A stretch of 32,000 bases of DNA from Pasteurella multocida (GTDB lineage: Bacteria; Pseudomonadota; Gammaproteobacteria; Enterobacterales; Pasteurellaceae): contig NZ_LT906458.1 of the NCBI RefSeq assembly GCF_900187275.1, forward strand, positions 90,001 to 122,000, read 5' to 3'. Shown here in pieces: positions 1 to 32,000 of the stretch (positions within the stretch are counted from its first letter, which is position 1; each line of letters starts with the position of its first letter). Under the pieces are notes generated by a model that was not told the DNA's origin, did not search any database, and saw only the letters and a list, made by a program, of their open reading frames with translations. The translations under genes and the position numbers were made by a program.

Positions 1-612
1 CGCTTTGCCGATCTGGCACAAAGCCTGCATATGCCGGTTCCACCTGACTTAAAACGAGATAAAGGCTGGGTGGGTATGTTAATTGAAACCGCTCTCGGTG
101 CAACCGCAGGCAGTAAAGCTGAGCAAGATTTTGCGCACTTGGGGATTGAGTTAAAAACGCTCCCGATTAATGCACAGGGGATGCCGTTAGAAACCACTTT
201 TGTCAGCTTAGCGCCCTTAACGCAGAATGTGGGGGTCAGTTGGGAAAACTCACATGTTAGGCATAAACTCAGTAAGGTACTGTGGATTTTAGTTGAAGGG
301 GAAAGACAGATTCCGTTGTCTGAACGGCGTGTTGGGCAGCCGATTTTATGGCAGCCTTCAGCACAGCAAGAATTGCGTTTAAAGCGAGATTGGGAAGAGC
401 TAATGGAATATATTAGCTTAGGCAAGCTTGAGCAGATTAATGCGACCTTAGGCGAGGTGCTACAGCTTCGTCCGAAAGGGGCAAACAGTAAAGCGTTGAC
501 CCGTGGAATTGGCAAACACGGTGAAATGATTGATACGTTACCTTTAGGCTTTTATTTACGTAAAACCTTTACTGCGGAAATTTTACAACAATTTTTGCTT
601 GGCACGGGGTAA
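1..612 (+). CDS. mutH: DNA mismatch repair endonuclease MutH (5' end cut by window edge)
   Basis: The frame is open from nt 1 ([10 protein letters not shown] precedes the listed Met). The translation aligns end to end with E. coli MutH as I recall it (KRDKGW.G.L.E..LGA.AGSK.EQDF, ELKT.P, TSHVRHKL..VLW..VEGER, RPK.AN.KA). Confidence 0.9.
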
Positions 613-677
613 TTGACTTGGTGTCTTTGCACAAAATGATATGATTTATCTCATTTTTATGAAAAAAGGAACAGACT

Positions 678-1406
678 ATGTTTGAATGGCTTGCGAGTCC
701 GGAGGCTTGGGTTGCACTTTTTACCTTAGCTGCTTTAGAAATTGTGTTAGGGATTGATAACATCATTTTCATTAGTATTTTGGTTGGGCGTTTACCCGAA
801 CATCAACGCCAATCCGGACGCTTGATTGGGCTCGGTTTGGCAATGGGAATGCGAATTTTATTATTGCTTTCTCTCTCTTGGGTCATGTCGTTGACAGCGA
901 CCTTATTTACCGTATTAGGGGAGGCGATCTCTGGGCGTGATTTAATTTTATTGATTGGTGGCTTATTCCTAGTAGCAAAAAGTACCCATGAAATTCACCA
1001 TGCTATGATGCCAGAAGAAGAAAATGAGGAAGAGAAACCAAAAACAGTAAGCTTTTTAGGCATTTTAACGCAGATTGCGATTTTGGATATTGTGTTCTCA
1101 TTGGATTCGGTGATTACGGCAGTAGGCATGGTAGATCAAGTGGGCGTGATGATTGTGGCGATTGTGATGGCTGTTGGGGTAATGATGTTTGCAGCGAAAC
1201 CAATCGGGGATTTTGTTGAAACGCATCCAACTTTGAAAGTCCTTGCTCTGTCTTTCTTAATCTTAATTGGTGTGGCATTGATTGGAGAGAGTTTAGATTT
1301 CCACATTCCGAAAGGTTATATTTACTTTGCGATGGGCTTCTCCGTGGTGGTTGAAATGATCAACATTAAAATGCGTAAAAAGCTCATTAAAAAACCGAGT
1401 GTGTGA
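678..1406 (+). CDS. ygdQ: TerC-family integral membrane protein (YgdQ-like)
   Basis: The 242-aa protein is multi-pass hydrophobic with the TerC-type N-terminus LAALEIVLGIDNIIFISIL. It sits next to mutH, as ygdQ does in E. coli. An AAGGA RBS lies 8 nt upstream of the ATG. Confidence 0.8.
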   Translation: MFEWLASPEAWVALFTLAALEIVLGIDNIIFISILVGRLPEHQRQSGRLIGLGLAMGMRILLLLSLSWVMSLTATLFTVLGEAISGRDLILLIGGLFLVAKSTHEIHHAMMPEEENEEEKPKTVSFLGILTQIAILDIVFSLDSVITAVGMVDQVGVMIVAIVMAVGVMMFAAKPIGDFVETHPTLKVLALSFLILIGVALIGESLDFHIPKGYIYFAMGFSVVVEMINIKMRKKLIKKPSV

Positions 1407-1418
1407 GAGAACACAAAA

Positions 1419-1450
1419 ATGGCAAGCCTGAGTCGCTTGCCATATTATTA
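1419..1450 (+). terminator. Hairpin ATGGCAAGC-ctgagtc-GCTTGCCAT followed by AUAUUAUUAU; probable ygdQ terminator, or the outermost IS left-end structure
   Basis: A perfect 9-bp stem (1419-1427 / 1435-1443) lies 13 nt after the ygdQ stop, with a U-rich but interrupted tail. Confidence 0.35.
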
Positions 1451-1530
1451 TAGCTAGACAAAGTCTAGCTATAAAAACCATACGCTTTGCGTATGGAACA
1501 GAAAAGCTTAAGCGGTGAGCAGAACAAAAC

Positions 1531-1582
1531 ATCCTCCTATAATGAACAAGGCTGACAACCAAAATTCAACATATAGGAGGAT
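1531..1582 (+). promoter_or_regulatory. RBS-sequestering stem in the tnpA leader
   Basis: ATCCTCCTAT (1531-1540) is the perfect reverse complement of ATAGGAGGAT (1573-1582). The latter contains the tnpA Shine-Dalgarno AGGAGG, 5 nt upstream of ATG 1588. The same translational-repression architecture is described for Salmonella IS200. Confidence 0.55.
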
Positions 1583-1587
1583 AAGTC

Positions 1588-2052
1588 ATGGCAAGTAAAT
1601 CCAATGACGATTCAAGTCTATCACACACAAGATGGAACTGTAAGTACCACATAGTCTTTATCCCTAAGTATAGGAGAAAAGCAATTTATGGAAAATTGCG
1701 AGTTGATATAGGAGGGATACTAAGACAATTATGTCACTACAAGAATGTAGAGATAATAGAGGCATATGCAATGAAAGAGCATATCCATATGCTGTTAAGG
1801 ATACCTCCGAAACTGGCCGTTTCAAGTTTTATGGGGTATTTAAAAGGTAAGTCATCGCTAATGATATTTGAAAGACATGCAAATTTGAAATATAAGTATG
1901 GGAATCGAAATTTTTGGGCGAAAGGCTATTATGTAAGTACAGTAGGTTTAAATACAAAAATTGTAGAGGAATATATCCGAAATCAGGAAAAGGAAGATAT
2001 GATTCAGGATAATTTATCGAAGAAAGAATATATGGACCCCTTTAAGGGGTAG
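1588..2052 (+). CDS. tnpA: IS200/IS605 family Y1 (HUH) transposase TnpA
   Basis: The 154-aa size is right for the family. It has the N-terminal SHTRWNCKYHIVFIPKYRRK signature, the HUH motif H65-I-H67 (EHIHMLL) and the catalytic Tyr in EEY129IRNQ. There are no frameshifts or stops. Confidence 0.92.
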   Translation: MASKSNDDSSLSHTRWNCKYHIVFIPKYRRKAIYGKLRVDIGGILRQLCHYKNVEIIEAYAMKEHIHMLLRIPPKLAVSSFMGYLKGKSSLMIFERHANLKYKYGNRNFWAKGYYVSTVGLNTKIVEEYIRNQEKEDMIQDNLSKKEYMDPFKG

Positions 2053-2134
2053 GCAACAGAGTTATTGAACGGTTGTCAGAATTCACATGCCCCTTGAGGG
2101 GCATGTGAAGTACTAGGCCCTTATAGGGTGGCCT

Positions 2135-2158
2135 AAAAACCGCCCGTTTTACGGGCGG
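2135..2158 (-). terminator. Rho-independent terminator of polA
   Basis: On the minus strand it reads CCGCCCG-uaaaa-CGGGCGG followed by UUUUU. It lies 20 nt downstream of the polA stop (2178). Confidence 0.6.
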
Positions 2159-2177
2159 ATTGTTATTTGGGGGGAGG

Positions 2178-4970
2178 CTAATGTGCCTCGTCCCAGTTTT
2201 TACCCACACCCACATCTACAATCAGTGGCACCACAAGTTGAGCAGCTTGTTCCATCGTGGTTTTGATGATCGTGCGAAAGTGTTCGATTTTATCTGAGCG
2301 TACTTCAAAGACCAATTCATCGTGTACTTGCATGATCATTTTAATGTCAGGTTGTTCTGCGATTTCACGATCTAAAGTAATCATCGCTCGTTTAATGATA
2401 TCTGCTGCTGTCCCTTGCATTGGCGCGTTGATAGCAACCCGTTCAGCTGCTTTGCGACGAATGGCATTGGAAGATTGGATATCAGGTAAATATAAGCGTC
2501 GGTCAAACAAAGTTGTTACATAACCTTGTGCTTTGGCTGTTTCGCGAATGTCATGCATAAAGGCTTGTACACCGGGGTAACGTTGGAAATACAAGTCCAT
2601 GTATTTTTGTGCTTCATGACGTGGAATGCCTAATTGACGAGAAAGTCCAAATGAACTCATGCCATAAATTAAACCAAAGTTAATGGCTTTGGCGCTACGA
2701 CGTTGTTCACTGCTAACTTGCGCTAATGGAATGCCAAAGATCTCTGCCGCTGTTGAACGGTGAATATCTTTTCCTTCATTAAATGCGTTAATTAGCCCTT
2801 TATCTTGCGATAAGTGAGCCATGATTCGCAGTTCAATTTGGGAATAGTCCGCGGCCATAATTTGATAGCCTTCAGGTGCAATAAAGGCTTGACGAATGCG
2901 ACGCCCTTCCTCGTTGCGAATCGGAATATTTTGTAAATTGGGATCACTCGATGAAAGACGACCTGTGGCGGTTACCGCCTGATGATAGGAAGTATGTACA
3001 CGTCCCGTGTCTTTATTCACCATGAGCGGTAATTTGTCAGTATAAGTGGATTTTAATTTACTTAATCCACGATGCTCCACAAGAATTTTTGGCAAGGCAT
3101 GCTCGTAGGCAAGCTCTTCTAAGACTTCTTCATTCGTTGACGGCGCGCCTTTAGGCGTTTTCTTCAAGACAGGTAAGCTCAATTTATCGAACAGGATCTC
3201 TTGCAACTGTTTGGTTGAGGCCAAATTAAATTGTTGTCCAGCCAATTCATACGCCTGTTGTTCAAGTGCGGTCAATCTTACGCCAATTTGTTGCGACTGA
3301 CTAAACAGTGCATCACTATCAATGAGCACGCCATGACGTTCAATACGCGACAGCACCGAGGCTAAAGGCAGTTCCATGGTTTGATATAACTTCACTAATT
3401 CAGGCTGTGCTACTACTTTTTCCCATAAGACCTGCTGTAATTTCATGGTAATATCGGCATCTTCTGCCGCATATTCCGCCGCTTGTTCAAGTGGTATTTG
3501 ATTAAAGGTGAGCTGAGCTTTGCCTTTACCCGCGATATCTTCAAAGTGAATGGTTTGGTGACCTAAATAACGTTTGGCTAATTCATCCATATTATGGCGC
3601 CCAGTACTGTCTAACACATAAGACAGTAACATGGTGTCATAGCTCACGCCTTGTACTTCAATACCGTGACGAGCAAAGATACTTAAATCGTACTTAATAT
3701 TTTGTCCTACTTTATGGATTTCAGGGTTCTCTAAAACAGGTTTAAGCAAAGAAAGTGCGGTCTGAAAATCTACTTGCTGAGGTGCGCCAAGATAATCATG
3801 GCGTAATGGTAAATAAGCAGCTTCACCATTCTCTAACGCAAAAGATACCCCGACTAAATGAGCCACCATATAGTCTAAACTGTCTGTTTCAGTATCAATT
3901 GCAATACATTTGGCTTGATTAAGCTTGTCTATCCAGCGCTTCAATTCACTGAGTTCGAGAAGACATTGGTATTGGCTACGGTCAATTTGGACAGAAACGG
4001 TATTTTCTCTCTCATTTGCACTTGGAGTGGCTTGGTAAGGATTGAGCTTCACTGCCTGTTCCGAACCATTGGTGACGGAGCTTTCTCCTCCATTCATCAC
4101 TTCGTTAAGCCAGCGCTTAAATTCATAACGAGCAAAATATTCAATTAACGCATCTTTATTCGCAACACCAAAAGTCAGTTGTTCTGGACTGACATCCAGT
4201 GCAACATCGGTTTTAATGGTGGCGAGTAGATAAGATAAATCAGCGAGATCTTTTGCCTCGGCTAATTTTGCTCCTAATGTTTTGGCGCCACGTAGGGATA
4301 AACTGGCGACTTTGTCTAAATTTGCATAAATCTCAGCCATGCTACCTATGCCTTGTAGCAGACCTAACGCCGTTTTTTCCCCTACGCCCGGAATTCCCGG
4401 AATATTATCTGAGCTATCGCCCATTAACGCGAGGTAATCAATGATTAATTCCGGAGGCAGACCATATTTTTCAAGTACTCCCTCGCGATCTAATAAAGTG
4501 TTGTTCATGGTGTTAATGAGCATAATATTCTCATCAACAAGCTGCGCCATGTCTTTGTCACCGGTACTAATTAAGACTTTTTTTCCGGTACGAGAGGCTT
4601 GCACCGCAAGGGTACCAATGACGTCATCGGCTTCCACACCTTCTACCACTAACAAGGGAATGCCTAAGGCCCGAATAATATTGTGCAGTGGCAGAATTTG
4701 ACTGCGTAATTCCTCAGGCATTGGGGGACGATGAGATTTGTATTGTTCAAATATTTCATCACGAAAGGTTTTGCCCTTCGCATCAAAAACCACGGCAATA
4801 TGGCTTGGTTGTACTTGTGAAATGAGGCTTTTTAACATATTTAATACACCGTACATTGCGCCAGTTGGCTCATTTAATGAGTTCGTTAAAGGCGGAAATG
4901 CGTGAAATGCGCGGTATAGATACGAAGAACCATCCACTAAGACTAAAGGGTTTTCTGCGATTTTTGCCAT
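2178..4970 (-). CDS. polA: DNA polymerase I
   Basis: The 930-aa protein has an N-terminal 5'-3' exonuclease region ([14 protein letters not shown]), a 3'-5' exonuclease region ([11 protein letters not shown]) and polymerase motifs ([23 protein letters not shown]). Confidence 0.97.
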
Positions 4971-5113
4971 AAATTATCCGTTTATTTAATGAAAAGAGGT
5001 TGCCATTATAACGTAAAACAGCAAGAAGGCGTTCAAAAAGCATAAGCTTTTCGATTTCGTGTGGTTGATGTTGCAGTAGCGGATGTAAAAATAATCACAT
5101 TGAATAAAAAATA

Positions 5114-5129
5114 TGTGATCTTAGTCACA
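5114..5129. promoter_or_regulatory. Consensus CRP-binding palindrome TGTGA-tcttag-TCACA in the polA/hel divergent spacer
   Basis: Both half sites match TGTGA-N6-TCACA exactly. The site lies 88 bp upstream of the hel ATG. This is a sequence match only. Confidence 0.45.
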
Positions 5130-5180
5130 TTCAACGCGCTGATTTATGACAATAGGAGAATGAATTTGTTACATTAATAA

Positions 5181-6035
<855 letters not shown>

Positions 6036-6053
6036 TTTTCATTTCTTTTGAAC

Positions 6054-6086
6054 AAAATGCGATGAATTCATTTCATCGCATTTTTT
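6054..6086. terminator. Bidirectional intrinsic terminator between hel and mtlR
   Basis: The stem is ATGCGATGAA (6057-6066) / TTCATCGCAT (6072-6081), flanked by A4 upstream and T5 downstream. It lies between two convergent stop codons. Confidence 0.65.
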
Positions 6087-6095
6087 ATGTTTGCT

Positions 6096-6614
6096 TCACA
6101 ATGGACTTTCGATTTGGAGTTGCTCGTAAATTTCAGTGATTGCTAAGGTGAGATAAGAACGAATCAATTTTTCTCGACGTAAGGCTTTGACTTGATAGAG
6201 CAGTGAGTCGGGGTTTTCGTCTTTTTCCATCGGAAAATTGAGCAAGGATTTATCATTTTGACAGCTTAACTGTTGGATAAAATCAATAATAATAAGATCG
6301 GCAAAATCGTATTCTTTTTCATCGTTATTCAGCTTTTCTTTAATCTCAATAAAATGGCTGATATCGCTAAACACATGATGCTCGATAATCCCTAAACCTA
6401 ATAAGACTTTTAAACGAATCGATAAATCGCAGAGCGGTCCAGAATTAGATAATAATGAGTCAACTACAGATTTGACGGCAAAATCTGTTTTACGAAAAAC
6501 GCGATTAATAAGTTGATCAACCGCTTCGTCAAAAATCGCGACAGAAGCCGTAATGAAACCACGAATTGAGGTGGCTTCATTGAGTTTTTCATAAATGGGA
6601 TCGACTGACTGCAC
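6096..6614 (-). CDS. mtlR: Mannitol operon repressor MtlR
   Basis: The 172-aa protein sits last in an mtlA-mtlD-mtlR arrangement. Its N-terminal half resembles enterobacterial MtlR. Confidence 0.8.
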   Translation of the reverse strand: MQSVDPIYEKLNEATSIRGFITASVAIFDEAVDQLINRVFRKTDFAVKSVVDSLLSNSGPLCDLSIRLKVLLGLGIIEHHVFSDISHFIEIKEKLNNDEKEYDFADLIIIDFIQQLSCQNDKSLLNFPMEKDENPDSLLYQVKALRREKLIRSYLTLAITEIYEQLQIESPL

Positions 6615-6656
6615 TCGTTATCCTTTTCTAGACCGAATTAAGACCGCATTGGCACT

Positions 6657-7814
6657 TTAGTTTTTTTGCAAGGCATTATAAGCAGTTACGATTTGTTGCA
6701 CAATGTTTGATTCTGTCAGTTCAGTGATTTTTTTCACCGCACTTTCGAGCGCATCTTGCTGTAAAAGTTGAGCTAATTCAACTGCTTGTGGATCACTCTC
6801 ATTGCGATAGGCTAAGGCACTAGCAATGGTTTGAATTAAATGTTGATTTGGTAATCCATATTCTAAGGTGCCACGTAATGGTTTGATTAAACGATCGTTA
6901 TAGCTGAGTTTTCGTAAAGGTTCTCTGCCCACACGATCAACATCATCTTGTAAATACGGATTGGCAAAACGCTTCAGGATTTTTTCAATGTAAGCCGCGT
7001 GGGCATGAGGATCAAAACCATAACGTTTAATTAATACGGCACCACTTTCTTGCATCGTGGCTTTAACGGCTTCCCTGATGTCTGGATCATCAATGCTGTC
7101 TTTGACAAATTGGTGACCTTTTAATTTGCCTAAATAGGCGGTCGTGGCGTGTCCAGTATTTAATGTAAACAGTTTACGCTCAACAAATGCCATTAAATTA
7201 TCCGTTTGCTCCATACCATTAATAGCTGGAATTGTACCTTTAAATTGGGTTTTATCTACAATCCATTCACTGAACTCTTCAACTGTCACTAATAACGGGT
7301 TGGCGGGATCAAACTGTACTGGTGGCACGATGCGATCAACGGCAGAATCAACAAAGCCAATCTGTGCTTCCGCTTGTTGCTGTTCTTCAGGGGTGAGATA
7401 AGAGAACACATTGTCTTTTAAAAAGCTGGTACCTCGCACCATATTTTCACATGCAATAATATTTAATGGGCGGGTATTTCCTGCACGAAAACGTGCGCTT
7501 AAGCCTTTTGCAATAGTGCTTGAAATGATTTTTAATACATTAGGTCCCACCGCGGTGGTCACTAAATCAACTTCAGTAAAGCATGCAATAATATCCGCCT
7601 CATTTTTAGAATTGACTCCTGTGACGTTTGACACGGTTTCAATTACATTCAGGCGATCGCCAACAATTTTGACTGGATAAGCCCGTTGTGTTTTGAGTTG
7701 CTCAATAACATGATCATTGACATCGGCAAAGATGACTTGAATACCACTATCAGCTAATAATTTTCCGATAAATCCACGTCCAATATTACCCGCACCAAAA
7801 TGTAATGCTTTCAT
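6657..7814 (-). CDS. mtlD: Mannitol-1-phosphate 5-dehydrogenase
   Basis: It starts [22 protein letters not shown] (Rossmann fold) and is near-colinear with E. coli MtlD ([28 protein letters not shown], RVGRxPLRKL). Confidence 0.96.
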
Positions 7815-7852
7815 CGCTTACTCCAAAAATAAGAAAAGAGTTTAAATAAACA

Positions 7853-7874
7853 TGGGCAGATAATGATCTGCCCA
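7853..7874 (-). other. Intra-operon hairpin between mtlA and mtlD (possible partial terminator or mRNA-stability element)
   Basis: A 9-bp stem, TGGGCAGAT / ATCTGCCCA with a 4-nt loop, is followed on the minus strand by a short U-rich run (AUGUUUAUUU). Confidence 0.3.
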
Positions 7875-7880
7875 AGAAGA

Positions 7881-9755
7881 TTATGCTTTTAATAACGCTA
7901 AGACTTTTTCGACATCATCCGTTTCCGATAAAATGCGAATGGCATCCTCGTTATCTAGTGCATTGGTAATGGCAGAAACCACTTGCAGATGCTCGTTGTT
8001 TTTGGCGGCAATCCCAATCACTAATTTTGCGATACTGTCTTCTTCATCCTCATTAAATTTGACACCTTCTGGATACTGACAGACAACAACACCTGTTTTG
8101 AGTACCGCATCTTTAGCTTCGATTGTGCCATGTGGTACCGCAATACCTTCACCTAAATAAGTGGAAACCATTTTTTCACGCTCAAACATCGCATCAACAT
8201 AACTTGGTAGCACAAAACCTGATTCAACTAAACGTTCACCCGCGAATCGAATGGCTTCTTCTTTATTTGCTGCTTTTAAGCCTAAGAAGACTTGTTTTTC
8301 AGTGAGTACAAATGCAGTTTGAGGCGCTTCTTGTGGCTCAAGCGTGCTGACCTTTGCTAAATCAGCCACCTTTGTATTGCTCAAATCTTGAACGAGGTTA
8401 TCGTAGAAATGGGCATCTAAGAAATTGTTTAAGGAAAAATGCATAGCATTTGGCGTATGTTTTTTGGCACGTAATGTTAAGTCTTGATGCGTAATGACTA
8501 ATTGCGCGTCTTCCGGTAAATCATTAATTGCACAGTTTGTCACTTCAATGGCTAATCCTGCTTCTTTGACTTTTTTACGTAACATGCTTGCGCCCATTGC
8601 ACTTGATCCCATACCTGCATCACAAGCAACAAAGATTTTTTGTACACCTTGATAACGGGCTGGTGTATTGAACTGTACACCGGATTTCATCGCTTTTGAT
8701 GCGGCTTGCATTTTCTCTAATAAATGCCCATTTTCTTCTTTTTGAATTTTTAAGAAGAATGAAGCGATAACGAAAGAGACCGTCGCCGCGATGGCAACAG
8801 AAGCGAGAACACCAACGATAGCGTTTTGTGGTGTCATTAATAAAACCGCAATAATCGAACCTGGTGAAGCGGGTGCCACAAGACCTGCATTAAATAATAC
8901 CAATGTGAATACACCAGATACACCACCTGCAATCACGGCCAGTAAGAGACGCGGATTCATTAAAACATAAGGGAAATAAATCTCGTGGATTCCCCCAAAG
9001 AAATGGATGATCGTGGCACCGCCTGCTGTTTGTTTTGCTGTACCTTTCCCAAATATAATATAAGCAAGTAACACCCCTAAGCCCGGACCCGGGTTGGCCT
9101 CAATCAAGAAGAAAATGGATTGTCCAAATTCTTGCGATTGTTGAATACCAAGTGGGGAGAAAATTCCATGGTTAATTGCGTTGTTTAAGAAGAGGATTTT
9201 GGCTGGCTCAACAAAGATAGAGGTGAGCGGCAGTAAGTGCGCTTTTACTAAAATATCGACACCAGCAGCTAACATAGTGGACAACGCTTTCACCGCTGGA
9301 CCAATTAGCCAGAAGAATAAAATAGCCAAGATCATACCAATGATACCTGAAGAGAAGTTATTGACTAACATCTCAAAGCCACTTTTAATTTTACCATCAG
9401 CCCATTTATCAAAACGTTTAATTGCCCAGCCCCCTGTCGGACCCGCGATCATGGCGCCTAAAAACATTGGGATGTCAGTACCTACAATGACCCCCGCAGT
9501 AGCAATCGCGCCGACCACCGCACCGCGCTCACCAGCAATCAATTTACCACCAGAATAACCAATTAAGAGTGGTAATAAGTAGGTGATCATCGGTCCTACT
9601 AATTTGGCTAACGTTTCATTGGGTAGCCAACCCGTTGGAATGAAAAGTGCGGTGATAAAACCCCAAGCAATAAATGCACCAATATTGGGCATCACCATGT
9701 TGGATAAGAAACGACCAAAATTTTGTACTTTGACTTTTGCATTTGCTGAAAGCAT
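7881..9755 (-). CDS. mtlA: PTS mannitol-specific EIICBA component
   Basis: It is colinear with E. coli MtlA (KVQNFGRFLSNMVMPNIGAFIAWG; EIIB site ACDAGMGSSAMG; EIIA GIAVPHGT). I moved the start to Met10 of the listed ORF (9755), because GAGG lies 7 nt upstream and the E. coli N-terminus aligns there. Confidence 0.95.
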   Translation of the reverse strand: MLSANAKVKVQNFGRFLSNMVMPNIGAFIAWGFITALFIPTGWLPNETLAKLVGPMITYLLPLLIGYSGGKLIAGERGAVVGAIATAGVIVGTDIPMFLGAMIAGPTGGWAIKRFDKWADGKIKSGFEMLVNNFSSGIIGMILAILFFWLIGPAVKALSTMLAAGVDILVKAHLLPLTSIFVEPAKILFLNNAINHGIFSPLGIQQSQEFGQSIFFLIEANPGPGLGVLLAYIIFGKGTAKQTAGGATIIHFFGGIHEIYFPYVLMNPRLLLAVIAGGVSGVFTLVLFNAGLVAPASPGSIIAVLLMTPQNAIVGVLASVAIAATVSFVIASFFLKIQKEENGHLLEKMQAASKAMKSGVQFNTPARYQGVQKIFVACDAGMGSSAMGASMLRKKVKEAGLAIEVTNCAINDLPEDAQLVITHQDLTLRAKKHTPNAMHFSLNNFLDAHFYDNLVQDLSNTKVADLAKVSTLEPQEAPQTAFVLTEKQVFLGLKAANKEEAIRFAGERLVESGFVLPSYVDAMFEREKMVSTYLGEGIAVPHGTIEAKDAVLKTGVVVCQYPEGVKFNEDEEDSIAKLVIGIAAKNNEHLQVVSAITNALDNEDAIRILSETDDVEKVLALLKA

Positions 9756-9840
9756 AGTTAACCTCGTCGATAAAATGACCAATTTTCAACTGTCAAAATA
9801 GCATAGCGAAACTGAAATCTAAAATTTTTCATATTAAATA

Positions 9841-9856
9841 TGTGATGAGTATCACA
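9841..9856. promoter_or_regulatory. CRP site 1 (TGTGAT-gagt-ATCACA), mtl control region
   Basis: Perfect match to TGTGA-N6-TCACA. The centre is about 94 bp upstream of the mtlA start codon. Confidence 0.6.
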
Positions 9857-9884
9857 ATGTTTTTTTCTTTGATTTGTTTAAAAA

Positions 9885-9900
9885 TGTGATATATATCACA
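9885..9900. promoter_or_regulatory. CRP site 2 (AAATGTGAT-atat-ATCACAAAA)
   Basis: Perfect match, with flanks close to the extended CRP consensus AAATGTGATCTAGATCACATTT. Confidence 0.6.
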
Positions 9901-9924
9901 AAATATATTTTGTTAATTGTAAAG

Positions 9925-9940
9925 TGTGATATGTATCACA
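9925..9940. promoter_or_regulatory. CRP site 3 (AGTGTGAT-atgt-ATCACATTT)
   Basis: Perfect match. It lies about 100 bp upstream of the divergent yceK-like gene. Confidence 0.6.
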
Positions 9941-10037
9941 TTTATGTGTGGTTTGGCGTATTCAAAATGTAGAAATGTTTATGGCATTTTTTAATATTGT
10001 CGCGAGGATTAGTTAGCTATAATAAACAAGGAAACAA

Positions 10038-10259
10038 ATGCAAAAATTTTGCTTACTTTTAATCGTACTTTTAGGCTTAAATGGCTGTGGTACTGTCGTG
10101 AAATTAATTGACCCTACGGAGTCTTATTCTTCGTATGCTGGCACAAAATATGATCTTGAAATGGCAAAGCGCTGGGGACTTCCTATTTTAGATTTGCCTT
10201 TCTCTTTTATATTGGATACCGCATTATTGCCTTATGTCTGGACTCAAGAAACCGAATAA
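10038..10259 (+). CDS. yceK: YceK-family small lipoprotein (DUF1375-type)
   Basis: The 73-aa protein has the lipobox LNGC and a C-terminal [16 protein letters not shown] that matches E. coli YceK (ILDLPFSLVFDTLLLP). Confidence 0.75.
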
Positions 10260-10266
10260 ATGACCC

Positions 10267-12282
10267 ATGAAATTAAATAAACAGCAACAACAAGCCGTGG
10301 AATATGTCACTGGACCTTGCTTAGTGCTCGCTGGGGCGGGCTCGGGTAAAACACGGGTTATCATTAATAAAATTGCTTATCTCGTTGCCAAATGTGGCTA
10401 TGTTCCGCGCCAGATTGCGGCGGTGACTTTTACGAACAAAGCTGCACGGGAAATGAAAGAGCGTGTTGCCCACTCAATTGGTAAAGAAGCCAGTCGTGGT
10501 CTAATTGTATCCACGTTTCACACTTTAGGCTTTGATATGATTAAACGTGAATATAAGCAATTAGGCTTTAAAGCGAATATGACGTTGTTTGATGAACATG
10601 ATCAATATGCGCTATTAAAAGAGTTAACAGCGGACTTATTGTGTGAGGACAAGGATTTATTACGTGAATTAATTTCGGTCATTTCTCGTTGGAAAAATGA
10701 TTTAGTTTTGCCACCACAGGCAAAACAGCTTGCACGTGATCACAAACAACAAATGTTTGCAGAGTGTTATGATCGTTATAACCAGCAAATTCGTGCGTAC
10801 AATGCATTGGATTTTGATGATTTAATTATGTTACCGACCTTATTATTACAACAAAATGATGCGGTTCGCACGAAGTGGCAACAGAAAATCCGCTATTTAT
10901 TAGTCGATGAATATCAGGATACCAATACCAGTCAGTATGAATTGATCAAATTATTAGTCGGGGAGCGCGCTTGCTTTACGGTAGTCGGAGATGATGATCA
11001 ATCAATTTATTCTTGGCGTGGCGCGCAGCCACAAAATATGATGCGGTTGAAAACCGATTTTCCTCACTTAAACGTCGTGAAATTAGAACAAAATTATCGT
11101 TCAACACAACGCATTTTACATTGTGCCAATATTTTGATCGATAATAATGATCATGTGTTTGCTAAAAAACTGTTTTCAACGCTAGATCAAGGGGAAAAGC
11201 TACAAGTTATCGAAGCCAAAAATGAAGAAGAAGAAGCGGAACGTGTGGTAGGAGAATTAATCGCACACCGATTTATGCGCAAAACCAAGTATAAAGATTA
11301 TGCGATTTTATATCGCGGTAATCATCAATCGCGTTTGTTGGAAAAGGTGTTAATGCAAAACCGTATTCCCTACAAAATTTCAGGGGGTACCTCCTTTTTC
11401 TCGCGTGCAGAAATTAAAGACATGATGGCGTATTTACGTTTAGTGGTAAATCAAGATGATGACGCCGCGTTTTTACGTATTGTGAATACGCCTAAGCGCG
11501 AAATTGGGACGGTGACGTTACAAAAATTAGGTGAGTTAGCCCATGAAAAACATTGTAGTTTATTTGAAGCAATTTTTGATTTTGAGTTAATTCAACAAAT
11601 TACACCTAAAGCCTATAATGCGTTGCAACATTTCGGACAGTGGATCGTGCAATTAAGTGATGAGGTAATTTGCTCAGAACCTGAACGCGCGATTCGTAGC
11701 ATGCTCGCACAACTTCATTACGAAGAATACTTATACGAATATGCGACCAGTCCTAAAGCAGCGGAAATGCAAAGTAAAAATGTGGCGACACTGTTTGATT
11801 GGGTCGCGGAGATGTTAAAGGGAAATGACATTGACGAACCAATGACGCTTAATCAAGTAGTGACACGTTTGACATTACGTGACATGTTGGAGCGAGGAGA
11901 AGAGGATGATGAAAGTGATCAAGTGCAATTAATGACGCTACATGCTTCCAAAGGCTTAGAATTTCCGCATGTTTTTTTAATTGGGATGGAAGAAGGGATT
12001 TTACCGCATCAGACCAGTATTGATGAGGATAATGTAGAAGAAGAACGCCGTTTAGCCTATGTAGGCATTACGCGTGCGCAACAAACATTAACCTTCTCGT
12101 TATGCAAAGAAAGACGCCAGTTTGGTGAGTTACTAAAGCCTGAGCCAAGTCGCTTTTTGGCTGAACTGCCCACTGATGATGTGCAGTGGGAGCGCGATAA
12201 ACCACCTTTAACACAGGAACAAGTTCGCGAGAATACCGCCACACAATTGGCGAACTTACGTGCGATTTTGCGGGGTAAATAG
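10267..12282 (+). CDS. rep: ATP-dependent DNA helicase Rep
   Basis: The 671-aa protein is colinear with E. coli Rep ([30 protein letters not shown], [56 protein letters not shown]). Confidence 0.96.
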
Positions 12283-12352
12283 TTTTTAAGTGGGTATTTT
12301 ATTGAATTTGTAGAGAAATCAGTCAACTGAATAATTTTTTTGTAAAAATGAT

Positions 12353-12380
12353 TTGACTTATTTTTAGAAAAACGTATTAT
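12353..12380 (+). promoter_or_regulatory. Sigma-70 promoter of the tRNA operon (TTGACT-N16-TATTAT with a GC-rich discriminator)
   Basis: The -35 is TTGACT (12353-12358) and the -10 is TATTAT (12375-12380), followed by the discriminator ACCGCCC typical of stringently controlled stable-RNA promoters. tRNA-Ser begins at 12401. Confidence 0.5.
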
Positions 12381-12400
12381 ACCGCCCACAAACCGATTGC

Positions 12401-12493
12401 GGTGAGATGGCCGAGAGGCTGAAGGCGCTCCCCTGCTAAGGGAGTATGGGGTCAAAAACTCCATCGAGGGTTCGAATCCCTCTCTCACCGCCA
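12401..12493 (+). tRNA. tRNA-Ser (anticodon GCU), CCA encoded
   Basis: It folds as a cloverleaf by hand: acceptor GGTGAGA/TCTCACC, anticodon stem CTCCC/GGGAG with loop CT-GCT-AA, a long variable arm, and T-arm GAGGG-TTCGAAT-CCCTC. Confidence 0.95.
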
Positions 12494-12543
12494 TTTACTC
12501 AAGTATTTTACAAAGCCTACTTTGGCGGAAGTAAAATCGTGCT

Positions 12544-12620
12544 GCACCCGTAGCTCAGCTGGATAGAGTACTCGGCTACGAACCGAGCGGTCAGAGGTTC
12601 GAATCCTCTCGGGTGCGCCA
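12544..12620 (+). tRNA. tRNA-Arg (anticodon ACG), CCA encoded
   Basis: Acceptor GCACCCG/CGGGTGC, anticodon stem CTCGG/CCGAG with loop CT-ACG-AA, and T-loop GGTTCGAATCC. Confidence 0.95.
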
Positions 12621-12685
12621 TTTTAATTAGACTCTACTGATTAAACTGGTTTAAGCAAGTAAATAAAATCAACGCATATCAATAC

Positions 12686-12762
12686 GCACCCGTAGCTCAG
12701 CTGGATAGAGTACTCGGCTACGAACCGAGCGGTCAGAGGTTCGAATCCTCTCGGGTGCGCCA
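12686..12762 (+). tRNA. tRNA-Arg (anticodon ACG), identical second copy
   Basis: This 77-nt sequence is identical to 12544-12620. Confidence 0.95.
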
Positions 12763-12897
12763 TTTCATTCTCTTATCAATCTCTTCACTTTATCAAATAC
12801 AAATAACTTTCCGTTCTCTTTTGAGTTTTAGGCAAAAGCGTTGAAAATCTCAAACGAATAACATCCTATTCTGTTTGTGTGCCTAAAACGACAACAG

Positions 12898-13278
12898 CTA
12901 ATTGCATTTTTTTAGAATATCGGGTTGATCTAACAATAACGAATAATAATTTGCTAGAAAATAAGTTTGTTCGTTATCGGGAATAGGGAAAGGAATCAGA
13001 TCCAAAATATCTTGGTGCATAGCAGAAACAATGGGAAAACAGACCGCACTTTGAATCTTTATCTGAAAATCTTTATGCAAGGGAGAGGCACAGTGTTGTC
13101 GTTTAATCCGACCTAACGCATTGGCTAAGTGAACCAGCAGGGTTTGTACTTGCATCGTGTTGACATCAACATGCCAGTGTTGAGCCAAATGATCTTGCGC
13201 ATTAAATACAATCTCGACAATTTGCTCATCAATTAACTTTCGCACTTGTAACATTTTTAAGTGAGATTGGATATCCAT
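12898..13278 (-). CDS. Hypothetical 126-aa protein, stand-alone PRD-like domain (YhfY-like?)
   Basis: The ORF fills the tRNA-yqaB gap and contains a USS core. LLVHLANALGRIKR and PIPDNEQTYFLANYYSLL resemble the two PRD signatures (L..H...A..R and lPedEagyialH). The second conserved His is absent. The function call is by eye only. Confidence 0.4.
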   Translation of the reverse strand: MDIQSHLKMLQVRKLIDEQIVEIVFNAQDHLAQHWHVDVNTMQVQTLLVHLANALGRIKRQHCASPLHKDFQIKIQSAVCFPIVSAMHQDILDLIPFPIPDNEQTYFLANYYSLLLDQPDILKKCN

Positions 13279-13401
13279 GTTTCCCCCTGCGACACGTTGC
13301 TTTGCAGTCTAGCTTACTTTCTTAAAATTAAATAGTGCAGAGATCACAATTTTGTCGCAAAATAATGCCTAGCTTTGAGTTGATAATAGAAAGAGTGACG
13401 T

Positions 13402-14001
13402 ATGTTAGATGTGAAGATTTTAGCGCAATATGCTGGGTTGATTTTTGATATGGATGGGACGGTAGTAGACACGATGCCTTGTCATGAGCGTGCATGGCTC
13501 AAAGTGGCTGACAAGGTGGGATATCCGTTATCGCCGTCTGTCATGTATGAACTCGCAGGTGCGCCTCTTCGCACTATTGCCCAGGAAATGATGCTGCGTG
13601 CGAATATGCCATTAACACAATTACAGGAAGTCATGAAATTAAAACGTCAATTTGGTCATGCTTTAATCATGGCGGAAGCTACATTGTTACCTGCTGCGCA
13701 AATTGTGAAAAGCTATCATAATCAAAAACCCATGGCGTTAGGCACTGGGTCGCATCGTGAAATCACACATAAGTTATTAAATAAATTGGAGATCGCACAT
13801 TGCTTTGATGCAGTGGTTACTTCAGAGGATGTGGCGAAACATAAACCCGAACCCGATACTTTTTTGCGTTGTGCCGAATTAATTGGAGTAAATCCTCAAA
13901 CTTGTCTGGTATTTGAAGATGCTGATTTAGGTGTGCAAGCAGGACTTGCAGCAGGTATGCATGTTTTTGATGTCAGAACCCATACATTAATCACAGAGTA
14001 A
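13402..14001 (+). CDS. yqaB: HAD-superfamily sugar phosphatase, YqaB-like (beta-phosphoglucomutase family)
   Basis: YAGLIFDMDGTVVDT (HAD motif I), ALGTGS, HKPEPDTFL and VFEDADLGVQAGLAAGM are colinear with E. coli YqaB. Confidence 0.8.
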   Translation: MLDVKILAQYAGLIFDMDGTVVDTMPCHERAWLKVADKVGYPLSPSVMYELAGAPLRTIAQEMMLRANMPLTQLQEVMKLKRQFGHALIMAEATLLPAAQIVKSYHNQKPMALGTGSHREITHKLLNKLEIAHCFDAVVTSEDVAKHKPEPDTFLRCAELIGVNPQTCLVFEDADLGVQAGLAAGMHVFDVRTHTLITE

Positions 14002-14006
14002 CAACG

Positions 14007-14618
14007 ATGTTGACAGACAAAGAAAAACGACATTTAGGTTTAGCGCACCAGCCTTATGATCCGGAATTGGCAGAGATGCGCTTACGTAATAAAGAATTAT
14101 TGCATGAATATAATGTGTTAACTCGCCCTTCAGATAAACAAACAAAAGCCCGTTTGATCTTATCTATTCTTGGTAAAGCTGCGAATACACCTCACATTAA
14201 TGCGCCTTTTTACTGTGATTACGGGCAATTTATTGAAGTCGGAAAAAACTTTTTTGCGAATTATCACTGTACTATCCTAGATACAGGAGGCGTGAAGATT
14301 GGCGATGATGTGTTATTTGCTCCGAATGTGAGTTTATACACCGTAGGGCATCCAATTGATCCTGAATTGCGTAAGGCAGAATGGGAACAAGCACTACCCA
14401 TTGTGATTGGGAATAATGTGTGGATTGGGGGCAATGTGGTGATTTTAGGTGGCGTTACTATCGGTGACAATACTGTAATTGGGGCGGGTTCTGTGGTTAC
14501 AAAAGATATTCCGGCAAATTGTGTAGCCGTGGGCAATCCATGTAAAGTACAACGAATGATTAGCCCGCAGGACCGAGAGGATTATTTACAACGTTTTAAA
14601 CCAGACTGGAATGATTGA
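14007..14618 (+). CDS. maa: Maltose/galactoside O-acetyltransferase family (hexapeptide-repeat) enzyme
   Basis: It has the Maa/LacA N-terminal domain (Y.P.DPEL...R.....L..YN) and left-handed beta-helix hexapeptide repeats (IGNNVWIGGNVVILGGVTIGDNTVIGAGSVVTKDIP). Confidence 0.85.
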   Translation: MLTDKEKRHLGLAHQPYDPELAEMRLRNKELLHEYNVLTRPSDKQTKARLILSILGKAANTPHINAPFYCDYGQFIEVGKNFFANYHCTILDTGGVKIGDDVLFAPNVSLYTVGHPIDPELRKAEWEQALPIVIGNNVWIGGNVVILGGVTIGDNTVIGAGSVVTKDIPANCVAVGNPCKVQRMISPQDREDYLQRFKPDWND

Positions 14619-15090
14619 TTTTTGGACATGGGATTTTTGGCAACAACATAGCTTATGGTTTATGTTTGCTAGTGCCTTTTTGAGTGCCACGCTTTTACCC
14701 GGTAATTCAGAAATCGTGTTTGTTACATTACTCGCCCCTTTGCAACTTAATCAGCAAGGGCTTTTCTCTGATGATGTACTGTGGTTATTCCATATGGCAG
14801 TATTGGGAAACAGTTTAGGTAGCATGACAACTTATTACTTAGGTTACGGTTTACCTCGTTTATCCGAAAAACAGCAACAGCATCCTCGTTTTAAGTGGGT
14901 CATGCAAAAAGTGCAACGCTACGGTGTTTGGAGTCTGCTGTTTAGTTGGCTACCGATAGTTGGTGATTTATTTTGCGCGGTTGCAGGATGGTTAAGATTG
15001 AATATACTCGGGGCATGTGTGCTTATTTTTGTTGGAAAATGGGTACGTTATCTTTTTTTACTGTTGCTGACGATGAAAGTGATGTCCTAG
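14611..15090 (+). CDS. yqaA: YqaA-family (DedA/SNARE-associated type) inner membrane protein
   Basis: FASAFLSATLLPGNSEIVFV, LGNSLG and LLFSWLPIVGDLFCAVAGWLR match E. coli YqaA. The start overlaps the maa stop by 8 nt (ATGATTGA). Confidence 0.8.
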   Translation: MIDFWTWDFWQQHSLWFMFASAFLSATLLPGNSEIVFVTLLAPLQLNQQGLFSDDVLWLFHMAVLGNSLGSMTTYYLGYGLPRLSEKQQQHPRFKWVMQKVQRYGVWSLLFSWLPIVGDLFCAVAGWLRLNILGACVLIFVGKWVRYLFLLLLTMKVMS

Positions 15091-15106
15091 TAATATCTCA
15101 CATGCT

Positions 15107-15182
15107 AAAAAAAACACCACCCAAGATGGGTGGTGAATAACCTAAGGAACCAATTTTATTAAAAACAACTGCAAGTTGCTGT
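15107..15182 (-). ncRNA. Candidate ~76-nt sigma-E-dependent sRNA (positional MicA analogue); 5' end predicted, 3' end at the terminator U-run
   Basis: An orphan minus-strand intrinsic terminator is present (stem 15135-15115 plus U8 at 15114-15107). A sigma-E-like promoter lies upstream. Position and orientation match micA relative to luxS and yqaA in E. coli. There is no experimental support. Confidence 0.45.
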
Positions 15183-15186
15183 ATCC

Positions 15187-15213
15187 TAAGACTGATACGT
15201 TTAAAAAAAGTTC
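15187..15213 (-). promoter_or_regulatory. Sigma-E (RpoE)-type promoter candidate: tGAACTT-N16-TCTTA
   Basis: On the minus strand, GAACTT lies at 15213-15208, followed by a 16-nt spacer TTTTTAAACGTATCAG and TCTTA at 15191-15187. Compare E. coli degP and rpoH P3, GGAACTT-N16-TCTGA. Confidence 0.4.
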
Positions 15214-15263
15214 AAAAAAATTTACCTGCATTTTGCGAAAACTTGAAAATTTAAGGACATATT

Positions 15264-15770
15264 ATGCCATTACTTGATAGCTTTAAAGTTGACCATACCC
15301 GTATGAAAGCGCCAGCAGTACGCATTGCGAAAACCATGACTACCCCAAAGGGCGATAACATTACTGTATTTGATTTACGTTTTTGCATACCAAATAAAGA
15401 GATTCTTTCCCCAAAAGGGATTCATACTTTAGAACATCTTTTTGCGGGTTTTATGCGCGATCATTTAAATGGGACAGAAGTAGAAATTATTGATATTTCC
15501 CCGATGGGCTGTTGTACAGGGTTTTACATGTCATTAATTGGCACACCCAATGAGCAACAGGTGGCAGACGCTTGGTTAGCCTCAATGCGAGATGTGTTAT
15601 TGGTAAAAGATCAAGCGCAGATCCCAGAATTAAATGCTTTCCAGTGCGGGACTTACACCGAGCACTCATTAGCCGAAGCACAACAAATCGCACACAATGT
15701 ACTTGAGCGTGGTGTGAGTGTGAATAAAAATGAAGATTTATTACTCGACGAACAATTATTATCTCTTTAA
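15264..15770 (+). CDS. luxS: S-ribosylhomocysteine lyase (AI-2 synthase)
   Basis: It starts [20 protein letters not shown], has the metal-binding motif HTLEHL and the SPMGCxTGFY motif, and is 168 aa long. Confidence 0.97.
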
Positions 15771-15807
15771 GAATTTATAAAACACAACCGTCCAGAAGGA
15801 AATCCAT

Positions 15808-16989
15808 ATGACAACAATTGGTACCCCACTTACGCCGAAAGCCACAAAAGTGATGATGCTAGGTTCAGGCGAACTCGGTAAAGAAGTGGTGATTGAGCTA
15901 CAACGCCTTGGTGTTGAGGTGATTGCTGTTGATCGTTATGCTAATGCGCCAGCACAACAAGTGGCACATCGTGCTTATACGATATCTATGCTTGATGGCG
16001 AGGCTTTAAAAGCCTTAGTGGAGAAAGAAAAGCCAGATTACATCGTGCCAGAAGTGGAAGCGATTGCGACGGCAACGCTCGTGGAATTAGAGCAGGCAGG
16101 GTTTACTGTGATTCCAACGGCGAAAGCAACCCAATTAACCATGAATCGTGAAGGTATTCGTCGTTTGGCAGCAGAAGAGTTAGGGTTACCAACGTCAAAC
16201 TACCAATTTGTTGATAATTTTGATGATTTCAAACGCGCAGTGGAAAAAATTGGGATCCCTTGTGTGGTTAAGCCGATTATGTCTTCTTCAGGACATGGAC
16301 AAAGTATTTTGAAATCAGTCGAACAGATACCGTCCGCGTGGGAATATGCGCAACAAGGTGGGCGTGCGGGGGCAGGACGTGTCATTGTGGAAGGTTTTGT
16401 CAAATTTGATTATGAAATTACGTTATTAACAGTACGTCATGTCCATGGCACCTCTTTTCTCGCACCAATCGGTCACATTCAAATTGATGGGGATTATCGC
16501 GAATCTTGGCAACCTCAAGCCATGTCAGTGGTGGCATTAGAAAAAGCGCAGGCGATTGCAGAAAAAATTACTGGTGCGTTAGGGGGACGTGGTATTTTTG
16601 GCGTGGAAATGTTTGTTTGTGGGGATGAGGTTATTTTCAATGAGGTTTCACCACGCCCTCATGATACTGGCATGGTGACCTTAATTTCACAAGAATTGTC
16701 TGAGTTTGCGTTACACGCACGAGCTATTTTAGGTTTGCCAATTCCGGACATTACACTTATTAGCCCGTCAGCGTCCAAAGCGATTGTGGTTGAGGGGAAA
16801 TCCACGCAAGTCGTATTTGGTCAATTGGCTGAGGTGCTTGCTGAACCGCATACGAATCTTCGTTTATTTGGTAAGGGCGAAGTAGATGGTCACCGTCGTA
16901 TGGGCGTGATTTTAGCACGTGATATTTCTGTTGAGAAAGCATTAGAAAAAGCACGCCGTGCTTATGATAAGCTTGAGATTACGCTGTAA
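15808..16989 (+). CDS. purT: Formate-dependent phosphoribosylglycinamide formyltransferase (GAR transformylase 2)
   Basis: The 393-aa protein has an ATP-grasp architecture ([40 protein letters not shown]) and the typical PurT C-terminus. Confidence 0.95.
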
Positions 16990-17007
16990 AGGTTCTGTGA
17001 TAGCAAT

Positions 17008-17035
17008 GACCGCGCTGTTAAGTGCGGTCGTTTTT
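17008..17035 (+). terminator. purT terminator built from an inverted USS pair
   Basis: GACCGCGCT (17008-17016) pairs with AGTGCGGTC (17021-17029), giving 9 bp with one G-U, followed by GTTTTT. The right arm is a perfect USS core, AAGTGCGGT. Confidence 0.6.
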
Positions 17036-17039
17036 GTCT

Positions 17040-17507
17040 TTATTTTTGAGTTAAATAATCTAACACCACTTGATGATGGTTTGAGGTTTTGAATTGGCGG
17101 AAAACCTGCTCAACGTTACCTTGTTCGTCAATTAAAAAACTGATGCGATGAATACCGTCATAGGTTTTGCCTAAAAATTTCTTTTCTCCCCATACACCAA
17201 ATTGTTCTGCCACCTGATGATCCTCATCTGCTAACAGATGAAAATTAAGGGCTTTTTTTTCACTAAATTTACTTAATTTTTCTGGGCTATCAGGACTAAT
17301 ACCTAAAATCACCACACCATGCTTTTCTAATTCAGTTTTGCTATCTCTTAATCCGCAAGCTTGAGTATTACAGCCCGGTGTGAGGGCTTTAGGATAAAAA
17401 TAAACAAGGACTTTTTTGCCAGCAAATTGATTTAGACTGATGTTTTCTTTGCATTGATTAAGCAAACTAAATTGTGGCGCACTTTCGCCGATGGATAAGG
17501 TTTTCAT
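17040..17507 (-). CDS. bcp: Thiol peroxidase Bcp (peroxiredoxin Q type)
   Basis: The 155-aa protein has the FYPKALTPGCNTQAC motif, carrying the peroxidatic and resolving Cys in the CxxxxC spacing typical of Bcp. Confidence 0.9.
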   Translation of the reverse strand: MKTLSIGESAPQFSLLNQCKENISLNQFAGKKVLVYFYPKALTPGCNTQACGLRDSKTELEKHGVVILGISPDSPEKLSKFSEKKALNFHLLADEDHQVAEQFGVWGEKKFLGKTYDGIHRISFLIDEQGNVEQVFRQFKTSNHHQVVLDYLTQK

Positions 17508-17681
17508 GAAAATCCTCTGTTGAAAAATAAGTTTATCGAAAAAATTGAAAAAATTACTTGCAAATCCAAGCTATTTTAGCGATCTTAAATCGAAATTTAC
17601 AAGCAAACTCAACATCAATATAGTGAATTCATTCTAAAAATGACAGCTATTTATAATTAATAAATATTTTCAGGAGGCTGT

Positions 17682-18578
17682 ATGTCAGCAAACAATTATC
17701 TCTTCTCGGGCAGTATCGTTGCTATCGTGACCCCAATGGACAGTTCTGGCGAAATTGATTTTGTCAGATTGAAAAGTTTAGTTGAACATCATATCGCAGC
17801 GGGTACGGATGCGATTGTCTCAGTAGGCACAACTGGTGAAGCTGCAACATTAAGCATTGATGAGAATGTTAAAACCATTTTAAAAACGGTCGAGTTTGCT
17901 GATGGACGTATTCCTGTGATTGCGGGAGCCGGTGCTAATGCCACTAGCGAAGCTATTGTAATGACTAAACTCTTAAATGACAGTGGTGTAGCAGGCTGTC
18001 TTTCTGTGGTGCCTTATTATAATAAGCCAACCCAAGAAGGTATGTATCAGCATTTTAAAGCCATTGCAGAATGTACAGATTTGCCACAAATTTTATATAA
18101 CGTGCCAAGTCGTACTGGAAGCGATTTGTTGCCAGAAACAGTAGCCCGTTTGGCGAAAATCAACAATATTGTTGCTATTAAAGAAGCAACCGGTGATCTT
18201 AGTCGTGTCGCCAAAATTAAAGAATTGGCGGGAGAGGATTTCATTTTCTTAAGTGGTGATGATGCAACAGGGTTAGAGTCCATTAAATTAGGGGGGCAAG
18301 GTGTAATTTCTGTGACCAATAACGTGGCGACCGCGGACATGGCAAAAATGTGTCATCTTGCACTAAATGGACAATTTGAGGAAGCTGAACAAATTAATCA
18401 GCGCTTGATGGCATTACATAAAAATTTATTTGTCGAATCCAATCCAATTCCTGTGAAATGGGCAGCTTACCGTTTAGGTTTGATTGATACACCGACTTTA
18501 CGCTTACCGTTGACAACGCTGAGTGAACATTTACAACCTAAAGTCGAAGACGCATTAAAAATCGCGGGTTTGTTGTAA
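17682..18578 (+). CDS. dapA: 4-hydroxy-tetrahydrodipicolinate synthase
   Basis: It is colinear with E. coli DapA ([49 protein letters not shown]). An AGGAGG RBS lies 6 nt upstream. Confidence 0.96.
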
Positions 18579-18684
18579 TAAGATACACTGAGGTTGTACA
18601 ACAATAAGTCGAGTAAACTTTTGTTTCGCTTTATTGTCAAAGTGCGGTAGCGTTGAAAAAAATTTATTATTAAGGAAAATAGTT

Positions 18685-19698
18685 ATGAAAAAGTGGTTAT
18701 TCCCTTTTGCTTTCGTTGCAACCTTGGCAGGTTGCTCAGTGAGCAATGAAAGTAAACAGCAAGCCAATGATACTTATCAAAAATCAGATGCGGCCTTACC
18801 GCTGTTCGCCCCTTTGAACACCGCTGGCGTGAGCTTGCCAAAGCAGGATACCACTTATCAACTTCCTCAAGTGAAAGTGAAAAAAGCGGATCAGGTGGAT
18901 ATTCGCCCCCCAGAAACGCCTTTAGCGATTATTCAAAATTCTATTGCACAGTTTGATGGTGAACGGGCATTAATTGCTTATCCGATTGATAAAAGAGAGG
19001 TTTATAACCTGCAACAAGTCGCACGTTTATTAAAAGAGCAGGGGATTGGTTATCAGTTAACGAATGAGAAAATTGTGACAGATTGGGCTCCAACGGGACG
19101 TGCGGATGAGATTGGGGATACGCAAGTACGTTATGAAATTGAGCAGGTGAGTTCTAGCAATTATAGTGCACTGTTTGTCTCCATTTTACAGATGAAACGT
19201 AATGAGGTGGTATTTAGTCCACATTTAGCGGATAAACAACGTTATAGTTCTGATCGCTTGAACCAACTTGTTGGTGAATTAGATGCGTCTTATCGTAAAC
19301 AAGTCCGTGATTTGAATAACAGCGGATTGATGCCAATTCAGTCTGTATTCGGTACGGACAGTAATGGGCGTACTGCTCTCGTGTTAGGCGCACCCTTTAA
19401 TCATGCGTGGACAAAACTAGGACAAGTTTTACCGCAGCTTGAATTTGATATTAAAGATGAAATTATTGGTCGTGGGGTAAGGGAGTTAAAATACCGTCCA
19501 GCTGGAGCAAAAAGTTGGTGGTGGCCATTTGGTCGTGCTGAAGGCAGTAGCGGACTGAAAACAGGTACCTATTTTATGCAGTTAAGCGCCTTAGGGAAGC
19601 AAAGTGCGGTGGTGATGACCGATGATGATGGCAATGCGTTATCTGGGGAGCAGGCTCAGGCGCTTTATCAAGCATTACAAAATCTCTTAGCGAAATAA
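18685..19698 (+). CDS. bamC: Outer membrane protein assembly factor BamC (NlpB) lipoprotein
   Basis: It lies immediately downstream of dapA, as in E. coli. The lipobox is TLAGC. I moved the start to MKKWLFPF (18685), which has an AAGGA RBS 8 nt upstream; the listed ORF adds 17 unlikely residues. Confidence 0.85.
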
Positions 19699-19708
19699 TA
19701 CAGTCAAG

Positions 19709-20617
19709 ATGACTAAACTCAGTATCCAGCGAGATAACTTGATTTGTTTGAGTTATGTCGCATTAATGGGATTCGGCTTTCCCATTATGCGTTATATGAG
19801 TATTCATTTTGATACATTAAATAATAACGCTGTTCGCTTTCTCTCAGGGGGCAGCGTTTTTATTTTAGCCTGTTTTTTTTATTATCGCGCTGAGTTAACG
19901 CGTGTTTTTCATCAGCCGAAGTTACTTTTATCATTTTTACTTCTAGCCTGTTTTATGACCGCGAATATGTATTTTTTTATCAATGGAATGAAATATACAT
20001 CAGCTTTGTCTGGCAGTATTTTTGGGGTGCTGGCGATGCCCCTTTCGATTTTCATGGCAGCTATCATTTATCAAGATGAAAGAAAAAAAGTCATGCAGAT
20101 CCCTTTTGCCGTGGGGAGCAGTATTTTGATTTTGGGTTCGCTGTTGTTTGTGCTTTATGGTCAACACAGCGCATCAGACAGCAATTTCTTGTTAGGTTCG
20201 CTTTTTTTAACGCTGGCTATTTTCATCCAATCTATTCAAAATTTAGTGGTGAAGCAGGTCGCGAGAGGAACCAATGTGGTCGTGTTGAGTGCATTCACGG
20301 CATTTTTGTCTGGCATGATATACTTGGTTTGGGCGTTGAAAAGTGAGATCATTTTTCGTTTAGCTGAAGTGAGTATTGGCGCACTCGTTGAACTAAGTCT
20401 GGCGGGCGTATATGGCATGATGACAGGCATGTTATTGGCTTTTTTTATTGTGAAAACGCAAGGGATTGTGAGATTTAATGTGATTCAATTATTAGTGCCC
20501 ATTTCCACAGCATTAGTTGGCTATGTTACGTTAGGCGAAGTGATGAACATTTACCAAGGGATGGGCGCACTATGTGTGCTTTTAGGCTGTATTTTATGTT
20601 TAAGAATCCGTACTTGA
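19709..20617 (+). CDS. DMT-superfamily (EamA-type) transporter
   Basis: The 302-aa protein has about 10 predicted hydrophobic helices in a two-fold EamA-like layout. The substrate is unknown. Confidence 0.65.
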
Positions 20618-20762
20618 CATCGCCTTTTCTATTATGCTTTAGTGCAATTTGTTTCTTCTGCTGCTCGCTTGATTAGGCTACAATGCCAAACCAACCCTTT
20701 ATTTCACTGATTAAGTTTCATCTGTTCAAGCCGGTTAACCGTATTTATTTGAAGGAAAGCAA

Positions 20763-23036
20763 ATGAAAATTCAACATATCATTCATGAAAACCAATTAGG
20801 ATTATTGTTTCAACAAGGCTCATTCGGGTTAGAAAAAGAAAGTCAGCGCGTGACTGCCGATGGTGCAATTGTAACGACTCCTCATCCTGCGGTGTTTGGT
20901 AATCGCCGTTATCATCCTTATATTCAAACAGATTTTGCTGAGAGCCAACTTGAGCTGATTACCCCGCCAACTAAAAAGTTAGAAGATACGTTTCGTTGGT
21001 TGTCTGCTATTCATGAAGTGGTACAACGTTCGCTACCCGAAGAAGAATATATTTTCCCATTGAGTATGCCTGCGGGATTGCCAGCAGAAGAGCAAATTCG
21101 TGTGGCACAATTAGATAACCCAGAAGACGTGGCTTATCGTGAATATTTAGTGAAAATATATGGTAAAAATAAGCAGATGGTCAGCGGGATTCACTATAAC
21201 TTTCAGCTTTCCCCCGACTTGATCACACGTTTATTCCGCTTGCAGAATGAGTATCAAAGTGCGGTCGATTTTCAGAATGATTTATATCTGAAAATGGCAA
21301 AAAACTTCTTACGTTATCAATGGATTTTGTTGTATCTATTAGCGGCAACACCAACGGTTGAATCTGCTTATTTTAAAGATGGTTCCCCGTTAGCGAAAGG
21401 GCAATTCGTGCGTAGTTTACGTTCAAGTCAATATGGTTATGTGAATGATCCCGAAATTAACGTTTCTTTTGATAGTGTCGAAAAGTATGTTGAAAGCTTA
21501 GAACATTGGGTATCAACGGGGAAATTGATTGCAGAAAAAGAATTTTATTCTAATGTGCGTTTGCGTGGTGCAAAGAAAGCGCGCGAATTTTTGACAACGG
21601 GTATTCAATATCTGGAGTTCCGTTTATTTGACTTAAATCCGTTTGAAATTTACGGGATTAGCCTAAAAGATGCGAAGTTTATCCACGTGTTCGCCTTATT
21701 CATGATTTGGATGGATCATACTGCTGATCAAGAAGAAGTGGAATTAGGTAAAGCGCGTTTGGCAGAAGTGGCTTTTGAGCATCCATTAGAAAAAACCGCT
21801 TATGCCGTCGAAGGCGAATTGGTGCTCTTAGAATTATTGTCGATGCTAGAGCAAATTGGCGCAGAGCCGGAATTATTTGAGATTGTGAAAGAGAAGTTAA
21901 CTCAATTCACGGATCCAAGCAAAACAGTGGCAGGACGTTTAGTACGCGCGATTGAGCAAGCTGGGAGCGATCAACAATTAGGTGCCCAGCTCGCACAGCA
22001 ATATAAAGCCCAAGCCTTCGAACGTTTTTATGCCTTATCTGCATTCGATAACATGGAGCTTTCTACCCAAGCGTTGTTATTTGATGTGATCCAGAAAGGG
22101 ATTCATACTGAGATTTTGGATGAAAATGATCAATTCTTGTGCTTAAAACATGGTGATCATATTGAGTATGTGAAAAACGGCAATATGACCTCACACGACA
22201 GTTATATTTCACCGCTAATTATGGAAAATAAAGTGGTGACCAAAAAAGTATTGCAAAAAGCGGGCTTTAATGTGCCACAAAGTGTGGAGTTTACTTCTCT
22301 TGAGAAAGCGGTAGCAAGTTATGCACTTTTTGAAAACCGTGCGGTAGTGATTAAACCCAAATCCACGAACTATGGCTTGGGTATCACCATTTTCCAACAA
22401 GGCGTGCAAAACCGTGAGGATTTTGCTAAGGCGCTAGAAATTGCTTTCCGTGAAGATAAAGAAGTAATGGTGGAAGATTATTTAGTCGGAACAGAATACC
22501 GCTTCTTTGTATTAGGTGATGAAACATTGGCCGTATTACTGCGTGTACCAGCCAATGTCGTGGGAGACGGTGTGCATTCTGTGGCAGAACTTGTTGCCAT
22601 GAAAAATGATCATCCGCTACGAGGTGATGGTAGCCGTACGCCATTGAAAAAAATTGCTTTAGGCGAAATTGAGCAGTTACAGCTCAAGGAGCAAGGCTTA
22701 ACCATTGATAGCATTCCCGCTAAAGATCAGCTTGTACAACTACGAGCCAATTCCAATATTAGTACAGGTGGTGATTCCATTGATATGACGGATGAAATGC
22801 ACGAGAGTTATAAACAACTGGCTGTCGGTATCACGAAAGCGATGGGCGCGGCGGTGTGTGGTGTGGATTTAATTATCCCTGACTTGAAGCAACCGGCTAC
22901 GCCAAACTTAAGTTCTTGGGGCGTGATTGAAGCGAATTTTAATCCGATGATGATGATGCATATTTTCCCTTATGCGGGTAAATCTCGTCGTTTAACTCAG
23001 CATGTGATTAAGATGCTCTTTCCTGAACTGGAGTAA
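20763..23036 (+). CDS. gshF: Bifunctional glutamate-cysteine ligase / glutathione synthetase (GshF/GshAB)
   Basis: The 757-aa protein has an N-terminal ~450-aa GshA-like domain (FGLEKESQRV, QLELITPP, SGIHYNF) fused to a C-terminal ATP-grasp domain (VVIKPKSTNYGLGI, EYRFFVLG, NISTGG). This is the fusion characterised in Streptococcus agalactiae, Listeria and Pasteurella multocida. Confidence 0.92.
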   Translation: MKIQHIIHENQLGLLFQQGSFGLEKESQRVTADGAIVTTPHPAVFGNRRYHPYIQTDFAESQLELITPPTKKLEDTFRWLSAIHEVVQRSLPEEEYIFPLSMPAGLPAEEQIRVAQLDNPEDVAYREYLVKIYGKNKQMVSGIHYNFQLSPDLITRLFRLQNEYQSAVDFQNDLYLKMAKNFLRYQWILLYLLAATPTVESAYFKDGSPLAKGQFVRSLRSSQYGYVNDPEINVSFDSVEKYVESLEHWVSTGKLIAEKEFYSNVRLRGAKKAREFLTTGIQYLEFRLFDLNPFEIYGISLKDAKFIHVFALFMIWMDHTADQEEVELGKARLAEVAFEHPLEKTAYAVEGELVLLELLSMLEQIGAEPELFEIVKEKLTQFTDPSKTVAGRLVRAIEQAGSDQQLGAQLAQQYKAQAFERFYALSAFDNMELSTQALLFDVIQKGIHTEILDENDQFLCLKHGDHIEYVKNGNMTSHDSYISPLIMENKVVTKKVLQKAGFNVPQSVEFTSLEKAVASYALFENRAVVIKPKSTNYGLGITIFQQGVQNREDFAKALEIAFREDKEVMVEDYLVGTEYRFFVLGDETLAVLLRVPANVVGDGVHSVAELVAMKNDHPLRGDGSRTPLKKIALGEIEQLQLKEQGLTIDSIPAKDQLVQLRANSNISTGGDSIDMTDEMHESYKQLAVGITKAMGAAVCGVDLIIPDLKQPATPNLSSWGVIEANFNPMMMMHIFPYAGKSRRLTQHVIKMLFPELE

Positions 23037-23052
23037 GTGCATAAGTCATTAT

Positions 23053-23080
23053 AAAGGCGAACCCTCAGTTCGCCTTTATT
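23053..23080. terminator. Bidirectional terminator between gshF and the HAD-IIB gene
   Basis: The stem is AAAGGCGAAC (23053-23062) / GTTCGCCTTT (23068-23077) with A/T-rich flanks on both sides. It lies between convergent stop codons. Confidence 0.6.
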
Positions 23081-23084
23081 ATAT

Positions 23085-23915
23085 TTACGGCAATTGACGA
23101 AGAGCACTCAAGATGCCGTGACAGTAAGGCTTATCTAGGCACTTGCCATACCGCTCAATCGCATGCTTATCTGCATTAGCTACCAAATAGCCATTCCCAG
23201 CCACAGCAAACATAGTAAAATCATTGGCACTGTCACCAAATGCTAAAACCTGCTGTTTGTCGAGTTTCAGTTCTTCCATTAAAAAGAGTACTGCTTGATC
23301 TTTACCACAGCATTTTGGAATAAAGTCCACATCATAACTGTTTTCAGGATCACCCGCAGCAGGATTTGCTTTCGTGATGAGTACTCTCAGTTGTGCTTGT
23401 TCGGCGAGTGAGCGTATCCAAGCAATGTCTTTTTCCATCTCATCTCTGATCAAATAATAAAAACTGGTTTTATAGGGACCTTGATAATCTTCAGGCTGTC
23501 TATCTAATCTGATACCTTGAGCAAGAATTTGTTCAACGATCTGATCAACTTTTTGTTGCTGATAACCAGAAGTAGCAATACGTTGTTGCCAAGTTGTCGA
23601 TGGCACTAATTCCCCTTGCGTTATCCAATAAAACTCGGTTCCTAAACTACAACATAAAAAGTGTGGACTTTGTGAAATGGTACGCTTTGCTTTGCGTAAC
23701 GCGGAGGTCTTATTCGTGCCTGTTATCCAACCTAACAGGATGCCTTTTTTCTCCCCTTCTTCTAAAAGGAAATGCTCTAATTCGGTAATCCCGCTTGTCA
23801 CTTGATTGTCGGGGTGATAAGGAATATAGGTTTCATCCATATCACAACAAACCAAATACTGTACTTCAGTCGGTTGTGGAAAGGTTGCCGGTAGTTTGTC
23901 TTTTGCCAATGTCAT
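23085..23915 (-). CDS. HAD-IIB family phosphatase (sucrose-phosphate-phosphatase-like fold)
   Basis: HAD motif I is CCDMDETY, motif III is the K in FIPKCCGK, and motif IV is FGDSANDFTMF, with a large cap insertion typical of subclass IIB. The start is set at the second Met of AGGAGGcATGATG (23915). The listed ORF extends 48 codons further with no RBS. Confidence 0.65.
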   Translation of the reverse strand: MTLAKDKLPATFPQPTEVQYLVCCDMDETYIPYHPDNQVTSGITELEHFLLEEGEKKGILLGWITGTNKTSALRKAKRTISQSPHFLCCSLGTEFYWITQGELVPSTTWQQRIATSGYQQQKVDQIVEQILAQGIRLDRQPEDYQGPYKTSFYYLIRDEMEKDIAWIRSLAEQAQLRVLITKANPAAGDPENSYDVDFIPKCCGKDQAVLFLMEELKLDKQQVLAFGDSANDFTMFAVAGNGYLVANADKHAIERYGKCLDKPYCHGILSALRQLP

Positions 23916-24108
23916 CATGCCTCCTAAGATCACGTGCTGATCATAAACAATTTCGCTTATCATAACTGAAAAGCTACGATATGAGGTGAAAACCCGCTTG
24001 TTTTTTGCACCGCTATGTTTGTGGCGGCTAGACGAAATCTTACCTAGCAAATTTTCCACAATCTCTTTACAATAGCGTAAGTTTTCTTTTCACTTTTGAG
24101 GTTTCACA

Positions 24109-25227
24109 TTGACGGAGTTATTCACGGAAACATTTACCCTTGAACCGCAAGATAATGCGCGTTTACAAGCCTTATGTGGTGCGTACGAAGGGAATTTACA
24201 ACTGATTGAAAAATCATTAAATTTAACCATTTCACGACGTAATTTTACTTTTACGATTCAATCGAATGAGGCAGAAAATAAGCCTCATCACGCCAAATTG
24301 TTACAAAGTGCGGTCAAATTAATTCAAATGTTATATTTGGAAACCGCGCCTGTGCGGGGACAAATTCGTGAACTGGATTTAGAAGATGTGCATATCGCCA
24401 TTCAAGAAAGCCGTATTTTAGTGCAAGAAACAGAAACTGAACGTGATGAAAGCAAGGTATATGCGTCTTCGATCAAAACCAAGCGAGGATTGATTAAACC
24501 GCGTGGACCAAATCAAGTGCAGTATTTACACAATATTTTTCGTCATGATATCAGTTTTGGTATTGGTCCGGCGGGAACAGGAAAAACATTTTTGGCGGTA
24601 GCTGCCGCGGTGGAAGCACTCGAAAAGCAAGATGTGCGTCGTATTTTGCTGACTCGTCCTGCGGTGGAAGCGGGCGAAAAGTTAGGTTTTTTACCCGGTG
24701 ATTTAGGACAGAAGATCGAACCTTATTTGCGTCCATTGTATGATGCGCTGTTTGAAATGTTGGGGTTTGAGCGTGTACAAAAATTAATGGAACGCAATGT
24801 AATTGAAATCGCCCCCTTAGCATATATGCGTGGACGTACCCTTAATGACAGCTTTATTATTCTTGATGAAAGCCAAAATACAACAGTTGAACAAATGAAA
24901 ATGTTCTTAACACGTATTGGATTTAATTCGAAAGCGGTAATTACCGGTGACATTACTCAAATTGATTTACCGCGTAGTCAAAAATCTGGCTTACGTCATG
25001 CCATTGAAGTGTTAGAAAGTGTACCAGAATTGAGTTTTAACTACTTTGAAAGTAAAGACATTGTTCGGCATCCGGTGGTTGCGAAAGTCGTACAAGCTTA
25101 TGATGCTTGGGAAGCACAAGATGAAATTCGCCGTGCCGAGATCGCGGCACAACGTCGTCAAGAGCGTGCTGAAAAAGACAATATAGAAAAAGTGCGGTCA
25201 GAAAATACAGCGCATGAGAAAGCATAA
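24109..25227 (+). CDS. ybeZ: PhoH-like ATPase YbeZ
   Basis: Walker A GPAGTGKT, Walker B FIILDESQN and GD.TQIDLP are present. The apparent start is TTG, with GAGG 7 nt upstream. It lies directly upstream of ybeY, as in E. coli. Confidence 0.9.
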   Translation: MTELFTETFTLEPQDNARLQALCGAYEGNLQLIEKSLNLTISRRNFTFTIQSNEAENKPHHAKLLQSAVKLIQMLYLETAPVRGQIRELDLEDVHIAIQESRILVQETETERDESKVYASSIKTKRGLIKPRGPNQVQYLHNIFRHDISFGIGPAGTGKTFLAVAAAVEALEKQDVRRILLTRPAVEAGEKLGFLPGDLGQKIEPYLRPLYDALFEMLGFERVQKLMERNVIEIAPLAYMRGRTLNDSFIILDESQNTTVEQMKMFLTRIGFNSKAVITGDITQIDLPRSQKSGLRHAIEVLESVPELSFNYFESKDIVRHPVVAKVVQAYDAWEAQDEIRRAEIAAQRRQERAEKDNIEKVRSENTAHEKA

Positions 25228-25704
25228 ATGAAACGAGTGATAATTGATTTACAACTGGTCTGCGAAAACACGGATAATTTACCGAGTGAAGCACAAATTC
25301 AGGCATGGGCAAATCGTGCGATCCAGCCAGAATTTTCCGATGTTGAAATGACGGTGCGCATTGTGGATGAAGCAGAAAGTCATGACCTGAATTTGACTTA
25401 TCGCGGCAAAGATAAGCCAACCAATGTCTTATCCTTTCCGTTTGAATGCCCTGATGAAGTGGAATTAAGTTTGCTAGGCGATTTAGTCATTTGCCGTCAA
25501 GTGGTGGAAAAAGAAGCCGAAGAACAAGGTAAGCCATTAATGGCACATTGGGCGCATATGGTGGTGCATGGTTGCTTACATTTACTTGGCTATGATCATA
25601 TTGAGGACGCCGAAGCAGAGGAAATGGAAGGGTTAGAAACGGAAATCATGCAGTCTTTGGGTTTTGAGGATCCTTATCTGAGCGAAAAAGAAATGCACGG
25701 ATAA
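25228..25704 (+). CDS. ybeY: Endoribonuclease YbeY (16S rRNA 3'-end maturation factor)
   Basis: It has the zinc motif [11 protein letters not shown] and is 158 aa long. Its ATG abuts the ybeZ stop (TAAATG). Confidence 0.93.
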
Positions 25705-25821
25705 AAAGTGCTTTCTTTTTAAACCATTTTATTAAATTGTGGTCAAAGAAGTCTAAAATTTTTGTTAGGGCATATAAGATGCCAAGATGACAGGTTTATC
25801 ACAGTTGTATAGGAAAAAATC

Positions 25822-26550
25822 ATGTTGAAAAAATTATGTATTGTGTTTGCGCTATTCAGTTTAACGGCTTGTGTAGCGTACTATCCATATCCAGATTATC
25901 AACCTCGTAGCAAGCCGATCTCAAAACCAAGCTATGATCCCCCTTTAGCCCCTTCATTCGAAACGCAAACTCAGCGTGGCTATCCAAAGGAGAAAAAGGG
26001 CTATTACAAAATATCAACCGAACACATGAATAAATTTATTCAGGCAAAGAATAATGTGGAATATTGTTTATTGCCTGAGTTAGGGCAGCAAGAAGATGCC
26101 CGTTTGACAGCGCTAGAAAAGCATTTAGTAAAAGCGATCATTCATGAACAGTTAGAAAACATTGTCGGTAAATCTTCTGCGAAAGTGATTTATGATGATC
26201 CTGATGCTTATGGTTATTTTGAGTTCAAATATCAGCAATTAAAACACGATTTAACTAATATTCGTGAGTCAGAGTGCCGCCAATTAAAAGAGCGTTATAA
26301 CCAACGTTTTAAAGATCTCAAACGGCAACGTGGTTTAGAAAATCGATCCGGTCATCCAATTGAACGTCGTATCCAAGATCAGCAACAGGCGATCGAAGAT
26401 AAGATTCGTGATCAACAGATGTCTATTGAGCGAAAAATGCGTGAACAACAAGAAGCGATGGAACGCAAAATACTTGGTCAGCCAGAGCCGATGTATAAAC
26501 CTAAACGCGATATCAGTATTGATTGGTCACACCCGTTAGATCGTTGGTAA
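25822..26550 (+). CDS. Hypothetical lipoprotein with a C-terminal charged 11-residue repeat region
   Basis: Signal peptide plus lipobox LTAC (Cys17), a Pro/Tyr-rich linker (YYPYPDYQPRSKPISKPSYDPP), and a Gln/Glu/Arg-rich helical tail. I do not recognise a family. Confidence 0.6.
   Translation: MLKKLCIVFALFSLTACVAYYPYPDYQPRSKPISKPSYDPPLAPSFETQTQRGYPKEKKGYYKISTEHMNKFIQAKNNVEYCLLPELGQQEDARLTALEKHLVKAIIHEQLENIVGKSSAKVIYDDPDAYGYFEFKYQQLKHDLTNIRESECRQLKERYNQRFKDLKRQRGLENRSGHPIERRIQDQQQAIEDKIRDQQMSIERKMREQQEAMERKILGQPEPMYKPKRDISIDWSHPLDRW
26359..26490 (+). repeat. Four tandem degenerate 33-bp repeats (11-aa units) inside the lipoprotein gene
   Basis: The units are IERRIQDQQQA / IEDKIRDQQMS / IERKMREQQEA / MERKILGQPEP, which are residues 180-223. 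Confidence 0.7.
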
Positions 26551-26568
26551 TAGCACGATGAAAGTGAA

Positions 26569-28524
26569 ATGAATCGGGTAAATAAGCAAAGAAAAGTACA
26601 ATGTTGGGTGGGGGAGAATGCTACATTATTTTCCCCACTCGCACGCTTATCTGGAATAAAAAGTGCGGTATGGATTGGCGATGATTTACCGCCTTTTTTG
26701 TCTTTTGCTCATTTCGATTTCAAGCAAGCAAAAAACATGTTGGGGCAAGAGTTTGCCTTGATTGTCTATGATGCAAGGGGAGGGCTGAATCTTGATGCCT
26801 TAGCTATCGCCAGTGGCACTTTGCAACAAGAAGGTGTGTTGCTGATTTTATTACCACAATGGGCGATGCTGAGCACTTGGCAAGATCCTGATTCAGTCCG
26901 TTGGTCTGGTGAAAATGATCCTATTTTGACACCGCACTTTCTACATTATTTTCAACAAAAAGTACGAGACTATGGCTTTCCTGTTTATCATACTTTTTTC
27001 CCTTCGCTATCATTGCCGGATAAATCAACCAGTGCGGTCGATTTTCAATCAGAACCGACAGTGGAACAAGCACAGTTATTGCACCGTATCAATAAGGCTA
27101 CTGAAGCGGTATTGATTGTGACGGCGAAGCGGGGTCGAGGAAAATCGGCGCTAGCAGGTTTTTGGGCAAGGCAGTTGAAGCAACAAAACCAAACGTTGAT
27201 ATTAACCGCACCGAATCAAGCGGCTGTCAGGATTTTACAATCGTTTGCTAATACGGCGTTAGATTTCAAGTCACCAGATTTACTTTGTGAGCAAATTGCA
27301 CAAGATCCCCATGCGTTTGCTGATAAATGGTTATTGATTGATGAAGCGGCTATGCTCCCTTTAAGTTTGTTAGAACAGCTGACATCAACCTTTAAAGGCA
27401 TACTCTGTACCACTACGGTACAAAGTTATGAAGGGACCGGGCGTGGTTTTTTACTCAAATTTTTAGCCAATTTAGACCGCACTTTTGCGCATTTTGAGCT
27501 TCACCAGCCTCTACGTTGGCAAGTTGATGATAAGTTAGAAGCCTTTATGGATGATCTCTTATTGCTACATGCGGAAGATTTGCCTTTTGCCCCATTGGCG
27601 TCAGCTGAAGGCGTTCAATTTCAGCGCTATTCACAACATACATTATATCAGCAACAAAAAATTGCTCCGCTTTATGGTTTACTGACGCGTGCCCATTACC
27701 GTACGTCACCACTGGATTTACGCCGTTTATTTGATGCGCCAAATCAACATTTTTATTTAGCACAAAAAGACGAACATCTCCTTGGTGCCGCTTGGCTTGT
27801 GCAAGAGGGAAGTCTGCAATCAGAACAACTTATTGGTGAGATTGAGCGCGGTTTGCGCCGTCCTCGTGGCAATTTAGTGCCTCAATTACTGTGTTTTCAA
27901 GCGCATTTGCCGCAAGCCTGCCGTTTATCCTCATTGCGGATTTCCCGTATTGCTGTTCAGCCAGATTGGCAACAGCAAGGTATTGGGCAACAGTTAGTCA
28001 AAAATATTTGCCAAGATGCACAGGTGGATTTTTTGTCCGCCAGTTTTGGTTACACCACTAAGCTGGCTGCATTTTGGCAAAAGTGCGGTTTTTTATTGGT
28101 GCATTTAGGTGAACAGAAAGAAGCCAGTAGCGGTTGTTACTCTGTAATCGGCTTAAAACCGTTGTCGTCCGCAGGGATAAGCTTTTGTCAGCAAGCGTAC
28201 CAACAGTTCCAACGTAATCTCAGTTTATCGCGACATCCCCTCGCGACGGCGTTCCCTTCTTTGCCCACCACATGGCAATTAGATCCGCAAGATTGGCGTG
28301 CATTAGTGCATTTTGCTTATTTTCAAGGCTCATTTACAGCCGCCTTACCTGCGATACAACGTTTGTTGGCACAAACTAACAGGTGCATTTGTCCGTTATT
28401 GTCTGCCCTGTTACAACCGTCATCAAACGAGATGAAATTTGCGGGAGGCAAGAAAAATGGGATAAAAATATGCCGTGAGGAAGTCAAGAAATTGTTGCAA
28501 AATCATACAGCCGTTTTATCATAA
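26569..28524 (+). CDS. tmcA: tRNA(Met) cytidine acetyltransferase TmcA
   Basis: It is colinear with E. coli TmcA: Walker A AKRGRGKSA, TTTVQSYEGTGRGFLLKF, AHYRTSPLDLRRL, RRPRGNLVPQ, and the GNAT segment RISRIAVQPDWQQQGIGQQL. Confidence 0.88.
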   Translation: MNRVNKQRKVQCWVGENATLFSPLARLSGIKSAVWIGDDLPPFLSFAHFDFKQAKNMLGQEFALIVYDARGGLNLDALAIASGTLQQEGVLLILLPQWAMLSTWQDPDSVRWSGENDPILTPHFLHYFQQKVRDYGFPVYHTFFPSLSLPDKSTSAVDFQSEPTVEQAQLLHRINKATEAVLIVTAKRGRGKSALAGFWARQLKQQNQTLILTAPNQAAVRILQSFANTALDFKSPDLLCEQIAQDPHAFADKWLLIDEAAMLPLSLLEQLTSTFKGILCTTTVQSYEGTGRGFLLKFLANLDRTFAHFELHQPLRWQVDDKLEAFMDDLLLLHAEDLPFAPLASAEGVQFQRYSQHTLYQQQKIAPLYGLLTRAHYRTSPLDLRRLFDAPNQHFYLAQKDEHLLGAAWLVQEGSLQSEQLIGEIERGLRRPRGNLVPQLLCFQAHLPQACRLSSLRISRIAVQPDWQQQGIGQQLVKNICQDAQVDFLSASFGYTTKLAAFWQKCGFLLVHLGEQKEASSGCYSVIGLKPLSSAGISFCQQAYQQFQRNLSLSRHPLATAFPSLPTTWQLDPQDWRALVHFAYFQGSFTAALPAIQRLLAQTNRCICPLLSALLQPSSNEMKFAGGKKNGIKICREEVKKLLQNHTAVLS

Positions 28525-28553
28525 TCAAGTGGGGTGTTGAGAAGGAGCATAAA

Positions 28554-28745
28554 ATGGAGCAGACAAAAAAGAAAGGTTTATTACGTCGCGTGTGGGACGG
28601 TTACAGCAAATTCTGTCAGGACATTGGTGTTGAAAAGGGGGGCGGTCGCGGTTGTTGTTGTGTTCCCGTCGTCAAGTTTGATGAAACATGGAGTGAAGAA
28701 GAAAAAGCCGCAATGAAAAAGGCGCAAGAACAACAAAAATCGTAA
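28554..28745 (+). CDS. Hypothetical 63-aa basic/acidic protein with a GCCCVP cysteine triplet
   Basis: A strong AAGGAG RBS lies 6 nt upstream of the ATG, and an intrinsic terminator follows the stop directly. Coding potential is judged only from these signals. Confidence 0.5.
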   Translation: MEQTKKKGLLRRVWDGYSKFCQDIGVEKGGGRGCCCVPVVKFDETWSEEEKAAMKKAQEQQKS

Positions 28746-28747
28746 AA

Positions 28748-28780
28748 AAACATGCCAAGTCAGTACTTGGCATGTTTGTT
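28748..28780 (+). terminator. Rho-independent terminator after the small ORF / tmcA unit
   Basis: The stem is CATGCCAAGT (28751-28760) / ACTTGGCATG (28765-28774) with loop CAGT and tail TTTGTT. Confidence 0.6.
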
Positions 28781-28864
28781 ATATAAGCAAACAAAATGAA
28801 ACAGCAGAACTTTTTCATTTTTTTTGTTTCTAACAGAAGTCGATTTTTTTAGGAGTTTTGTTGT

Positions 28865-30496
28865 ATGAAAAAATTACGATTTCGTTGGTCCTTATCGTCC
28901 AGCAAATTACTTGCCCTCACCGCTTTCTACTTTAGTGTCATCTTAAATTACCCTTTCTATGCCAAAGTACTGAGTATCCACCCTTTAACCCACACCTCTG
29001 CCGATTATTTTATTTACACCATGCCACTGGTGATTTTCGTGATTCTCAATGCGGCTTTTCAAATCATTGCCATACCTGTCATACATAAGATCATCATGCC
29101 TTGTTTGATCGTAATCAGTGCAGCCATTTCTTATAACACGTTATTTTTTGATATTTATTTTAATCGTGAGATGTTGCAAAACGTAGTGCAAAGTAATCTG
29201 GCAGAAGGTTCACGCTTGATCACATGGACTTATCTAGAATGGCTGTTGGCGTTTGGTTTTGTGCCGGCACTGTTATATTGTCTCACTCGTGTTAACTATC
29301 ATCATGTCGTGAAAGAAGTGCTTGTTCGCTTGAGCATGATCTTACTTTCAGTTTTGTTATTTGTTGGTGTGGCAGCGTTTTTCTACCAAGATTATTCCGC
29401 CTTTTTCCGCAATAACAAAAGCCTGACGCATTTATTAGTACCTTCTAATTTCATTGGCGCGACGATTAATGTGATACAGGATTTACGAGCAGCGAATTTA
29501 CCTTATGTGCAACTTGATTTGAAAGCAAGCCAAGCGAAAACGGATCAAGATCGTCATGTCACAGTTTTAATCATTGGCGAAACGACACGTGCGAAAAATT
29601 GGGGGCTTAACCATTATGAGCGACAAACCACCCCGTTATTAGCAAAGCGGGGTGAGGACGTGATTAACTTTCAGCATATGACGAGCTGTGGAACTTCAAC
29701 TGCAGTTTCTGTCCCCTGTATGTTTTCTAGCTTAGATCGTAAACACTTCAGCAATGTACAGGCGGATCACCAAGATAATTTACTGGATATTTTGCAACGA
29801 GCGGGGATTGCTATTAAATGGTTGAATAATAATTCCGATTGTAAAGGCGTCTGTAAACACATTCCTTATCAGAATGTGACAACATTGAATTTAGCGGAAT
29901 ACTGTCGAAATGGAGAATGTTTAGATAATATTTTACTGACGCAAGTGGATCAGCTCCTTGACAGTACAGACAAGGATACAGTGCTTGTTTTGCATACTAT
30001 TGGTAATCATGGACCTACCTATTATGAACGTTATACGCCCGAATATCGCCAATTTGTGCCAACCTGTGATACTAACCAAATCAATCGCTGTTCAAAACAA
30101 CAACTGGTGAATACTTATGACAATGGGATTTTGTATGTAGACCAATTTATTGATCAAGTGATCAGCAAGCTAGAGCAGCGCCAACACTTACAGAGTGCTG
30201 TGATTTACGTGTCTGATCATGGCGAATCCTTAGGGGAAAAAGGTGTTTATTTACATGCCGCGCCCTATGTGATTGCCCCAACAGAGCAGACACATATTCC
30301 GATGATCATGTGGTTTTCACCACGTTGGAAAGCCTCACAACAAGTGGATTTAACTTGTTTACGCCAAAAAGCGAAAGAAGAAGCCTATTCGCATGATCAC
30401 TTTTTTAGTACCGTGTTTGGTTTGATGCAGATGTCGGAGGAGAGTGAAACTTACCAACAAGACATGGATATTTTACGTCGTTGTCGCACACGCTAG
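28865..30496 (+). CDS. eptA: Phosphoethanolamine transferase, EptA/MCR family (probable lipid A or LPS-core PEtn transferase)
   Basis: Five N-terminal transmembrane helices are followed by a periplasmic sulfatase-fold domain. IIGETTRAKNW carries the Thr nucleophile equivalent to GETAR of MCR-1. HTIGNHGPTYYERY and VSDHGESLGEKGVYLH are also present. Confidence 0.85.
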   Translation: MKKLRFRWSLSSSKLLALTAFYFSVILNYPFYAKVLSIHPLTHTSADYFIYTMPLVIFVILNAAFQIIAIPVIHKIIMPCLIVISAAISYNTLFFDIYFNREMLQNVVQSNLAEGSRLITWTYLEWLLAFGFVPALLYCLTRVNYHHVVKEVLVRLSMILLSVLLFVGVAAFFYQDYSAFFRNNKSLTHLLVPSNFIGATINVIQDLRAANLPYVQLDLKASQAKTDQDRHVTVLIIGETTRAKNWGLNHYERQTTPLLAKRGEDVINFQHMTSCGTSTAVSVPCMFSSLDRKHFSNVQADHQDNLLDILQRAGIAIKWLNNNSDCKGVCKHIPYQNVTTLNLAEYCRNGECLDNILLTQVDQLLDSTDKDTVLVLHTIGNHGPTYYERYTPEYRQFVPTCDTNQINRCSKQQLVNTYDNGILYVDQFIDQVISKLEQRQHLQSAVIYVSDHGESLGEKGVYLHAAPYVIAPTEQTHIPMIMWFSPRWKASQQVDLTCLRQKAKEEAYSHDHFFSTVFGLMQMSEESETYQQDMDILRRCRTR

Positions 30497-30511
30497 TATA
30501 GGACATTGAAT

Positions 30512-30538
30512 AAAAGCCAAGCAAAGCTTGGCTTTTTT
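30512..30538 (+). terminator. Rho-independent terminator of the PEtn transferase gene
   Basis: AGCCAAGC-aaa-GCTTGGCT is followed by T6, 16 nt after the stop. Confidence 0.7.
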
Positions 30539-30638
30539 ACTGGCTTTTTATACAGACTTTCATTGGAAATGCCGTCGATTTAGGCTAAACTATCGCTCAT
30601 CTTTTTTGACTTATTTTATCTAACTACACACCGCTGTT

Positions 30639-32000
30639 ATGACAACCACATATTTCGATTTCACGATTCCTACACAAGCTAATGATCATAAAATTCTGGG
30701 TAATGTTCTGATGGGCGCAGATTGCCTTGCGATAAGCCAAATTGCGCAGCAATATTCAGGTCTGACCGTAGTTGTCACAGCGGATACGCGAAGTGCGGTA
30801 CGTTTAGAGAAAGTATTGGCACAATTTAGTTCATTACCCGTGACTTTTTTTCCAGATTGGGAAACATTACCTTACGATGCATTTTCGCCACACCAAGATA
30901 TTATTTCTTCTCGTTTAAGTGTGCTATCTCAATTACAGCATTGTCAAAAAGGGATTGTCATTTTACCCATTAGCACTTTAATGCAGCATTTATGCCCGCC
31001 GACATTTTTACATCATAATCTGCTGTTAGTGAAAAAGGGTGATGGCTTACAGATTAATAAACTGCGTTTGCAGTTAGAAAGTGCGGGTTATCGTGCGGTA
31101 GAACAAGTGTTAGAGCATGGGGAATATGCGGTGCGTGGGGCATTATTAGATTTATTCCCAATGGGGAGTGCGGTGCCTTTCCGTTTAGATTTTTTTGATG
31201 ATGAAATTGACTCGATCCGCACTTTTGATGTGGATACACAACGTACCCTCGAAGAAATTCAAGCCATTAATTTATTGCCCGCGCATGAATTTCCAACTGA
31301 TGAGAAAGGCATTGAATTTTTCCGTACGCAATTTCGTGAAACTTTTGGTGAAATTCGTCGTGATCCGGAACATATCTACCAGCAAGTGAGTAAAGGTACT
31401 TTAATTTCAGGTATTGAATATTGGCAGCCTTTATTTTTTGAACAGATGGCAAGTCTATTTGATTACTTACCAAAGAATACTTTGTGGTTAGATGTAGGCG
31501 ATATCCAAGAGCAGGGAACGCGTTTTTATCAAGATGCTGAGCAACGCTATGAAAGTCGAAAAGTAGATCCTATGCGCCCGCTTTTACCGCCTGATCGTTT
31601 ATGGTTACGTCTCGAAGAGATTAATCGGATATTAAAGCAATATCCAAGAATCAGTTTCAAACTGGATAAAGTTCGTTCATCGGCACGTCAAAAGAACCTT
31701 GCCGTACAACCTTTACCTGCACTCGCTATTCAATCGCAACACAAAGAACCATTACAGCAATTACGTCAATTTAGTGAGCAATTTAAGGGCAAGATTGTGT
31801 TTTCGGTGGAAAGCGAAGGGCGCCGTGAAACCTTATTGGATTTACTCTCGCCACTCAAAATAAAACCACAAAAATTAACCGCACTTTCCAATATCAGTGA
31901 GAAGTTTAATGTCTTAATAAGTGGATTAGAAAACGGCTTTATTATTGATAAGGATCAGCCAGTTGCGGTGATGACGGAAACCGAGTTGCTTGGTGAGCGA
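30639..32000 (+). CDS. mfd: Transcription-repair coupling factor Mfd (N-terminal 454 codons; continues beyond the window)
   Basis: This gene is not in the supplied ORF track because it has no stop in the window. My own translation from ATG 30639 is colinear with E. coli Mfd (DWETLPYDAFSPHQDIISSRL, EHGEYAVRGALLDLFPMGS, FRLDFFDDEIDSIRTFDVDTQRT, DPEHIYQQVSKGT, VDPMRPLLPP, SVESEGRRE, ELLGER). Confidence 0.93.
   Translation, partial: MTTTYFDFTIPTQANDHKILGNVLMGADCLAISQIAQQYSGLTVVVTADTRSAVRLEKVLAQFSSLPVTFFPDWETLPYDAFSPHQDIISSRLSVLSQLQHCQKGIVILPISTLMQHLCPPTFLHHNLLLVKKGDGLQINKLRLQLESAGYRAVEQVLEHGEYAVRGALLDLFPMGSAVPFRLDFFDDEIDSIRTFDVDTQRTLEEIQAINLLPAHEFPTDEKGIEFFRTQFRETFGEIRRDPEHIYQQVSKGTLISGIEYWQPLFFEQMASLFDYLPKNTLWLDVGDIQEQGTRFYQDAEQRYESRKVDPMRPLLPPDRLWLRLEEINRILKQYPRISFKLDKVRSSARQKNLAVQPLPALAIQSQHKEPLQQLRQFSEQFKGKIVFSVESEGRRETLLDLLSPLKIKPQKLTALSNISEKFNVLISGLENGFIIDKDQPVAVMTETELLGER

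Follow-up and report, generated by a model that had tools for sequence, protein, structure and literature searches.

The interval 15180-15107 on the minus strand is the gene of JA04 (RF02732), an already catalogued small RNA (sRNA) of the Pasteurellaceae. Coordinates are those of the window, the whole 32-kb stretch of DNA that was analysed. In a cmscan search of Rfam, the JA04 covariance model matches 15179-15100 (minus strand) at 93.1 bits compared to a gathering score of 81 bits (E 9e-16), and the match is full-length (model positions 1-81). Judged from sequence comparisons, JA04 is likely a trans-acting sRNA of ~70 nt that is transcribed from a sigma-E-read promoter, pairs with translation-initiation regions (TIRs) of envelope-protein mRNAs, and is a functional and positional counterpart of MicA.

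A preliminary description of this DNA had presented the RNA as unannotated and as one that homology-based annotation would miss. Neither holds, because the Rfam JA04 model scores above its gathering score here and the family was published in 2012. Papers citing the original work (Amarasinghe et al., 2012) relate that it described JA04 in Aggregatibacter actinomycetemcomitans as iron-/Fur-regulated. Orthologues across Pasteurellaceae were pointed out in 2014 (PMC4144887), and the transcript was seen by RNA-seq in A. actinomycetemcomitans in 2017 (PMC5909427). Since JA04 itself is catalogued, finding the RNA alone changes nothing, and it is the comparative evidence that may matter. The features of the locus are as follows.

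14611..15090, plus strand: yqaA-family gene (Pfam VTT domain), converging on the JA04 terminator
15107..15180, minus strand: JA04 sRNA gene, with predicted +1 at A15180 and 3' end within the U-run 15114-15107
15107..15135, minus strand: intrinsic terminator from a terminator scan, with a 9-bp stem CACCACCCA/UGGGUGGUG (15135-15115; 6 G-C) followed by U8 (15114-15107)
15139..15157, minus strand: invariant single-stranded core AAAAUUGGUUCCUUAGGUU, containing the anti-Shine-Dalgarno UCCUU; candidate seed or Hfq-contact region
15166..15178, minus strand: 5' hairpin CAACU-UGC-AGUUG, from folding prediction and the Rfam consensus structure; sequence-invariant
15187..15192, minus strand: -10 box (G)TCTTA, with TCTTA at 15191-15187, 16 nt past the -35 box and 6 nt before +1
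15208..15213, minus strand: sigma-E-type -35 box GAACTT, identical in 24/25 JA04 copies from 19 Pasteurellaceae loci
15214..15227, minus strand: A/T-rich stretch upstream of the -35 box, resembling an UP element (putative function)
15264..15770, plus strand: luxS (NCBIfam S-ribosylhomocysteine lyase, 319 bits), divergent from JA04

Extent and structure of the JA04 RNA

Our own covariance model, R1, scores 99.3 bits at 15180-15108 (minus strand) and recovers 25 JA04 copies in 19/19 Pasteurellaceae luxS loci, with the nearest copies in P. oralis and P. canis. These copies, and the nearest relatives of LuxS, make a Pasteurella species the probable host. R1 has no matches in the luxS loci of Neisseria, Vibrio, Shewanella, or Enterobacterales. 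The predicted 5' end is A15180, because in micA and Rna01 the -10 box is separated from +1 by 6 nt, and the starts of the Rfam and R1 matches agree with this. The RNA would therefore be ~67-74 nt long and end in the U-run. The preliminary description had placed the start near 15182 and the length at about 76 nt; these values shift, but its discrete minus-strand unit stands. It had also seen no credible minus-strand coding sequence, and we found no minus-strand ORF of at least 30 aa within 15091-15250. The feature is supported as a genuine, discrete non-coding transcription unit of the minus strand.

The JA04 consensus architecture is present: a 6-bp hairpin at the 5' end, an A/U-rich core that stays single-stranded, and a terminator hairpin followed by a U-run. 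The predicted fold and the Rfam structure line concur. The GC-rich hairpin at 15135-15115 and its U8 form a minus-strand terminator, exactly as first described, and the hairpin is indeed a poor terminator for yqaA. On the plus strand it is followed by AATAACC, without a T-run, so the terminator is unidirectional. There is no plus-strand terminator between yqaA and luxS, and the terminator-like sites of this spacer are all on the minus strand. Two terminator-like sites occur in 1.4 kb compared to 1.2 expected by chance, and a single site alone is unremarkable.

All of the orthologues (19/19) form a G+C-rich stem of 6-9 bp with a T-run behind it, using at least nine distinct stem sequences. Compensatory changes occur in 7/8 pairs of the terminator helix. 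On a covariance-model-guided alignment, which leans toward the modelled structure, the terminator covariation score is 0.34 compared to 0.117 for shuffles (0/500 shuffles reach 0.34); a MAFFT alignment misplaced the terminator arms. A slid-partner control still favours the terminator structure despite the model-guided alignment.

The 5' hairpin (15178-15166) and the UCCUUAGG element, both noted in the preliminary description, are present, and the latter falls within the invariant core (15157-15139). The hairpin is paired in 98% of cells yet shows no covariation, and 3/5 pairs never vary, which argues for a constraint on sequence and not on structure alone. Core columns are invariant or almost so in 19/19 aligned sequences and are unpaired in both the MFE and centroid folds; the JA04 body is invariant across at least eight genera. 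U8 and the adjacent UUUUUAAUAAAAUU constitute a candidate Hfq module, the sequence hallmark of Hfq-dependent trans-acting sRNAs being a U-tail of six or more on a Rho-independent terminator beside an A/U-rich single strand. JA04 of A. actinomycetemcomitans (RF02732) has the 5' hairpin, the core (AAAAUUGGUUCCUUAGGUUAU), the terminator architecture, and the position upstream of luxS in common with the RNA described here, whereas its terminator stem differs in sequence, with compensatory changes.

Promoter of JA04

Sigma-E class promoters carry a -35 GGAACTT, a spacer of ~16 nt, a -10 TCnnA, and ~6 nt to a purine, and the JA04 promoter reads GAACTT-N16-TCTTA-N6-A15180. The arrangement GAACTT-N16/17-(G)TCnnA is kept in 24/25 JA04 copies from 19 loci, with GAACTT invariant. 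Among 23 distinct promoters, the T, C, and final A of the -10 box are invariant and its leading G is present in 83%, while the spacer (15-16 positions) has a mean identity of only 56%. Boxes that stay fixed while the spacer drifts are the phylogenetic footprint of the sigma-E class. The stretch upstream of the -35 box has a mean A+T of 83% in the same 23 promoters, and a like A/T run precedes micA. In A. actinomycetemcomitans and A. segnis the -10 box reads TCATA, which fits slightly less well than the TCTTA found here, and the A. actinomycetemcomitans spacer is 17 nt instead of 16.

The strict motif GAACTT-N16-TCTNA occurs just twice in the 32-kb window, compared to 0.095 expected, and the second occurrence is ~30 nt upstream of an envelope gene, whose product is a lipid A phosphoethanolamine transferase of eptA type. 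Over 183 kb of DNA from Pasteurellaceae the motif occurs 19 times compared to 0.77 expected, and every occurrence is intergenic. No sigma-70-like promoter was found on the JA04 strand, where GTCTTA at the -10 position matches TATAAT at 0/6. The preliminary description had likened the boxes at 15213-15187 to sigma-E promoters, and their conservation in 24/25 copies bears this out; the comparison of Pasteurellaceae spacers that it had suggested yields conserved boxes together with the compensating terminator stem (7/8 pairs). A promoter of sigma-E type is supported by motif, and the comparative data strongly reinforce this assignment. JA04 is probably sigma-E-driven. In the literature outside subscription journals, we found no report that connects JA04 with sigma-E, with MicA, or with synteny around luxS.

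The boxes also agree with the RpoE consensus of Actinobacillus pleuropneumoniae, GAACTT-16-TCTTA (PMC9577009). In that species the sRNA Rna01 has the same putative promoter for RpoE as JA04, in which 16 bp separate GAACTT from TCTTA and 6 bp separate TCTTA from the start (da Silva et al., 2022; PMC9577009). Rna01 is associated with Hfq, affects vesicles as well as the outer-membrane protein (OMP) profile, and was described as having a MicA-like fold (PMC9577009). It belongs to a separate family, with another sequence, the locus sbcB-eriC, and a distribution in the Actinobacillus/Mannheimia/Glaesserella clade. Identity of Rna01 with JA04 was considered and rejected: the locus differs, the primers show another sequence, and that study found no Rfam match for Rna01 (PMC9577009). 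If sigma-E control of JA04 is true, a missing piece of the Pasteurellaceae envelope-stress response is gained. To our knowledge, the Pasteurellaceae are thought to be without MicA, RybB, and MicL.

The luxS locus, MicA, and alternative readings

MicA (SraD, RF00078) and JA04 are both ~70-nt RNAs with an intrinsic terminator, and both occupy the luxS-divergent slot directly upstream of luxS in a colinear tRNA-yqaB-yqaA block. The order in the window is tRNA-Ser(GCU), tRNA-Arg(ACG) x2, yqaB, an acetyltransferase gene, yqaA, JA04 (opposite strand), and luxS. In E. coli it is tRNA-Ser, tRNA-Arg x4, yqaB, yqaA, gshA, micA (opposite strand), and luxS, so the micA position claimed in the preliminary description is supported by shared gene order; gshA, between yqaA and micA in E. 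coli, is absent at the JA04 locus. JA04 is divergent from and directly upstream of luxS in 19/19 Pasteurellaceae loci. The distance from the 5' end to the luxS ATG is 62-116 nt for JA04 (84 nt from the predicted +1 at this locus) compared to 69 nt for micA in E. coli-type loci. Both promoters have an A/T-rich run, GAACTY, N16, TCTNA, N6, and a purine +1, and the micA promoters of nine Enterobacterales loci read GAACTC-N16-TCTGA-N6-G. JA04 is supported as the positional counterpart of MicA.

The RNA bodies show little likeness, as had been claimed. The MicA covariance model has no match at E <= 10 in 14900-15400, and the JA04 model has none in 10 micA loci. Body alignment of JA04 and MicA is marginal (z 1.0-2.5; p 0.18 and 0.024). 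Whole-RNA similarity (z 3.3-4.5) was set aside because it is inflated by the terminator architecture that both RNAs share. By eye, a 12/16 patch (GCAUUUGUUAUCAUCA in one and GCAGUUGUUUUAAUAA in the other) lies at almost equal offset from +1, which is a hint only. The 5' seed of MicA is single-stranded, whereas JA04 starts with a hairpin. MicA pairs across the Shine-Dalgarno and start region of ompA, which for JA04 is predicted, and the sigma-E dependence and targets of MicA are experimentally proven, whereas those of JA04 are sequence predictions.

Orthology of MicA and JA04 is unproven, as are the targets of JA04. True orthology is a serious possibility that we hold tentatively, judging it slightly on the doubtful side. 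Promoter, luxS-side position, and task (shutting down OmpA/P5 and other envelope proteins under sigma-E) would go back to an Enterobacterales/Pasteurellales ancestor, the body would have been remodelled beyond recognition, and the iron/Fur label would be misassigned. The locus may offer a clean case in which the slot of an sRNA, its promoter and position, persists after the RNA sequence has ceased to be recognisable, which bears on searches for sRNA orthologues. In Salmonella, biofilm phenotypes of luxS deletion proved to be MicA effects (PMC2987988). The JA04 promoter is 29-84 nt from the luxS ATG in Pasteurellaceae, and therefore luxS mutants of these pathogens merit equal scrutiny. If JA04 is a true orthologue, luxS-mutant phenotypes in Aggregatibacter, Haemophilus, and Pasteurella could partly stem from it, and JA04 and Rna01 would be a Pasteurellaceae sigma-E sRNA arm equivalent to MicA plus RybB.

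The iron/Fur label in the literature conflicts with the sigma-E reading and needs reconciling. For A. actinomycetemcomitans HK1651, JA01-JA04 were called Fur-regulated sRNAs that are expressed when iron is limiting (PMC4144887; PMC5909427; PMC8551640), and Rfam 13 places JA04 with iron-related sRNAs. Taken at face value, this would make JA04 an iron-responsive, Fur-repressed sRNA of the functional class of RyhB, PrrF, NrrF, and HrrF, which would adjust genes related to iron or to biofilms when iron is limiting, and the likeness of its boxes to sigma-E promoters would be a coincidence. We consider this unlikely. A scan of 10 promoter regions with the 19-mer Fur-box consensus found no Fur-box-like sequence in any of them; the best matches were 9-11/19 (9/19 in the window and 10/19 in A. 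actinomycetemcomitans), not above shuffles (mean ~11), and a Fur operator at the JA04 promoter is not seen at the sequence level. In NTHi the orthologue lacks a Fur box in its vicinity, is not under Fur control, and is not expressed at mid-log (PMC4144887). Of the four JA RNAs, JA04 alone was detected under standard conditions without chelation (PMC5909427). HrrF (RF02728; Haemophilus and other Pasteurellaceae), a small family-restricted sRNA with whose class JA04 is usually grouped, is encoded between pmbA and hpt; three Fur boxes are predicted for it, and Fur has been shown to bind (PMC4144887). JA04 differs in lacking a Fur box and in its sigma-E-type promoter. JA04 is filed as an iron/Fur sRNA, yet the only elements conserved across at least eight genera are the sigma-E-type promoter and the anti-Shine-Dalgarno core; no operator-like palindrome is among them, and the label published for A. 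actinomycetemcomitans has no counterpart in any conserved sequence element. The only regulatory experiments reported for JA04 do point to iron and Fur: the 2012 work is said to have found that iron chelation induces JA04 in A. actinomycetemcomitans, and to have seen a Fur-binding or Fur-titration signal there. AT-rich DNA may give a positive result in Fur titration assays and in gel shifts with lysate even where no specific site is present. With JA04 under sigma-E, the iron/Fur response in A. actinomycetemcomitans would be secondary or species-specific.

The proximity of luxS suggests another role, which we rate as rather improbable. JA04 would act mainly in cis, as antisense to luxS-bound transcripts (yqaA read-through and long luxS leaders), with trans targets secondary; pairing would lead to processing by RNase III and tie the expression of luxS to stress. 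Because the yqaA-luxS spacer has no plus-strand terminator, transcripts that read through it would be complementary to the whole of JA04, and the JA04-luxS arrangement is fixed in the 19/19 Pasteurellaceae loci and in Enterobacterales. In some species the JA04 -35 box is just 29-34 nt from the luxS ATG, which leaves little space for a separate luxS promoter. Work by Udekwu from 2010 is said to point to a functional entanglement of MicA and luxS. Such entanglement is on record for E. coli and Salmonella (PMC2987988). However, a purely cis role leaves the invariant 19-nt core and the 5' hairpin unexplained, the complementary DNA being free of coding constraint, and tandem second JA04 copies in H. 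haemolyticus are kept farther from luxS. No plus-strand sigma-70 promoter was detected upstream of JA04, and the luxS leader is hypothetical here. A more radical alternative is that there is no functional sRNA: the hairpin would simply terminate transcription or insulate convergent or divergent neighbours from each other, and the promoter-like boxes would be chance matches. One terminator-like site per 1.4 kb is within chance expectation, but this alternative is extremely improbable and effectively refuted by the match to a curated Rfam family (E 9e-16), RNA-seq detection of the transcript in A. actinomycetemcomitans, the R1 copies, terminator covariation, and promoter boxes kept while spacers vary. 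An RNA body invariant in at least eight genera and a hairpin without a T-run on the plus strand also stand against it.

Predicted mechanism and targets

In the preferred reading of JA04 as a trans-acting counterpart of MicA, RpoE (sigma-E, the extracytoplasmic-stress sigma factor) would read its promoter, and the RNA would build up in envelope stress or stationary phase. Hfq would be bound via the U-tail and the A/U-rich stretch. JA04 may then pair with the TIRs of envelope-protein mRNAs, with ompA/P5 as the best candidate. The predicted ompA/P5 duplex spans the Shine-Dalgarno, the AUG, and codons 3-5, and such pairing would result in less OMP synthesis. JA04 as an OMP repressor is a prediction.

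By a crude pairing measure, JA04 and the ompA/P5 TIR pair at -22 to -28 kcal/mol (z -4.5 and -2.8). This is better than the proven MicA-ompA pair scored identically (z -2.0), and pairing of MicA with P5 as a cross-control gave nothing. The H. influenzae-type P5 scores above all 76 other TIRs tested and is top among 91 TIRs, although two unrelated TIRs are near it (-25.6 and -25.2). Pairing with ompA/P5 requires the 5' hairpin to open, and the invariant core alone is not significant (p 0.18-0.32). For divergent ompA-family genes, JA04 pairing is not robust (p 0.08-0.15). Among the 26 TIRs of the window itself, the best JA04 pairing is no better than that of shuffled seeds (p 0.43). In Haemophilus, OmpA/P5 serves as an adhesin and is a vaccine antigen, and a stress-controlled repressor of it would have applied interest.

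JA04 in the yqaA-luxS spacer

The minus-strand element between yqaA and luxS is a member of the known Pasteurellaceae sRNA family JA04. Rfam model RF02732 ("Aggregatibacter sRNA JA04") matches 15179-15100 (minus) over its full length with 93.1 bits (E 9e-16), above the gathering score of 81. Because of this match, the preliminary description was wrong both in calling the sRNA unannotated and in expecting homology-based annotation to miss it, and as an object the element has no novelty, since it belongs to an already known family. The Rfam models of MicA, RybB, MicL and VrrA gave no matches; the best non-JA04 result at E <= 10 was noise. The observation itself was confirmed, with all of its sequence elements present, and its interpretation was partly supported. 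The features are as follows:

15213-15208, minus strand: -35 box GAACTT, about 50 nt upstream of the stem-loop (motif seen in the sequence)
15191-15187, minus strand: -10 box TCTTA, 16-nt spacer from GAACTT (motif seen in the sequence)
15178-15166, minus strand: small 5' hairpin of the predicted RNA (sequence inspection)
15135-15115, minus strand: G+C-rich terminator stem-loop of 9 bp (terminator scan)
15114-15107, minus strand: U8 run after the stem-loop (terminator scan)
28807-28833, plus strand: second strict motif, GAACTT-N16-TCTAA (motif scan; internal control)

The predicted RNA also contains an A/U-rich stretch and UCCUUAGG. As first described, the spacer lacks a credible minus-strand coding sequence (no ORF of at least 30 aa in the ORF search) and the hairpin is a poor plus-strand terminator, being followed there by AATAACC, so that termination is expected in one direction only. 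Terminator-like sites numbered 2 against 1.2 expected, which puts a single site within chance, while the strict promoter motif occurred twice in the 32-kb window against 0.095 expected, which is beyond chance.

Conservation was assessed in 80 luxS loci from one-genome-per-species collections, using our own covariance model of JA04 built from nine sequences. It found 25 copies in 19/19 Pasteurellaceae loci (Haemophilus, Aggregatibacter, Pasteurella, Rodentibacter, Necropsobacter, Lonepinella, an Actinobacillus MAG and unnamed Pasteurellaceae), all immediately upstream of luxS and divergent from it, and none in the luxS loci of Neisseria, Vibrio, Shewanella, Rheinheimera or Enterobacterales. The nearest relatives of the window copy are in Pasteurella oralis (96%), P. 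canis and Pasteurella sp., which makes a Pasteurella species the probable source of the window. The terminator helix has compensatory changes in 7/8 pairs, with a covariation score of 0.34 versus 0.117 (reached by 0/500 shuffles) and 88% of cells paired versus 35-49% with partners slid. Both the 5' hairpin and the core AAAAUUGGUUCCUUAGGUU have an invariant sequence, which argues for constraint by base-specific contacts rather than by structure alone.

JA04 is tandemly duplicated upstream of luxS in the Haemophilus haemolyticus group (locus L015, 2667-2748 and 2811-2893; also L020, L021 and L022). The copies have separate promoters (GAACTT-N16-TCTCA/TCTTA) and separate terminators and score 94.3 and 90.8 bits, both above the Rfam gathering score; in one L015 copy the core reads CCUUGGG in place of CCUUAGG. 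Necropsobacter rosorum (L029, 2579-2651) carries a second, more distant copy (72.5 bits with our model, below the Rfam gathering score) with a TACAAT-like hexamer upstream instead of sigma-E boxes; it may have come under the control of a different promoter.

Promoter class and regulation

In 24/25 JA04 copies, the upstream order is an A/T-rich run, GAACTT, 16-17 nt, (G)TCnnA, 6-8 nt and A(A)GCAAC. These promoters are 100% identical at the -35 hexamer and at three -10 positions (T, C and the final A). Spacer identity averages only 56%, so the alignment shows a pair of promoter boxes as a textbook phylogenetic footprint. It is the same motif as the RpoE consensus of Actinobacillus pleuropneumoniae (GAACTT-16 bp-TCTTA, 6 bp to the start), which is also reported for Rna01, an Hfq-bound stress sRNA of that species (PMC9577009). 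Comparison across species strengthens the sigma-E-type reading first made of this promoter. Identity of Rna01 with JA04 was rejected, since both the RNA and its locus differ. No sigma-70-like promoter was found on the sRNA strand by promoter scan. In 183 kb of Pasteurellaceae DNA, the strict motif occurred 19 times against 0.77 expected, always in intergenic sequence. The window holds only one further occurrence (28807-28833), about 30 nt ahead of an ORF (28865-30496) for an EptA-type phosphoethanolamine--lipid A transferase, an envelope-modification gene (NCBIfam NF028537, 629 bits); this suggests that the organism places lipid A modification under envelope-stress control.

Rfam files JA04 among iron-related sRNAs. 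According to citing papers, JA01-JA04 were reported in 2012 as four iron- and Fur-regulated sRNAs of A. actinomycetemcomitans HK1651, JA04 being induced by chelators. Fur as the conserved regulator has no support in the sequence: the 19-mer Fur box is matched at no more than 9/19 positions in the window and 10/19 in A. actinomycetemcomitans, no better than in shuffled sequence. On AT-rich DNA, Fur-titration assays and lysate gel-shifts may not be highly specific. JA04 has orthologues in many Pasteurellaceae, of which the one in NTHi lacks a Fur box close by, is not under Fur control and is silent at mid-log (Santana et al., PMC4144887). In RNA-seq under standard conditions in 2017, JA04 was the only one of the four JA RNAs detected (PMC5909427). 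A sigma-E promoter would account both for an NTHi orthologue silent at mid-log and indifferent to Fur and for JA04 alone being seen without chelation; chelator induction in A. actinomycetemcomitans could then be indirect, through growth arrest or envelope stress. The openly searchable literature yielded no link of JA04 to sigma-E, MicA or luxS synteny, and the residual value of the finding is a well-supported, testable re-reading of JA04 regulation and evolutionary position.

The micA position and its neighbourhood

MicA is a sigma-E-dependent sRNA divergent from luxS in Escherichia coli, where the annotated order is csrA, tRNA-Ser, four tRNA-Arg, yqaB, yqaA, gshA, micA (opposite strand) and luxS. 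The window has tRNA-Ser(GCU), two tRNA-Arg(ACG), yqaB, an acetyltransferase gene, yqaA, JA04 (opposite strand) and luxS. The proposed micA position therefore stands: the block of the window is colinear with that of E. coli, and the sRNA is divergent from luxS in 19/19 Pasteurellaceae loci. At nine Enterobacterales loci, the micA promoter (A/T-rich run, GAACTC, N16, TCTGA, N6, G+1) shares the JA04 architecture. In E. coli-type loci, 69 nt separate the micA 5' end from the luxS ATG, versus 62-116 nt for JA04. The two RNAs are alike in position, orientation, size, promoter class and terminator, but their bodies are not demonstrably homologous: covariance models gave no match in either direction and body-only alignment was marginal (z 1.0-2.5, p 0.02-0.18), in keeping with the lack of primary-sequence resemblance noted at the outset. 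JA04 is therefore called a positional counterpart of MicA, which may or may not be its orthologue by descent. A 12/16 identity patch (window 15180-15156, GCAGUUGUUUUUAAUA, versus E. coli MicA nt 10-25, GCAUUUGUUAUCAUCA) lies almost as far from +1 in JA04 as it does in the seed with which MicA binds ompA. Although statistically marginal, it may be a trace of shared descent.

E. coli has monofunctional gshA directly between yqaA and micA, whereas the window has bifunctional glutamate-cysteine ligase/glutathione synthetase (GshAB/GshF) at 20763-23036 (+; TIGR01435, 1193 bits), 5 kb beyond luxS; it seems that the local glutathione gene has been exchanged for another type and has changed its place. 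Neisseria LuxS (L002-L005, L010, L016, L019, L025) is 83-84% identical to window LuxS, as near as Haemophilus and nearer than several Pasteurellaceae, with an unrelated upstream region devoid of JA04, which suggests that only luxS was passed horizontally between Pasteurellaceae and Neisseria. In a public assembly with identical LuxS (L144, 248-855), the acetyltransferase gene that lies between yqaB and yqaA is broken into two ORFs, of 89 and 108 aa, and is probably a pseudogene. Between yqaB and the tRNA cluster, an isolated PRD-domain ORF of 126 aa (12898-13278, minus) looks like what is left of a PTS regulator. A 63-aa ORF (28555-28745, plus; MEQTKKKGLL...GGGRGCCCVPVVKFDE...) between a TmcA-like acetyltransferase gene and eptA contains the Cys-rich motif CCCVP and has a Shine-Dalgarno sequence of its own.

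ompA/P5 as a candidate target

P5 is an ompA-family outer-membrane protein gene of Pasteurellaceae. Sixty ompA/P5 loci were retrieved from metagenomes, with a P5 sequence used only as probe. P5 leaders share GAUGACUAAAUAGAGGA(C/UC)AUCAAA-AUG-AAAAAAACUGCAAUCGC, and their segment GAUGACUAAAUAGAGGACAUCAAAAUGAAAAAAACUGCAAUCGC (L083-L135, ~1175-1215) is visibly similar to GGAUGAUAACGAGGCGCAAAAAAUGAAAAAGACAGCUAUCGC, the stretch of the E. coli ompA leader to which MicA binds (L142, ~5975-6005); the regulatory region of the target may be conserved across both orders. RNAduplex predicted six short helices between JA04 nt 1-46 and P5 -23 to +31 (-22 to -28 kcal/mol), including helices at the Shine-Dalgarno sequence (UCCUU:GAGGA), the AUG (UUUU(U)A:UGAAAA) and codons 3-5 (UGCAGUU:AACUGCA). 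Against shuffled JA04, the pairing gave z scores of -4.5 and -2.8 (p 0.001 and 0.013, respectively); by the same method, the proven pair of MicA and E. coli ompA gave z -2.0 (p 0.035) and the MicA-P5 cross-control gave nothing. H. influenzae-type P5 ranked above all 76 other translation-initiation regions by a margin of only ~2 kcal/mol. With accessibility included, the cofold gain was -10.6 versus -5.1 +/- 2.5 (p 0.03). The signal depends on opening of the 5' hairpin; the invariant single-stranded core alone was not significant against P5, and divergent ompA-family genes gave p 0.08-0.15. The predicted pairing makes ompA/P5 mRNA a plausible but tentative target of JA04, with the balance leaning somewhat against it.

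A conserved sigma-E-type promoter also lies beside ompA/P5, about 58 nt upstream and pointing away (L083, minus strand 1143-1117, GAACTT-N16-TCTAA, variable spacer; also L084, L086, L106, L111 and L133, and L095 with TCAAA as its -10 box). Some 300 nt without an ORF or Rfam match separate it from an FAD-oxidase-like gene, and it could drive a long leader or an undescribed sigma-E-dependent RNA.
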